Of a stretch of DNA of 64,000 nucleotides, positions 1-64,000 are shown one piece after another. Position 1 is the stretch's first letter; every line of letters starts with the position of its first letter. Source of the DNA: Dehalococcoidia bacterium (GTDB lineage: Bacteria; Chloroflexota; Dehalococcoidia; Bin125); the NCBI GenBank assembly GCA_963663185.1, contig OY760135.1, positions 530,044 through 594,043 of the forward strand, read 5' to 3'. The position numbers and the translations under genes were made by a program. The notes below the pieces were generated by a model that was not told where the DNA came from, searched no databases, and saw nothing but the letters and a program-made list of their open reading frames with translations.

Positions 1-1
1 G

Positions 2-1030
2 GACTATGTCGAAACCGCGACGCCGGTCGCGTCGCGGCACGTCGTCGAGAAATATGCGCTGCCGGCCTCTCCCGCCACGATACGCCACGAAATGCACGTC
101 CTCGAGCAAGAGGGCTACCTCACCCATCCCCACACCTCGGCCGGACGCGTCCCGTCCAATCTGGGCTACCGACACTTCGTCCAGTCGCTGATGGGTCACG
201 CCGAGCTCGGCCCTGCCGAGCAAGCCTCGGTCCGCCACCAGTTCTTTCAGGCGGCGCCGGCGGTCGACGAATGGGTCGAGCTGGCAGCCACGGTGCTGGC
301 GCGATCGTTGGGCCTGCTGGTGATCGTCGCGCCGCCTCATCCGGAGCAGCTGCGCGTGCGCCAGCTTGAACTGATCTCGCTCAACGAGTTGCTGGTCCTG
401 ATGATTGTCGTGGTGCAGGAAGCACGCATGATTCGGCAGTTGATGCCGTTGCCGCAGCCGATCGAGATCGACGAACTGGATGATTTGGCCAGCAAGCTGA
501 GCGGCCTGCTGCACGGCCGCTCGTCGAGCGATATCCGTCTGATCGGCCGCCAACTGCTCGATCAGGTCGGTTCGAGCCCGGTTGAACAGTTCGTGCTCGA
601 CACGCTGGCGCAGGTGCTCGATCGCGATGCCCTGCGGGCGGGGATTCCGGCCATCGCCGGACTCGGCGGGATGATGTCACAGCCTGAGTTCCAGCAGGAA
701 CCCGAGCGCTCGCTGGAACTGATTGAGCTCGTCGATCGGCACGCGGCTGAGGCGCTCGTGCCGAGCGCCGTCTTCGAGGCGGCCGGCGCCGACGCGCTCG
801 CTGAGTGGGACATGCGCGTTCTGATCGGTGATGATCACCCGACCACGATGTTGCAGGACTGCTCGCTCGTGCTGGCGCCGTATCAATCAGGCGACAGCGG
901 CGAGATCCCCGGCTACGTCGGGATCATCGGCCCGACGCGTATGAACTATCCGCGTAGCGTCGCGGGCGCGCGCTTCTACGCCCAACTCCTCCAGGAAATG
1001 ATCGACGCCGTATATGGAGCGAATCGATGA
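2..1030 (+). CDS. hrcA: Heat-inducible transcription repressor HrcA (5' end outside window)
   Basis: Open frame from position 2 (DYVETATPVAS...SPATIRHEM..LE..GYL.HPHTSAGRVPS); C-terminal GIIGPTRMNY; precedes grpE-dnaK. Confidence 0.95.
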   Translation, partial: DYVETATPVASRHVVEKYALPASPATIRHEMHVLEQEGYLTHPHTSAGRVPSNLGYRHFVQSLMGHAELGPAEQASVRHQFFQAAPAVDEWVELAATVLARSLGLLVIVAPPHPEQLRVRQLELISLNELLVLMIVVVQEARMIRQLMPLPQPIEIDELDDLASKLSGLLHGRSSSDIRLIGRQLLDQVGSSPVEQFVLDTLAQVLDRDALRAGIPAIAGLGGMMSQPEFQQEPERSLELIELVDRHAAEALVPSAVFEAAGADALAEWDMRVLIGDDHPTTMLQDCSLVLAPYQSGDSGEIPGYVGIIGPTRMNYPRSVAGARFYAQLLQEMIDAVYGANR

Positions 1031-1629
1031 GCGATGAACAGACGCAGTCGACCGACGCAGCCGAGGCGCCCGACGAGGTCACGGAAGCGGCAGACGAGTT
1101 GAGTCAGATGCGCGAGCAGTTCCTGCGCGCGCGCGCCGACTACGAAAATCTGAAGCGACGTTCCGCGCAGGATGTTCGCGACCGCGTCCAGCAATCACAG
1201 CGCGGGATCCTGCTCGATCTGATCGAGTTGGCGGACGACTTTGAGCGCGCGGACCGCGAGGCGCCGGCCGACCCGAACGCGATCGATCCGTGGCGGCAAG
1301 GGGTCGAGCTGATCGCGCAGAAGTTGCGGGCCATGTTGCTGCGACAGCAGGTCCAGCCGATCGACACCGTCGATCAGCGCTTTGACCCCGAGTTTCACGA
1401 AGCGGTCGGACAGCTGCCCGGCCGTTCGCACGAGATCGCCGCGGTGCTCCGCACCGGTTACACGCAGAGCGCACGCGTCCTGCGCGCCACGCAGGTGATG
1501 GTCGGCGACGGCTCGATCGCCAGCGCCGAAGCCGCCGACACGGACCAACCCAACCAGTCAAAGCAGACAGACCAGTCAGAACAGTCAGACGGACCAGCCT
1601 CAGCGGCTTCTTCAGGTCAAGCGGAATAG
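1027..1629 (+). CDS. grpE: Nucleotide exchange factor GrpE
   Basis: LRARADYENLKRR, FDPEFHEAV, GY....RVLRA.QV.V motifs; operon position. Confidence 0.95.
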   Translation: MSDEQTQSTDAAEAPDEVTEAADELSQMREQFLRARADYENLKRRSAQDVRDRVQQSQRGILLDLIELADDFERADREAPADPNAIDPWRQGVELIAQKLRAMLLRQQVQPIDTVDQRFDPEFHEAVGQLPGRSHEIAAVLRTGYTQSARVLRATQVMVGDGSIASAEAADTDQPNQSKQTDQSEQSDGPASAASSGQAE

Positions 1630-1638
1630 GAGATCCTC

Positions 1639-3528
<1,890 letters not shown>

Positions 3529-3553
3529 GTCCGAGACGAAGCGAACGCCCCAC

Positions 3554-3901
3554 TCAGGGAGTGGTGATTGCGGCTTCGGGCCGTTCGTCGACATCCACCA
3601 GTACAGCCGAGGCCGACTCTGTGCTGGGCATCGCACTCGCGGCATATGGAAATGCCGAGCTGGCTGCAAGAATCAGCAAAACAGTCAGAGGCAATGTCAG
3701 CCTGTTGGAACCTGTGGTGTTAGCACGTCCAATCTCCTCGTGATGGCGCCGTTCGTAACGGCAAACGCAGGGCTGGGCGTCTGTCCACGGGCAGTGGTGG
3801 GCGGCCTCGTGGAGCATTGCGTCGACTCTCGAGACGACATGCGGGTCGCCAGTCTGTTCAAGAACAACGCCTGTGAGCTCGATCGTGATCTCCCAGGACA
3901 T
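3554..3901 (-). CDS. Possible hypothetical protein or decayed fragment between dnaK and the dnaJ-like repeat
   Basis: Open frame with a hydrophobic stretch (LTLPLTVLLILAASSA); no family recognised. Confidence 0.2.
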   Translation of the reverse strand: MSWEITIELTGVVLEQTGDPHVVSRVDAMLHEAAHHCPWTDAQPCVCRYERRHHEEIGRANTTGSNRLTLPLTVLLILAASSAFPYAASAMPSTESASAVLVDVDERPEAAITTP

Positions 3902-4038
3902 GGCCGCGCAGCGCCAGTGTGGAAACAGCTGGATGCTCCCACCGTGACCGTGCGGCCCACGATCCTCGCTCGCGCACTGGTGCTGGCGGCCAGTGGCCTC
4001 AGATGAGGCCCGACATCGCAAGAGCCTGCTATCGGCGA

Positions 4039-4143
4039 GCGCGATACGCTACGGACATGGCGCAATCTGACGGCTGCTACGAAATACTTGGCGTGGCGCG
4101 TGACGCATCGCGGGACGACACCCGCCGCTCCGTCCGCAAACTG
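4039..4143 (+). repeat. Direct repeat copy 1 of dnaJ promoter + 5' coding end
   Basis: 105 nt with 11 mismatches versus 8030-8134 (manual alignment). Confidence 0.95.
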
Positions 4144-4146
4144 TAA
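4057..4146 (+). pseudogene. Truncated dnaJ 5' fragment (29-aa mini-ORF)
   Basis: MAQSDGCYEILGVARDASRDDTRRSVRKL* versus DnaJ MAQSDDFYEILGVARDASQDDIRRSFRKL; stops 2 nt before the next ATG. Confidence 0.9.
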
Positions 4147-4148
4147 GC

Positions 4149-5288
4149 ATGCCGTTTCGCTTTATTCATACGGCGGACTGGCAAATCGGCAAGGTGTTTC
4201 GCTTTGTCGACGACGCCACGATGGGCGTTCTGCAACAGGCCCGCCTGGAAGCGATCACTCGGATCGGCGCGCTGGCGACGGATTACTCCGCAGCCCATGT
4301 CCTGGTTGCTGGCGACATCTGGGAATATGAGGCGCCAGCATTGCGTACTCGCAATCAGACGCTGGAACGCATGCGAGCCCACGACGATGTCCACTGGCAT
4401 TTGCTGCCGGGCAACCACGATGCGCATCAGCCCAATGGCCTGTGGGACCAGCTTCGTCAACGCGGACTGCCCGAAAACGTACACATCTACACCGCGCCAG
4501 AGGTTTCGGAGATCGAGCCCGGCGTCGCTGCGGTGCTGCCAGCACCCTTGCAGCACCGTCGCAGTTTGAGCGATCTGACTGAATGGATGGACCATGCCAG
4601 GACGGATCACGGCGTCATTCGGATCGGCCTGGCGCACGGCTCGGTGCGTGGTTTCGGTACCAACGAGGAACAGCGCGCCAACCCGATCGAGCCCACGCGC
4701 CCGGAGGCGGCGAGGCTCGACTATCTCGCGCTGGGCGACTGGCATGGACCGATCGAGGTCAACGAGCGCTGCCGCTACAGCGGCACTCCAGAGACGGACT
4801 CATTCCAGACACAGGGAACGGGCACTGCGCTGTTGGTGGACATCGAGACCGCGGGCGTTGCTCCCCGCGTGCAATCGCTGGACACCGGTCAGTACTCCTG
4901 GACCTCAGTCAGCGAATCGGTCTCAGACTGGCAAGACATCGACTGGCTTGACCAGTATCTCCGTTCGCTCGGCCGCGAACCGGCGCGGACGCTGGTATCG
5001 CTGACCGTTGATGGCGCGCTCTCACTGGCTGATATGGAGTACTACAGTCGCAAGATTCTGGAAGAGGCCTCGGCCTCATTAGCCCATTTGCGCGTTAACG
5101 ATGACGACCTCTACGCGATCCCCAGCGACGACGACATGGACGCCATTGATGCGGGCGGCATCGTTCGGGCGGCGGCGGATCGACTGCGGGAACTGATGGA
5201 AGACGGCGGTGAGCAGGCCGATATTGCGAGCGAGGCGTTACAGCGGCTCTTCATTGAGCAGCAGCGAATCGAGTCTCGGTCACGATGA
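4149..5288 (+). CDS. Mre11/SbcD-like metallophosphoesterase nuclease
   Basis: HTADWQIG, AGDIWE, PGNHD, AHGSV, LGDWHG, YSGTPE motifs. Confidence 0.92.
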   Translation: MPFRFIHTADWQIGKVFRFVDDATMGVLQQARLEAITRIGALATDYSAAHVLVAGDIWEYEAPALRTRNQTLERMRAHDDVHWHLLPGNHDAHQPNGLWDQLRQRGLPENVHIYTAPEVSEIEPGVAAVLPAPLQHRRSLSDLTEWMDHARTDHGVIRIGLAHGSVRGFGTNEEQRANPIEPTRPEAARLDYLALGDWHGPIEVNERCRYSGTPETDSFQTQGTGTALLVDIETAGVAPRVQSLDTGQYSWTSVSESVSDWQDIDWLDQYLRSLGREPARTLVSLTVDGALSLADMEYYSRKILEEASASLAHLRVNDDDLYAIPSDDDMDAIDAGGIVRAAADRLRELMEDGGEQADIASEALQRLFIEQQRIESRSR

Positions 5289-7975
5289 AACTGCGCTCGC
5301 TGTCCGTCAATCAATTCAAGAAGTTCACCTCGCCTCACGTGTTGGACGGCATCACGGATGAACTGAATATCGTCGTGGGACCGAACGAGTTGGGCAAATC
5401 GACGCTCCTGGACGCGCTGCGCGCAGTCTTGTTCGAGCGATATGGATCGAAAGCGCAAGTCATCCAGCGCCTACAGAATGACCGCAGCCAGGCCGCGCCG
5501 GTGGTTGAGCTCGTGTTCGACGTCGAGGGCGGCGAGTACGCGTTGACGAAGCGCTTCATGAAGCGTGAGTTCGCGCAACTACGGTGTCCGGATGGGACGC
5601 TGCTCGAATCCGACGCAGCGGAAGCGGAACTGCGCCGTCTGCTCGGATTCAAGGAGGCCGGCAGCCGCGGCTCCAATCCAGAGAGTCTGGGCATGTGGGG
5701 CGTGCTCTGGGTGTTGCAGGGAGAGTCGTTCGGTCGGCCTGAACTCGCTGACTCGGCACAGGCCAGTCTGAGCGCAGGGTTGGAGTCGGAAGTCGGCGAG
5801 GTGCTCGGCGGTCGACGCGGCCGTGAGCTGCCTCAGGCGATTGAACGGTCGTTGGCCGAACTGGTCACAGCCTCGCAACGGCGGCCCCGAGGTCAGTACA
5901 AGGATGCTCTTGATCACGTTGTCGAGCTGGGATATCAACTGACCGACCAAAAGCGGCAGCAACGCGAGATCGCCGACACGATTGAGCAGTTGGGCGCTGC
6001 GCAGGGTCGACTGCTTGAGCTCGAGTCGGACGACCAGGATCAGACATACCGCGAAGCACTCACGACCGCGCGGGCCGAGCTCAGAGAAGCCGAACAGCGC
6101 CAACTACAGATCAGCGCCGCGCAAAGCGAACTTGAGAATCGCAGCCGACAGCTTGCCCAGGCGCATCAGGCGGTGGACAACCGCGAGCAACGACGCAATG
6201 AGCTCGCCGCCGATGATGACGAGCTTGAGCAGAGCGCCAAAGTCCTGAGCGATTTGCGTGATCGCGAGGCCGATGCGCAACAACGGCTGGAGCCGCTCCG
6301 CCAAGCCTTGCAGCAAGCGGAAGAGCGAACGACCAACGCAGAGCGCGAGGAATCCTATTGGCGCAACGCAGTGACGGTGATTACGCGCGCATCTGAACTG
6401 GACGCCCTGCGCAGCAGACAGAGTGAGATTGACAGCGCCTTGGAACGTCTGGCCGCTGCGCGCCGCGCCGTCGCCGAAATCAACGTTGATGACGAGCTCA
6501 TGCAACGTATCCGCGAGGCATCCACTGCGCTCGAACGCGCCAATGCTCGGCTCAGCGGCGCCGCAACACGAATCACCTTTGACTTTGACGCGGACCACCT
6601 TGGCGGCGTCGAAGTGGACGGTAGCGCGCTCACTGATCCGCAAGCGGTGGTGAACGCGATCAGACCCGTCGTGATTGTGATTCCCCAACGGGGACAGATC
6701 GTCGTCGACCCGGCGATCGCAGACGTTGCTCAGCTCAGCGGCCAAGAACGCGAGGCGCGACTCGCCCTGGCTGAGGCTCTCGCCCAGGCGGATGCGGAGT
6801 CGGTCATCGCGGCCGAACTGCGCCGCGACGAGCGCCGCGATCGTGAGGCGCGGGTGGAGGCTGCCATTGAAGAGGTCGCTCGGCAGGGAACGAATCGGGA
6901 CGAGGTCGCCCAGCAATTGCACGCGCATGAAGTGTGGCGCAGCGCGCTCGCGCCCGATCTGCTGGCTCTCCTGGCTCATGAACGCAACGAAGCCGAACGC
7001 ATGCTGCAAGACGCGCAGGACGAACTCAGTCGTTGTCGTGACTCTTATCGCCAGGCGCAATCGGCGTTGGAACAGCGCCGACAATCGATGGAGATGCTGA
7101 GCGGAGAGGTCCGCGAGCAGCAAGGCGTGGTCGAACTCGCAACCGACATGCTGAAGCGCCGTCGAACCGCATTCGAGTCTGAGGTGGCGCAGACTCCGGA
7201 TGCGGAGCTTGGGGAAGTCGTTCGCGCCGCCGCGTCGGCAGAGTCCGATATGAGCCGAGAGATCGACGCGCTGCAAGCGAACCTGCCCCCGCACAGCGCC
7301 GAGCTGCTGCAAGCGAGGATTGACCGGCTCGAAGAGGTGATCAAGACCCGAGACAGCAGACGCAGCGACTTGGGGTCTGAGATTTCACGTCTTCAAGGCA
7401 TGATCGAAGCGCGGGAGGGCGCCGGCATTGAGGAGTCGATCGAGCACACGTCTCGTGAGCTCGACCTTGCCCGACAGCGCTGCGCTCGCTTCGAGCGCCA
7501 AGCGGCCGTGCTGGATCTGCTCGCCTCCACCTTGCGCGAAGCAGAGTCCGAAGCGAAGGAGCGCTATCTCGCTCCCGTGCTGGGACGCGTGCATCCGTAT
7601 CTACAGATGCTGTTTCCCAAGGCTGCCATCAGGATGGACGAGAACTTCAACATCGTCGGTATCTCCCGGCAAAGCGGTTACGAAGAGGGTTTTGATCGAC
7701 TGAGCATCGGCACGCAGGAACAGATTGCGGTGCTGGTCCGCTTGGCGTTTGCGGAGATGCTCGTCGATCAGGGCGCGCCAGCCGCGGTGATCCTGGATGA
7801 CGCCCTGGTCTTTTCCGATGACCAGCGAATGCAGCTTATGTTCGATATTCTCACGCATGCCGCCAAGCGGGTGCAGATCATCATCTTCACATGCCGAGAA
7901 CAACTCTTTGACGGCTTGGGGGCGCGCCAACTCAAGCTGATGCCCGGCGACGCTGACTCATTGCGCTCGGCCTAG
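5285..7975 (+). CDS. Rad50/SbcC (YhaN-like) SMC-type ATPase
   Basis: Walker A GPNELGKS, long coiled coil, signature LSIGTQEQ, Walker B VILDDALVFSD; overlaps upstream stop (ATGA). Confidence 0.92.
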   Translation: MKLRSLSVNQFKKFTSPHVLDGITDELNIVVGPNELGKSTLLDALRAVLFERYGSKAQVIQRLQNDRSQAAPVVELVFDVEGGEYALTKRFMKREFAQLRCPDGTLLESDAAEAELRRLLGFKEAGSRGSNPESLGMWGVLWVLQGESFGRPELADSAQASLSAGLESEVGEVLGGRRGRELPQAIERSLAELVTASQRRPRGQYKDALDHVVELGYQLTDQKRQQREIADTIEQLGAAQGRLLELESDDQDQTYREALTTARAELREAEQRQLQISAAQSELENRSRQLAQAHQAVDNREQRRNELAADDDELEQSAKVLSDLRDREADAQQRLEPLRQALQQAEERTTNAEREESYWRNAVTVITRASELDALRSRQSEIDSALERLAAARRAVAEINVDDELMQRIREASTALERANARLSGAATRITFDFDADHLGGVEVDGSALTDPQAVVNAIRPVVIVIPQRGQIVVDPAIADVAQLSGQEREARLALAEALAQADAESVIAAELRRDERRDREARVEAAIEEVARQGTNRDEVAQQLHAHEVWRSALAPDLLALLAHERNEAERMLQDAQDELSRCRDSYRQAQSALEQRRQSMEMLSGEVREQQGVVELATDMLKRRRTAFESEVAQTPDAELGEVVRAAASAESDMSREIDALQANLPPHSAELLQARIDRLEEVIKTRDSRRSDLGSEISRLQGMIEAREGAGIEESIEHTSRELDLARQRCARFERQAAVLDLLASTLREAESEAKERYLAPVLGRVHPYLQMLFPKAAIRMDENFNIVGISRQSGYEEGFDRLSIGTQEQIAVLVRLAFAEMLVDQGAPAAVILDDALVFSDDQRMQLMFDILTHAAKRVQIIIFTCREQLFDGLGARQLKLMPGDADSLRSA

Positions 7976-8029
7976 AGTTCGACGAAGGTAGACCGACTGG
8001 TAGACCGACGGGACTGCTCGTACCGAGCG

Positions 8030-8134
8030 GCGCGATACGCTACAGACATGGCACAATCTGACGACTTCTACGAAATCCTTGGCGTGGCGCGTGATGCCTC
8101 GCAGGACGACATCCGCCGCTCCTTCCGCAAGCTG
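8030..8134 (+). repeat. Direct repeat copy 2 (native dnaJ promoter + 5' end)
   Basis: Matches 4039-4143. Confidence 0.95.
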
Positions 8135-9172
8135 GCGATGGAACACCATCCCGACCGTGTCACGGACCCGGCGCTCAAGGAGCAGTCGGAGGCGACCTTC
8201 AAGCGGGTCGCCGCGGCCTACGAAGTGCTCTCTGACCCCGAAAAGCGGTCGAAGTATGACCAGTACGGCTCAGCCAGCGCGTTTGCGCAGGGCACAGGCT
8301 TCGAGGGCTTCGACTTCGGCGGCTTCGGCGACATCTTCGATGCGTTCTTCGGCGGACGCCGCGCCGCTGGCCCCGTCCGCGGCGGCGACCTACGGCTACA
8401 GATCGAACTCAACTTCGAAGACGCTGTCTTCGGCTCAGAGGAGGAGATTCGCGCCTCACGGCTCGAGCATTGCAGCATCTGCGGCGGCTCCGGCGGAGAG
8501 CCGGGCACGCAGCGAGCCGCTTGCGGCGGCTGCGGCGGCTCCGGCGAGATCCGACGCACCCAATCCAACGTGTTCGGACGCTTCGTCAACGTCGCGCCAT
8601 GCGAGGCCTGCGAAGGCGAAGGCTCCGTGATCGAGCATCCATGCACGGCCTGCGGCGGGATCGGTCGCGAACAGCGCAATCGCAAGCTCAAGGTTAAAAT
8701 TCCCGCCGGTGTGACCGATGGCGCTCAGATGCGGCTGACCGGCGAAGGCGACGCCGGCCTGCGCGGCGGTCCGGCCGGCAATCTCTATGTCGACATCGCG
8801 GTCCAGGAACACGACCTCTTCATTCGCGACGGCAACGACCTCGTCCTGCCGCTACATCTGAACGTCGCGCAAGTGGCGTTGGGCGCCGTCGTGGAGATCC
8901 CGGGCATTGACGGACACAGTCAACCGCTCGACATCCCCGCCGGCACCCAGCACGGGCACGACTTCCGCCTGCGCGGAGAGGGCGTCCCGCACCTGCGCGG
9001 ACGCGGACGCGGCGACTTGCGCGTCCACGTCCTGGTGGACACTCCGCTCAAGCTCTCCGCTCGGCAGCGGGAGCTGTTTGAAGAGCTCTCCGAGCTGCTG
9101 GACACGCCGTCGAAACGGGGCGGAGACGATGACGGCGTGTTCTCACGCATTCGCGGCGCATTCTCCAATTAG
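8048..9172 (+). CDS. dnaJ: Chaperone DnaJ
   Basis: J domain HPD, G/F region, four CxxCxGxG repeats. Confidence 0.98.
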   Translation: MAQSDDFYEILGVARDASQDDIRRSFRKLAMEHHPDRVTDPALKEQSEATFKRVAAAYEVLSDPEKRSKYDQYGSASAFAQGTGFEGFDFGGFGDIFDAFFGGRRAAGPVRGGDLRLQIELNFEDAVFGSEEEIRASRLEHCSICGGSGGEPGTQRAACGGCGGSGEIRRTQSNVFGRFVNVAPCEACEGEGSVIEHPCTACGGIGREQRNRKLKVKIPAGVTDGAQMRLTGEGDAGLRGGPAGNLYVDIAVQEHDLFIRDGNDLVLPLHLNVAQVALGAVVEIPGIDGHSQPLDIPAGTQHGHDFRLRGEGVPHLRGRGRGDLRVHVLVDTPLKLSARQRELFEELSELLDTPSKRGGDDDGVFSRIRGAFSN

Positions 9173-9217
9173 TACGAGTGCTCCGATTCACGCGAATCGT
9201 ACGAACAGGGTTCCCGC

Positions 9218-10168
9218 GTGAGTCCGCGCGTCCACCTGCTTCGAATCGCCCTTGAGGTCTCCGCCGCTCAGGTCGAGCTGGCCGTTGCCGCCTGGGAGCT
9301 TGCCGGCGTCTTCAACTCCAGCGTCGAGTACGAAGTCGCTGAATCTTCAGAGGAGCCGTGGCCCGGCCACGACAATCGCACCGATCAGGCTGAGGTCGTC
9401 GCCTACATCAGCCGCGGCCAATGGACCGCCATCGAAACGCGGCTGCGCGAGTCCGCCGCCACACTCCTGCAGCGTCCCGCCAGCATTGACGCGCGGGAGA
9501 TGCCGAATCGCGATTGGCGCACCGCCTGGCATGAACACTTCGATCTCGTCCGCGTCCCTGCCAGCGCGAGGGCGCGCGCGACGAGTCGTCCGGTTCCGAC
9601 TGTCATCATCCGACCGCCGCACATTACGTATCACGCCAAGCCGGACGAAGTGGTGATCGATCTCGCGCCTGGGCTTGCGTTCGGCACGGGACAGCATCAA
9701 TCCACCCGACTCTGTCTGCAACTGCTCGCCGAGCTGGTTGACGGCGGGGAGCGCGTGTTGGATGTCGGCAGCGGTAGCGGGGTGCTGGCGGTCGCGGCGG
9801 CCAAACTTGGGGCAGCCTCAGTGCTGGCGACTGACATCGATCCGATCGCCGTCGACGCCGCCCGCGAAACTGTCCGACGTAATCAGGTCTCCGACCGCGT
9901 GCGCGTTCAGCACGGCTCCGTTCCCGACGCGCGCGCTGACCTCATCAGCGCCAACCTGACCGCCGACATCCTGCAATACCTCGCGCCTGATCTGTCGCGA
10001 GCGCTCAGACCTGGCGGCCAACTCATCGCCAGCGGACTGATCGTCAGCCGGCGCGAAGCGGTCGCGGCGCGCTTCGCCGATCACGGCCTGTCGCTGGTCG
10101 CAGAGCGTCAGGAAGACGAATGGTTGGCACTGGTCTGTCAGCGGCCGGCAGCCAGCTCGCGTCCGTAA
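9218..10168 (+). CDS. prmA: Ribosomal protein L11 methyltransferase
   Basis: PGLAFGTGQHQST, VLDVGSGSG; follows dnaJ. Confidence 0.92.
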   Translation: MSPRVHLLRIALEVSAAQVELAVAAWELAGVFNSSVEYEVAESSEEPWPGHDNRTDQAEVVAYISRGQWTAIETRLRESAATLLQRPASIDAREMPNRDWRTAWHEHFDLVRVPASARARATSRPVPTVIIRPPHITYHAKPDEVVIDLAPGLAFGTGQHQSTRLCLQLLAELVDGGERVLDVGSGSGVLAVAAAKLGAASVLATDIDPIAVDAARETVRRNQVSDRVRVQHGSVPDARADLISANLTADILQYLAPDLSRALRPGGQLIASGLIVSRREAVAARFADHGLSLVAERQEDEWLALVCQRPAASSRP

Positions 10169-11004
10169 GCGGACATCGGCTGCGCTCCGCCGCCGCGTCT
10201 GACCAGAACGATCTCGCCGAGCACCGAGACGGCGATCTCTTCCGGCGTTTCAGCGCCGATGTCGAGCCCGATCGGCGTGAAGACGCGGTCGAGCGCGGGA
10301 CGATCGATACCTTCCTCGGCGAGGTGCTGCAACACGGTCCGAGTACGTCGCTTGGATCCGATCATGCCGACGTATCCCGCGCCGCGTTCGACCACACAGC
10401 GCAACGCCAACTCGTCCACCTTGTGCCCGCGCGAGACGAGCACGATGAAGGTATTGGCGCTGACCGGAAAGCGCTCGAGCTCCTCCTCGAAGTCGCCGCA
10501 GATGACGTTCGCCTCGTAGGGGAAGCGTTCGGCGTTGGCGTAGTCTTCGCGGTCATCGATGATTGCCACGTCCATGCCCAGCATCGCGCCCAATTGCCCG
10601 ACCGCCAGACCGACATGTCCGCCGCCGACCACGAGCAGCGTCGCCGCCGGCTCGACCACCTCGACCAGCACTTCGACCAGGGCATCCGCGGCCTCAACCG
10701 CGCGGCGACCCTCGACGGGCTCACCGTCCGGCGTGAAGGCGCAGGTCTGCACGAGATGTTTCGTGATCGCCGTTCGCGCGAAGGCGATCACGGCTGTTTC
10801 CAGCTGGCTCAGTTGGCCTCCACCGAAACCGCCGATCGTACGATCGTGGTAGACCAGCAGCTTGGCGCCGAGCGGGGCCAGCACGCCGTCGCTGGCAGCC
10901 ATCAGTGTGCACGATGCCAGGGCAGGACCTTCGCGAGCAGCGCTGAGCAGCGCCCGCGCGATCTCCGCCTGCAATAGGGCCTGATCGGTCGCTGGTTCAC
11001 TCAT
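10138..11004 (-). CDS. XdhC/CoxI family molybdoenzyme maturation protein
   Basis: GAKLLV...IGGFGGG, VVGGGHVG, SRGHKVDE, YVGMIGSKRR, PIGLDIGAETPEEIAVS. Confidence 0.9.
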   Translation of the reverse strand: MSEPATDQALLQAEIARALLSAAREGPALASCTLMAASDGVLAPLGAKLLVYHDRTIGGFGGGQLSQLETAVIAFARTAITKHLVQTCAFTPDGEPVEGRRAVEAADALVEVLVEVVEPAATLLVVGGGHVGLAVGQLGAMLGMDVAIIDDREDYANAERFPYEANVICGDFEEELERFPVSANTFIVLVSRGHKVDELALRCVVERGAGYVGMIGSKRRTRTVLQHLAEEGIDRPALDRVFTPIGLDIGAETPEEIAVSVLGEIVLVRRGGGAQPMSAYGRELAAGR

Positions 11005-11085
11005 CGCGTGCTCACTGCGTCAGAATAGCGCCGCGTCAGACCACGTCAGGCCGCGTTCGCTCCCGCAGGTCGTAGGTCACACAGG

Positions 11086-12171
11086 TCAGACGTTGAAGAG
11101 AATGTGCAGGACATCGCCGTCCTGAACTTCGTAATCTTTGCCCTCGGTGCGGGAGAGGGCGCGTTTCTTGGCCTCCGACTCAGCCGCCGATGCGCCCACG
11201 GCCTCGCCGCACACGAGCAGATCATCCCAGCGAACCACCTCAGCGCGAATGAAGCCTCGCTCCAGATCGGAGTGGATGCGTCCTGCTGCCTGTGGCGCGG
11301 TGGCGCCGCCTGGCACCGTCCAGGCGCGGCACTCATCCGGCCCGACGGTGAAGAAAGTGCGCAGGCCAAGCAATCGGAACGTCTCCTGCAACGCCGTCTC
11401 GACGGCACCAGCGCCGACGCCGAGCTCCTCGCGGTAGGCCGTCGCTTCCTCAGACTCGAAGTCGCGCAGCTCCTCCTCCAATCGCGCCGAGAGCGCGATG
11501 CCGTTAGTTGACGGCTCGCTCGCCGACGCTTCGTCGACATTGAACAGCGTCAACATGGGACGTTCGGTGAGGAAGCGATAGTGGCGAAGGTCGGCGCGTT
11601 CGGAGGATGAGATCGGCGCGTCGCGCAGGGCGCCGCCGTCGCCGAGATGCGATTGCAGCCGAGTCAGCAGGTCCGTCTCGCGATCGGCGGCGACACGCTC
11701 GGCCGCCTTCATCGACTTCGTCTCGGCCGCGATGCGTTCCAGTCGTTTCTCGATCAATGCCAGGTCGGCGAAACTGAGCTCGAGCTGCATCGCCTCCATG
11801 TCGGCGGCGGGATCGATCCGCTCGGCGGGATGCGGCACGGCGTCGTTACGGAAGGCTCTCACGACATGCAACAGCGCGTCGAGCTGTGACAGCTGATCGA
11901 GGAGTCGGCTGGACGGCGGCTCGCCCGAGCCGCCCAAGGCGGCGCTGAAGCCAGCGCCGGGAAAGTCCGTCAGATTCAACACGGCTGGCGTAGTCTTCTT
12001 CGGCGCGTAGAGATCAGAGAGTCGCAACAAGCGAGCATCAGCCGCCGGCATGACGCCCTCGTGCGGATCCTGGTGCGTCGTAAAGCCGGTCGAACGCCCG
12101 GCGCCCGTCAACGCGTTGAACAGCGTCGTCTTGCCTACGCGCTCAAAGCCGACCAACCCGACGGATGTCAT
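11086..12171 (-). CDS. ychF: Redox-regulated ATPase YchF
   Basis: GKTTLFNALT, FFTVGPDECRAW, APQAAGRIHSDLERGFIRAEV, EGKDYEVQDGD. Confidence 0.95.
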   Translation of the reverse strand: MTSVGLVGFERVGKTTLFNALTGAGRSTGFTTHQDPHEGVMPAADARLLRLSDLYAPKKTTPAVLNLTDFPGAGFSAALGGSGEPPSSRLLDQLSQLDALLHVVRAFRNDAVPHPAERIDPAADMEAMQLELSFADLALIEKRLERIAAETKSMKAAERVAADRETDLLTRLQSHLGDGGALRDAPISSSERADLRHYRFLTERPMLTLFNVDEASASEPSTNGIALSARLEEELRDFESEEATAYREELGVGAGAVETALQETFRLLGLRTFFTVGPDECRAWTVPGGATAPQAAGRIHSDLERGFIRAEVVRWDDLLVCGEAVGASAAESEAKKRALSRTEGKDYEVQDGDVLHILFNV

Positions 12172-12296
12172 GCCGCTATCGTCGCACGACGCCTCGCCAG
12201 CGTCCTAGCCACTGCGTCACAGAGCCGCGCTTGACGCTGGCGTGTGAATCGCACGCTCAAGCCGCACAGGACGTGGACGCGGGATACCGTGACGCG

Positions 12297-13061
12297 ATGA
12301 AGGCGTTCCTGCGCGAGTTGCTCGCCGTCGCTGCGGCGGCCCTGATCTACTACCTCGTGCGAGGCGCCGTCTCCGATCGCGCCGACGAGGCGTTCCAGCG
12401 CGCCCGTGATCTGCTGGCGCTCGAGCGTCGGCTGCGGCTCGATTGGGAAGCGGTGATCCACGAAGCGATCCTCAGTTCGGACTGGCTGATCGACCTGGCC
12501 AATGGCGCCTACTTCTGGGGGCACATGCCGCTGTTGATCGTGATCGCGCTCTGGCTCTGGCGCTCGCAGCGCGACGTCTGGCGGGTGTTTCGCAGCGCGC
12601 TGCTGATCTCCGCCGCGATCGGCATGACATCCTATTTCCTCTTCCCGACCGCGCCGCCGCGTCTGATGCCCGAGCTGGGCTACCTCGATACGATCGCGAT
12701 CCGCGCCGCGCCCGCCTATCAGGCGCAGGAGGTCGGACTGTTCGTCAATCCGTATGCTGCCCTGCCGTCGCTGCACGTGGGTTGGGCGCTGCTGGCCGGT
12801 ATGGCGGTGTGGCGATCATGCTCAAGAAGAGGCGGTTACTTCACGTTCGCCGGGCGGGCGTTCGCCATCGCCATTCCGCTCTCGCAGTGTTGGGCGGTGG
12901 TCGCCACCGCGAATCACTGGACGCTGGATGCCGCCGCCGGCATCGTCGTATGCGCGTTCGCCTGGCTGCTGGCCGATCTGGCTACGAGCTGGTTGGATAC
13001 GCTGGCACGTATGCGCAGGGCTGCTCGCACGAGCAGTCGCACGAGCAGTCAAAGGAGCTGA
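12297..13061 (+). CDS. PAP2-like (IPC synthase/Aur1-like) membrane protein
   Basis: FPTAPPRL, NPYAALPSLHVGW, ATANHWTLD motifs; TM helices. Confidence 0.85.
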   Translation: MKAFLRELLAVAAAALIYYLVRGAVSDRADEAFQRARDLLALERRLRLDWEAVIHEAILSSDWLIDLANGAYFWGHMPLLIVIALWLWRSQRDVWRVFRSALLISAAIGMTSYFLFPTAPPRLMPELGYLDTIAIRAAPAYQAQEVGLFVNPYAALPSLHVGWALLAGMAVWRSCSRRGGYFTFAGRAFAIAIPLSQCWAVVATANHWTLDAAAGIVVCAFAWLLADLATSWLDTLARMRRAARTSSRTSSQRS

Positions 13062-13063
13062 AC

Positions 13064-13387
13064 ATGCTGATCGTGACCACGCCGACCGTCCCCAACCGCG
13101 AGATCGACGAAGTCGTCGGCCTGGTGAGCGCCAATACGGTGCGAGCTCGCAATCTGGGGCGAGACATCCTGGCGGGACTCAAGGGCTTGTTGGGCGGGGA
13201 GATCGGCGCTTATCGCCAGCTCATGACCGAAGCGCGGGAACAGGTGCTCGCTGATCTCGCGGCAGAGGCGGAGCGACGCGGCGCCGACGCCGTCGTCGCC
13301 ACGCGCATGAGCACAGCCGATGTCGGGCAGAACATGGCTGAAGTCTTCATGTACGGCACCGCCGTCCGACTCCGGCCGCGCGAATGA
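13064..13387 (+). CDS. YbjQ/UPF0145 family protein
   Basis: RDILAGLKGLLGGEIGAY..LMTEAREQ...GADAVV...YGTAV; GGAG RBS. Confidence 0.92.
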   Translation: MLIVTTPTVPNREIDEVVGLVSANTVRARNLGRDILAGLKGLLGGEIGAYRQLMTEAREQVLADLAAEAERRGADAVVATRMSTADVGQNMAEVFMYGTAVRLRPRE

Positions 13388-13437
13388 GTTTGCGGCCTGA
13401 GCGTGACGCTGGATGACTCGCTCAGCGCCAGTCCGGT

Positions 13438-13680
13438 TTAGCGCCAGTCCGGTTTGCGAATCTCGCTCTTGCGTCGGACGCTCCACAGGCGTTCGATATC
13501 GTCGTTCATCTTTTCGTGCAAGGCATCCATCTCTTCGCGACCGGGACGCATCTCGCTCGATTTCCAGCGGCGGATGGCCGCCTTGTCCGACTTGTGCAGA
13601 TCCACTTCGTTCAGCATGTGATTGACGACCTGGCTGAAAATCGCCCAGGCTTCTTCGACGTCAAGTTCGACTCTGACCAT
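13438..13680 (-). CDS. Small hypothetical protein (paralogue of 13771-14019)
   Basis: GGAGG RBS; LDVEEAW...EVDL...AIRRW pattern shared with neighbour. Confidence 0.75.
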   Translation of the reverse strand: MVRVELDVEEAWAIFSQVVNHMLNEVDLHKSDKAAIRRWKSSEMRPGREEMDALHEKMNDDIERLWSVRRKSEIRKPDWR

Positions 13681-13770
13681 GATGGTGTCCCTCCGGTACC
13701 GTTTCGGCAACCGCGTGAGTGTGTGTCAGGGTGCGCAGCGCGACCTGTCAGCACGACCCGTCAGCGCGGG

Positions 13771-14019
13771 TCAGCGGACGGTGCGGTAGTAATCGCGGCG
13801 CTTGATGGTGCGTTTCAGTTCCTCGTCGACGGTGTTGCCGAGCGCCTCATTGACGCCCTGTCCGATCGCTTCCATCGCCGCATTGCCCTCGACGATCCCG
13901 GCCCGCCAGTCGCGGATCGCCTTGACCGCCTCGTCGGACAGCTCGACCTGATCGAGCACCTGTGCCGTGATCAGGGTCATCAGTGACCAGGTTTCTTCTT
14001 CATCCAAGAGCAATCGCAT
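13771..14019 (-). CDS. Small hypothetical protein (paralogue of 13438-13680)
   Basis: AAGGAGG RBS; LDEEETW...QVEL...AIRDW. Confidence 0.75.
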   Translation of the reverse strand: MRLLLDEEETWSLMTLITAQVLDQVELSDEAVKAIRDWRAGIVEGNAAMEAIGQGVNEALGNTVDEELKRTIKRRDYYRTVR

Positions 14020-14030
14020 GGTGAGGCCTC

Positions 14031-14094
14031 CTTGTTGGCGTCTTGTTGGCGTCTTGTGGCGTCCTGCTGACGCCTTGTTGACATCTTGTGGCGT
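14031..14094. repeat. Six degenerate 10-11 bp direct repeats (consensus CTTGTTGGCGT)
   Basis: cttgttggcgt cttgttggcgt cttgtggcgt cctgctgacgc cttgttgacat cttgtggcgt, abutting the RBS of the 14019 gene. Confidence 0.85.
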
Positions 14095-14106
14095 GCAATA
14101 GCGGGA

Positions 14107-14841
14107 TCATGCCCCACTGAATTGCGGTGGTCGTTTCTCGATGAAGGCGCTCACGCCTTCGGCCCGATCGGCGCTGTCTTGCAACAGAATGGTGAGTTCC
14201 GTTTCGTAATGCAACGCCTGAGCGAGCGGCATCTCCAGCCCGTGCGCGATCGCATCCTTGGCGTACCGCGTGGCGATGGGGCCGCGCGACGCGATCGATT
14301 CGGCGATCTGCCGGGCAGCGGCGGCCGCGTCCTCCGACACCGCGTTGAGCAATCCCCAATCGAGCGCCGTCGCGGCATCGATCGCATCTTCCAACATGAT
14401 CAGCTGCGTCGCCCTTGAGCGTCCCAGCGCACGAATCAGCCGTTGCAGGCCGCCGGCGCGAGGGAACTCGCTGCTCAGCGGACGAAAGCTGATCCTGACA
14501 TCGGAAGTCGCCACCCGCAGATCAGCGCAGAGCGCCAGCTCGAGTCCGCCTCCGCTGACGCATCCGTTCAGCACGGCGATGGTCGGCTGCGCCAGCTCAG
14601 CCAGCGGAGCGAACAGGTCGCCAATCTGGACCGTCTCGGACGCCTGATCCGCGGCGAAGCCTGACCACACGCTTGCGCTCGGTTGCAGCAGCGCGACTCG
14701 AACGTCGTCGCCGATGGCGGCGCAGCAATCGCCGAGCTGTTGGACGAATGAGTCGTCAAGCGCTTGTCCGCCGCTGATCACGGCGATCGACTTCGCGCAG
14801 CTCAGCTGAAGATCAGTCGACGGCATGGGTTGCTCGGCCAT
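14107..14841 (-). CDS. Enoyl-CoA hydratase/isomerase family protein
   Basis: PTIAVLNG..SGGGLELALCADLR; EGVSAFIEKRPPQF. Confidence 0.88.
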   Translation of the reverse strand: MAEQPMPSTDLQLSCAKSIAVISGGQALDDSFVQQLGDCCAAIGDDVRVALLQPSASVWSGFAADQASETVQIGDLFAPLAELAQPTIAVLNGCVSGGGLELALCADLRVATSDVRISFRPLSSEFPRAGGLQRLIRALGRSRATQLIMLEDAIDAATALDWGLLNAVSEDAAAAARQIAESIASRGPIATRYAKDAIAHGLEMPLAQALHYETELTILLQDSADRAEGVSAFIEKRPPQFSGA

Positions 14842-14859
14842 ATGTGTGCGGTTGAACTT

Positions 14860-17283
14860 TCAGTCTACCGAAGCCTCAGGTTGAAGCAGTAACCGCTGCG
14901 CGCGACGCGTGCGAGTGGCCGCAGCTGACGCTTCCACCGCAGAACGGTCGCGCAACAGCGGCAGCGTCCGGCCGTGCAGCCAGGCGTCGGTCAAGGGACC
15001 GTTGGCATGCAACGGATCATGTATCTGCTCGCCCGACAGCGCAAACCACGCCTGTGGGTCGTCCGACAGCTGCACAATCAACCGCAGCGATGGAATCGCC
15101 GTGGCGCGAGCGAAGTGCCGCAGTCCCAACACGCCGGACTGGGAGACCGTGTCCACCTCGCCGCCGTAAGCGAACGGACCGGGCGAGAGCAGCGGTCCGA
15201 TCAGCGGCGCATCGGCGAGGCTGTGGCTGAGGCTCAGTTGGCGACAGCGACCCCACGTCCACGCGCTTCGTTCGGAGCCGAACTGGCGTCGCAGAACGCG
15301 CTCTGCCCGCTCGCGAGCAGCGCGGAGTCGCGGTTGCGCGGATTTCGGATCCGCGTCGATCCGCGTGATCGCCCAGCGGGTCGCTCGCGCGGCGAAGATG
15401 TCGAGCGTCGGTATCGCCAGCATCGGTTCGAGCGCCTGGAAACCGTCGTCCCCGAGCAGACGCGACAGCTCAGCCCGCCGATACTCGATCAACGTCGCCG
15501 CCACGATCGCAGCTTCGACCGACGCAGGCGCCATGTCGCCGTCCCACTCGGCGAATTCGTCGTCAGGCAAACGCCGCGCGAAATCTCGCAGCGGCAACGA
15601 CACGCGGTCCGTCTGGATCGCTGCGAACGTATCCGGGGTATGCGCTGCGCGTTGGCCGAGCAGCTCGCGGATTCGCTGCGCGCGCGCCGGATCGAGGAAC
15701 TCGGCGCCGACCTCGCTGTCGGCGGCCGGAGTCAAGGCGGCGTTCGCGCTCACCACCACGCCTTGCGGCGGGTTGACGATGTGCGGCAGATCGTTGCCGG
15801 AGCGCGTCATCGTCGGGACGCCGCCGTGCTCTGGCGCTTGCCAGCCCGCGACTGGCAGGCGCAGCTCGGCCGCGTCGCCCTGAGGCACGCGACCGCTCAC
15901 GCGCATGCCGACCTGTTGGCGGTCGGCGTAGGCGAAGCAGAGGTTGAAGTCCGCCATCTCGGACGCCGCCTCGCTGAAGTCGTCCCAGTTGCGAGCGGAC
16001 AGCAGGTCCGCGATGCCGCCGCCGGCGTGGCTCGGCGAGAGGATGCTGGAATGCAGCGAAATCGCACGCGCATCACCGCCCAGGCGCTCCATCTCGGACG
16101 GTGCGATGTCGCTCACGATTGGTCCATGGACCGTCTCCTGGACCGTCAGCGGCTCAGCCTCGTAGCCGCGCACACGGATCGTTTCCTGGCGCGCGCTGAG
16201 GTCAACCCAACCGTCTGGCGTGAGCGATTGCACACCGTCGTCAGAGAGCTGCTCAACGACGGCCAGGTTCATCGACATCATCGCAGCGGTCGGTCCCCAG
16301 GCGATGTGATCGTTGAAGCCCCAGACCAGTCCCGGCAAACCGGGCACGCTCGCGCCGGCGGCGTTGAACTCAGGGCAATGCAGATGCGCGAAGTAGGCAT
16401 GCGGCGGTGTGACCGGGTTGAGATGCGGGTCGCAGGCGAAGAGCGGGGCGCCCGTCTCCGTGTGCCGACCGTCAACCGCCCAGTTATTCGAGGCGCCGCG
16501 CTGCAAGCCGAGCAGGTCCGACATGCGTTGCGCCGCCCGATGAATGGTGTCGGCCTTCTCGACGACCACGTCCCCATAGGGCGCTCCGGGCGGCATCGCG
16601 ATGGCGGTTGACGGATCCTCCCGGTAGTCGATCGCCGCGAGCGTCTCCAAGCCGTGTGACTGCGCAATTCTGGCGCGGATCAGTTGTTGTTCCCAGGCTG
16701 GTGATAGCAGAATCGAGAGCAACTTGCCCCAGGCGATGCTGTCGCTCGCTTGCCACGGGAAGATCCACTCTTCCAGCATCTGCGCCTCGAAGGGGCGCGG
16801 CGCCCGGGCGATGGACGCGTTGATCCCGGCGATGAAGGGATCGAGTTGCCGCTGCTGCGCCTTGGGCGTCTGCGACCAGGCGTCCTCCGCCACTCGGGCG
16901 ATCCCGAGCGTGCGAGCGAAGCGGTCAGCCGGCAGCGCCAGCGGACCCACGATCTCAGCCAGCCGGCCCTGCGCCGCGCGGCGATTCCAGTGCATCTGCC
17001 AGAGTCGGTCCTGCGCCTGTACGTAGCCGAGCGCAAACATGGCGTCAGCGGCCGACTCCGCGTAGCAGTGCGGGATGTCGTGCCCGTCGCGGATGATCTC
17101 GACCGTCGCGTCCAGTCCGCGCAGCGTCACCTGGCCGCGTCGGCGGTGCGTTTGCGGACGTTGCAGCGCATTGGCGAGCGTGGTACCCCCCAAGGCGCGC
17201 AACAACGAACCGGCCTGTCGCATCGACAGCGCGATGCGACGCCAATCGACCGTCGCCGCTGGATTCCTGTTCGTCTCATTCAT
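14860..17283 (-). CDS. Penicillin acylase family (S45) Ntn hydrolase
   Basis: GYVQAQDRLWQM, SNNWAV nucleophile, DPHL, GFNDHIAWG, TVHGPI. Confidence 0.92.
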   Translation of the reverse strand: MNETNRNPAATVDWRRIALSMRQAGSLLRALGGTTLANALQRPQTHRRRGQVTLRGLDATVEIIRDGHDIPHCYAESAADAMFALGYVQAQDRLWQMHWNRRAAQGRLAEIVGPLALPADRFARTLGIARVAEDAWSQTPKAQQRQLDPFIAGINASIARAPRPFEAQMLEEWIFPWQASDSIAWGKLLSILLSPAWEQQLIRARIAQSHGLETLAAIDYREDPSTAIAMPPGAPYGDVVVEKADTIHRAAQRMSDLLGLQRGASNNWAVDGRHTETGAPLFACDPHLNPVTPPHAYFAHLHCPEFNAAGASVPGLPGLVWGFNDHIAWGPTAAMMSMNLAVVEQLSDDGVQSLTPDGWVDLSARQETIRVRGYEAEPLTVQETVHGPIVSDIAPSEMERLGGDARAISLHSSILSPSHAGGGIADLLSARNWDDFSEAASEMADFNLCFAYADRQQVGMRVSGRVPQGDAAELRLPVAGWQAPEHGGVPTMTRSGNDLPHIVNPPQGVVVSANAALTPAADSEVGAEFLDPARAQRIRELLGQRAAHTPDTFAAIQTDRVSLPLRDFARRLPDDEFAEWDGDMAPASVEAAIVAATLIEYRRAELSRLLGDDGFQALEPMLAIPTLDIFAARATRWAITRIDADPKSAQPRLRAARERAERVLRRQFGSERSAWTWGRCRQLSLSHSLADAPLIGPLLSPGPFAYGGEVDTVSQSGVLGLRHFARATAIPSLRLIVQLSDDPQAWFALSGEQIHDPLHANGPLTDAWLHGRTLPLLRDRSAVEASAAATRTRRAQRLLLQPEASVD

Positions 17284-17416
17284 GCATTGAGCCTACGCGC
17301 TCACTGCGGGCATAGACTGTTCGCGGTCATCGCAACGACGCTGGCCAACTCGGGTGGGCATGCGGCTTGCATCACCATCGCATCAGCATCGGCATGATTT
17401 GCGTCAGGAGGCGGGC

Positions 17417-18196
17417 ATGGAACTCGGACTACAGGGCAAGCGAGCCCTGATCACCGGAGCGTCGGAGGGCATCGGCCTGTACTGCGCGCTGTCGCTCGCG
17501 GCTGAGGGCGCAGACGTCTCGATCTGCTCGCGCCGTGCCGATGCGTTGGCCAGGGCCGCCAGTGAGATCGATGCGGCTGGCGACGGTCAGGCGCATTGGA
17601 CCGCAGTCGACCTCGGCGATCCCGACGCCGCCGATCACGCCGTCTCGAGCGCCGCGCAGGCGCTCGGCGGACTCGACATCCTGATCAACAACATGGGCGT
17701 CTCGCTGCGCGGCAACGACGACGATGTCTGGCGGCAAATGTTTGACCTCAACCTCATGGCGGCCGTCCGCGCCACGCGTGCCGCGCTGCCGCATCTGACC
17801 GCTGCCGCCTCTGGCGCGGATGCGGATAGCGCGTCCATCATCCACATCGGGTCGATCTTTGGCCGCGAAGCGGGTGGATCGGCCCAATACAACGCGATGA
17901 AGGCGGCCATCCACAGCCACGCCAAGTCGCTGGCGCTCGAGTTGGCGCCGCGCAACATCCGCGCCAACGCCGTCGCGCCAGGTTCGATCGCCTGGCCCAA
18001 CTCACGCTGGCAGACGCGCTACGAGTCGGATTCGGAAGGAATTCAGCGCAGCGTGCTGGACACGATCGCATTCAATCGCTTCGGGCGCCCTGAGGAGGTC
18101 GCCGACGTCGTCGCATTCCTCTCCTCACCACGGGCGAGCTGGGTCACCGGCGCCTGCCTCAATGTGGACGGCGGCCAAACCCGCTCCAACATCTAA
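17417..18196 (+). CDS. SDR family oxidoreductase
   Basis: TGASEGIG, YNAMK, NAVAPG, VDGG; AGGAGG RBS. Confidence 0.93.
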   Translation: MELGLQGKRALITGASEGIGLYCALSLAAEGADVSICSRRADALARAASEIDAAGDGQAHWTAVDLGDPDAADHAVSSAAQALGGLDILINNMGVSLRGNDDDVWRQMFDLNLMAAVRATRAALPHLTAAASGADADSASIIHIGSIFGREAGGSAQYNAMKAAIHSHAKSLALELAPRNIRANAVAPGSIAWPNSRWQTRYESDSEGIQRSVLDTIAFNRFGRPEEVADVVAFLSSPRASWVTGACLNVDGGQTRSNI

Positions 18197-18226
18197 CGAC
18201 GCCTAGACTGACCGGAGGAGTGGGTC

Positions 18227-18700
18227 ATGGACGAACATCGCTACGAACACAGTCGCACGCGGCTCGGGTCCTTGCCGTCGCGGAGCTGGGAGCTGATGGG
18301 CCCGCGCATGCTGCGACCGCTGGTCGGCGGAGCCGTGGGCGCCGCCATCGTGGTCTTCTTCCTCGCGCTGCGCGGCGGTGCGGCAGTCGAATTGAACGAA
18401 CTCACCGGCACAGCCTGGGGCGGCTGGAGTCGGCACGCCGACGTACATCTCCTGATCGTCGTGAACGCCGCTGTCGGCGTCGCGATCGCAGTCAACTTTG
18501 CGGCCGAGTGGGTGCATCACTGGCTCGAGATCGGTCTGGCGATCGTGGTCGCGGCGATCATGATCGCGCTGCACCAGCTCGCCGACATCGGTGAGGCCGG
18601 CGGGATAGCGCTGTTGGCGCTGACAGCCCTGACGCTGGCTTCAGCGGTCGCCGTCACCGCATGGGACATCCACCGGATCGGTCACCGCAGCGGCTACTAG
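18227..18700 (+). CDS. Hypothetical membrane protein
   Basis: About 4 hydrophobic segments; GGAGGAG RBS. Confidence 0.6.
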   Translation: MDEHRYEHSRTRLGSLPSRSWELMGPRMLRPLVGGAVGAAIVVFFLALRGGAAVELNELTGTAWGGWSRHADVHLLIVVNAAVGVAIAVNFAAEWVHHWLEIGLAIVVAAIMIALHQLADIGEAGGIALLALTALTLASAVAVTAWDIHRIGHRSGY

Positions 18701-18809
18701 GCCCCCGCCAGACAAGCCTGCTCCCGCTGGCGCAATCGCCGTCGACCTCACGGCTCGCTCGGCGCCTGCCGCCGATCAGCCGCGTCCAGCGCCTCTGTGG
18801 TCAGTAACT

Positions 18810-19196
18810 CTAGTCTTCCGTCACTTCTGTCAATGAGTCGCGCCGCGTGATCGCGAGATGGGACATCGGTGAGCCGGTGTCGGCCGCGCCGTGATAGTGT
18901 TCTTCGCCGGCAGGGATGATCGCAAAGTCACCGACCGAGATCGTGTGTTCCTCATCATCCGTGCCGACCTTGCCAATGCCAGCCACGACGTACAGCATCT
19001 GCTCCGATGAGTGCGTATGCATCTTCGTGCGAGCGCCTGCGCCGAACTGGACCACGGCCAGGTTGAAGTCGGCGTCGTCGGCCGCATTCTGCCCGCCGAT
19101 CGAGCCGGCGAGGGCGCGTACCCAGACGTCTCCGCCTGTGAAGATGGGCGCGTTCGCCTGGTTGGTCGAGCCGTCCGATGAATGTGTGACGCGCAT
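18810..19196 (-). CDS. Cupin domain protein
   Basis: HTHSSEQMLYV..G.G and IPAGEEHYHGA. Confidence 0.9.
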   Translation of the reverse strand: MRVTHSSDGSTNQANAPIFTGGDVWVRALAGSIGGQNAADDADFNLAVVQFGAGARTKMHTHSSEQMLYVVAGIGKVGTDDEEHTISVGDFAIIPAGEEHYHGAADTGSPMSHLAITRRDSLTEVTED

Positions 19197-19258
19197 GTTG
19201 GTCTCCTGTGTTCGTTCGTCTCGGCCGCATCGTGCGACCCCGTGGTTTAGTTGGTGGT

Positions 19259-20017
19259 TTAGCTGTTTGCTGAGATGAACGCCTGGATGCGTTGCCAGGC
19301 GTCGTTGCAGGCATCGACGTGCTCGTCGTAGCTGCGATCGAAGAAGCTGTGCGGCGCGCCGTCATAGGTGACGATGTCGTGCGCGATGCCCCGATCAGAC
19401 AGGCCGGCATCCCACTTCGCGACCTCTGCGGCGGGAATGCCCTCGTCCGCGCCGCCCATCAAGCCAAGAATTGGACAGGACACTTCAGCGACTCGTCCAA
19501 GCGGCGATGCTCCACCATTCAGGCCTTCCCGCGTCGGGTGGCCGTAGAAGCCGATCGCGCCGGCGAGCGCATGCCCTTCGGTCGACTGCAGCCAGCTGTT
19601 GCTGCCACCGAAGCAGAAGCCGACGCTGAATACCTGGCGCTCCGCATCGTTGGCGCGTAACACCGCGACCGCAGCGGCCGTATCGGCGGCGATCCCCTCA
19701 GGCGTGGTGGCTCGCACATGCGGCCAGAAATCGAACTCGGCGTCGCGCTTGGCGTTGCCGGCCGTGCGACCGAAGTAGTCGATCGCGACCGCGTCCACGC
19801 CGATCTCGGCGAATCGGATCGCCAACTCTTCGTAGAAGCGGAAGAGGCCGCGCACATCGGGCAGAATCACGATGCCCGGTCCGCCGGGAGCCTCGGCTCG
19901 GGCGTGAAAGGCGGCGAACTCGGTGCCGTCGGATGCGGTCAGGGTCAGGTCTTCGACATCCACAGCGGCGCCGGCGATGGGGATGATCGCTGGCAGCGCC
20001 TCAAATCGATGGCACAT
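19259..20017 (-). CDS. Dienelactone hydrolase family protein
   Basis: GFCFGG nucleophile, GGAD, YDGAPHSF. Confidence 0.92.
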   Translation of the reverse strand: MCHRFEALPAIIPIAGAAVDVEDLTLTASDGTEFAAFHARAEAPGGPGIVILPDVRGLFRFYEELAIRFAEIGVDAVAIDYFGRTAGNAKRDAEFDFWPHVRATTPEGIAADTAAAVAVLRANDAERQVFSVGFCFGGSNSWLQSTEGHALAGAIGFYGHPTREGLNGGASPLGRVAEVSCPILGLMGGADEGIPAAEVAKWDAGLSDRGIAHDIVTYDGAPHSFFDRSYDEHVDACNDAWQRIQAFISANS

Positions 20018-20169
20018 GGCGTGGTTCCTCTCAGGACGCGCGCGGCGTCGTTGTTGGCATCTCTGCGATTGAGGATACCGCCCAGCTTGACTTTCCCAAC
20101 CGAACGGGCTAGTTTCTTATACAGAACAGTAAATGATTGCTATCGCATATGAGGCGAAAGGGCCTCCCT

Positions 20170-20892
20170 ATGGCTACTCAGCCCGACCACCATCGACACA
20201 CCCGTTCCCAGCAGGCGGATGCTCGGCATCAGGCCTGGATTCTGCTTGACCGCTCCGGCTCCATGTCTCCCATTCGCCAAGCGGTCGTGGACGGCACCAA
20301 CGAATTCCTGCGCGAACAGTCCGCCGAGCCAGGCCCCTGTCGGGTCACGTTGGCCCAGTTCGACTCCGGGTACCCCTTCGAGCTCATGGTCGAGGGGATC
20401 CATATGGAGAAGATGCGGCCGCTCGGATCGGCCGATTACTCACCGCGCGGCGCCACGCCGCTCTACGACGCCATCGGCTCGATCATCGAGCTGGCGGACC
20501 GCCGCATCGAATGGTGTCAGCGTCACAGCCGCCCAGACGAACAGCACACCGTCATGATCTTCACCGACGGCCTCGAAAACGCCAGTCGGCAGTACGACCG
20601 CCAGCAGATCTTCAATTTGATCACGGACCGCCAACAGGCGGGCTGGGTGTTTGTCTTTCTCGGCGCGAACCAGGACTCCTATGCCACAGGTCAAGCGCTT
20701 GGCATTGATCAGCGCGGCATCCAAAACTTCGATCCGACTGAGGACGGCGTGCGCGCGGCCACTCGCTCCGTCAGCCGAGCCCTCTCTCAGCGACGCCGTT
20801 TGCGTCGCGACGCTCCTGACGAAGAACGCGCCGACTTCTTCCGCGGCGTCCGCGAAGCCGAGCGGGAGATGCGGCCCAAGCGTCGTCGCTGA
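20170..20892 (+). CDS. Stand-alone vWA domain protein
   Basis: MIDAS DRSGSM, GATPLYDAIG, IFTDGLENAS, FLGANQD; start uncertain. Confidence 0.85.
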   Translation: MATQPDHHRHTRSQQADARHQAWILLDRSGSMSPIRQAVVDGTNEFLREQSAEPGPCRVTLAQFDSGYPFELMVEGIHMEKMRPLGSADYSPRGATPLYDAIGSIIELADRRIEWCQRHSRPDEQHTVMIFTDGLENASRQYDRQQIFNLITDRQQAGWVFVFLGANQDSYATGQALGIDQRGIQNFDPTEDGVRAATRSVSRALSQRRRLRRDAPDEERADFFRGVREAEREMRPKRRR

Positions 20893-20908
20893 CGTTGGCC
20901 CAGAGCCG

Positions 20909-20955
20909 GCTCAACCAGGCCAGCTCAACCAGGCCAGCTCAACCAGGCCAGCTCA
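20909..20955. repeat. Tandem 14-bp repeat x3 (GCTCAACCAGGCCA)
   Basis: Perfect copies between convergent genes. Confidence 0.95.
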
Positions 20956-22191
20956 GATGATGCCGGCAGCCTGTAGCGACTCCCGCTCTGAGGGGCTGAG
21001 ACCGAGCAGGTCGCCGTAGATCTGATCGTCATGCTCACCGCGATTCGGGATCGGCCCCGATACCGCGGCGGGCGTGCGCTCCAGCTTCCACGGCGCGCCA
21101 GTGAACAACGCGCCGCCTCGCACCGATGACGCATCCTCCGCTTCCAGGTCGATCTCCGCGTTCACCAGCGCGTGATAATCCTCATCAACCAGTAGCGAGG
21201 TCGGATCCATCAATGGAAAGGCGGGTACGCCCGACCCTTGCAGCTGGATGCTCAGCTCCATCGCGTCCTGCTGCGCGGTCCAGTCGCTGACGGCGGCGGC
21301 GAGCGCCTCCTGATCGCGCAGCCGACCGCGCATCGTCAACCAGCCAGTCCGCGCCAGGTGCGGCGCGAACTCGCACAACGCCGACCATTCCGCGTCCGAG
21401 CGTACCACAATCGCGAGCCATTGGTCCTCGCCCAGCGCGGGGTAGACCCCGTGCGGCGCCGCCGCCGATCCGCGATTGCCGCGCGGTCGCGCGTCACGAC
21501 CGTTGAGCAGCCAGTCCATCAGCGGCGCGGCCGCTCGCTGCAACGTGGCCTCGCCCTGCGAGAGGTCGATAAACTGCCCGCGCCCCGTCCGCTCGCGGTA
21601 CTCCAACGCCGCCAGCAGCGCAACGAAGGCGTGTCCCGCCGCTGTCGGATCCAGATCGGCGGTGTCCTCGCGCGGCTGCGGATCGTCGGGGTAGCCAAGC
21701 AACGATTTGAGCCCGTAGAGCGCCGCCAACGACGGTCCATAGGTAACCAGGTTGCGCCACGGCGCCTCGCTCGCGCCGGCTGCGGACAGCGCGATCATGA
21801 TCAGGCGTGGATTGACCTCACGCAGCTCCTCGTAGGACAACCCCAGCGACGGCATCACGCGCGGCGAGAAGTTCTCCAGGACCACATCCGAATGCGCGAT
21901 CAGGCGCAGATAGAGATCGCGCCCGCGCGGATCGCCGAGGTGGATGGCGATCGATTTCTTGCCTCGATCGAGCCCGTGGAAGGCGCGCGGGTCATCCCGC
22001 TCGGTGGTGCCGCGGTCGCCGCCGATCGATCCGACCGGCGCCTGCTGTCCGCCGATGGACACGCCTGAGCGTCGATGCGGCGCACCGACCTTGATCACCT
22101 CTGCGCCCAGATCGGCGAGGAACATCCCCAGCAACGGTCCCGCCCAGACGTGACCGTGATCGAGCACCCGTAGTCCAGTCAGCGGCGGCAT
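20953..22191 (-). CDS. CaiB/BaiF family III CoA-transferase
   Basis: PLTGLRVLD..HVWAGP...LADLGAEVIKV, RGKKSI, ENFSP, APHGVYP. Confidence 0.92.
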   Translation of the reverse strand: MPPLTGLRVLDHGHVWAGPLLGMFLADLGAEVIKVGAPHRRSGVSIGGQQAPVGSIGGDRGTTERDDPRAFHGLDRGKKSIAIHLGDPRGRDLYLRLIAHSDVVLENFSPRVMPSLGLSYEELREVNPRLIMIALSAAGASEAPWRNLVTYGPSLAALYGLKSLLGYPDDPQPREDTADLDPTAAGHAFVALLAALEYRERTGRGQFIDLSQGEATLQRAAAPLMDWLLNGRDARPRGNRGSAAAPHGVYPALGEDQWLAIVVRSDAEWSALCEFAPHLARTGWLTMRGRLRDQEALAAAVSDWTAQQDAMELSIQLQGSGVPAFPLMDPTSLLVDEDYHALVNAEIDLEAEDASSVRGGALFTGAPWKLERTPAAVSGPIPNRGEHDDQIYGDLLGLSPSERESLQAAGII

Positions 22192-22246
22192 GCACCTGAG
22201 TCTAATCACGCCGAGCGCCGAGTCTGCGCTTCGTTACGCTCGATAC

Positions 22247-23245
22247 ATGGCCGTGTATCTGTTTCATGGGACTGACCGATTCGCGCGACAGGAAGCGGTC
22301 GCCGCCTTGCGGCGCGAACACGACGCGGACGGCTCGCTCGCCAACAACTCGGTCGAGTTCGAGGGCGCGCGGCTGAACCTCGCCGAACTCTCGGTGGCGG
22401 CGTCGGCCGTGCCGTTCCTCGGCGCGACGCGTTGGGTGCGAGTCAACGGGCTCTGCGCCCGCTTCAGCGGCGGCGGGCGCGGGGCGCGGTCGCTCGGCGA
22501 TTGGAGCGATCTCGATGAGCTGCTGCCCAACCTCCCGCCGTCTACCGCGCTGGTCTTCGTTGAGGATGATCTGCGGCGCGGCAACCCGATGCAACGCCTG
22601 ATCGAGCCTCACGCCGACGTCCGCGCGTTCTCCCCCTTGAAGGCGGAAGCGGCAACTGAGTGGTTGCGCAGCGCCGTGCGGTCACGCGGCTTGCATCTGA
22701 CTCGCAACGCTGCCCGCGCCCTGGTAGAACGCAGCGGCGGCGATCGCGGCGCGATGACGCAAGCGATCGAAAAGCTGTCGCTGTACGCCGGTGACGCCAA
22801 TGTCGATGACGCCATCGTCGAGGCCATGATTCCACAGGTGCGCTCGGTGACGATCTTCAACCTGATCGATGCCGTCGCGGAGCAACGCATTTCGGATGCC
22901 ATGCAGCTGCTTGACGCTGTCCGCGCAGACGGCACAGCCGAGCAGGTGATCCTGCAGATGTTGGCGCGCACGTATCGGCAGATCATCATCGCCCGTGACG
23001 TGCTCGATCGGGGCGGGTCGCAGGCAGACATCCAGTCCGCCATCAAGTCGAACTTCAGCTGGCTGGCTGGTCGGTTGCGTCGGCAGGCGCAACGCTACAG
23101 TCAGGCCTCGGCCGACGCCACGCTCGAGCGCATCCTCGAAGCTGAAACAGCCATCATCGACTACCGCCAGGGCCAGGGCGGCCTACAAGAAGACATCGCC
23201 GTCGAGCTCCTCATTGCAGACCTGGCCGGCTCTTCCCTCCGCTAA
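22247..23245 (+). CDS. holA: DNA polymerase III delta subunit
   Basis: VYLFHGTD.F, AVPFLG, IEKLSLY, TIFNLIDAV. Confidence 0.85.
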   Translation: MAVYLFHGTDRFARQEAVAALRREHDADGSLANNSVEFEGARLNLAELSVAASAVPFLGATRWVRVNGLCARFSGGGRGARSLGDWSDLDELLPNLPPSTALVFVEDDLRRGNPMQRLIEPHADVRAFSPLKAEAATEWLRSAVRSRGLHLTRNAARALVERSGGDRGAMTQAIEKLSLYAGDANVDDAIVEAMIPQVRSVTIFNLIDAVAEQRISDAMQLLDAVRADGTAEQVILQMLARTYRQIIIARDVLDRGGSQADIQSAIKSNFSWLAGRLRRQAQRYSQASADATLERILEAETAIIDYRQGQGGLQEDIAVELLIADLAGSSLR

Positions 23246-23365
23246 TCCCTACCGCTAGCCCTCTCCGCCTCGGCGTCTTCCACCAGAGAGTATGGACAGG
23301 AAAGTAACTGGCGCCTGGCTCTCGAACTGAAGGATGCGCCAACAAAACCAGACGACTGCCAGTCC

Positions 23366-24358
23366 CTACAACTCAAGCACCGGGTTGTAGCAAGCCAGCC
23401 GCTGACCCAGGCGGCCCTCCGCCACCGCCGTCAGATCCGGTTCCGGCGCCTCCCGACACTTCGTCAGCGCCTTCAGGCAGCGTCCGAGATAGGCGCAATG
23501 CTCGCCGATCGCCTCATCCGCCAAGTCTGGTAGACCACCGGGAATCTGCCGCAATCGCGAGCCGCGACGCCGGTCCAGTCTCGGCAACGTCTCGAGCAGC
23601 GCATACGTGTAGGGATGCCGCGGCTGACGATAGAGCGGAATCACATCGTCCACTTCCATCATCCGACCCGCATAGATGATCGCTACCCGCTCGGCGATCT
23701 GCGCCACCACGCCCATGTCGTGCGTGATCAGCAGGATCGACGTGCCGCGCTCGTCGCGCAGTCGCTCGAGCTCATACAGAATCTGCGCTTGCACGGTCAC
23801 GTCAAGCGACGCAGTCGGTTCGTCTGCGATCAGCAGCTTCGGGTCCAGCGCCGTCGCGATCGCGATCATCACGCGCTGACACATCCCACCCGAGAGTTCG
23901 CCGGGATACGATTTCGCGATCCGTTTCGGATCGGGCAGTTGCATCGCGTCGAGCGCGTCGAGCGCCCGCTCGCGCGCTTCCTTCTTCGGCACGTCGCGAT
24001 GCGACGTGATCACCTCTTCAACCTGTTGGCCGACCGAGATGATCGGGTTGAGGCCCGCGATCGGATCCTGGAAGATCATCGAAATCTGGTCGCCGCGCAG
24101 CGTCTGCATCTCAGCCCGATCCATCGCGCTGATGTCGCGGCCTTCAAACTGGATGCGTCCGCTGGTCTGGTCGGCATTGCGTGGAAGGATGCGCAGGATC
24201 GCGAGACCGAGCGTGGTTTTGCCGGAGCCGCTCTCGCCGACGAGCGCCACGATCTCTCCGCGCGCCACGTCCAGGCTCGCGCCGCGAACCGCTTGCACGC
24301 GACCTTCGCGTGTGCGGTACTCGATACTCACGTCATCCATGCTCAGAATCGGCGGCAC
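23366..24358 (-). CDS. Oligopeptide/dipeptide ABC transporter ATP-binding protein (OppD/DppD-like)
   Basis: GESGSGKT, LSGGMCQR, ADEPT, HPYT and C-terminal Cys cluster. Confidence 0.93.
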   Translation of the reverse strand: MPPILSMDDVSIEYRTREGRVQAVRGASLDVARGEIVALVGESGSGKTTLGLAILRILPRNADQTSGRIQFEGRDISAMDRAEMQTLRGDQISMIFQDPIAGLNPIISVGQQVEEVITSHRDVPKKEARERALDALDAMQLPDPKRIAKSYPGELSGGMCQRVMIAIATALDPKLLIADEPTASLDVTVQAQILYELERLRDERGTSILLITHDMGVVAQIAERVAIIYAGRMMEVDDVIPLYRQPRHPYTYALLETLPRLDRRRGSRLRQIPGGLPDLADEAIGEHCAYLGRCLKALTKCREAPEPDLTAVAEGRLGQRLACYNPVLEL

Positions 24359-24367
24359 GGGAGTAGC

Positions 24368-25543
24368 CTACGCGCCGCCACGCGGGTCGAAGCCGGCGCG
24401 CGGCGCACCGCCGAGCGCGCTCACGATCTGCTCCAGTCCGACCACGCCCAACAGTCGACCGCGCTCCACCACCGGCAGCACGAACAATCGCTCGCGTTGC
24501 AGGCGCCGCAACGCCTCATCGGCGCCCGTCTGAGTATTGATCGGCTCGACCTGACTCGCTTCCACCATGATGTCGCGCAGACGCGCGGTCTGGTAGCGCT
24601 CCTCCTCCAACAACAGAATCTGCACCGCAGACGTAATCCCCACCGCTGCGCCTGACTCGGTCACGATGAAGACGTCCTGTTGGTCAAGTTGCGCTCGGGA
24701 GGGCGCCAGCACCTTGACGGCCAGGGCGGCTTCGGCGGTGCGGGCGATCGGCGGCGCCAGCATCAGCTCGCCCACTCGGAGCAGCGAGAGGTCGCGCTCC
24801 AACTCCGCTGCCTTGACGCCTTGCGCCGCCTGAGTCAGCAACAGAAATCCGACCAGCGCCACCCAGATCGAATTCAAGCCGCTGTCAAAGAAGGACACGT
24901 CCGTCAGAATTCCGCCGATGCCGTAGATGATCATCACCGCGCCCAGCATCTGACCGAGGCGCGCCGAGGCGCGAGTGGCGCGATGTCGCGATCCGGTGAC
25001 GCGCCAGATCGCGGCTCGCGCGACGCGACCGCCATCCAGCGGGAAGCCGGGCAGCATGTTGAACGCCGCGAGAAAGCCGTTGGCCAGTCCCAGCACAAAG
25101 AGCATCTCAGCCAGCGTCGTCTCGCGCGCGAGCACGAACAGCGCGACGGCCAGAAAGATGGCTGCCAGCAGCGCTGACGCCAGCGGTCCCACGACCGCGA
25201 TCCAAAACTCCTGCCCCGGCCGCTGCGAATCCTCGCGGATCAGGGAAACGCCGCCGAAAAAGAAGAGTGTGATCGAAGACACTTCCATACCGTAGCGCCG
25301 CGCCCACAAGGAGTGCGCCAGCTCGTGTACGAGCAGCGAGGCGAAGTAGACGACGCCTCCGACCAGGCCGTACAGCCAGCGCTCAGCGCCGCCGAGTCCG
25401 TCAACCGAATCGGGCAGGATTTGCGTGGCGATCAGGAAGACGAGCAGCGCGAAGACGAAGAAGAAGGAAATGTCCAACTTAATCGGGATCCCAAGCACCC
25501 GACCGATCTGAATTCCATTCCCGCCGAACATTCCGAAACGCAT
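24368..25543 (-). CDS. Site-2 protease (M50) with CBS domains
   Basis: HELAH, FNMLPGFPLDGG, CBS-like C-terminus. Confidence 0.92.
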   Translation of the reverse strand: MRFGMFGGNGIQIGRVLGIPIKLDISFFFVFALLVFLIATQILPDSVDGLGGAERWLYGLVGGVVYFASLLVHELAHSLWARRYGMEVSSITLFFFGGVSLIREDSQRPGQEFWIAVVGPLASALLAAIFLAVALFVLARETTLAEMLFVLGLANGFLAAFNMLPGFPLDGGRVARAAIWRVTGSRHRATRASARLGQMLGAVMIIYGIGGILTDVSFFDSGLNSIWVALVGFLLLTQAAQGVKAAELERDLSLLRVGELMLAPPIARTAEAALAVKVLAPSRAQLDQQDVFIVTESGAAVGITSAVQILLLEEERYQTARLRDIMVEASQVEPINTQTGADEALRRLQRERLFVLPVVERGRLLGVVGLEQIVSALGGAPRAGFDPRGGA

Positions 25544-25695
25544 ATCTACATCCTATGCAGTTCCGCTCAGCCACGTAACGCCGACCCTCGCGCTCCCGTC
25601 GCAACCAGTCGAACCAGGCGCAGTCGCAACCAGGCGCAGAGGTGGACCCGCGCTCGGCGTGGAGTGATGAGTCGCTGCGGATATGCTCAGAACAC

Positions 25696-26616
25696 ATGCG
25701 ACGCACTGCTGACCGAGTCTCCGTGTTTGGCCTGGCCCTGATCCTGCAAGGCGCTCTGCAGTGGCTGATCGGGCCTCCGCCCGAAGGCCGTCCGACGTGG
25801 CTCGCCTGGCTGCTGTCGAAAAGCACTCGGATCGCCACGCTGCCGCCGCGGCTGCGCGTGTTTGCGCCCTTCGCGGCGTCGTTCGTAGCGATTCGGGCGG
25901 CCGCGCTTGCCGAAGGCTCGCGACCTGAAGGCCGCGCGCGACTGTTGGCGATCCTGCTGCAGGCCGCATTATTGGCCATCACCTTCGACGCCTGGCGCGG
26001 AGTCCGTACGTCCACAGCGTTCCAGCGCGAGCTCGAACAGGCACCGCTGGATGACAGCGGTCGCCCGCTCGCCGCTTTGGACGCAGATCGAGTCGAGGCC
26101 GAGATCGGTCGACTCGCCAACGCCACCTCCGAGAGCGTCGTCGGCCCCTGGGCGGCGTACGCCGCCTTCGACCTCGCCGGCGCCGTATCGTACGCCGCCG
26201 TCGAGTCGCTCGGCGGTCCCATGGCTGGCCCCGGCACCGACGGTCCGTTGGCGGCGATGTTGGACCCGCGCCGACAGCTCGTCTCCGTGCGTCGCGGGCG
26301 CGACGCCATCGCCGCCGCCGCCACGTTGGCCGCGCGCGGACGCGCGGACTTGCAGGCGCCCGACCTGGAAGACTTGGCGATGGGCGCGGACATGCCCATG
26401 CCGGTCACCGCCATGTCGGTGGCGCTCGACCGCCGCGCCTCATGGAATGGCCGCTCGGTCGGCTGGCAACGCCCCCCGCCCAAGCTCGAAGACCTGTCGC
26501 GCGCCCGTCGACTACACCTCAAGTCGCTCGCGTTACTCGCCATCACCGCAGCCGTCGTCGCCTCGTTGAGCGAACTCTTGCATCCCCCAACTCACCCTGC
26601 GGGCAGTGACCATTAG
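25696..26616 (+). CDS. Divergent CobD/CbiB-like membrane protein
   Basis: WLIGPP, LANATSESVVGP..Y..F.LAGAVSY.AVESL resembles the CbiB AENTSDGVVAP...AYRAVNTL region; start uncertain. Confidence 0.5.
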   Translation: MRRTADRVSVFGLALILQGALQWLIGPPPEGRPTWLAWLLSKSTRIATLPPRLRVFAPFAASFVAIRAAALAEGSRPEGRARLLAILLQAALLAITFDAWRGVRTSTAFQRELEQAPLDDSGRPLAALDADRVEAEIGRLANATSESVVGPWAAYAAFDLAGAVSYAAVESLGGPMAGPGTDGPLAAMLDPRRQLVSVRRGRDAIAAAATLAARGRADLQAPDLEDLAMGADMPMPVTAMSVALDRRASWNGRSVGWQRPPPKLEDLSRARRLHLKSLALLAITAAVVASLSELLHPPTHPAGSDH

Positions 26617-26676
26617 GATGATCAGGTTGATTGATACACTCTGAACCGATCGACGAAACTAGACAATCGGAGACCG

Positions 26677-27108
26677 ATGATGCCCCAGTTCCCATCCGTA
26701 GAGTGGTTTGAAGCGCTTCGCGACACCGTCGTAGATGACCCGCATTGGCGCGACTTCGGCATGATGGACTGCGCCATGGGCGTCAACGTGGGCGACGCTA
26801 CCATCAAGCTCGTCTTTGACGGCTTTGACATCCCCGAAATCGCCGACGTATCCGGACGCGCGGATGGTGAAGACCTCGACTTCACCCTGGTGATGCCGAC
26901 CGAACGCTGGCAGGAAATGCTGGTCAACATCCAGCAAAACGGTCACGCGGACCTGCACCACACCCTCAACACGATCGACCTGGAGAGTCCGGAAGAGCTC
27001 GCCAAAGGCGAGGACTACAACCGCCGCGACCTCTTCTACCGATTCAACCAGACACTGCAAGACTTCTTTGACGCCTCGTCGTCGGTCGAAACCACCTTCG
27101 CCGAATAG
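26677..27108 (+). CDS. Hypothetical protein, possibly SCP2-like
   Basis: FPSVEWFEAL N-terminus reminiscent of SCP2-like proteins; GGAG RBS. Confidence 0.6.
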   Translation: MMPQFPSVEWFEALRDTVVDDPHWRDFGMMDCAMGVNVGDATIKLVFDGFDIPEIADVSGRADGEDLDFTLVMPTERWQEMLVNIQQNGHADLHHTLNTIDLESPEELAKGEDYNRRDLFYRFNQTLQDFFDASSSVETTFAE

Positions 27109-27149
27109 CCCGACCGAGCCCGGCGCCGACAAACGGAACCACATCCACA

Positions 27150-27455
27150 TTGACCATCGCTGAACCTCGCCTCAGAGAGATCATGCGCGCGGCCGGCTGG
27201 TCCGAGCGCGAAATGAAGGACGTGCTCAGGATTACCTATCGCGAAAGTCGCTGGAACCCGCGCGCGATCAACCGTAACGATCCGTTCGGCGGCAGCTACG
27301 GCCTGTTCCAACTCAACGGGTGGTGGGAGCGATACGGCATCGAAGAAGTGGGCGAACAGCTCAATACCCAGTTGGCGCTGCGCCCGATGTATAACGCGCG
27401 CTACGCTCGCAAAGTCTACGAGCGCTTCGGCTGGAAGCCCTGGAGCACGGCCTGA
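27150..27455 (+). CDS. Small lytic transglycosylase (SLT/lysozyme-like) domain protein
   Basis: RESRWNPRAIN...SYGLFQLN...W.PWS; TTG start. Confidence 0.75.
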   Translation: MTIAEPRLREIMRAAGWSEREMKDVLRITYRESRWNPRAINRNDPFGGSYGLFQLNGWWERYGIEEVGEQLNTQLALRPMYNARYARKVYERFGWKPWSTA

Positions 27456-27507
27456 CAGAGGCGCCGCAATCCAGCTCTTGCCAGCTCTTGCGGCGACTAG
27501 ACTGCTT

Positions 27508-28320
27508 ATGATGCCCATCTCCGTCACGCTCATCGACTACACGCCCGATCCAATCCGCACCCTCTACATGGCCTACCGAGTCTGCTACTCGGCGCTGACG
27601 CCCCAGCAGGTGTTGGAGCGCATTGATGACGAGCGGATTTCGCAGAGCAAAATGTTGGAGTTCGTCGAAGCGCGCCTCCAGACCGGACACATGTCGCCCC
27701 TGGAGCAGGTGCATTTCGAGTTCGGGATATCCGGCGTCTCCCGCGCCTTCTCGCACCAGTTCGTGCGACACCGAATCGGCATCAGCTTCGAGCAGCAGTC
27801 GCAGCGCTACGTGACCTACAAGGACGGCGAGTTCCCGTACTCCGTGCCGCGCACCGTTGAGCGGGCGGGGATGCGCGACGACATGGCCGCGCTCTTCCAG
27901 CAGGCGGGCGCCTTGTACGAGAAGATGGTGGCCGCCGGCGTGCCGGCGGAAGACGCACGGTTCCTGCTCCCGAATGCGACCAGCACGAACTTCAAAATCA
28001 CCGTCAACTTCGCCTCGCTGCTTCACATCGCTGACCTGAGACTATGCACACGCGCTCAGTGGGAATTCCGCAAGGTCGTGTCGCTGATGCGGGCAGCGGT
28101 CATCAAGGTCGCACCTGAACTGGGAACGCACCTGCAACCCAAATGCGGAGAGCGCCGGATGGGATATTGCGACGAGGATTACGAGGCCTGGGAAGACTGC
28201 CCCATTGGGCGCAAGCGTCCGCACAAGCGAGAGCTGTTTCAGCTCTACGATTCGTATCGCCGCGGCGAGTTGGGCGATCTTGCCGCCGAGGACATGGAAT
28301 TGATCGCGTCTGAGGGCTAA
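27508..28320 (+). CDS. thyX: FAD-dependent thymidylate synthase
   Basis: GHMSPLEQ, QFVRHRIGISFEQQSQRY, EDARFLLP, LRLCTRAQWE. Confidence 0.96.
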   Translation: MMPISVTLIDYTPDPIRTLYMAYRVCYSALTPQQVLERIDDERISQSKMLEFVEARLQTGHMSPLEQVHFEFGISGVSRAFSHQFVRHRIGISFEQQSQRYVTYKDGEFPYSVPRTVERAGMRDDMAALFQQAGALYEKMVAAGVPAEDARFLLPNATSTNFKITVNFASLLHIADLRLCTRAQWEFRKVVSLMRAAVIKVAPELGTHLQPKCGERRMGYCDEDYEAWEDCPIGRKRPHKRELFQLYDSYRRGELGDLAAEDMELIASEG

Positions 28321-28682
28321 TCCGCGACCAACTCCAGCAACTGCACGAAGTTGCCGTCCGGATCCAGCAATGTGGTCACGTATCCGCCCCACGACTCACG
28401 CTCAGGCTCGCGATGCACACGCATGCGCGGGTCGGACGCGCGGACACGCTCGTATACGGCCAGCACGTCGTCCACAAACAGATTGATCTGCATCCGAACC
28501 GGCTCCTGCGTCGGCCCCGTAATCCCTGAGTGATCGAGGATGCGGATAAATCCGCCGGCGGCGGCGAATACCGGATCGCGGAACCGATCGACCCGCTCGA
28601 GCCCGAGCGTCTCGCCATAGAAGCGCGCGAGCGCCTGCGGCTGATCCGTACCGATCATGATGGTGAACTCGCGGACCTGCAT
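28317..28682 (-). CDS. VOC/glyoxalase family protein
   Basis: RFYGETLGL, WGG...LDPDGNFVQL. Confidence 0.85.
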   Translation of the reverse strand: MQVREFTIMIGTDQPQALARFYGETLGLERVDRFRDPVFAAAGGFIRILDHSGITGPTQEPVRMQINLFVDDVLAVYERVRASDPRMRVHREPERESWGGYVTTLLDPDGNFVQLLELVAD

Positions 28683-28689
28683 GGCAAAC

Positions 28690-29514
28690 TCAGACCTCCA
28701 GCGACAGACCGTCCGAGGCGACGATGATCGTGCCCGCAAACGCCTGCCGCGCCTCAGCGACGAGCTCGGCATCCCGTTCGTCCGGCGTGAGATGCGTGAG
28801 GATCAGCGTGCGGACGCCGGCCGCAGCGGCAATCCGTCCCGCGTCCACGGCCTGACAGTGCGATCCGCGCATGGCGTCATACAGACCCTCGCGTCGCCCA
28901 GCCGGAATCCGCTGCGCCAGCCGCTCAAGCGCCGACTCCGTAAACCCCTCGTGGATGAGGACATCCGCGCCCTCCGCGAGCGGAACCATCGCCTCGGGCG
29001 CGTAGATGCTGTCGCCCGAGTAGACCAATGTGCGACCGCCAGCCTGAAAGCGTCGCGCCAGACATTCCAGCGTGGCCGCGTGCGGCACCTCCACCGCGCG
29101 CACCGCGATCCCGTGCAGTTCTCGCTCATCGCCCGGGCGCGTCAGGCTGACCGTGACGCCATCGAGCCACTCGCGGATGCGGTCATTCGTCGCATTCGCG
29201 CGCGCGAAGTTGAGCGCCGACTCGGTGTAGCTGTCCGTGTCACGCGGGCCATAGATCGCGACCGGCGGCCCGGAACGCGAGATCAAGCGGGAGAACAGCT
29301 CCACCACTCCCATCGCGTGATCAAAGTGCAGATGAGAGAACAGGACCGACTGAATCGCGTCCGGGTCCAGCCTTGAGCTGACCAACCGCTCCATAAACCC
29401 TGGCCCGGTATCGAGCATCAGTTGCGCGTCGCCGTGCGCGAGGTGGATCGCAGCCGCGCCACGGCGCGGATTGACCGCCGCGCCCGCTCCTGACCCACAG
29501 AAGGTAATCCGCAT
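28690..29514 (-). CDS. MBL-fold hydrolase (RNase Z/arylsulfatase-like)
   Basis: LDTGPG, SHLHFDH, YSGD, LIHE, LILTH. Confidence 0.88.
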   Translation of the reverse strand: MRITFCGSGAGAAVNPRRGAAAIHLAHGDAQLMLDTGPGFMERLVSSRLDPDAIQSVLFSHLHFDHAMGVVELFSRLISRSGPPVAIYGPRDTDSYTESALNFARANATNDRIREWLDGVTVSLTRPGDERELHGIAVRAVEVPHAATLECLARRFQAGGRTLVYSGDSIYAPEAMVPLAEGADVLIHEGFTESALERLAQRIPAGRREGLYDAMRGSHCQAVDAGRIAAAAGVRTLILTHLTPDERDAELVAEARQAFAGTIIVASDGLSLEV

Positions 29515-29602
29515 AGCAGCTCCCAACAGCCTGCGCGCCGCGCCACAACGCGCTGGCGACTTGCGCAGGCTACTCTCGCGGCGCCGTAACTGCGCCGTCG
29601 CA

Positions 29603-30232
29603 TCAGCGGAACAGCCCGTGTTCGGCCGCGTAGCGAATCACGATCGGCGATACATCCGCGGAGACATCCTCGCCCCTCCCCAGACGGGCGCGCAGCTCCG
29701 TCGCCGAGAGGTCGACCGGGTCCATCGGCACCCAGTCGAGCCAGCGCCCCAGACCAGGCACGATCTGGTCCAGCTGGCGCCGATCGAGCTCCGCACCCGG
29801 ACGCACAGCAGCCGCAATCCTGGCGCACGCCAGGATTTCCTTCGCGCGACGCCAGTGGGGCAGGTCCAGCACCGCGTCGGCGCCCATAATCCACCACAAT
29901 TGCTCAGCTCCGCGATCGCGCAGCCAGTTCACCGTGTCCAATGTGTACGTCGGCCCCGCGCGCCGCACCTCCACATCCGAGACCTCGAGTCCACCGCCGC
30001 GGTCCGCAACCGCCGCGCGCGCCATCGCCAGCCGGTGTTCGGCCGGCGTGATCTTCCGACCTCGCTTGCGCCACGGATCGCCGGCCGGGATCAGGATCAG
30101 GCGGTCCAGCTCCAGCGCCTGCGCCGCGGCATCCGCCAGGTGCAGGTGCGCTCGGTGGAGCGGGTCGAATGTGCCGCCCAACGCGCCGACCCGCTGGTGC
30201 GGCTCGAACCGCAGATCGCACGCTTCCGACAT
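29603..30232 (-). CDS. nadD: Nicotinate-nucleotide adenylyltransferase
   Basis: GGTFDPLHRAH, TYTLDT, IMGAD, LSATELR. Confidence 0.95.
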   Translation of the reverse strand: MSEACDLRFEPHQRVGALGGTFDPLHRAHLHLADAAAQALELDRLILIPAGDPWRKRGRKITPAEHRLAMARAAVADRGGGLEVSDVEVRRAGPTYTLDTVNWLRDRGAEQLWWIMGADAVLDLPHWRRAKEILACARIAAAVRPGAELDRRQLDQIVPGLGRWLDWVPMDPVDLSATELRARLGRGEDVSADVSPIVIRYAAEHGLFR

Positions 30233-30237
30233 CGACT

Positions 30238-31524
30238 TCAGCGCTCCCAGTCCCAGCGCATTCGCGACCGCCCGATTCGCACGACATCGCCGGGCCGGCA
30301 GCCCGCGCGGTATAACGCCGACGCCACGCCGCGCCGGTCAAGCCAGCGGTAAGTCTCCGCCAACGATTCGTCCGCGCCGAGTTCCATCATCGCGACAAAC
30401 CGCTCGACCGACTCGCCGCGCACCTCAAACACACCCGAGGCCGCCTCTTCCACTTCAAAGCGCCGCCCGTCCTGCTTCGGGCGCACCACCGGGATGATCG
30501 GCGGCCGCTGCGCGCCCTGCGACTCCGCCTGCGCGTCCAGCTCCGCGAGCGCGGACGCGCAGGCGCTCGCAACCGCGTCCGCGCCTTCCCCGCTGATCGC
30601 CGAGCAGAACATCGGCGGCGGCGCCAACTCTGCAAACAGCGACGAGATCTCGTCGCGCAGCAACCCAACCTCTTCCAGGTCCAGCTTGTTGATCACGACC
30701 ATCTGCGGACGCGCCGCCAGCTCTGGCGAGTAGCCTGCCAACTCGCGGTCAACCAGCGCCTTCGCCGCCAGCGGATCATCCTGCGAACCATCGATCAGGT
30801 GCAGTAGCAACCGCGTCCGCGACGTGTGACGGAGGAAGTCATGGCCCAGCCCGGCGCCATCCGCAGCGCCTGCAATCAGGCCCGGCAGGTCCGCCATCAC
30901 AAACTCGTCCCAGCCGACGGACACCACGCCGAGGTGCGGCTCCAGCGTCGTGAACGGATACGGCGCGACCTTCGGGTTGGCCGCCGACAACCAGCGCAGC
31001 AGCGACGACTTGCCAGCGTTCGGGAGTCCCACAATGCCGACGTCGGCAAGCACCCGCAGCTCGAAGCGCAGTCGCCGTCCCTGGCCCGCCTCGCCCTTCT
31101 GCGCGACGCGAGGCGTCCGGTTGGTCGCACTCTTGAAGTAGACGTTGCCGTGTCCGCCGCGGCCGCCCCAGGCCACCACGTGCGACTGACCATCCTGCTC
31201 CAGGTCGACGAGTCGCTCAACGCCGTCGCCATCCACCGCTGACACGACCGTCCCCAGCGGCAGCTCAAGCAATAGCGTGGCGCCGGCCCGTCCGCGACGC
31301 TGGTTGGTCCCGCCGTTGCTTCCCGGCGCCGCTCGAAAGTGCCGCTGACGGCGGTAGCGGCGCAACGTATTCAGCTGGCCGTTTGCCACCACGATCACAT
31401 CGCCGCCGCGACCGCCGCGACCACCGTCCGGGCCTCCGCGCGGAACGAACTTCTCGCGCCGAAACGACACGGCCCCGCGACCGCCCGCGCCGCCCTCTAC
31501 TTCGATCTCGACCGTATCGATCAT
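30238..31524 (-). CDS. obgE: GTPase ObgE/CgtA
   Basis: FRREKFVPRGGPDGG, GLPNAGKS, YPFTTL, DLPG, NKLD. Confidence 0.97.
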   Translation of the reverse strand: MIDTVEIEVEGGAGGRGAVSFRREKFVPRGGPDGGRGGRGGDVIVVANGQLNTLRRYRRQRHFRAAPGSNGGTNQRRGRAGATLLLELPLGTVVSAVDGDGVERLVDLEQDGQSHVVAWGGRGGHGNVYFKSATNRTPRVAQKGEAGQGRRLRFELRVLADVGIVGLPNAGKSSLLRWLSAANPKVAPYPFTTLEPHLGVVSVGWDEFVMADLPGLIAGAADGAGLGHDFLRHTSRTRLLLHLIDGSQDDPLAAKALVDRELAGYSPELAARPQMVVINKLDLEEVGLLRDEISSLFAELAPPPMFCSAISGEGADAVASACASALAELDAQAESQGAQRPPIIPVVRPKQDGRRFEVEEAASGVFEVRGESVERFVAMMELGADESLAETYRWLDRRGVASALYRAGCRPGDVVRIGRSRMRWDWER

Positions 31525-31740
31525 GCTTCGAGTCTATTCACAGCTTCAAATGCGCTTCTGGATCGGATCATGATCGTATGACAGGTGGTTAAAAAACTAT
31601 TGCCTTCCTCTCTTGCGCAATGCAAGATGTGGAAGGTCGGCCAATCGCGCACGTTTTACCGAGAAACGTGGCTCAGGAGCGGTGGATACTGCGTGGGTAC
31701 AGGCCGCGAAGCGCTGGATAGCCTCTGGACGCAGTCTGGA
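31525..31740. other. Candidate replication-origin segment downstream of dnaA
   Basis: Intergenic; AT-rich patch (ttaaaaaactatt), clustered GATC, degenerate DnaA-box-like words (ctattcaca 31534, tgtggaagg 31628, ggtggatac 31681). Confidence 0.4.
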
Positions 31741-33147
31741 CTACGCCTCCAGCCGCAGCCTGGAGCGCAGCTCGGCGATCTGCTGGATCCACATTTGCCC
31801 ATTCGGATCAGACGGTCGCTTGAGCTGACCCGCGACCTTGTCGCGACCGTGCAGCACGGTCGTGTGGTGTCGGCCACCGAGCGCCGCGCCGATCAGTTGC
31901 TGCGACAGGTCAGTGTGCTCGCAGGCGAGGTACATCACGAGTTGCCGGGCCTGCGAAGTGCGGCGGTCCTTGCGCTTCGAGGTGAATAAATCAGGCGCGA
32001 CTCCGGTGAGTTCGGATACGGCAGCGATCAGTTCTGCCACCGTTGGCTGCGAGCGCCGCCGCTCCTCTGGCGCGCGATCTCCGAGCGCACGCAGGACGAG
32101 GTCTCTCGTGACCGGCGCACGCTCCAGCTCCGAGTACATGCGCACGCGGTTCAATGCCTCCAACAGCGACCGCACTTCCGGTCCGCCGCGCGCGGCGATC
32201 AACTGAATCTGCTCCTCGGGGACGTCCAGGCGCAGCATCCGCGCGTGCTGTGCGAGGATCGCCTCACACAACTCCACGTCTGGCGGCGTGATCTCCACCA
32301 CGAGACCGCCACCGAACCGCGTCACTAGCCGATCGGTGAGCCCGGTCAGCTGGCGCGGCGGCACGTCCGATGCAATCACGATCTGCCGCCCATGTTGATG
32401 CAGCTCGCTGAAGACGTTGAAAAACTCTTCCTGCGTCTGGACGCCGCGGTTCAGGCCCTGGATGTCGTCCACGATCAAGACGTCAAGCGATTCGTACTTC
32501 TCCTGAAAGGTCGCCCGCGTCCCCTCGGTGACGGAGGACACGAACTCGCGCAGATAACGCTGCGCCTGCACCACGGCCGTGTGGTAGCGCGGCATCAGCT
32601 CGTGCCCGATCGCGTGCAGCAGGTGCGTCTTGCCGAGCCCTGAATCGGCGTAAATGAAGAGCGGGTTGAGGTCTTCGCCCGGGTGCCGCGCGACGCGTCG
32701 CGCAGCCGCCAACGCAAACTGGTTGGACGTGCCCTCAATGAAGCGATCGAAGGTGAACTCTGCCTTCAGCACCGGCCGCATGCGGCCCTTCCGCGCCGAA
32801 GCCCCATCCTCCGCTTCGGTCTGCGGCGCTGGAATGGCCAGCCCCGGGTCGGTCCGATCCGTGCGCGCCGCCACGCGCAACTCGACTTCCATGGGGCGGC
32901 CAGCGGCCTGTTTCACGGCGGATGCCAGGATCGGAAAGTAGCTGCCGCGCAGCGTGTCCAGGTGGATCACGGTTGGCACGTTGATGTGCAGCACCCCGCC
33001 GCGAATTTCGTGCGGGGACGTGCCCGCGAACCACGTCTCGTACGCCTGAGTCTCAAGCTGGTGTCGCACGTGCTCGAGCGCTCGTTGCCAGATCGCGCGC
33101 GCATCGGGCCGTGGATTGCGCTCCGCACTCGTTGACCGGATGGCCAT
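31741..33147 (-). CDS. dnaA: Chromosomal replication initiator DnaA
   Basis: FTFDRFIEG.SN, NPLFIY..SGLGKTHLL, VDDIQ, QEEFF, RQLVMYL, GGRHHTTVLH; GGAGG RBS. Confidence 0.97.
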   Translation of the reverse strand: MAIRSTSAERNPRPDARAIWQRALEHVRHQLETQAYETWFAGTSPHEIRGGVLHINVPTVIHLDTLRGSYFPILASAVKQAAGRPMEVELRVAARTDRTDPGLAIPAPQTEAEDGASARKGRMRPVLKAEFTFDRFIEGTSNQFALAAARRVARHPGEDLNPLFIYADSGLGKTHLLHAIGHELMPRYHTAVVQAQRYLREFVSSVTEGTRATFQEKYESLDVLIVDDIQGLNRGVQTQEEFFNVFSELHQHGRQIVIASDVPPRQLTGLTDRLVTRFGGGLVVEITPPDVELCEAILAQHARMLRLDVPEEQIQLIAARGGPEVRSLLEALNRVRMYSELERAPVTRDLVLRALGDRAPEERRRSQPTVAELIAAVSELTGVAPDLFTSKRKDRRTSQARQLVMYLACEHTDLSQQLIGAALGGRHHTTVLHGRDKVAGQLKRPSDPNGQMWIQQIAELRSRLRLEA

Positions 33148-33320
33148 GGCGCCTCCGCATTCCTCACTCGAGCCACATCGGCGAAGCGATGAGGCCGCCC
33201 GCCCTTGGGCCGCAACAATTGCCGGCGGCATCGCTGCAAAGGAAGATATCAGCCTTCCCTCGCAGGAATGTTACCCGCTGGCCGCAGCGATTCGGGCTGC
33301 CGGCGACACCGAGCCGCCAC

Positions 33321-33340
33321 TTATCCAGAACCTATCCACA
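33321..33340 (+). promoter_or_regulatory. Tandem DnaA boxes upstream of dnaA
   Basis: TTATCCAGA (33321) and CTATCCACA (33332), each one mismatch from TTATCCACA. Confidence 0.65.
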
Positions 33341-33411
33341 GCCCTACACTGCAGCCAGCGATGTGTGCGCAAGGGCGCCACTCGCGCGTCACCAGAGCTT
33401 GGGGCAGCGCC

Positions 33412-34188
33412 ATGCTGATCGCGATCGATATCGGCAACACCACACTCCAAGTCGGGGTGTTCAACGACCGTAAAATCGTCCACACCTGGCGGCTCGCCAC
33501 GAATCACGATCGCCTCGCCGACGAGTACGGCATCTTTGTCGCCTCGCTGCTGCGCTACGAGGGCATCCGCACCGAGCAGATCGATGGCGCCATCATCTCC
33601 TCCGTCGTGCCGGCGCTCGCGCCGATCTTCCAGGAAGTCTGCCGCAAGTTTCTCCGCACCGAGCCGCTGCTCGTCTCACAGCACATGCGCAAACCGGTCC
33701 GCATCGGCATTGAGCACGCCGAAGAGCTCGGCGCCGACCGCATCGTCGATGCGGTCGCGGCGGTCAAGCGCTACGGTCCGCCGCCGCTGATCGTGGTCGA
33801 CTTCGGCACCGCGACCGTCTTCGACGCGATCAACGAGCACGGCGTCTACATCGGAGGCGCCATCTCTCCCGGCATCGGCATCTCCATCGATGCGCTCTTC
33901 GACCGCGCCAGCCGCCTCGCCCGCATCGATCTCGAGCGCCCCCCGACCGCGATCGGCGCCCGCACCGAGACCGCCTTGCAGAGCGGCATCCTGTTCGGCT
34001 ACGTCGGTCTCGTCGAAGGCATCATCCAGCGCTTCCGCGCCGAGCTCGGACGCGCGCGCGTCGTCGCGACCGGCGGTTGGGCGCCGCGCATCGCCCAGGA
34101 AACCGACATCCTCGATGTCGTCGACGAAGACCTCATCCTCTGGGGACTACGTGAACTCTTCTACTTCAATGCCGAAGGCACCCCGTGA
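33412..34188 (+). CDS. coaX: Type III pantothenate kinase
   Basis: IDIGNT, SSVVP, LGADR, VDFGTAT, GGAISPG. Confidence 0.95.
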   Translation: MLIAIDIGNTTLQVGVFNDRKIVHTWRLATNHDRLADEYGIFVASLLRYEGIRTEQIDGAIISSVVPALAPIFQEVCRKFLRTEPLLVSQHMRKPVRIGIEHAEELGADRIVDAVAAVKRYGPPPLIVVDFGTATVFDAINEHGVYIGGAISPGIGISIDALFDRASRLARIDLERPPTAIGARTETALQSGILFGYVGLVEGIIQRFRAELGRARVVATGGWAPRIAQETDILDVVDEDLILWGLRELFYFNAEGTP

Positions 34189-35423
34189 CCGCTGAAGCCG
34201 TCCCTACGCCGCGCCCGCTCGCCGGCCGACGCGTCACGCTCGGCGTCAGCGGCTCGATCTCCGCCTACAAGAGCGTCGAACTCGCGCGCCGACTCGAAGA
34301 CGCCGGCGCGATCGTTGACGTGGCGCTCACTCCGGCAGCGGCGCGCTTCATTCCGCCGCTCACGTTCCGCTCGCTGGTGCATGGCGAGGTCGCCGCCGAT
34401 CTCTGGGACGCGGCCGCGCCAGCCGAGCAGCATGTCGCGATGGGTCGCCGCGCCGACGCCATGATCGTGGCGCCGGCCTCGGCGACCACCATCGCCAAGC
34501 TGGCTATGGGCATCGGCGACAATCCGCTGACCCTCACGGCGCTGGCCAGCGCCGCTCCGCTCGTCGTCGCCCCGGCGATGGACGCCATCATGTTCCGCCA
34601 ACCCGCCGTGCAGGCCAACCTTGAGCGGCTCAAGGCGCGCGGTGCCTTCATCGCGGGTCCTGCCATCGGACGACTCGCTTCCGGCGGACAGGGACTCGGA
34701 CGCCTGCTTGAACCGATCGAGCTCGCCGCCGCCGTCCGCTCCGCGATCGGGCGCAGCGTTGGCGAGCTGCGCGGTCGACACATCATCGTCACCGCCGGCG
34801 GCACCCGCGAGCCGATCGATCCGGTCCGCTTCCTCAGCAACCACTCGAGCGGCAAGATGGGCGTCGCCGTCGCGCAGGCCGCCCGCGACCAGGGCGCCGC
34901 CGTCAGCCTGGTCACGACGCAACCGCCGCCCGCCGGACGCTACGGCATCGTCGTCCGCTCCGTCGCCACCGCCATCGAGATGCAGCAAGCCATCCAGAGC
35001 GCCGCGCGCGGCGCGCACGCACTGATCATGGCGGCAGCCGTCGCCGACTACCGGCCGGCCGCCGCCGCCGAGTCCAAGCTCAAGAAGCAGGACGCCGCTG
35101 AAGACCGGATGAGCCTCGAACTCGTTGAGAACCCGGACGTCGTGGCCTCAATCGACGCGCCCCACCTGCTCAAGGTCGGTTTCGCCGCTGAGACCGATGA
35201 CCTGATCGCCAACGCCCAGGCCAAGATCGCCAGGAAAGGCCTCGCCTTCATCGTCGCCAATGACGTCACCCAGCCCGACGCCGGGTTCCAGGTCGACACC
35301 AACCGCGTCGTCCTGCTCGACGCCAGCGGCAATCCCGAGCGTCTCCCGCTGCTGCACAAGTACGATGTCGCTCTTGCCATCCTCGATCGTCTGCGCCAGG
35401 ATCCGAACTGGCCGCAACGATAA
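34185..35423 (+). CDS. coaBC: Bifunctional PPC decarboxylase/synthetase
   Basis: GSISAYK, APAM, TAGGTREPIDPVRFLSNHSSGKMG, GFAAET. Confidence 0.96.
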   Translation: MTAEAVPTPRPLAGRRVTLGVSGSISAYKSVELARRLEDAGAIVDVALTPAAARFIPPLTFRSLVHGEVAADLWDAAAPAEQHVAMGRRADAMIVAPASATTIAKLAMGIGDNPLTLTALASAAPLVVAPAMDAIMFRQPAVQANLERLKARGAFIAGPAIGRLASGGQGLGRLLEPIELAAAVRSAIGRSVGELRGRHIIVTAGGTREPIDPVRFLSNHSSGKMGVAVAQAARDQGAAVSLVTTQPPPAGRYGIVVRSVATAIEMQQAIQSAARGAHALIMAAAVADYRPAAAAESKLKKQDAAEDRMSLELVENPDVVASIDAPHLLKVGFAAETDDLIANAQAKIARKGLAFIVANDVTQPDAGFQVDTNRVVLLDASGNPERLPLLHKYDVALAILDRLRQDPNWPQR

Positions 35424-35535
35424 CGCGCAGTCAACATGAGGCCAACATCAGACGCTGTTCTTCAATAAGATCGACAAAGTGGCACGTTGCAGGTATGCTA
35501 CCCAATACGATTTGTGCGAGAAACGGAGTGCGGCG

Positions 35536-36558
35536 ATGAACAATCTGGACTCAACCGGGACTGACGTTGGCGGCCTGAGAAGGACGGTCCTCGTCGTAGC
35601 GGCAGCCGCCGCGGCGCTGGTAGCCGTCGCGTTCGCCATAATCGGAGGGGGGGGGGTAGCCGTCGCCGCGACGCCTGGCGGCAACACGCCAGGCGTCTCT
35701 CTCACCTGCGAGCGTAGCCACTCGCTGGTCGGCTGCACCCTGATCACCGACCGCGACCTGGACCTGGACGAAGGCGTGCAGTTCTCGATCTCGATCGGTG
35801 GACAAACGCAAACCATCACCGCGACGAGCGAAACGAACCCTGTCTTCCGCCCCAATTCGCACTGCGGCAACAGCGATGGCGCCTGTTACGTCTTCTCCTT
35901 CACGCCAGAACAGTCAGACAGTGACTCAGGCAGCGGCGAGGATGTCCAGGTCAGCGACGTCACAGCAATCGTCTCGCCATCATCAAACCCGCCGACCGCG
36001 GTGAGCATTGCGTCCGCCGTCTCGCCGACCGATCAGTCCGGACAACAGCCGCAGGCCGATTCACCGACCGATCAGGCCCCGACCGATCAGGCACTGCAAG
36101 CCGACGCTGCGGCTGGTGGGAGCAAATGGGATACGCCTGTCGTGACTTGCACCGCGCCGTGCAACGCGCCAGACGGAGATGTGCCTCAACCCACCGGCGA
36201 TGACGTGGTCGAAGTGAGCTACGACGGCTCGCAGATCTCGATCAGCGATAGCGAAGACACGTCGACTCACGTTGCGCCCATCTACCCGACCACTCTTGAT
36301 GAGGTCGATCAGGTCAATACCTGGACGCAGGAAGTAGAAGACGAGGTAGACGAAAAACATGTCGTGATCCACAGCCCAGGCACCATCAGAGGTGACCCGG
36401 ATCATGAGGCGAACTGGGAAAACCAGCGCAAAACCGAAGAGGCGCTCCAGGCGCGCGGTCGGCCCTACACGGTCTGCTTCCCGTCGATCACCTTCACCAA
36501 TAAACACGGCGAAGAGATGACCACGTTGGCCGGCTGCGTGCTCGTCACCCCCGACTAA
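35536..36558 (+). CDS. Secreted/surface low-complexity protein with paired cysteines
   Basis: GGAG RBS, RR + hydrophobic signal ending AVA-A, S/T/D/P-rich linker. Confidence 0.7.
   Translation: MNNLDSTGTDVGGLRRTVLVVAAAAAALVAVAFAIIGGGGVAVAATPGGNTPGVSLTCERSHSLVGCTLITDRDLDLDEGVQFSISIGGQTQTITATSETNPVFRPNSHCGNSDGACYVFSFTPEQSDSDSGSGEDVQVSDVTAIVSPSSNPPTAVSIASAVSPTDQSGQQPQADSPTDQAPTDQALQADAAAGGSKWDTPVVTCTAPCNAPDGDVPQPTGDDVVEVSYDGSQISISDSEDTSTHVAPIYPTTLDEVDQVNTWTQEVEDEVDEKHVVIHSPGTIRGDPDHEANWENQRKTEEALQARGRPYTVCFPSITFTNKHGEEMTTLAGCVLVTPD
35647..35656 (+). repeat. G10 homopolymer in signal-peptide coding region
   Basis: atcgga-gggggggggg-tagcc. Confidence 0.9.
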
Positions 36559-36675
36559 CTAGCGAGCGCCGCAAGCATCAGCTCGCCTGATCAGGGCTTC
36601 GGCGCTGAGCAATCGATGGCGTTGCTCAGCAGCCGGCCCAGCAGCCGGGCCGAGACACGCGATACAGTCGAAAGC

Positions 36676-38073
36676 GTGACTCGCTCCGCTTCCCTCAAGC
36701 TCATCGCCGCGATCGCCGCCGGCAAGACCGTGCGCTCAGCCATGCGCGCGCTCGGCACCGGCGGCACCGCGCTGCCAGGTCTACTCGTTGAGCGGTTCGA
36801 TCCCCACGCGGCAGCGGCAATCGCCGCCAACCTCACAGACACTGCGCTGATCACGGGAACCAACGGCAAGACCACCTCAGCCGCGATGCTCGCTCGCATC
36901 CTGCGAGCCGACGGGCGACGCGTCGTCCACAACCGCGCCGGCTCCAACCTGTTGCGCGGCGTCACCGCCACCCTGGTTGAGGCTGCCTCGCCGCTCGGCG
37001 GACTGCCGGCCGACGCCAGCGCCGTCTTCGAAGCCGACGAGGCCGCCTTGCCGTCAATCGCTCAGGTGGCGCCGCCGAGCGTGACCGTCTTCACCAATCT
37101 CATGCGCGACCAGCTCGACCGCTACGGAGAAATCGAATCCATCGCGCGGCGCTGGATCGACACACTGCCGGCGCTGCCCGCCAACGCCTGCCTGGCGCTC
37201 AATATCGATGATCCACTCGTCGCCTCGCTGGCCCAGCATTGGTCGGGACGCTGCCTCCGCTTCGGCGTCGAAGATCCGGACATTCCCCCCGCGCCAGAGG
37301 GCGAGATCATGGATGCGGTCTGGGACCCTGAATCGCAGGCCGACTTCCGCTACCAACGCCGCTACTTTGCCCAGCTCGGACGCTGGTACACCGACGGCGG
37401 CCTCCAACGCCCCCAGCCCGATATCTGGGCGGACCAGATTCGCCTCGCGCCGGCGCCCGATCCCACCAACTTCCGACTCCACCTGCAGGACGTTGCCCTG
37501 CATGTTCGCTTACCCGCCGAGGGACTCTATAGCGTCTACAACGCCCTGGCGGCGGCGACAGCCGCCGTCGCCATGCGCGTCGATCTCTCCGCCATCCGCA
37601 ATGGCCTTGAAGCTCACGAAGCCGCGTTCGGCCGACAGGAGACGCTCGAAGTCGATGGACGCCGCGTCCGCATCCTGCTCGGCAAGAACCCGTCCGGACT
37701 GAACCAGGCGCTGCGCACCTTGCAGCAGCGCGGCCAACGCCATCACCTGCTCGTCCTGCTCAACGATGGCGTCGCCGACGGCGTTGATGTCTCCTGGATC
37801 TGGGATGTGGACTGGGAGTCGCAGGCCGACCACTGCGAGAGCCTCAGCGTTGGCGGACGCCGCGCCGCCGACATGGCGCTAAGACTGGAATACGCCGGCC
37901 TGCCCGACCCACAGTCGCCGCTCCGCAACGAGATCGGTGCGGCGCTGCGCCAGGCGCTCGATCGCGTCGCGCCCGGTCAGGAGCTCGTCATCCTGCCCAC
38001 CTACACCGCAATGCTTGAGGTGCGCCAACGACTCGGCAGCCTCGGCGCCGCGCCGCTCTGGGATGTCGCCTGA
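36676..38073 (+). CDS. murT: MurT ligase (lipid II amidation, DUF1727)
   Basis: GGTALPG, TGTNGKTT, N..GSNL..G, EADEA, NLMRDQLDRYGE, KNPSG, DGVDVSWIWDVD. Confidence 0.9.
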   Translation: MTRSASLKLIAAIAAGKTVRSAMRALGTGGTALPGLLVERFDPHAAAAIAANLTDTALITGTNGKTTSAAMLARILRADGRRVVHNRAGSNLLRGVTATLVEAASPLGGLPADASAVFEADEAALPSIAQVAPPSVTVFTNLMRDQLDRYGEIESIARRWIDTLPALPANACLALNIDDPLVASLAQHWSGRCLRFGVEDPDIPPAPEGEIMDAVWDPESQADFRYQRRYFAQLGRWYTDGGLQRPQPDIWADQIRLAPAPDPTNFRLHLQDVALHVRLPAEGLYSVYNALAAATAAVAMRVDLSAIRNGLEAHEAAFGRQETLEVDGRRVRILLGKNPSGLNQALRTLQQRGQRHHLLVLLNDGVADGVDVSWIWDVDWESQADHCESLSVGGRRAADMALRLEYAGLPDPQSPLRNEIGAALRQALDRVAPGQELVILPTYTAMLEVRQRLGSLGAAPLWDVA

Positions 38074-38864
38074 TGCCCGCTCCGCTGTCGCGACAGCTGC
38101 ATATCGCGGTGCTGTATCCGCAACTCCTCAACCTCTACGGAGACCGCGGCAACGCCCGCGCGATCGAACGCCGCTGCGCCCGGCGCGGCATCGACACCAG
38201 CACGACCCATGTCGAGATCGGCGACCGCTGGTCGCCACACGACGCCGACATCATCCTCGTCGGCGGCGGACAGGACCGCGAGCAGCGCCGCGTCGAGTCC
38301 GACCTGCAGCAACGCGCCGACGACCTGCGCAACTACGTCGCGGACGACGGCGTCACGCTCGCCGTCTGCGGCGGCTTCCAACTCTTCGGGCAGCACTATC
38401 GCGGCTACGACGGCGATGTGATGCAGGGAATCGGCGTCTTCGACGCGGTTGCGACGCACCCAGGCCCGCAGATCGCGCGGTGTGTCGGCAATGTCGTCGC
38501 GCTCTGGGAGGGCGAGACGGTCGTCGGGTTCGAGAATCACGGCGGTCGCACCTACCTCAACGAAGGCCAGCAAGCCTTTGCCGATGTCGTCAGCGGATTC
38601 GGCAACAACGGCGGCGACGGCCTCGAGGGCGCGCGCGTCCGCAACGCGTTCGGCACCTATCTGCACGGCGCCGTCCTGCCCAAGAATCCGCATCTCGCCG
38701 ACCGCCTCATCGCGCTCGCGCTGGAACGTCGCTACGGCGCCGCCTCCGCCCAACTCGAACCGATCGACGACCTCGCCGCCGTTCGAGCGCATGCCGAAGC
38801 GCTACACACCGCGCTCTCGCCGACTCAGTCGCGACCGTCGCCACTGCGACGGCATTTGGCATAA
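38073..38864 (+). CDS. gatD: GatD/CobQ-like glutamine amidotransferase
   Basis: LYP.LLNLYGDRGN, GGGQDREQ, AVCGGFQL, GFENHGG, GTYLHG..LPKNP. Confidence 0.9.
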   Translation: MPAPLSRQLHIAVLYPQLLNLYGDRGNARAIERRCARRGIDTSTTHVEIGDRWSPHDADIILVGGGQDREQRRVESDLQQRADDLRNYVADDGVTLAVCGGFQLFGQHYRGYDGDVMQGIGVFDAVATHPGPQIARCVGNVVALWEGETVVGFENHGGRTYLNEGQQAFADVVSGFGNNGGDGLEGARVRNAFGTYLHGAVLPKNPHLADRLIALALERRYGAASAQLEPIDDLAAVRAHAEALHTALSPTQSRPSPLRRHLA

Positions 38865-38911
38865 TGTAGTAACCACCCGTCCGCTATCAGATAGACATTT
38901 GAGGAACTGAC

Positions 38912-39130
38912 GTGGCTGCAAGCAATACGCTCACCCGCACATCACCAGACATCTCCTGCGAACACTGCGCCAACGCGATCGAAGGCGCGCTCGGCGCGCT
39001 TGCCGGCGTCGAGGCCGTCAGCGTTGATGTCGCGTCCAAGCGCGTGCGAGTCGATTACGACGGCGAGTCCGCGTCAGTGGCGCAGATCGACGCCGCATTG
39101 GAGGAGGAAGGCTATCCGCCGCTCCGATAG
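38912..39130 (+). CDS. Heavy-metal-associated domain (CopZ-like) chaperone
   Basis: DISCEHC, C-terminal EEEGY. Confidence 0.9.
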   Translation: MAASNTLTRTSPDISCEHCANAIEGALGALAGVEAVSVDVASKRVRVDYDGESASVAQIDAALEEEGYPPLR

Positions 39131-40223
39131 CCCGTGGGGTCAGCGACCGTCACGACGATCCAGCGTCGGCGTCCGCCGAAGTCGCTATGCCGCTCAGTCG
39201 CGCGACCGCGGCGGCTGGCTGATCGGTCCGACGTGGTTGTATGTCGCTGTCGCCGTCATCATCTTCATCTTCGCCGTGGTCGTCGCCATCGTCCAGGCCG
39301 CCAGCTCGGACGACGCGGTGACGCCGTCCGCCACCGTTCCGACGACCTCAGAGCAGGCCGCGGTCGCCCAATCCAGCCAGACCGTGAACTCCAGCGCGAG
39401 CCAGTCCCCGAGCCAGGCGCAACCCGCCGTCTCCAGCGACCCGAGTGCGGGCGTCCAGTTGCAGCAGTCGCAAGCGGCGTCGCCCGCTGATTCAGCCGCG
39501 ACCCCGTCGGACCTCGCCCAGTCGGACCAGTCGCAGTCGGACCAGTCGCAATCGGCGGAGCAGCCAACAACCGCGTCGGACGGCCAAGCGCAGCCCAACA
39601 CAGCGCCGGATGGCGACGCGAACCCCGGCGAGTCCGCCAGCAACCCGTTGCGCGGATTTATCATTCCGATCGCCGGCGCCTGCATCAGCGAATTTGAAGG
39701 CCACCTGCCTTCATCCCCGCGCGGGTACCGCAACGACGGCGTCCACGAAGGCCTCGACTTCTACCAGTGGGCCGTCTGCACCACCGTCGACTATCGCACC
39801 CCCGTCCTCGCCGCCAAGGCAGGCGTCATCATCCGCGCCGACCTCGACTACACCGACATCACCCCCACCGATTGGCAGCGCTTCACCAACGCCAACTGGG
39901 AAGGCGCTGACATCCTTGACGAGCTGCGCGGGCGGCAAGTCTGGATTGATCACGGGCGCGGAGTCGTCACCCGGTACGCGCATCTCTCCGCGATCTCAGG
40001 CGACATCGCCGTTGGCGCGGAAGTCACGCAGGGACAGCTGATCGGCTTTCCCGGCGAGTCTGGCCAACAGGAGGTCTACGCCGCGCCAGGTACCGATGTT
40101 CATCTGCACTTCGAAATCCGCATCGCTCATACATATCTCGGGCACGATCAGGCGCCCCAAGTCGCGCGACAGCTCTACTTGCAAGCCTTCGGTCTCGCCA
40201 GCGCGGTCGCCTCCAGCGAGTAA
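39000..40223 (+). CDS. M23 family metallopeptidase, membrane anchored (true start unclear, likely downstream of 39130)
   Basis: HEGLDF, VLAAKAG, TRYAHL, HLHFEIR; one TM helix and Q/S-rich linker. Confidence 0.85.
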   Translation: MPASRPSALMSRPSACESITTASPRQWRRSTPHWRRKAIRRSDSPWGQRPSRRSSVGVRRSRYAAQSRDRGGWLIGPTWLYVAVAVIIFIFAVVVAIVQAASSDDAVTPSATVPTTSEQAAVAQSSQTVNSSASQSPSQAQPAVSSDPSAGVQLQQSQAASPADSAATPSDLAQSDQSQSDQSQSAEQPTTASDGQAQPNTAPDGDANPGESASNPLRGFIIPIAGACISEFEGHLPSSPRGYRNDGVHEGLDFYQWAVCTTVDYRTPVLAAKAGVIIRADLDYTDITPTDWQRFTNANWEGADILDELRGRQVWIDHGRGVVTRYAHLSAISGDIAVGAEVTQGQLIGFPGESGQQEVYAAPGTDVHLHFEIRIAHTYLGHDQAPQVARQLYLQAFGLASAVASSE

Positions 40224-40245
40224 CCCCGCCCCGACCGTCCGCCTA

Positions 40246-40759
40246 GCGCCTGTTGACTCTATTTCGTCATGCAGTGGATGCCGGCGAGGATGATCTGATT
40301 GAGGTAGACGTGGGCGAGTTTGTGATAGTGGCTGGCGATGCCCCGAAACCGCTTGATGCGACCGAAGTAGCGTTCGATCGCGTTGCGGGCTCGGTTTGCG
40401 ATCATCTGCGGCTGACCAGATACGAGGCTGAGCCGCTCCAGCAGCCAACGTCCCCAGAGCGCATCACCCCAGTGACCCGGCGTCAAGGTCATGATCAGCG
40501 GCAGCCGGTCTTCCAGCACGAGCGCGTGCAGCTTGGTCGTCAAGCCTCCGCGCGAGCGCCCGATTGCCTGTCCTGTCCCCATCTTGAACGGGGCGCCCCT
40601 GTTGGCGGGCGCCTCCGTCCCGTCCTGATGCACCTTCACGATCGTGCTGTCGGGCAAGGCACGCCCACTGTGCGTCGGTCAATTGCATGAGTCGCCTGTA
40701 GCCCGGCCGCGAGACCGTGCCTCTACTCTGACTAATGCTCGATGAGAGTGAACAGGCCC
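40246..40759 (-). mobile_element. Internally deleted IS5-family (IS427-like) remnant with terminal inverted repeats
   Basis: TIRs GCGCCTGTTGACTCT / revcomp GGGCCTGTTCACTCT; transposase pieces LTDAQW, DSTIVKVHQ, IGRSRGGLTTKLH, RNAIERYFGRIKRFR. Confidence 0.85.
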
Positions 40760-40767
40760 CAGCCTGC

Positions 40768-43086
40768 CTACGTCGCCCTCGCCAGGCCAGCGACCACGCC
40801 CGCATCCAACAGATCCTCAACCGCTGCCTCGCTCAACCCGAGTACTTGTTGCAGCACCTCTTGCGTATGCTCGCCTAATCGCGGCGCTGGACGTTGGCAC
40901 GATGTCGGTCGACGCCGCAACTGCCAGGCCGAGCCTTGATACTGGCGAGTCCCGCTGTCTGGATGCGTCAAGTAGCGCCACCAGCCGCGCGCCAACAGAT
41001 GTGGATCTCGCAGGTGGCTCAATGTGGTGTGTACGACCGCCGCTGCGACGCCTCGCGTCTGTAACTGATGTTGCAGCGTTTGCGCGTTCCAAGCCATCGT
41101 CCACGCGGTGATCGCCGCTTCCAACCCTGACTCGTGCGCTCGCCGACCGCTGAGCGTCCGCCATTCGGGACGATCCAGTCCGGCGAACTCAGCGAGCCGC
41201 AGCCATTCGGCGTCGCTGCGAACGGATATCGCAATCCATTCATCGCTGCCGTCAATCGCGTCGGCGCAGCGAAAACACTCGTGCGGAACCGATCCCGCCA
41301 TCCGGTTTCCGTTGCGCGGCGGCGGATCCTGACCGAGCGAGGCGGCGATCATGTACTCGTCGATATAGGCGACCGCTGACTCAAACATCGACCCCTGCAC
41401 ATGAATCGCGACCTGCTGCTGCCTGGCTCGCCAGATCGCCGCCAGCGTGGCCGCCGCCATCTGCGCGCCGATCATCGGATCGGCCTGCATGGAACCGAGC
41501 ACCATCGGCGGACCGTCTCGGTAGCCCATCAACAGATCCCAGCCGGCATTGCCTTCGGTCGTGCCGCCGTTGGCGCGAAAGTTGTCGTACGGACCACCGC
41601 TGCCGTAGCCCGAGAACGACACCAACGCAATTTGCGGATTGACCTGTCGCATCTGCTCATGTGTCAGCCGCAGATTCTCGAGCACGCGCGGGCGGAAGTT
41701 TTCCAACACGACATCCGCCCACGCGATCAGTCGCAACGCCAGATCGCGACCTGACTCCGTGTCCAACGCGATCGAGACGGCGCGCTTACCGCGATTGACC
41801 ATGTTGAAGTTGCCGCGCACGTTGAGCGGATGCGCGTCAGGCGCCGCCACTCGCAATGAGTCAGCCGGGTTGAAGCGCCAGATGTCTGGACGATCCGGCC
41901 CCTCGATCTTGATCACGTCCGCGCCCAGATCGCTCAACAGCGTCGTCGCGTACGGCCCCAACCAGGCATGCGTCAGGTCCAGGACACGCAGGCCATCAAG
42001 TGGACCGCTGGAGGTGTCGGCATCGGACACATCCGTGCTTCGGAGCGGATGCTCCGGCTGTTCGCTCGGTCTCGCCACCGTCTCGCTCACGCGCATCGCT
42101 CGGCCGGCGCCCGTTGCCGTGCGGCCAGCCACCGCTCGCGACTCCCAGAAGTCAAGCGCGGCGAGCTGCGGATCATCCAACAGCTGCTGCGGTGAGCGAT
42201 GCAGCGCCATCACGCATCCGAGCTCCGACAGGCCCGTCCAGACCTGCTCCGCATCCAGCGACTGCACGATCGGCAGTACATACTCGCGCGACGCGACGCG
42301 TTCGGCGATCCGCCCGTCGCCCGCCAGCAGCTCGTCTGGCGGCGGATCGCAGCCGAGCGCAATCGGCAGATTCTGCAGAGTGTCCTTGGACCACGGCGCC
42401 AGCGTGATCCAGTCCGTCTGAGTGGCGATCACCTCAGCCCATCCGACCGGGCCAGGATTGCGCGGGACCGCGCGGCCCGAGAACTCCGACCGCAGCGCTT
42501 CGATCAGCGTCGAGCAAGCCTCCATCGAGGACAGCTCAATCCACTCGCCGCGCCCGGACGCTTCGCGCTCCAACAGCGCCGCCAACGCCGCCACGGCTCC
42601 CAACACGCCGACCACGCGGGGCGCTATCGCCGCCGGCGCTGCTAACGGATGCCGATCTGCCAGCCCATTCGTACACGCGAATCCGCTGACCGCCTGCACG
42701 ATCAGATCATCCGCCTCGAAATCCGCATACGGACCGCTCGTCCCGAACGGGGTCACGTGTACGACCACCAGTTGCGGATGCTGATCCGCGATTCCGTCCA
42801 GGTCCGCCAGCGCAGCGTCTGCAATCAGGACATCCGCGTCATTGAGCGCGTCACGCCAGTCTCCTGACGCCAGCGTCTTGCGACGCAGCAGCGACGCTCG
42901 CAGCAGCGAGACCGTCTCGCCCGAACGCTCAAGCGTGGGAGGCGCGTCGCGCAATCGCGAGCCAGCCGGCTCGAACACCTGCACCGCGGCGCCCCAACGC
43001 GCGAACTCCAGTCCACAGGCCGCCGCTGGAACGTCAGCGCTGAGCTCGACCACCCGCAGCCCGGCGAGCAGGTCGCCGTCCGACAT
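40768..43086 (-). CDS. Double-domain CaiB/BaiF CoA-transferase
   Basis: Two tandem CoA-transferase III modules (LAGLRVVEL...; PLDGLRVLDLTHAWLGP...NRGKR...ENFRP). Confidence 0.9.
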   Translation of the reverse strand: MSDGDLLAGLRVVELSADVPAAACGLEFARWGAAVQVFEPAGSRLRDAPPTLERSGETVSLLRASLLRRKTLASGDWRDALNDADVLIADAALADLDGIADQHPQLVVVHVTPFGTSGPYADFEADDLIVQAVSGFACTNGLADRHPLAAPAAIAPRVVGVLGAVAALAALLEREASGRGEWIELSSMEACSTLIEALRSEFSGRAVPRNPGPVGWAEVIATQTDWITLAPWSKDTLQNLPIALGCDPPPDELLAGDGRIAERVASREYVLPIVQSLDAEQVWTGLSELGCVMALHRSPQQLLDDPQLAALDFWESRAVAGRTATGAGRAMRVSETVARPSEQPEHPLRSTDVSDADTSSGPLDGLRVLDLTHAWLGPYATTLLSDLGADVIKIEGPDRPDIWRFNPADSLRVAAPDAHPLNVRGNFNMVNRGKRAVSIALDTESGRDLALRLIAWADVVLENFRPRVLENLRLTHEQMRQVNPQIALVSFSGYGSGGPYDNFRANGGTTEGNAGWDLLMGYRDGPPMVLGSMQADPMIGAQMAAATLAAIWRARQQQVAIHVQGSMFESAVAYIDEYMIAASLGQDPPPRNGNRMAGSVPHECFRCADAIDGSDEWIAISVRSDAEWLRLAEFAGLDRPEWRTLSGRRAHESGLEAAITAWTMAWNAQTLQHQLQTRGVAAAVVHTTLSHLRDPHLLARGWWRYLTHPDSGTRQYQGSAWQLRRRPTSCQRPAPRLGEHTQEVLQQVLGLSEAAVEDLLDAGVVAGLARAT

Positions 43087-43090
43087 CGGC

Positions 43091-43903
43091 TTAGCTCCCG
43101 TGCGGCTTGCGCAGCTTTGCGAGCGCTCGCGCCACCGGCGACAACTGTCGCTTGCCCGACACCATGCGCGGATCGGGTTGACCGAACCGCGCGCCCGTCG
43201 CATACGTCATGAAGCTGGCATTGATGTGGGTCGTAAAACCCTGGCTGTCCTGCATGTTGTTGATCGAGTGCTTAATCTGCCGCAGCGCCATCGGCGAGTG
43301 CTCCGCCACCTCGCGCGCATATGCCAACGTGTAGCGCTCCAGCGCCTCCGCTGGATAGACGCGATTGACGAAGCCCAGTTCCATCGCCTCGCGAGCCGGG
43401 ACAAATCGATTCTGAAATAGAATCTCCTTCGCCTTGCGGACGCCGATGTCCCACGGCGCGGAGAAGTACTGTGTATGCGACGGCAGGAACAGTGCGTCGT
43501 CGGAGGCGAAGATCAGATCCATTGAGGCCGCGACCATCCAGCCGCCGAAGATGCACTTGCCCTGCACCATCGCGATCGTCGGCTTCGGCAGATTGCGCCA
43601 ACGCATCGTGTTCGTAATCCGCGTGTCGCGCTGCCGATCAAACACACCGACCAAGTCATCAGCCCAACCGCGAATCTCGCGGTCCGCCAACTCGGACGGC
43701 GAGCCCAGGTCATGTCCGGCCGAGAAATCCGGTCCATTGCCCGACAGCACCACCACCATCACCTCTGGATCAGCCGCCGCTTCCGCAAAGGCGTCATCGA
43801 TCTCTTCCAGCAAGACGCGCGATTGCGCATTGCGATACTCCGGCCGATTCATGATCACCCGCGCCACCGCGCCGGGCTCGTAGATGATCTCGTGATACGT
43901 CAT
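43091..43903 (-). CDS. Enoyl-CoA hydratase family protein (tandem paralogue A)
   Basis: NRPEYRNAQ, FSAGHDL, PKPTIAMVQG. Confidence 0.92.
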   Translation of the reverse strand: MTYHEIIYEPGAVARVIMNRPEYRNAQSRVLLEEIDDAFAEAAADPEVMVVVLSGNGPDFSAGHDLGSPSELADREIRGWADDLVGVFDRQRDTRITNTMRWRNLPKPTIAMVQGKCIFGGWMVAASMDLIFASDDALFLPSHTQYFSAPWDIGVRKAKEILFQNRFVPAREAMELGFVNRVYPAEALERYTLAYAREVAEHSPMALRQIKHSINNMQDSQGFTTHINASFMTYATGARFGQPDPRMVSGKRQLSPVARALAKLRKPHGS

Positions 43904-44018
43904 ACTCGGACTCCCATGCGATTGCGATGCGTACGGATCGCGGATTCAGCCGCGAGCTGAGCGAGCAACAATCGGAGGCTACCAGCGACCGGCTCGTGTC
44001 CCGCTCGCGACCCGTCAG

Positions 44019-44831
44019 CTACGACTTTGGCGGTCGTTGCAGCTTCGCCAACGCCGTCGCGACCGGTGACAGCTGACGCTTCCCGCTCACCCGACGCGGA
44101 TCTGGCCGGTCCAGCTTTGCGCCTGCCACGTAGGTCATAAAGCTCGCGTTGATGTGCGACGTAAAGCCCTGCGCGTCCTGCATGTTGTTGACCGAATGCT
44201 TGATCTGTCGCAACGCCAGCGGTGAATGCTCTGCGACCTCTTCGGCGTAGGCGAGCGTCGCCTGCTCGAGCTGATCGCGCGGATGCACCTGATTGACGAA
44301 GCCCAGTTCGAGCGCCTCCTGCGCCGGGATGAACCGATTCTGATACAGAATCTCCTTCGCCTTGCGCGCGCCGAGGTCCCACGGCGCCGAGAAGTACTGC
44401 AAATGCGACGGCAGAAACAGGGCGTCGTCCGCCGCGAAGATAATGTCCATCGCCGCCGCGACCTTGTAACCGCCAAAGATGCACTTGCCATGCACCATCG
44501 CGATCGTCGGCTTCGGCAGGTTGCGCCAACGCAAGGTGAACTTCAGCTTGTTGTCTCGCTCGCGGTCCAGCGCGCCGACGAAATCTGTCGCATAGCCGCG
44601 CGCTTCCCGATCAGCCAGCTCCGCCGGCGACCCGAGGTCGTGTCCACCCGAGAAATCCGGTCCGTTGCCCGATAGCACCACCACCTGTACCTGCGGATCG
44701 GCGCCAGCCTCGGCGAACGCCGCGTCCAACTCCTCCAGCAGCACCCGCGACTGCGCGTTGCGATACTCCGGTCGATTCATGATCACCCGAGCGACCACGC
44801 CTGGTTCATAGACCACCTGCTGATACGACAT
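44019..44831 (-). CDS. Enoyl-CoA hydratase family protein (tandem paralogue B)
   Basis: Same length (270 aa) and highly similar to 43091-43903. Confidence 0.92.
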   Translation of the reverse strand: MSYQQVVYEPGVVARVIMNRPEYRNAQSRVLLEELDAAFAEAGADPQVQVVVLSGNGPDFSGGHDLGSPAELADREARGYATDFVGALDRERDNKLKFTLRWRNLPKPTIAMVHGKCIFGGYKVAAAMDIIFAADDALFLPSHLQYFSAPWDLGARKAKEILYQNRFIPAQEALELGFVNQVHPRDQLEQATLAYAEEVAEHSPLALRQIKHSVNNMQDAQGFTSHINASFMTYVAGAKLDRPDPRRVSGKRQLSPVATALAKLQRPPKS

Positions 44832-45028
44832 GCGGAATCCTCCCTCGATACGGCTCGCTCAGAGGCTACCAGCGCGCCGCCTCGGCTCGCGCTCAAACAG
44901 TGCTCAAGCCGCTCCCGATCCAGGCGGACAGACGTCAGTGGACCGTCAGTCAACCGCCGGACAGCCCTCACTGCGGCCAGTAACTGCAGGTAGCATGAGT
45001 CCATCGCGCGGGTACGAGGGAGCAGCCG

Positions 45029-45649
45029 ATGTTCACAGGCATCATTGAGGAAGTCGGCGAGATCGCTGAAGCCGATGCGGGCCTGCTGCGCATCGCCGCG
45101 CCTCACATCCTCGTTGATGCCGGACTCGGCGACAGCATCGCCATCAACGGCGTCGACCTCACCGTGACGCATATCGAAGACGGCCAGTTCCTCGCCAATC
45201 TGATGCCGGAGACCTACCGACGCTCCAATCTTGGCAACCTGCAGGTCGGAGACCGCGTCAACCTGGAGCGCTCCGTGCGACCGATGGACCGACTCTCCGG
45301 ACACATCGTGCGCGGCGTGGTTGAAGGACGCGGCGCCTTCCGCAGCTCGCGAGCGGAAGCCGATGCGATCGTCGTGTACTACGACGCGCCTGCGGATCTG
45401 CTGAGCCACATGATCGTCAAAGGGCCCGTCTGCATCGACGGCGCCTCGCTGACCATCATCGACAAGGACGACGCCGGCTTCGCCGTCTCGCTCGTGCAAT
45501 ACACTCAGGAACACACCAACCTCCTGGACCGACAGCCGGGCGACGCGGTGAACCTGGAGACGGACATCCTCGCCCGATACATTGACGAGCTGCTCAGCGC
45601 CAAGATTGATCAGCTCCTGGACGAGCGATTGGGGGCACGCGATGCCTGA
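45029..45649 (+). CDS. ribE: Riboflavin synthase
   Basis: MFTGIIEE, GDSIAINGV, VNLER, GHIV.G, VNLETD. Confidence 0.96.
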   Translation: MFTGIIEEVGEIAEADAGLLRIAAPHILVDAGLGDSIAINGVDLTVTHIEDGQFLANLMPETYRRSNLGNLQVGDRVNLERSVRPMDRLSGHIVRGVVEGRGAFRSSRAEADAIVVYYDAPADLLSHMIVKGPVCIDGASLTIIDKDDAGFAVSLVQYTQEHTNLLDRQPGDAVNLETDILARYIDELLSAKIDQLLDERLGARDA

Positions 45650-46994
45650 GGAATCCACTGAGACGACAGCCAAGCCGCGGCGAGCTCGCCGCCGCACGAC
45701 TCAGAATCCACAGTCCCGTCGATCGCCATTCTGCAGCGTCGAAGAAGCGATCGAAGCCTTCGCCAACGGCGAACCACTGATCATCACTGATGACGAAGAC
45801 CGCGAGAATGAGGGCGATCTCGCCCTGCCAGCTCAGTTCGTCACCTCCGAGACGATCAACTTCATGGCTACCCATGGCCGCGGGCTCATCTGCATCGCCA
45901 TGGACGGCAGCCGACTCGACCGACTCGGTCTGCGCCTGATGGTCGATCAAGGTTCCAACACCGCTCCGCTCGGCACCGCATTTACCGTCTCGGTCGAGGC
46001 TCGCTCCGGCGTCAGCACCGGCATCTCCGCGCCTGACCGCGCCCGCACCGTCCAGGTGCTCATGGACCCCAATGCCACTTCGGACGATCTCGTCCGACCC
46101 GGGCACATGTTCCCGTTGCGTGCGCGCGACGGCGGCGTGCTCGTCCGCGCCGGTCAGACGGAAGCCTCCGTTGACCTCTGTCGCCTCGCCGGACTACAGC
46201 CCGGCGCCGTGATCTGCGAGGTCATGAAGCGCGACGGCGACATGGCCCGCCTGCCCGACCTGATTCGCTTCGCCAAGCGACACAGCCTCAAAATCGTCTC
46301 CGTCGAGCAGATCATTCAATACCGACTGCGCACCGAGCAGCTCGTCGAGCGGGTCTCGGAGGCCAAGCTGCCCACCCCAATGGGTACCTGGCGACTGATC
46401 GGCTTCCGCACCAAGGACAAGTCTGAAGAGCACGTCGCCCTGGTCATGGGCAACGTCGGCGGCGACGAAGCCACTCTCGTTCGCGTCCATTCACAATGTC
46501 TGACCGGCGATGTCTTTCAATCACAACGCTGCGACTGCGGTGAACAGCTCGACATCGCGATGCGACGCGTCGCTGAAGAGCGGCGCGGCGTGATCGTCTA
46601 TATGGCGCAGGAAGGTCGCGGAATCGGTCTGCACAACAAGATCGCCGCCTACGCGCTTCAGGATCAAGGCATGGACACGGTCGAAGCAAACCTCGCGCTC
46701 GGTTTCGCAGCCGACCGCCGAGACTACGGCATCGGCATGCAGATTCTGCGCGACCTCGGCATCAGCCGCATCCGACTCATGACCAATAACCCCTCCAAGC
46801 GGCACGGTCTCGCCGGTTACGGCCTCGAGATCGTCGAACGTGTCCCGGTGATCGCTTCGACCAACCCGCACAACGTCCGCTATCTCTCGATCAAGCAGGA
46901 GAAGATGGGCCACCTACTCGACTCCGACGCGATCGATGCGACCGATCCGATCGATGACGGCCAGCCACCCAAGCGCCGCGCCGCCATCGGCTAG
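45642..46994 (+). CDS. ribBA: DHBP synthase / GTP cyclohydrolase II
   Basis: DDEDRENEGD, RPGHMFPL, RVHSQCLTGD, RCDCGEQL, QEGRGIGL. Confidence 0.97.
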   Translation: MPEESTETTAKPRRARRRTTQNPQSRRSPFCSVEEAIEAFANGEPLIITDDEDRENEGDLALPAQFVTSETINFMATHGRGLICIAMDGSRLDRLGLRLMVDQGSNTAPLGTAFTVSVEARSGVSTGISAPDRARTVQVLMDPNATSDDLVRPGHMFPLRARDGGVLVRAGQTEASVDLCRLAGLQPGAVICEVMKRDGDMARLPDLIRFAKRHSLKIVSVEQIIQYRLRTEQLVERVSEAKLPTPMGTWRLIGFRTKDKSEEHVALVMGNVGGDEATLVRVHSQCLTGDVFQSQRCDCGEQLDIAMRRVAEERRGVIVYMAQEGRGIGLHNKIAAYALQDQGMDTVEANLALGFAADRRDYGIGMQILRDLGISRIRLMTNNPSKRHGLAGYGLEIVERVPVIASTNPHNVRYLSIKQEKMGHLLDSDAIDATDPIDDGQPPKRRAAIG

Positions 46995-47070
46995 TTGAAA
47001 CCGCCCAAGACCGCCCAAGACCGCACAGAGACCCGCAGAGACAACACAGAGACAGAGAACCGGCTGCAAG

Positions 47071-47559
47071 ATGGCCAATGTCCACGACGGCGCCGCCAAC
47101 CCGAATCCAGAGCTCGGACCCGCCAGCGGCCTCCGCTTCGCCGTCATCGTGAGCCGATTTAACGACTTTGTCACCGCCAAGCTGCTGGACGGTTGCATCG
47201 ACCACCTCGAGGCGAACGGCGCCGACTCAGACCAGATCGACATCTACTGGGTACCAGGCGCCTTCGAGATTCCGATCGCCGCCCAACGCTGCGCGCGAAC
47301 CGGTCGCTTCGACGCGGTGATCTGCCTCGGCGCGGTGATCGAGGGTGAGACGGACCATTATCGGCTCGTGGTTGACGGCGCGATGCAGGGCATCGCCCGA
47401 GTCGGCCTGGACACTGGCGTCCCTGTCATCTTCGAAGTGTTGGCGACCTCATCGGTGGGACTCGCAGTCGCGAGAGCCGGCGGGTCAGCCGGCAACAAGG
47501 GCGAAGAAGCCGCCCAAGCCGCCATCGAGATCTCCCGCCTCCTCCAGGCCATCGACTAG
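47071..47559 (+). CDS. ribH: 6,7-dimethyl-8-ribityllumazine synthase
   Basis: SRFN, VPGAFEIP, LGAVIEGETDH, GNKG.EAA. Confidence 0.96.
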   Translation: MANVHDGAANPNPELGPASGLRFAVIVSRFNDFVTAKLLDGCIDHLEANGADSDQIDIYWVPGAFEIPIAAQRCARTGRFDAVICLGAVIEGETDHYRLVVDGAMQGIARVGLDTGVPVIFEVLATSSVGLAVARAGGSAGNKGEEAAQAAIEISRLLQAID

Positions 47560-47625
47560 AGCGCATTGACATGAGGGCCGGGAGGACGAGCGGGAGTTTC
47601 ACCGGGTTGCCGATGGCGAGACGGA

Positions 47626-47664
47626 CCCCCTCAGCCTTCGGCAGCTCCTCCTGCAAGGGGGAGC
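47626..47664. repeat. REP-like palindromic element
   Basis: CCCCCTCAG..TTCG..CA-GCTCCTCCT-gca-AGGGGGAGC hairpin between convergent genes. Confidence 0.5.
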
Positions 47665-47848
47665 GGGGGATAAGGATGCGCTTGGCCCGGGCCTCTGCGC
47701 AAAGCCGAGGCGATCCTGCTAGTACGGTCCGCGACTTCGACCAACCAGCCAGGCGCCAAGCTGCGCACGGCTCGTAACGGTTTGCGCTCGTCGGCATCTC
47801 TCGAACTCGTTGCGACGACCTGCCAGCTATCGGCCATTGATCCGCCCG

Positions 47849-48937
47849 TCATCCGAATGTGTTGGACCGGCTGCGGAAGTTGTCGATGCCCAGACTGTCC
47901 CGCCACTTCTCCGACTCTCGACGCGAGAAGGAATCCAGCGGAATGCCGCAGCCGTCGGCGATCCTGACCATGCGCTGGAAATTGGCGATCGTGGCCGCGC
48001 AGTCCACGACGGCGTCGGCGCCCATCGCGTTGTTCAACGCTGCCCGAGCTGACGCAAGGTCGTCGCTGCGACCAACAGACGCGTTGCAGTATCGGAGCAG
48101 CATCTCGCCATACTCAACGCCGCTATCGACCTCGTTGCGAACCGTGCCATCCAGATTGAGCGCGGCGTTGCCTTCGCTGCTCCGACCGAGCAGCATCACG
48201 TGTGAAATCGTTCAATAGAAGCACTCGTTGAGAGCTGACACTCTGGCCGCGACCAACTCGCGCTGCGGGCGGGTCAGCACGCGGAACGACTCTTGCTCGC
48301 CGCCGATCTCGACCCAGCTCAAATAGTGCGCGTCGAACAGATCGCTGAGCCAGCGCACGCTGTCGGGGTGCAGACTCATCGCCTCGCGCACGTTGGCCGC
48401 CCCAGACTGACCGTCGTAGATGTCCGCCTCCGACTCGGCCAGATCCTCAGCAGCGAGCGTCGGCGGCCAACTGCCGTGATCGGCGAGACCGACAGGTCGG
48501 CGTTGCGTCGGCGCGCCCGCGATTGGGTCGGGCAGCGGCTCCAGCTCCAGGCTGAGCGCGCGATGAAACTCGTCCACCGACCAGATGTGCGCCACGACGC
48601 CCAACAGCTCGATGTAGCGCGCGTCGGACATTCCCTCTGCCCGGATCGTCTGCTCGTACCAGTCACGTGAGACGTTGGGCAGATCGCCGACCAGTTTGTG
48701 TACGGCGAAGGTCGCCGCCTCTGGCAGGCTGACCGGGCCTGGGCCAGGATCAGGCGAGCCGTCAACGAGCGCCGAGGCGCGTCGACTCTCCGCGGCGATG
48801 CTGATCCGCTCCGCGCCGCTCCACCATTCGCCAGGCGCGGCCAGACGCTCCCAGCTGCGGATGTGAGCCTCCCGAATGCGCTCAAGGATCGGCCAGTTCG
48901 CCTGGCGATAGGCGAATGGTGCGGTGGTGGTGGTCAT
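47849..48937 (-). CDS. AhpD/CMD-like alkylhydroperoxidase-related selenoprotein A (in-frame UGA at 48214-48212)
   Basis: ORFs 48212-48949 and 47849-48199 share a frame; read-through gives ELVAARVSALNECFY-U-TISH (CxxUxxxH); SECIS-like hairpin follows. Confidence 0.85.
48176..48194 (-). promoter_or_regulatory. Candidate bacterial SECIS element A
   Basis: GCUGCUC-GGUCG-GAGCAGC; loop begins 24 nt after UGA, G first in loop. Confidence 0.75.
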
Positions 48938-48985
48938 GTCCGACTCCAATGCTTTGGCCCGGTTGGGGGGTTAGGGACGCTCGAT

Positions 48986-50044
48986 CTAGACCGTGTTCGC
49001 AGCTGAGGCAAACTCGTGCAAACCCAGTTCTTCGCGCCAGTCTTCGCTGGCTCGCTTCGTGAAATCATCCAGCGGGATTCCGCAGCCGTCCGCGATCCTG
49101 ACCATGCGCTGGAAGTTGGCTACGACGCCGGCAGCGTCGACCAGTTGCTGCGCGCCCAACTCGTCCTGGATCTGTTCACGCAATCCAGCGAGCGCGTCGG
49201 TTTGCCGGACGGCTGCTTCCGCGAATGCGGTCAGTAAGCCGCCATGCGGGACGCCGCTGTCCGACTCGGGATTGACCGCGCCGTGCATGTCGAGGCTGTC
49301 GAGCGTGCCGTTTTGATCGCTGCTCTCACGGAGCATGCGCACGTGCGACGTCGTTCAATAGAAGCACTCGTTGAGCACCGAAACGCGCGCCGCGATCAGC
49401 TCGATCTGCGGTCGTGAAATCGCACGCAGCGGATCGGGCATACGCATCTCCGCGAAGGAGAGATAGTGACCCTCAGAGAGGTCGTGGAGCCAGCGCACGT
49501 TTTCAGGAATCAGCGAGAGCGCCGAAATGACATTGGCGCCCCACTCCAACGGACCGTAGAACTTCGCGTCGCCTGGCTGGAGACCATCACGCGGCACGAT
49601 CGGCGGCCAGGAGTCACGCTGCTCCGCCTTGGCCGGACGCTGACCGGTCGGCTCGCCGGGCAGCGGCAAGGGCAGCGGTTCCAGATCGAGGCCGAGCGCA
49701 CGGTGAAACTCGTCGATCGACAGTGCATGTACGACCACCGCGACCAGCTCGACGTAGCGATCTTCCGACAGGCCGTCAGCGGCGATCACGTCCTCATACC
49801 ACTCGCGATTCAGGTTGGCGTTGTCGACGACCAGCTTCTGAATCGCGTAGACGGCTGACTTGGGCAGGATATCGCTGCCAACCGCCTCGAACGATCGCGC
49901 GGCGCGTCCAACCCTGGCAATCTCAATTCGCTCCTGACCGTTCCACCAGCGACCGGCTCGCGCGATCCGATCCCAGCTGTCGCGGTGCGACGAGATAGTG
50001 GCTGCGCGAATCGGCAAGTCCGTATGCACGTACTCAAATGCCAT
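48986..50044 (-). CDS. AhpD/CMD-like alkylhydroperoxidase-related selenoprotein B (in-frame UGA at 49357-49355)
   Basis: ORFs 49355-50053 and 48986-49342 share a frame; ELIAARVSVLNECFY-U-TTSH. Confidence 0.85.
49318..49339 (-). promoter_or_regulatory. Candidate bacterial SECIS element B
   Basis: CGC-A-UGCUC-CGUGA-GAGCA-GCG; loop begins 24 nt after UGA, G second in loop. Confidence 0.7.
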
Positions 50045-50137
50045 GACGACCACTCCTGTGCTTCACTGTGTTTCAACACCGACCTGCACACGGTCAGCCC
50101 GAATTGAGAGTAGCTGCTCGCGACCCCGTTGGCCCCA

Positions 50138-50974
50138 TCAGCGCGGCGCGTCCGCAGACAGATTCGAGATCGCCGCCAGCTTCCACTCGCCCTCGCGGCG
50201 CACGGCCAGCACAATGGCGTGGCCGGCTTGACCGCCATAATCGACATCGATCGCGACGTTGGCGCCCAACGCGCCGCAGTTGACGATCCTCGCCGAACCG
50301 GCAATCGCGCCGCCGCCCGCCGGCGGACGCATGGTCTCCAGGAACTCGTCCCGCGACTCTGCCCGCGTCAGCTCTCCCACGCCGACCACGGTGTACGGAA
50401 ACACGTGCATCCGCGACCAGGCATCCCAGTCGCCGGCATTGAGCAGCGACATCGAACGCTCGGCGGCCTCCAGCGCGCCTGCCGCCGACGCCGAAGTGTC
50501 AGCACCGCGTGACCAGCTGTCGACCCCGAACCTCGCCTGAATCCCCCATCCCTCAGCTGTGCGAGTCATCACGTACAGCACCCGATTCGACACAATCTCC
50601 GAGTCGTCCGCGCGATGCCGTGTCCAACCCCCGGCTAGATGCGCCTTGTTTGCCGCCCTGCCTGCCGCCTTGTCTGCCGACTTGCCTGCCGACCAGTGCG
50701 CCAATCGCGGCGTAATCCCTTGCGTCCGCACCCAACCTGTCGCTTCAAATCGCTCCCAGCCGGCCTCGGTCGCGCCTGCGGCATAGTCGGCCGCAGTCGG
50801 ATAGACCCGTGACGCCGTGCGCGGATCGATTTGACCGCGTTCACCCGACGCGATCGCCGCCGAGACGCGCACGTGCGGATACGACATCGCGCCCGCCCAG
50901 CCTGCGGCGTCCCTGGCGTTGAAGCGTTCGAAGAACGACCAGTATGCATCGCTCGGCTGTTGATGAGCACCCAT
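50138..50974 (-). CDS. Hypothetical protein with two NTF2/SnoaL-like halves
   Basis: FNARDAAGW...YPHVRV repeated as LNAGDWDAW...FPYTVV. Confidence 0.6.
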   Translation of the reverse strand: MGAHQQPSDAYWSFFERFNARDAAGWAGAMSYPHVRVSAAIASGERGQIDPRTASRVYPTAADYAAGATEAGWERFEATGWVRTQGITPRLAHWSAGKSADKAAGRAANKAHLAGGWTRHRADDSEIVSNRVLYVMTRTAEGWGIQARFGVDSWSRGADTSASAAGALEAAERSMSLLNAGDWDAWSRMHVFPYTVVGVGELTRAESRDEFLETMRPPAGGGAIAGSARIVNCGALGANVAIDVDYGGQAGHAIVLAVRREGEWKLAAISNLSADAPR

Positions 50975-51257
50975 GTCGCAGATCCGTTCCGTCCTCGGAA
51001 GAGCCAGCGGCCTGGTCCACTAGCTGGTCCACTAGCTGGCCCGCTACCATCGCACCCTACATCCCGACGGCTCACTCAAGCGGGAAGACAGGCCGATCTC
51101 AGCCGCTAAGCGGGATCCCACGCGATCAGACCGGCGGCATTCGCTTGCAGCCCAAGGGATGGCGCCTGGGGGGATGGCGGCGGCGAGAGTTGGATCTCGG
51201 AGCCAACCGGGCGCGACAGGAACGCCCTCCCATGGCTACCGATCTGCGTCCGGAGTG

Positions 51258-51860
51258 TTATTCAGCCCACTGACCGTAGTTCTCGTGCCCAAGCGCATTG
51301 CCGTCTGGGTCGAGCAACGGATCGACTGCTGGCAACGTCTGGAGCCAGGCCCAGATGTCGGCGACTGCTTCGACTGGCACATCGTCCGGATCCTGCTCAA
51401 GCATGACGCCGCGCGGCTGTCGGTACTGGGAGATCACTTCCTGGATCGTGAGTCCAGTGCGGGCGATGGTGGGTCCAACGATGCCTTCGCCGGTCTCTCC
51501 ATGACAGACCTGACAGCCATTGGCCACGTAGAGTTCGGCGCCGCGAGTGGGATTCGCCTCAGCGCGCACCGCCTCTTCGTCAATGACTTCAATCGGCAGC
51601 GGCTCCGCCTCTGCGCAGGTCTCCGGCGGTCGTTCGGTCAGCGAGAGCGAGGGATGGTCTTCCTTGCCGTCCTCAATGCAGAACAAACCGGTTTCCCAGC
51701 CTTCGGCGCCGGCAATCTCCGACAGCGCCGCCGCTTCAACGACGTTGCGGTCCGCACCCTTATGGATCGCGAAACCGACCAACGTGAAGACGCCCGCCGC
51801 CAGCAGGGCGAACACCATGATAATTCCGAACGACTGCGGGATTCCACTGCGAGTCGGCAT
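51258..51860 (-). CDS. Membrane-anchored monoheme cytochrome c
   Basis: N-terminal TM helix, GAELY..NGCQVCHG..GEG.VGP, distal Met (PRGVM). Confidence 0.88.
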   Translation of the reverse strand: MPTRSGIPQSFGIIMVFALLAAGVFTLVGFAIHKGADRNVVEAAALSEIAGAEGWETGLFCIEDGKEDHPSLSLTERPPETCAEAEPLPIEVIDEEAVRAEANPTRGAELYVANGCQVCHGETGEGIVGPTIARTGLTIQEVISQYRQPRGVMLEQDPDDVPVEAVADIWAWLQTLPAVDPLLDPDGNALGHENYGQWAE

Positions 51861-51955
51861 CGGCCTCTATTTCATTTCTCGCTGCGCCTCACGTCAGCAA
51901 TTATCGTACCCCAGCCGCGTATTAGGCGGAAATCTGACCGTTCGGGCTGGAGCGC

Positions 51956-52843
51956 TCAGCTGGACGGAGATGATGGCCGCGTCTTTGCGGCACCGTAATC
52001 CTGGAACGGGCCGTCGCGCCAGTCAAGAGCGGCCTTGAGCCCCTTTTCGCGCGCGATCCGCCCGAAGTCACCCGCCGATTTACGGAAGGTCGACAGCGCC
52101 TGCATGTCCGCTCCGACCTGCAACGCCGTGCGAAAGCCCATCACCTCGTAGGCGCGATTCAGGCCGCGTTTCGAGACCATCACCATGTCCGGCTCGATGT
52201 TGGCGATCCGTTCGCCGAATCGTTCCGTCTCTTCCGCCAACTGATCGACCGGGAAGGCGCGATTCGCCCAACCGAGCTCGACCGCTTCCTTACCCGTCAC
52301 CGAGTCGCCGGTGTAGAGCAGCTCGCGCGCCTTGCGCATGCCCATGTGCCAGGGGTGATAGAGGACATCCACCGTCGTCATCGCGCGCACCGGCGGATAG
52401 CCGATCACGGCGTCCTCGGCGACAAACATCAGGTCGCACATTGACGCCAGCTCGGAGCCGCCTGCCAGGCAGTAACCATGCACCTGCGCGATCACGGGCT
52501 TCGCCAATTCCCAGATCTGCCAGTAGCCCGACAGCAAGTGCTGCGGCCACTGACCCTGACCAGGATGGATCGGTCCGACCGACGGCAACCCGGAGCGATA
52601 GTCCAGGTAGTCCGAGTCTGACAGGTTCTGGACCGGCGTGATGTCGTAGCCAGCAGAGAACGTGCGCCCGGCGCCGCGAATGATCACCGCATGGACGGCG
52701 TCATCGGCCTCCGCCACCTTGAGCGCGTCAAACAGCTCCGCCCGCAGGCGATGGCTGAGCGCGTTCATCTTCTCTGGCCGATTCAGCGTCAAAATCGCCA
52801 GTCGACCCTTGTTCTCGTACAGGATGTCTTCGTACTCAGGCAC
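51956..52843 (-). CDS. Enoyl-CoA hydratase family protein
   Basis: LNRPEKMNAL, FSAGYD, KPVIAQVHGYCLAGGSEL. Confidence 0.92.
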   Translation of the reverse strand: MPEYEDILYENKGRLAILTLNRPEKMNALSHRLRAELFDALKVAEADDAVHAVIIRGAGRTFSAGYDITPVQNLSDSDYLDYRSGLPSVGPIHPGQGQWPQHLLSGYWQIWELAKPVIAQVHGYCLAGGSELASMCDLMFVAEDAVIGYPPVRAMTTVDVLYHPWHMGMRKARELLYTGDSVTGKEAVELGWANRAFPVDQLAEETERFGERIANIEPDMVMVSKRGLNRAYEVMGFRTALQVGADMQALSTFRKSAGDFGRIAREKGLKAALDWRDGPFQDYGAAKTRPSSPSS

Positions 52844-52885
52844 GGGATGCTCCTTCTCTGCTGCGAGCAGGTTATCCGACGCAGG

Positions 52886-53878
52886 CTATTGCGTGGAACG
52901 ACGCGCCGACTCAATCGCGCGACGAATCTGCGATAGCGGCGCCGCGCCGCGCACGACCCCGCGGTAGACGCCGTCCGAATCGATCAAGAACATCTCAGGC
53001 AAACCGTCCACGCGATAGTGCCGCGCGACCTCGCCGCTGCTGTCGGCCAGATGGAGCAGGTCGTAGTTGACCTCTTCCAGCAACCGCTCGGCGGCGCTGA
53101 GCTGATGCTGGTACACATTGATCCCGACGACATTGATCCCGTCCTCCAGAGCTATCCGCCCGAGCGCGTTCAGCGTGTCTGCGGCCAACGGCGCCCAGGA
53201 CGACCAGAAGACCAACAGTGTCACCCCCCGGTTACTTTCCTGGTGACTCGCTCGCGTTTCCGAGAGCGTCAGCATCCGCGTGTCGTCGCCCAGTACGGAC
53301 AGACGGAAATCCGGCGCCTCCTCACCGCGCTCCAGGCGTGGCGTGTTGCGCTCCAGGCCGATCCCGGACCACAACTCCTCGCCGGTGCGCAGATTGAGTC
53401 GCAGCGGCAGGCTGAACTCCCACGCGCTCAACAGCGCGCCTTCCCAACTGAGCCGCCAATCGTCTTGCCTGATCCGCTGTTCATCTCCGTCCTCGCCGTG
53501 GCGCAAGACCAACTCGAACTCGATCCATTCTGAGAGCTTGCGCGCGCGAATCCAGGCGGTCAGATCAGCCGTGATTTGCATCTCGCTCGTGCGCATCCAG
53601 CTGCGCTCCCGCGCGGCTTCGTAGTCAAAGCGCCGTCGCTCCGGACAGTGCCGCCGCGCTGTCGATTCGTCCACCCGCACGTACAGGCACAGCGAGACGC
53701 GACCGGTCGCCGACTTCCACGTCATGACGCGAATGGTCCCCAGCTCCGCTGCGTCGGAGGCATTGGCCGATTCGTCCCGGTCGTTGGACCCATCGCTCTG
53801 CGCATCAAGCGCCACCGTGCCCAGCCACAGCACTGAGATCAGAGCCAGCAGGCTGACTGCCAAACGTACCGTTCGCAT
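52886..53878 (-). CDS. Exported TlpA/redoxin-fold protein lacking the CxxC motif
   Basis: Signal peptide; GEEAPDFRL, LLVFWSSWAPLA, VVGINV, YRVDGLPEMFLIDSDG. Confidence 0.75.
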   Translation of the reverse strand: MRTVRLAVSLLALISVLWLGTVALDAQSDGSNDRDESANASDAAELGTIRVMTWKSATGRVSLCLYVRVDESTARRHCPERRRFDYEAARERSWMRTSEMQITADLTAWIRARKLSEWIEFELVLRHGEDGDEQRIRQDDWRLSWEGALLSAWEFSLPLRLNLRTGEELWSGIGLERNTPRLERGEEAPDFRLSVLGDDTRMLTLSETRASHQESNRGVTLLVFWSSWAPLAADTLNALGRIALEDGINVVGINVYQHQLSAAERLLEEVNYDLLHLADSSGEVARHYRVDGLPEMFLIDSDGVYRGVVRGAAPLSQIRRAIESARRSTQ

Positions 53879-54411
53879 TACGACTCCATCATCGAAAAGT
53901 TGTGATTACCGAGAAACGCTCCCGCGCCGGCGACCGCCAGCGTCGCCAACAGTCCCAGCACCGAGAGCGCGATCGTGATTTGCCGTACGCGACGCAACTC
54001 GGCTGAGTCCTCCTCCGCCGTTGCGGACTCACGCGCCAACTGCAGCTGACGCGGACCGAACACGAACTGATGCAATCCGATCAGCGCGATCATCGCTGCC
54101 CAGAGCCCCATCTTGACCACGAAGATGTAACCCCAACGCGCGTCGTAGATGTCGGGGCCGAAGTTCTCCGCCTGATCGAGGCGCGGATCGACCATCAGCC
54201 CGCCCGTGATCACGATGATCACCATGGCCGCAATGCCCACGCGTCCGAAGCGCTGCGTAAAGCCCTCCAACGCCGTCAGCCAGAGCGTACGGTCGCCCAC
54301 GGCCCGCAAGGCCGGAATGACGCAGGCGGCGGTCACGATCTGTCCGCCCAACCACACCGCGACGCCGATCACATGCAGCGTCACCAGAATCGAGATCACC
54401 GTTTCCGACAT
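53878..54411 (-). CDS. CopD-like membrane protein
   Basis: LHVIGVAVWLGG, ITGG, VKMGL...LH; 4 TM. Confidence 0.7.
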   Translation of the reverse strand: MSETVISILVTLHVIGVAVWLGGQIVTAACVIPALRAVGDRTLWLTALEGFTQRFGRVGIAAMVIIVITGGLMVDPRLDQAENFGPDIYDARWGYIFVVKMGLWAAMIALIGLHQFVFGPRQLQLARESATAEEDSAELRRVRQITIALSVLGLLATLAVAGAGAFLGNHNFSMMES

Positions 54412-54443
54412 CGTCAGACTCCGCTGTTCCGCTTCGTATGCCG

Positions 54444-55784
<1,341 letters not shown>

Positions 55785-55899
55785 TCAAGACCGTGATGAG
55801 GAAAGCCACCGCAGTCCTCAAACACGTTACCACGCTCTCGCTCCCGATTCGCTGTCCGCCGACGCCAGGCGCGGCGCGTTCACGCGTTAACCTGCCAAT

Positions 55900-56466
55900 A
55901 TGCCTGCCGACGCCGACGCTGATCCGCCGCTGCCTCCCGCCCCGTCCGAGACCATCATTGAGCGCAAAGTGGCCTTGGACGGCCGCACGCTCGAGTTTCC
56001 GCTCGAACGCTGGCTCGCCACGCCGCAGTTGGTCGTCGGACGCTGGGTCGCTGACCAGGATCCACGCGCCACCAGTCGCTATCCGCGCGCCGCCGGCTAC
56101 ACGAGCTGGGGCGTCTGGTGGCCGCAGCTCCCCTACAGCGCCTACCGACTTCATCGCCCCGACGGCTCGCTGCGTGTCTACCGACTGGACACGATCGACC
56201 GTGTCCTCTTTGACGTTCATGACGACCATTCGGTCGAATTCCATGACCTGCTGCTCGACGCGCTGATCCGTCCTGACGGCTCCGTCACCATCGAGGACGA
56301 GGACGAGGTCGCCGAGGCGCTGGCAGCGGGACAGTTGAGCCGCGAACAGCGCTGGCGAATCGACTGGACGCGCAGCCTCTACCAGACCAAACCCGACCTG
56401 CTGATCGATCGAATCGACGCCGCGATCGAACAGGCGGTTCGCGCGGTCAGGAACGGCGGATCCTGA
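55900..56466 (+). CDS. DUF402 family protein
   Basis: DLLLD.LI.PDG....EDEDE acidic motif. Confidence 0.7.
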   Translation: MPADADADPPLPPAPSETIIERKVALDGRTLEFPLERWLATPQLVVGRWVADQDPRATSRYPRAAGYTSWGVWWPQLPYSAYRLHRPDGSLRVYRLDTIDRVLFDVHDDHSVEFHDLLLDALIRPDGSVTIEDEDEVAEALAAGQLSREQRWRIDWTRSLYQTKPDLLIDRIDAAIEQAVRAVRNGGS

Positions 56467-56467
56467 G

Positions 56468-57298
56468 ATGGCCAAACCCTTCCTCAAATGGGCCGGCGGC
56501 AAGACCGCGCTACTCCCACAATTGTTAGAGGCCGCGCCAGCGCAGATCGACACGTACTACGAGCCCTTCCTCGGCGGCGGCGCGCTCTTCTTCGCGCTTC
56601 AGTCGGAGGGTCGGTTCCAGCACGCCGTCCTCTCGGACTCCAATCTGCAATTGATCAATGCCTACACGCAGGTCCGCGACTATGTCGACGACCTGATCTA
56701 CGCGCTATCAGTGCATCAACGCAAGTACCGCAGCGCGACAGACCGCGCCGAACACTACTATACGATCCGCGGCAAGCGGATCACCTGTGATCTCGGCGGC
56801 GCCGCCAACCTCATCTTCCTTAACAAGACTTGCTATAATGGGCTCTACCGAGTCAACAGTCGTGGGCAGTTCAATGTCCCGCATGGCCGCTACAAGAACC
56901 CAACCATTTGCGATGAGGACCACCTGCGCGCGGCATCGTCCGCGTTGCAGGGCGTCGAGCTTCGCGTGGCCGATTTCGCTGCCGCCCCCGCCGGCGCCGG
57001 CCCGGGCGACTTCGTCTATTTCGACCCGCCCTACATCCCGCTGAGTGAGACATCCAACTTCACGTCATACACCACGAAGGAGTTCGACTCAGCTGAACAG
57101 AGACGCTTGGCCGAGATCGCCGCAACCCTAACCGGTCAGGGGTCACAGGTGACACTGTCAAACTCAGGACATCCGGATGTGGCGTCCCTGTACATGTCGG
57201 AACTGTTCAAACTCAATGAGGTGGAAGTCAGGCGAGCCATTAACTCAGTCGCCAAAGGCCGTGGGCCAGTTCGCGAATACCTCATTCAATCGACGTAA
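56468..57298 (+). CDS. Dam-family (D12 class) N6-adenine DNA methyltransferase
   Basis: FLKWAGGK, EPFLGGGA, LNKTCYNGLYRVN..GQFNVP, DPPY. Confidence 0.94.
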   Translation: MAKPFLKWAGGKTALLPQLLEAAPAQIDTYYEPFLGGGALFFALQSEGRFQHAVLSDSNLQLINAYTQVRDYVDDLIYALSVHQRKYRSATDRAEHYYTIRGKRITCDLGGAANLIFLNKTCYNGLYRVNSRGQFNVPHGRYKNPTICDEDHLRAASSALQGVELRVADFAAAPAGAGPGDFVYFDPPYIPLSETSNFTSYTTKEFDSAEQRRLAEIAATLTGQGSQVTLSNSGHPDVASLYMSELFKLNEVEVRRAINSVAKGRGPVREYLIQST

Positions 57299-57726
57299 TC
57301 GGACGAGTCCCCATTCAGGATCATTTCTGCCTGACGCGCCCGCTCTCGCGGCAGACGAAAGTAGAAGCGCAACCACTCTGCGAGTCGATTGAACTCCACG
57401 ATCCGTCCCCGACCCTTCAAGAACGGCCGCAAATCGCGGGAGAATCCCTCACCGTGCAGCACGACGATGCCGCGAATCGGCCAATCCTCCATGTCTTCCA
57501 CTGTGAGCGGAATCTTTTCCTCAACGGTTCCTTTGGAGCGTTGATACTTGCACTCGATTCCGAGCATGCGCTCTGTGTCCGGTTTGCTGAGCACAACATC
57601 CACGTGGCGTCGCGTTCCCCAAATCCGGTCGCCCATGACGACCTGCGTTTCGACTTCCAGGCCGAGCGCCGCGCCGACCTTTGCCACTGCTTGCTCAAGC
57701 TCGGATCCTGATTTGATCTCCATCAT
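57286..57726 (-). CDS. Small PD-(D/E)XK nuclease, putative restriction endonuclease
   Basis: SG.ELE...RHVDVV...GIECKYQ...GTVEEK; convergent with the MTase. Confidence 0.75.
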   Translation of the reverse strand: MMEIKSGSELEQAVAKVGAALGLEVETQVVMGDRIWGTRRHVDVVLSKPDTERMLGIECKYQRSKGTVEEKIPLTVEDMEDWPIRGIVVLHGEGFSRDLRPFLKGRGRIVEFNRLAEWLRFYFRLPRERARQAEMILNGDSSDYVD

Positions 57727-57736
57727 GTCTCAAATC

Positions 57737-58201
57737 CTACTCCGGACGCTTCGGGATCATCACTGCGCGATAAAATGATAGCACTTCTGTACCAGTCTGG
57801 TTTGCGGCCGTCGTGTGTACCGTCACAATCCCTCGGTCCGGCTGACTCTTGCTCTCCCGCACCTCCAGCACTTCCGTCGTCGCCTGCAACGTGTCGCCGT
57901 GGAAGACCGGAGCGGTGTGACGCAGCTCCGTCGTCGCCAGATTCGCGATCGCCTTGCCCGACACCGTCGGCACCGTCATCCCGAAGACGAGTGAATATAC
58001 AAGCGGACCAGAGACCACGCGCTGTCCGAACTGCGTGTCCTCGGCGTATTGTTTGTTCGTATGCAGCGGATGATGATTCATCGTCAGCATGCAGAACATC
58101 AAGTCATCAGCTTCGGTCACCGTGCGCGAGGGCCAGTGCTCAATCACTTCGCCCACTTCAAACTCCTCCAGGTAACGTCCGAACAGTTCCTTGGTCGGCA
58201 T
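57737..58201 (-). CDS. MaoC family dehydratase
   Basis: YLEEFEVG, RTVTEAD, NHHPLH, PVFHGDT. Confidence 0.92.
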   Translation of the reverse strand: MPTKELFGRYLEEFEVGEVIEHWPSRTVTEADDLMFCMLTMNHHPLHTNKQYAEDTQFGQRVVSGPLVYSLVFGMTVPTVSGKAIANLATTELRHTAPVFHGDTLQATTEVLEVRESKSQPDRGIVTVHTTAANQTGTEVLSFYRAVMIPKRPE

Positions 58202-58290
58202 CAGTACTCTCCTCGTGCGCTTCGTGCGCTTCGTGTGACTCGTGTGTCTGGTCGCCTGGCGTCCTTGCGCAAGGACCGGCAATGGTTCGA

Positions 58291-59478
58291 TCAGTCGACC
58301 TGGTACAGCTCCAACAGCCGACGCGCGATCACGATCCGTTGGATCTCGTTCGTCCCCTCGGCGACCGCCATCAGCGGCGCGTCGCGGTAGAAGCGCTCGA
58401 CCGGCAGCTCCTTCGTATAGCCGACGCCGCCGTGCACGCGCATCGACTCCAGCGAGCATTCCAGCGCCACCTCGGTCGCGAACAGCTTCGCCATCCCCAC
58501 GTCGAGGTCGGAGCGTTGGCCAGAGTCCTTCTTGCGAGCCGCGTCGCGGGTCAGCAGACGCGCCGCCCGAATCTTGGTCGCCATCTCGGCCAGCTTCAGC
58601 TGAATCGCCTGATGTTGCGCAATCGGCCGACCCATTGTCTCCCGCTGCTGCGCATAGACGATCGCTGCATCAAACGCCGCCTGAGCAACGCCCGTGGCGC
58701 GCGATGCTACGTTGATCCGCCCGATCTCCAACCCTGAGATCATCTGTTGAAAGCCGCGTCCCTCTCGTCCGCCGAGCAGATTGTCCATCGGCACACGGGC
58801 ATCCTCAAGGAATAACTCCGCCGTCTCAGGACCCTTGTAGCCCAGCTTGTCGATCGTCCGCGCCATCGAAAATCCCGGCGTCCCCTTCTCGACCAGGAAG
58901 GCCGAGATGCCGCGATGTCTCGGCTGCGCCGATGAGTCAGTCTTGGTCATCGCCAGGTAGACGTCGCCGCGGTCGCCATTCGTCACGAACAGCTTGTTGC
59001 CGTTGAGGATGTAGTCATCGCCGTCGCGCGATGCCGTCGTCCGAATCGCCTGCGCGTCGGAGCCCGCGTTGGGCTCGGTGATCGTGAAGCAGCCTTGCGA
59101 CTCACCGCTCGCGAGACCTGGCAGGAACCGATCCTTCTGCTCCTGCGTGCCATGCTCATCGATGATCCAGCCGTCAATCACGTTGGTATTGATGATCCCC
59201 GCGAGCCCCATCCAGCCGCGCGCGATCTCTTCGATCACCGCCGAGTACGTCTCAAACGACAGCCCCAACCCGCCGTGCGACTCTGGAAACGTGATCCCGA
59301 AGATGCCCATCTCGCACATGTCGGCGTGGATCTTGGCCGGGAACTCGCCTGAGTGCTCCAGCTCGGTCGCATAGGGGATCACCTGCTCATCAACCCAGCG
59401 CCGCACATTGCGCGTGATCTCCACGCCGGCCTCGCCGTCTCCCGCGATGATCTCTCGCACATCGGACACACTGGCCAT
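58291..59478 (-). CDS. Acyl-CoA dehydrogenase
   Basis: TEPNAGSD, NGNKLFVTNG, GRINVA, HGGVGY, EGTNEIQR. Confidence 0.95.
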   Translation of the reverse strand: MASVSDVREIIAGDGEAGVEITRNVRRWVDEQVIPYATELEHSGEFPAKIHADMCEMGIFGITFPESHGGLGLSFETYSAVIEEIARGWMGLAGIINTNVIDGWIIDEHGTQEQKDRFLPGLASGESQGCFTITEPNAGSDAQAIRTTASRDGDDYILNGNKLFVTNGDRGDVYLAMTKTDSSAQPRHRGISAFLVEKGTPGFSMARTIDKLGYKGPETAELFLEDARVPMDNLLGGREGRGFQQMISGLEIGRINVASRATGVAQAAFDAAIVYAQQRETMGRPIAQHQAIQLKLAEMATKIRAARLLTRDAARKKDSGQRSDLDVGMAKLFATEVALECSLESMRVHGGVGYTKELPVERFYRDAPLMAVAEGTNEIQRIVIARRLLELYQVD

Positions 59479-59530
59479 GACTCTGCTCCTCGCAAATGCG
59501 CTCACGGTCAGTGTAGGCCCGCGTTCCAGT

Positions 59531-59564
59531 TCCCTCTCCTTCTGGGAGAGGGGTAGGGTGAGGG
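59531..59564. repeat. REP-like element (CCCTCTCC-N5-GGAGAGGG-GTAGGGTGAGGG)
   Basis: Hairpin plus GGGTGAGGG tail, a widespread intergenic REP-like form; sits at the edge of the accessory block. Confidence 0.7.
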
Positions 59565-59586
59565 CTCTCCATCGTCTCGCGCCGAG

Positions 59587-59865
59587 TCACAGCGTCCAAG
59601 CAACCGCCAGCAGAATCGCGCAGAACACGCCCCATGAGACGCCCAGCACCGCCAACGCAACTCGTCCACGCGTTGGCGAGAGCCATGCGCCCAGCAGGAA
59701 CAGCGGCACTGCCCCAATCCCGATGAACACCCCGATGCTGACAATCGACGCGACCGACATCACCAGCGCAAGCGTCGCCAAGGCGGACACCGCAAAGGCC
59801 ACGCGTTCCTTCTTGCTTGGTCGGCGGACTGCCACCGCCTTCCGGTCGACTCGAGGAAGAGCCAT
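59587..59865 (-). CDS. Small ~3-TM membrane protein (array member)
   Basis: 92 aa; GAWLSPTRGRVALAV loop motif; GAGGG RBS. Confidence 0.65.
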   Translation of the reverse strand: MALPRVDRKAVAVRRPSKKERVAFAVSALATLALVMSVASIVSIGVFIGIGAVPLFLLGAWLSPTRGRVALAVLGVSWGVFCAILLAVAWTL

Positions 59866-59897
59866 CGCTAGACCCTCTCGTCTTTCGCCAACACTAC

Positions 59898-60125
59898 TCA
59901 CCAGCTCAAGGCCATGTAGAGCCAGCCGCAACCCATTGCCATCCCGACTGCGAACGGCGCCATTCTCGGCCAAGTATGGTCTAGCAGGATCCCAATGATC
60001 ATCAACGGGGCGGCGACGGCGGCAATCAGTCCCCCAGTGAGTCCCAGACCAACGAATAGAAAAAAGGAACACAACATCCCCAGCAGGCCGAGATCGAGCA
60101 GTGCTGCTCCTATGACTGTTCGCAT
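59898..60125 (-). CDS. Small ~3-TM membrane protein (array member, close paralogue of 60758-60988)
   Basis: 75 aa; AAGGAGG RBS; GILLDHTWPRMAPFAVGMAMGCGWLYMAL. Confidence 0.75.
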   Translation of the reverse strand: MRTVIGAALLDLGLLGMLCSFFLFVGLGLTGGLIAAVAAPLMIIGILLDHTWPRMAPFAVGMAMGCGWLYMALSW

Positions 60126-60145
60126 GGATACCCTCCTTACCACTC

Positions 60146-60424
60146 TCAGTCCCAGAACCACTGGCCCAACCATGCGGGCCACCACATCAAGAATGTGAAT
60201 CCCGCCGCCAACCAGAACCGCCGGGTCGTCGGCTCCATCAAGAATCCGACGATGATCGCCACGTGCGCGGCGCCCAGCGCGCCAAAGAAGCCGCCAAGCC
60301 ACCAGCCAAACGGCGACGCGCCGAGCAAGCCCCCAATGACAATCAGGGAGTCCGGGTGCGTCATTCGCTTCAGCGTTCGACGCCTCTTACGGGGGCGATC
60401 GTCGAGCGGTGATGAGGGAAGCAT
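60146..60424 (-). CDS. Small ~3-TM membrane protein (array member)
   Basis: GFLMEPTTRRFWLAA loop motif; Trp-rich; start at 60424 or 60364. Confidence 0.6.
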   Translation of the reverse strand: MLPSSPLDDRPRKRRRTLKRMTHPDSLIVIGGLLGASPFGWWLGGFFGALGAAHVAIIVGFLMEPTTRRFWLAAGFTFLMWWPAWLGQWFWD

Positions 60425-60426
60425 CG

Positions 60427-60477
60427 TCAGGCCCAGATCAAATCACCAACCGGGGCGATATTGCTGGTCAATACCAT
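60427..60477 (-). pseudogene. Internally deleted array-member remnant (MVLTSNIAPVGDLIWA*)
   Basis: Strong GGGAG RBS; 3' end ttgatctgggcctga resembles ttgatcttggcctga of the 62162 fragment. Confidence 0.35.
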
Positions 60478-60496
60478 GCCGCTCCCTTTCCCCGCA

Positions 60497-60754
60497 TTAG
60501 CTCAGGATGAACCCGAGCGCCGTGAACCAGCAGCCCCAGCTTGCCAGTGCCAGCGCGATGCTGAATCGCGACGGATTCAGCATCGCGGCCAGCGAGAACG
60601 GCAAGGGAATGAATGCGCCGACGACGATTCCGATTCCGTATGCGGTCAACGCCGCGGCGGCGACTAGCAGCACGCCAGCCCAGTAGCAGACCTCTGCCCA
60701 GAGCTTACGGTTGACTCGAATGGCCGTCATGGAGGGATTCACGTTCTCACTCAC
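60497..60754 (-). CDS. Small ~3-TM membrane protein (array member)
   Basis: 85 aa; AAMLNPSRFSIALALASWGCWFTALGFILS. Confidence 0.65.
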   Translation of the reverse strand: MSENVNPSMTAIRVNRKLWAEVCYWAGVLLVAAAALTAYGIGIVVGAFIPLPFSLAAMLNPSRFSIALALASWGCWFTALGFILS

Positions 60755-60757
60755 TGC

Positions 60758-60988
60758 TCACAAGGTCAGGGCCATGTAGAGCCAACCGCATCCCATGGCC
60801 ATTCCAACCGCGAACACCACCATCCTCGCCCAGGTGTGGTCCAGCCAGATTCCGATGACCATCAGCGGAGCGGCAACTGCCGCAATAAGACCAGCCGTGA
60901 GTCCCAATCCGTAAATGAACAGATACGAAAACAGCATCATTATCAGACCGAGATCAAGCAGGATGATCCCGATAACTCCCTTTTCCAT
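60758..60988 (-). CDS. Small ~3-TM membrane protein (array member)
   Basis: 76 aa; GIWLDHTWARMVVFAVGMAMGCGWLYMAL. Confidence 0.75.
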   Translation of the reverse strand: MEKGVIGIILLDLGLIMMLFSYLFIYGLGLTAGLIAAVAAPLMVIGIWLDHTWARMVVFAVGMAMGCGWLYMALTL

Positions 60989-61016
60989 CTCGCACCCCAG
61001 TCCACTGGTTGAACAT

Positions 61017-61048
61017 GACAGCTCGGGCTTGATCAAGCCCGAGCTGTC
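61017..61048. repeat. Perfect 32-bp palindrome (hairpin/terminator or operator)
   Basis: GACAGCTCGGGCTTGA|TCAAGCCCGAGCTGTC, 13 nt downstream of the 61062 gene stop. Confidence 0.9.
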
Positions 61049-61061
61049 GACTTACCTGGCT

Positions 61062-61895
61062 TTAGTGCTTGAGGCAATCGTGTGTGTAGTTGAATCCGGC
61101 TATGCCGCCTGAGAAGTCGACACGGCCATAGCAACTGTAACCACCGCCTGCCCGTCCGGTGGCATTGGCCTTCGATACCGCCGTCGCATCAGGCAAGGGC
61201 CCGCAATCGGCGTACCATGTGGAGAAGTGCTCGCCGAAGAAGCGGGCCGAACCCATCGAGGTGCGCTCGGATTCGGATGTCAGTTCCCAACCGCATCCGC
61301 CTTCCCAGTAGTCGGTCGTCAGATTTCCACTGAGAACGCGAGTGAGATCGTATGACCAGGTGATCCTCGCAGAGTGCCAGAACAGTTTGATGCCGGGCAG
61401 GGCGCCCTGTCCGTAGTGCCATGCAGTGGTCAACGACTCAACCGCTGTAAATCCGCTGGATGCCGTCAGAGATCCGGATCCAGAAGGATCAACGGTGATG
61501 GTTGATTCGACTGCTACGCCATCGCAAGTCCCAGATGCAGCGATCGCCACTGAGATATCTGAACCGGTCACGACCGGGGTGTAGCGGACCTGGCAATCGC
61601 TGTTTCCCTGAGTGGCCGGCGAGACTACGACGGTTACTTGGCAGGCGCTGTCTGAGGAAACGGACTTTCCGTTGACGCTGCTCGTGGTCACATCAAGCGT
61701 GCCGGAACTCATTCCTGCGCAAGCGGTGACGCTGCTGGTCTCTTCTCGAGGATCGACAGCCTGAGCGGTCCCGAAGCTCCCGAGGAACAAGACGACCGCC
61801 ACGAGCGCGGCGGCCGCCAGGCTGATTCCGGGGCTGATGATGCGTCTCTGCTGCGTCGCGTGCTTGTGGATGAGGGTGGCGTGTCGGAACGTCAT
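61062..61895 (-). CDS. Secreted 8-cysteine protein of unknown function
   Basis: GAGGAGG RBS; RR + hydrophobic signal ending AQA; S/T/V-rich N domain, aromatic C domain. Confidence 0.8.
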   Translation of the reverse strand: MTFRHATLIHKHATQQRRIISPGISLAAAALVAVVLFLGSFGTAQAVDPREETSSVTACAGMSSGTLDVTTSSVNGKSVSSDSACQVTVVVSPATQGNSDCQVRYTPVVTGSDISVAIAASGTCDGVAVESTITVDPSGSGSLTASSGFTAVESLTTAWHYGQGALPGIKLFWHSARITWSYDLTRVLSGNLTTDYWEGGCGWELTSESERTSMGSARFFGEHFSTWYADCGPLPDATAVSKANATGRAGGGYSCYGRVDFSGGIAGFNYTHDCLKH

Positions 61896-61932
61896 GACGT
61901 TCCTCCTCTCTGTTGCCTCCTCAGTCCTGCCG

Positions 61933-62142
61933 TCACACTACGCTTCTGAACGCGGGCCTGGGTCGATCACCAACATTGCTACGCCAGGCCGTACATTTCG
62001 TCGGGACACGATGGAAACGACATGGCGCAAAGCCGAATCCGCTGAGCGCGGTCATCAGTCCGAAGATAACCATCGCCCAGCCGACAACGATCAACAGCGT
62101 CGAGGCGTAGCGCTTGCCGGCCGGACTATCGGCTGCAGTCAT
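61933..62142 (-). pseudogene. Truncated small membrane protein (array member)
   Basis: MTAADSPAGKRYASTLLIVVGWAMVIFGLMTALSGFGF, after which membrane character is lost. Confidence 0.45.
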
Positions 62143-62161
62143 CGTCCACTTGCTTCGCTGG

Positions 62162-62280
62162 TCAGGCCAAGATCAATCCGAGCGCCGTGAACCAGGCCGT
62201 CCAGACCGCCAGCGCCAACCCGATCCGCCATCGGGATCGGGTCAGCGCCGCGGCGAGGGTGACCGGCGCCGAATCAAGCT
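62162..62280 (-). pseudogene. C-terminal fragment paralogous to 60497-60754
   Basis: Manual translation SAPVTLAAALTRSRWRIGLALAVWTAWFTALGLILA*; no start. Confidence 0.65.
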
Positions 62281-62292
62281 GTGAGCGCCAAG

Positions 62293-62463
62293 TCAGATGT
62301 TTGCCTCAATAATAATGATGATCCCGAGCACGCCCAGGGCGAGAACTGGAATCGAGATGATCAGCCGTCGTTTGGTTGAGTACAGCGCGAGGGACATACC
62401 GAGAATCAAGAGGGCCAGGACCATGAGCGCTGAGCCAATTGTGGCTACTGTTAGGAAACCTAT
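62293..62463 (-). pseudogene. Small membrane protein whose 5' end is cut by the IS5 element
   Basis: IGFLTVATIGSALMVLALLILGMSLALYSTKRRLIISIPVLALGVLGIIIIIEANI*. Confidence 0.6.
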
Positions 62464-63750
62464 CAGGCTGCTGAAGAAGGGTATGTGAGATCATGGCGGA
62501 GGTGTTGAACCGATAGCTGAAGGAGGTTTGCGATGCGCGGCGAGTCAGAGCGACAGGCGACGATGATGTTGGGGCTGACGCCGGACGGCTTCGTGCCCAA
62601 GAGTCACCCATTGCGGCGGATCAAGCCCTTGGCCGACTCGGCCCTGCGGCGCATGTCGCCCCTGTTCGACGAGATCTACGCGGACAACGGGCGACCCTCG
62701 ATTCCGCCGGAGCACCTGCTCAAGTCGAGCCTGCTGATGGCATTCTTTACGATCCGCTCGGAGCGCCAGTTCTGCGAGCAGCTGCGCTATAACCTGCTGT
62801 TCAAGTGGTTCCTGGACCTCAATGTCGAGGACGAACCGTTCCATCCGACGACCTTTACCAAGAACCGCGAACGGCTGATGGATGCGGACGCGGCGCGGGT
62901 CTTGCTCAAGGAAGCCAGGCGTCGCCGGCTGCTCTCCCCGGACCACTTCAGCGTTGACGGCACGCTGCTTGACGCCTGGGCCTCGCACAAGAGTTACCGT
63001 CCGCGCGACGAGCGACCGCCCCGAGGTGGCGGTCGCAACCGCGACGCGGACTTCAAGGGTGAGCGTCGCAGTCGCGACACGCACGCCTCAACGACCGACC
63101 CGGAGGCGCGGCTCTACCGCAAGGGCAAGCAGCAGGCGGCCAGGCTCTGTTATCTGGGTCATGTGCTGACCGAGAATTGTCACGGCCTGGTGGTCGATGT
63201 CGAACTGACCGAGGCTGACGGCTACGCCGAACGGGACGCCGCCCTCGCGATGCTTGAACGCAGCGTCCGGGGCCCGGCCACGCTGGGCGCCGACCGGGCC
63301 TACGACACGCGCGACTTCGTCTGGGACCTGCGCGGTCTGGGCGTGACGCCGCATGTGGCCCAGAACGAACAAGGCCGGCGCAGCGCGATCGATCGGCGCA
63401 CGACCAGACATCCGGGCTACGCCCAGAGTCAACGTCGGCGCAAACGGGTCGAAGAAGTCTTCGGCTGGATCAAGACGGTCGGCGCCGGCGGCAAGCTGCG
63501 CTACCTCGGACAGGCCCGCAACAAACTCTGGTTCGAACTGACCGCCGCCGCCTATAACCTCACCCACCTGGCCAACATCCAGGCGGCCGCCGCATAGCTG
63601 AACCGCGCCGACGCGGCTTCAGGCACTGGATCCAGCGCCCCGGATCACGCCCTCTCACTCACAGGACCTGCCCGCGATCGCTGCTCAGCGTGTGTCCACT
63701 CGTCGAAGATGGCCAGTTCTGGCGCGTATCATCCGTAGTTCAGCAGCCTC
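62464..63750 (+). mobile_element. IS5-family insertion sequence
   Basis: TIRs AGGCTGCTGAA (62465) / TTCAGCAGCCT (63739); right flank CTAG, left flank CTAT. Confidence 0.88.
62533..63597 (+). CDS. IS5-family DDE transposase
   Basis: HPLRRIK, GRPSIPPE.LL, IRSERQ, FSVDGTL, LGADRAYD, RKRVEEVFGWIK, AAYNL. Confidence 0.93.
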   Translation: MRGESERQATMMLGLTPDGFVPKSHPLRRIKPLADSALRRMSPLFDEIYADNGRPSIPPEHLLKSSLLMAFFTIRSERQFCEQLRYNLLFKWFLDLNVEDEPFHPTTFTKNRERLMDADAARVLLKEARRRRLLSPDHFSVDGTLLDAWASHKSYRPRDERPPRGGGRNRDADFKGERRSRDTHASTTDPEARLYRKGKQQAARLCYLGHVLTENCHGLVVDVELTEADGYAERDAALAMLERSVRGPATLGADRAYDTRDFVWDLRGLGVTPHVAQNEQGRRSAIDRRTTRHPGYAQSQRRRKRVEEVFGWIKTVGAGGKLRYLGQARNKLWFELTAAAYNLTHLANIQAAAA

Positions 63751-64000
63751 CTAGTCTCCTTCGGCAAGGTCATGACCAGAAGAGACGAGAACGCCCCAGT
63801 CCGGTAGCCGAAGTGAGACCTTTGCATCGTGGTAACGATGCGGACCGAAAGTCGCTTGCGGCAGCAGGTCTCCCTACAGCGGTAGGGCATCGTCTTGTTC
63901 GTACAGGGCGCGTTCCTTAGCGATCCGCAATGCGGGGCAGTGCGGACCCCCCCCCGTTCATCTTCGATCCTCAATCCATCTCTGAGCCGTCTCATCGTCG
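63751..64000 (-). pseudogene. IS1595-family transposase N-terminal remnant
   Basis: Degenerate Zn ribbon PHCGS...MPYRCR..CRKRLSVR...MQRS. Confidence 0.65.

Follow-up and report, generated by a model that had tools for sequence, protein, structure and literature searches.

AhpD of Mycobacterium tuberculosis (1gu9 / 1knc) is a 177-aa subunit carrying a C-x-x-C-x-x-x-H redox motif, the second Cys of which is the nucleophile that attacks oxidised AhpC, and the enzyme is coupled to lipoamide/DlaT. The single-domain AhpD proteins (6k40, 2oyo, 2prr, 2pfx, 3c1l; TIGR01926/COG2128) are of ~190 aa and consist of one domain, whereas in Sestrin2, which has its redox Cys in the N-terminal half, two AhpD-like halves are joined in one chain. 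The two genes described here belong to NF041238, an NCBIfam equivalog family named ‘AhpD_rel_CFYUT, alkylhydroperoxidase-related (seleno)protein’. To our knowledge, selenium incorporation has been shown experimentally for no member of this family.

The locus was compared with the literature (PMC2398784, PMC1088965, PMC13326102, PMC13188914, PMC11429811). AhpD-like CxxU forms count among the commonest marine selenoproteins. The 2005 study of the Sargasso Sea selenoproteome by Zhang, Fomenko and Gladyshev (PMC1088965) predicts the family as selenoproteins, and reports a stem-loop after the UGA as well as Cys homologues for its new families; a 2026 review (PMC13188914) equates NF041238 with ‘hypothetical protein 1’ of the same selenoproteome. 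Bacterial structural analogues of the fused AhpD architecture, among them YciW, are described in a further review (PMC11429811). The reading of the present locus as selenoprotein genes is correct but not new, the family having already been predicted in print and curated, and members from this genus, or even the tandem pair, might already figure among those listed in BSepDB and in the papers of 2005 and 2008.

Two NF041238 genes in tandem

The window, that is, the whole stretch of 64,000 nucleotides that was analysed (65% GC), comes from a sponge-associated Dehalococcoidia bacterium; DNA of the locus was found in sequencing runs labelled sponge metagenome, and among the runs listed no RNA run contained it. 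Standard gene calling splits the locus into two pairs of ORFs on the minus strand and reports the genes as separate pieces, 48212..48949 (245 aa) with 47849..48199 (116 aa) for gene A, and 49355..50053 (232 aa) with 48986..49342 (118 aa) for gene B. The initial annotation had proposed that these four ORFs are two genes with an in-frame UGA, and translation with TGA as U does join each pair into a single frame (A ...LNECFY-U-TISHVM..., B ...LNECFY-U-TTSHVRM...), each gene having one in-frame TGA, located in C-F-Y-U-T-x-S-H. Counted from the ATG, the read-through products have the 362 and 352 aa first given for them, and the conserved C-terminal motif that had been noted, ANFQRMVRIADGCGIPLD, is present in both copies. 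The features of the locus are:

50044..48989, minus strand: coding sequence of gene B, with TAG stop at 48988..48986 (span 48986..50044); 352 aa, predicted Sec at residue 230; NF041238
48937..47852, minus strand: coding sequence of gene A, with TGA stop at 47851..47849 (span 47849..48937); 362 aa, predicted Sec at residue 242; NF041238
49357-49355, minus strand: predicted Sec codon UGA of gene B, within C227-F-Y-U230-T-T-S-H234
48214-48212, minus strand: predicted Sec codon UGA of gene A, within C-F-Y-U-T-I-S-H
49339..49318, minus strand: SECIS-like hairpin of gene B, CGC(A)UGCUC / loop CGUGA / GAGCAGCG
48194..48176, minus strand: SECIS-like hairpin of gene A, GCUGCUC / loop GGUCG / GAGCAGC

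We put at roughly 0.93 the probability that A and B are intact tandem selenoprotein genes of the NF041238 family, in a Dehalococcoidia bacterium with a full Sec-insertion system. Both products score about twice the family cut-off of 175 bits (A 335.8, B 358.4), with matches that run over positions 3-357 (A) and 1-357 (B) of a model of ~357 positions, and a six-frame search of the genome gave 326.2 and 344.2 bits, with 1 TGA in each hit. The match to Pfam PF02627 (CMD) is marginal (A 24.0 and B 29.0 bits against a gathering score of 23) and covers 28-34 residues around the motif. The scores for TIGR00778 (AhpD core domain; 26.9 and 24.5 bits) fall just under its cut-off of 27.8, and those for TIGR01926 (peroxidase-related; 33.7 and 33.2 bits) do not reach its cut-off of 81.8; A and B are relatives of these two families and not members of them.

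The likeness to NF041238, or ‘hypothetical protein 1’, extends to an identical CFY-U-T, a length of ~350-360 aa and the motif type CxxU. However, there are differences. The genes here are two tandem copies, both of them Sec forms, and their clade scores 326-358 bits compared with 452.5 for the homologue in G045, which belongs to another family of the class; on account of these lower scores, the clade is taken as a diverged branch. In addition, A and B have Cys for Thr in a C-terminal IADG-C-GIPLD motif, a column (IADG-x-GIPLD) which in 24 full-length representatives is filled by T in 20, S in 2, I in 1 and A in 1, with Cys in 0/24. Both also lack the CxxC of the N-terminal domain that is found in 67/102 representatives; this loss was considered as a special feature of the clade and set aside, as the CxxC is also absent from the other 35/102 and its absence is therefore a common variant.

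The homologues in the databases are for the most part 229-aa proteins that cover 65% of the query, and 94 of the 150 listed representatives end exactly at C-x-Y, these being protein entries in which the stop codon is not visible. Cys at the column of the UGA was found in 26 of the 150 by a strict motif, C-x-[FYWH]-C-[TSA]-x-x-H (mostly CFYC), and in 8 of 20 irregular representatives that were inspected; P0076 reads CFYCT at this column. In three listed representatives (P0152, P0161 and P0217) it is the downstream piece that has been called as a separate gene. The family is found in other sources too, with records from Pseudomonadota and Gammaproteobacteria among the homologues.

Conservation of the UGA and of the hairpin that follows it

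A match was found in 36/36 of the other genomes of the genus searched, and the score is above the cut-off in 36/61 of all genomes searched. A search for homologous sites with a single protein query returned relatives of the same genus only. The codon in question is an in-frame TGA at 60/60 distinct sites (54-nt sites from related genomes), with no TAA or TAG. Full-length rows in the relatives have ‘1 TGA’ each and occur mostly as adjacent pairs. A quick tree, used solely for the split between A and B (supports 96 to 99), places the two in separate clades; the duplication is older than the genus, both copies having kept Sec. In the B clade (22 sequences), mean pairwise differences at codon positions 1/2/3 were 0.13, 0.073 and 0.404 upstream of the TGA and 0.105, 0.078 and 0.364 downstream of it; the corresponding values for the A clade (12 sequences) were 0.182, 0.134 and 0.451 upstream and 0.183, 0.151 and 0.459 downstream, and none of the A- and B-clade sequences compared has any extra stop beyond the TGA. 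As variation by codon position is alike on either side, the part past the UGA appears to be translated.

It could be argued that the UGAs are true stops and that the locus consists of four separate genes, or of two genes decayed to pseudogene halves, and this would be in line with the split made by gene callers, the 229-aa length and 65% coverage of most homologues, the downstream pieces that stand as entries of their own (P0152, P0161, P0217), and the use of TGA as a normal stop elsewhere in the window. However, true stops would have to be reconciled with a single TGA at the same column of 60/60 sites, spread over two paralogue clades whose separation is older than the radiation of the genus, and with a downstream part in which frame, length and codon-position pattern are kept without extra stops; furthermore, the C-terminal piece completes an AhpD-like domain (model pLDDT 96.1) and full-length Cys versions exist. 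We regard true stops as extremely unlikely.

All four components of the Sec machinery that had been named as a check on the selenoprotein reading, selA, selB, selC and selD, were found in the genome, which is a single 3.28-Mb contig. The scores were over the curated cut-offs for selA (501.1 bits), selB (332 bits, or 355.1 with neighbours in frame) and selD (341.8 bits, with one in-frame TGA in ...CGG-U-GSK...), and likewise for the tRNA-Sec (Rfam 68.5 bits), which ARAGORN reports as tRNA-SeC with anticodon tca; the genome carries a full Sec-insertion system. When the window was scanned roughly for other selenoprotein genes, 173 in-frame TGA candidates with a redox-like context came up, of which the 7 that were read through all run into Arg/Ser-rich nonsense, and no further selenoprotein gene was found among these.

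The loops of the two hairpins had been described as starting exactly 24 nt after the UGA, and measurement showed that in both the loop is separated from the UGA by 24 nt. The accompanying remark that the stems differ holds only in part, as the five apical pairs, UGCUC/GAGCA, are common to both copies. Both hairpins lie at the distance, and have the G in the first loop positions, that bSECISearch uses as criteria for a bacterial SECIS. The folding energy of 81-nt stretches was no better than that of shuffled sequences (z 0.04 and 0.68), and in DNA of 65% GC the stability of a hairpin alone is consequently no evidence; the signal above chance is one of conservation, not of stability. Third codon positions below the hairpin (columns 24, 27, 30 and 33) have an entropy of 0-0.12 bits, compared with upstream values of 0.78-1.67 bits and downstream values of 0.96-1.9 bits. 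Pairing in the stem is intact in 84.8% of cells, a figure that falls to 20.7-53.1% when the partner columns are slid. The choice of codon is similarly fixed: the Leu codon in the hairpin is CTC at 60/60 sites, the Arg/Gly codon is NGT at 59/60, and the codon after it ends in G at 60/60 (CGG in 30/30 for Arg), while both Ser codons of the stem are AGY, in contrast to the Ser that lies five codons before them, for which four TCN codons are in use. Of the loop bases, G29 never varies and U30 occurs at 59/60 sites.

Part of the conservation of the stem could be explained by conservation of the amino acids it encodes (M/L-L-R/G-E/R-S-S), but the frozen third positions speak for a constraint over the hairpin beyond that on the protein, and it seems that an RNA-level constraint acts here, the synonymous sites being frozen exactly at the hairpin. 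Covariation in the hairpin is weak in this set of closely similar sequences: a change of both partners is seen in only 1/7 pairs (G-C to C-G, in 4 cells), and 36/500 shuffles reach the observed covariation score. A search of 47700-50200 against all Rfam families at E up to 10 found no SECIS family, and the matches that it returned over this interval (AS1726, mir-598 and sR53) were discarded as being at chance level.

If the established bacterial mechanism applies, SelB with Sec-tRNA(Sec) would bind the hairpin 24 nt after the UGA, and the ribosome, without terminating, would insert selenocysteine as residue 242 of A and as residue 230 of B. Read-through could also take place without selenocysteine, by a near-cognate tRNA (Trp, Cys or Arg) or under a reassigned code, and this would alone explain the coding constraint downstream. 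Nevertheless, it is highly improbable. In the window TGA also serves as terminal codon of the ribE, enoyl-CoA hydratase and unk278 ORFs, and is the real stop of gene A itself, so that the code is not globally reassigned; the selA/selB/selC/selD set is complete, with selD using UGA at its canonical site; the hairpin, whose synonymous sites are frozen, is placed at the distance of a SECIS; and homologues have at this column Cys, the usual partner of Sec. Taken on sequence grounds, the selenoprotein reading is strongly supported by the machinery, the 60/60 TGA, the codon pattern, the frozen hairpin sites and the Cys homologues.

Fold and candidate chemistry of the products

The AlphaFold2 model has a pLDDT of 96.1 and a pTM of 0.94; in each product two AhpD-like all-helical domains are fused, with a Sestrin2-like architecture. 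Sestrin2 is the best structural match over the whole length (5cuf_A: Z 17.2, rmsd 3.2, 240 residues aligned, model 1..324), both proteins having two AhpD-like halves in one chain. However, the CxxU of A and B lies in the C-terminal half, unlike the redox Cys of Sestrin2, nothing suggests its GATOR2 or leucine functions in A/B, and the Sestrin Pfam family (PA26) gave no match at E up to 1, so that the link is one of fold similarity.

The C-terminal half is homologous to the single-domain AhpD proteins, with a profile E of 2.3e-21 against 6k40, Foldseek target TM-scores of 0.73-0.75 and Z of 11.1-13.4 against AhpD-like chains (2pfx_B Z 13.4), and the CxxC/U...H motif aligns with theirs column by column. 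Opposite the segment LNECFY(U)TTSH stand LNRCVYCAVSH in the AhpD of Deinococcus radiodurans (6k40) and INGCAYCVNMH in chains 2ijc and 2o4d; U is found, as had been claimed, where AhpD-like proteins of solved structure have the second Cys of C-x-x-C-x-x-x-H. The initial annotation had also found the products long for AhpD, and it is a second, N-terminal AhpD-like domain, added to the single domain of the ~190-aa proteins, that accounts for the length. Folded alone, this domain has a pLDDT of 91.2, and each of its top 8 matches is either a chain of the AhpD/CMD family or Sestrin2 (Z 9.1 to 4.7). The case for two AhpD-like domains is drawn from these structure searches and not from an hhalign comparison of the N and C halves, for which a probability of 6.5% and P 0.0056 are not significant alone. 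In that alignment the N-domain CxxC of the family falls on the CFYC motif.

With AhpD of M. tuberculosis the fold is alike (the whole model gives Z 7.0, its N-terminal domain by itself 6.3) and the C-x-x-C-x-x-x-H motif is common to both, with a profile match at E 0.002, although sequence similarity is marginal. The Sec in A/B would take the position of the second Cys of that enzyme. In contrast to the 177-aa subunit, A and B are two-domain proteins, monomeric in design, and they are without an adjacent ahpC. The C-terminal domain has the active site, C-F-Y-U-T-x-S-H; the selenolate may attack an oxidised substrate, be it a hydroperoxide, the disulfide or sulfenate of a peroxiredoxin, or some other electrophile, following which a selenenylsulfide would form with the Cys three residues upstream and be re-reduced by a cellular dithiol reductant.

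The neighbourhood of the genes offers little by way of a functional clue. No ahpC lies beside A or B, and the nearest thioredoxin-fold gene, 52886..53878, is DsbE/ResA-like and four genes away. The upstream 278-aa ORF has no match in the 14 loci compared, the upstream neighbours differing between relatives. With neither an adjacent ahpC nor a conserved upstream neighbour, a role in a peroxidase system is put forward by analogy only. The sole conserved neighbourhood is a convergent riboflavin operon (ribH and ribBA in 13/14 loci); as this alone was kept, gene neighbourhood was set aside as a clue to function and no functional link was drawn.

There is the further possibility that A and B are real selenoproteins with a chemistry other than peroxide or peroxiredoxin reduction, such as the reductive dehalogenation of halogenated metabolites of sponges. 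This would have parallels in the deiodinases, which are Sec-dependent, and in the debrominase Bmp8 of the CMD family, and halogenated metabolites are plentiful in sponges. Bmp8 (6ohi_A) is tied as second-best structural match (Z 13.4, rmsd 2.9, 178 residues) and gives a weak profile match (E 0.014); the sponge metagenome label of the runs that contain the DNA and the lack of an ahpC beside the genes point the same way. However, Bmp8 does no better than an ordinary peroxidase-related AhpD (2pfx_B, also Z 13.4), AhpD is far closer by sequence (6k40 at E 2.3e-21 versus 6ohi at E 0.014), a common fold shows no function, and the family occurs in records from other sources too (for instance Pseudomonadota and Gammaproteobacteria). 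Such a chemistry is, in our estimation, quite unlikely.

An extension of the same idea, that A and B form a lineage-specific, sub-functionalised and possibly heteromeric module of two selenoenzymes in sponge-associated Dehalococcoidia, with a chemistry other than peroxide defence, is by analogy conceivable but very doubtful; it could take in the dropped N-domain CxxC and the Cys gained in IADG-C-GIPLD, with reductive dehalogenation of sponge organobromines as an example. Only the tie in fold with Bmp8, the sponge-metagenome run label and the conservation of the pair across the genus speak specifically for this suggestion.

Meaning for the family and for selenoprotein annotation

The reading of A and B as tandem selenoprotein genes does not define a new category, nor does it decide any question that was open, and is mainly a matter of annotation. 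What it contributes to NF041238, a widespread predicted selenoprotein family, is the double-AhpD fold, a duplication that predates the genus, and the absence of the N-domain CxxC from both copies. As gene callers split genes of this kind, and most homologues in the databases are 229-aa truncations, counts of selenoproteins in Dehalococcoidia metagenome-assembled genomes come out too low where NF041238 or a similar model is not used. A genus with two Sec paralogues side by side, in clean orthologue sets, would be a convenient system in which to approach the function of this family.

Read-through genes and predicted selenocysteine decoding

The four ORFs of this region form two pairs, and when TGA is read as selenocysteine (Sec, U) each pair becomes a single uninterrupted frame, termed here gene A and gene B.

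48212..48949 and 47849..48199, minus strand: ORF pair of gene A
48937..47852, minus strand: gene A product, 362 aa counted from the ATG
49355..50053 and 48986..49342, minus strand: ORF pair of gene B
50044..48989, minus strand: gene B product, 352 aa counted from the ATG

Both products carry the motif LNECFY-U-T-(I/T)-S-H-V and, near the C-terminus, ANFQRMVRIADGCGIPLD followed by a short tail; the coordinates, lengths and motifs proposed for these read-through genes in the initial annotation were borne out by the ORF list and by translation of TGA as U. A search for selA, selB, selC and selD had also been proposed, and all four are present in the source genome, a single contig of 3.28 Mb: selA (501.1 bits), selB (332 bits), selD (341.8 bits) and a tRNA-Sec (Rfam 68.5 bits; called tRNA-SeC, anticodon tca, by ARAGORN). 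The selD gene lies outside the window, on the minus strand (locus L011, G000:C1:1770298-1771263), and also encodes a selenoprotein, with one in-frame TGA at LARCGG-U-GSKYGP. As TGA is the ordinary stop of the nearby ribE, enoyl-CoA hydratase and 278-aa (unk278) ORFs, and of gene A itself, the code is not reassigned.

The relatives of the source genome are named as Dehalococcoidia or Chloroflexota metagenome-assembled genomes. In a six-frame search of 61 genomes, each of the other 36 members of the genus had matches, mostly as adjacent pairs, the full-length matches being flagged with one TGA; one genome from a different family of the class (452.5 bits) likewise had one TGA, and nothing above the cut-off came from the class's remaining 23 genomes. 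The in-frame TGA is kept at homologous sites, starting 60/60 distinct 54-nt sites at the Sec/Cys column of the fetched loci, in a set for which the pattern permitted Cys or stop, and from which duplicates and sites truncated at the edge of a locus were left out. For codon positions 1, 2 and 3, differences in the clade of gene B (22 sequences) were 0.105, 0.078 and 0.364 downstream of the TGA and 0.13, 0.073 and 0.404 upstream; in that of gene A (12 sequences) they were 0.183, 0.151 and 0.459 downstream and 0.182, 0.134 and 0.451 upstream. Position 3 thus varies three to five times more than positions 1 and 2 on the 3' side of the TGA, as it does upstream, and there are no extra stops downstream in either set, from which it follows that the small downstream ORF belongs to the same protein and is translated in this frame.

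A full HMMER search across 1.84 billion representatives returned 1582 hits, of which 150 were listed and examined. Among these 150, 94 protein sequences stop exactly at C-x-Y and were presumably truncated by gene callers at a stop codon; 26 continue through it with the pattern C-x-[FYWH]-C-[TSA]-x-x-H (CFYC in most), and 30 are irregular, including three that end at C-H/T/A-Y and three that are the downstream piece called as a gene of its own. Closer inspection of 20 sequences, namely P0078 and 19 of the 30 irregular representatives, gave eight Cys variants, two Ser, one Leu and one Val (P0078), with eight lacking a match to the search pattern. Cys homologues at the Sec column, which the annotation had suggested looking for, were found among the 150 listed (26 by the strict motif and eight variants). 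P0078, a full-length Pseudomonadota MAG protein named 'alkylhydroperoxidase-related (seleno)protein' by NCBI, reads CFY-V-TSSH; with Val at the expected Sec/Cys site, this protein may truly have lost its redox activity, or the Val may stem from the way U was stored. The redox positions are S..L in the representative P0189 and C..S in P0184 and P0218.

Hairpins with the loop 24 nt after the UGA are present in both genes as described in the initial annotation (gene A, GCUGCUC / GGUCG / GAGCAGC; gene B, CGC(A)UGCUC / CGUGA / GAGCAGCG). Their stability is ordinary for 65% GC DNA (z 0.04 and 0.68), no Rfam family matched the hairpin region, and covariation is weak in this closely related set, with one of seven pairs changed on both sides and a covariation score that 36/500 shuffles also reach. 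The persuasive part of the hairpin evidence is the synonymous-site signal, a pattern that would be expected of an RNA element laid over coding sequence. Third-position entropy is 0 to 0.12 bits in the four codons beneath the apical stem and loop, 0.78-1.67 bits in the six preceding codons and 0.96-1.9 bits in the five past the stem. The Leu codon is CTC in 60/60 and the Arg/Gly codon NGT in 59/60; Ser under the hairpin is AGY, and Ser five codons earlier is TCN, in four variants. The loop G29 is invariant across the 60 distinct sites, and stem pairing holds in 84.8% of cells, a share that drops to 20.7-53.1% on sliding the partner columns. Across the computational tests that could be applied, the prediction of Sec decoding at genes A and B is well supported.

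Family assignment, architecture and history

Pfam CMD matches the two products marginally (24 and 29 bits, cut-off 23) over ~30 residues around the motif. The NCBIfam equivalog model NF041238 ('AhpD_rel_CFYUT, alkylhydroperoxidase-related (seleno)protein', 357 positions) scores 335.8 bits for gene A and 358.4 bits for gene B (cut-off 175), nearly the whole model being spanned, and is decisive for their family; its name is taken from the same CFYUT motif singled out in the annotation. A 2026 review (PMC13188914) equates this model with hypothetical protein 1 of Zhang, Fomenko and Gladyshev (2005, PMC1088965), who describe that protein from four sequences with a conserved CXXU motif and report stem-loops 3' of the UGA and Cys homologues for their new selenoproteins. 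As a predicted selenoprotein family, NF041238 has thus been in the literature since 2005, and it is now curated; the present finding reads something known correctly and is not new, because the family, Sec codon, motif and SECIS had all been published as predictions and curated.

The AlphaFold2 model of gene B (51 sequences) has pLDDT 96.1 and pTM 0.94. Its best whole-length structure match is human Sestrin2 (Z 17.2, rmsd 3.2, 240 residues aligned, model range 1..324), which has two AhpD-like halves, as does the model; single-domain AhpD-like chains match residues 142-340 (Z 11-13), and Foldseek is concordant. The N-terminal 145 residues modelled alone (pLDDT 91.2) have as their top eight hits AhpD/CMD-family chains or Sestrin2, at Z 9.1 down to 4.7, with unrelated chains at <=4.6. 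These matches of the whole model and of the lone domain therefore indicate a fused double AhpD domain, which accounts for the products having been noted as long for AhpD proteins. Profile comparison shows homology between the C-terminal half and 'peroxidase-related' AhpD proteins of 190 aa (6k40, E 2.3e-21); in the CxxC...H motif of these proteins, it is the second Cys that aligns with the U. The double-AhpD architecture is likewise already known, Sestrin-like bacterial fused-AhpD proteins such as YciW being described in a 2024 review (PMC11429811).

In a quick maximum-likelihood tree of 69 rows, all genus sequences form one clade (support 99), which divides into a B clade (29 rows, support 96) and an A clade (32 rows, support 99); the duplication is therefore older than the genus, and Sec has been kept in both copies. 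The source genome holds only these two family copies, and some genus genomes (G001, G005, G035 and others) have three to five matches. The extra matches include another clade of Sec sequences, the third, which reads U-TVSHVAALRRSS (loci L033:2581-3702, L037:2581-3666 and L048:1480-2565), and genomes G011, G028 and G032 contain fragmentary or doubly interrupted copies, apparently decayed.

In most members (67/102 representatives; protein alignments A1 and A3) the N-terminal AhpD-like domain contains the block CxxCxxRKxxLSP...GxH; its CxxC is absent from the other 35 representatives and from both window copies, which have a ~14-residue deletion there (gene B residues about 48-58). The alignment of this CxxC with the C-domain CFYC by hhalign hints at an internal duplication but is not significant (probability 6.5%). 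The Cys of IADG-C-GIPLD occurs in 0/24 full-length representatives (Thr in 20/24), and since it is also absent from some genus members (L035, L055) it is unlikely to be essential.

Neighbourhood and possible function

The genes flanking A and B are as follows.

45029-47559, plus strand: riboflavin operon (lumazine-binding ribE, ribBA, ribH), converging on gene A
50138-50974, minus strand: 278-aa ORF, directly upstream of gene B
51258-51860, minus strand: cytochrome c
51956-52843, minus strand: enoyl-CoA hydratase
52886-53878, minus strand: DsbE/ResA-like thioredoxin-fold protein
53878-54411, minus strand: CopD-like protein

The riboflavin-operon arrangement is kept in 13/14 related loci, and no functional link between it and gene A was apparent. 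Genes upstream of gene B vary among related loci; the 278-aa ORF matches no Pfam or NCBIfam family, has no counterpart in the 14 loci and may be either specific to this lineage or a spurious gene call. Together, the genes for the cytochrome c, the thioredoxin-fold protein and the CopD-like protein resemble a group for cytochrome maturation or copper handling and do not suggest a partner of the AhpC kind, and the neighbourhood gives no clue to function.

The boldest reading would give the two products a role in reductive dehalogenation. The DNA of the locus occurs in runs labelled sponge metagenome, and the model has a structural tie with the debrominase Bmp8 (Z 13.4); these are hints, and the evidence does not favour such a role over an ordinary one in peroxide defence. 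The most likely account of genes A and B is SelB/SECIS-directed Sec insertion, which would yield two cytoplasmic selenol/thiol oxidoreductases, each with an AhpD-like pocket that contains a C-x-x-U-x-x-x-H site. The redox cycle and the substrate are inferred by analogy with AhpD; the attack would be made by Sec, and the Cys three positions before it would serve as its resolving partner.
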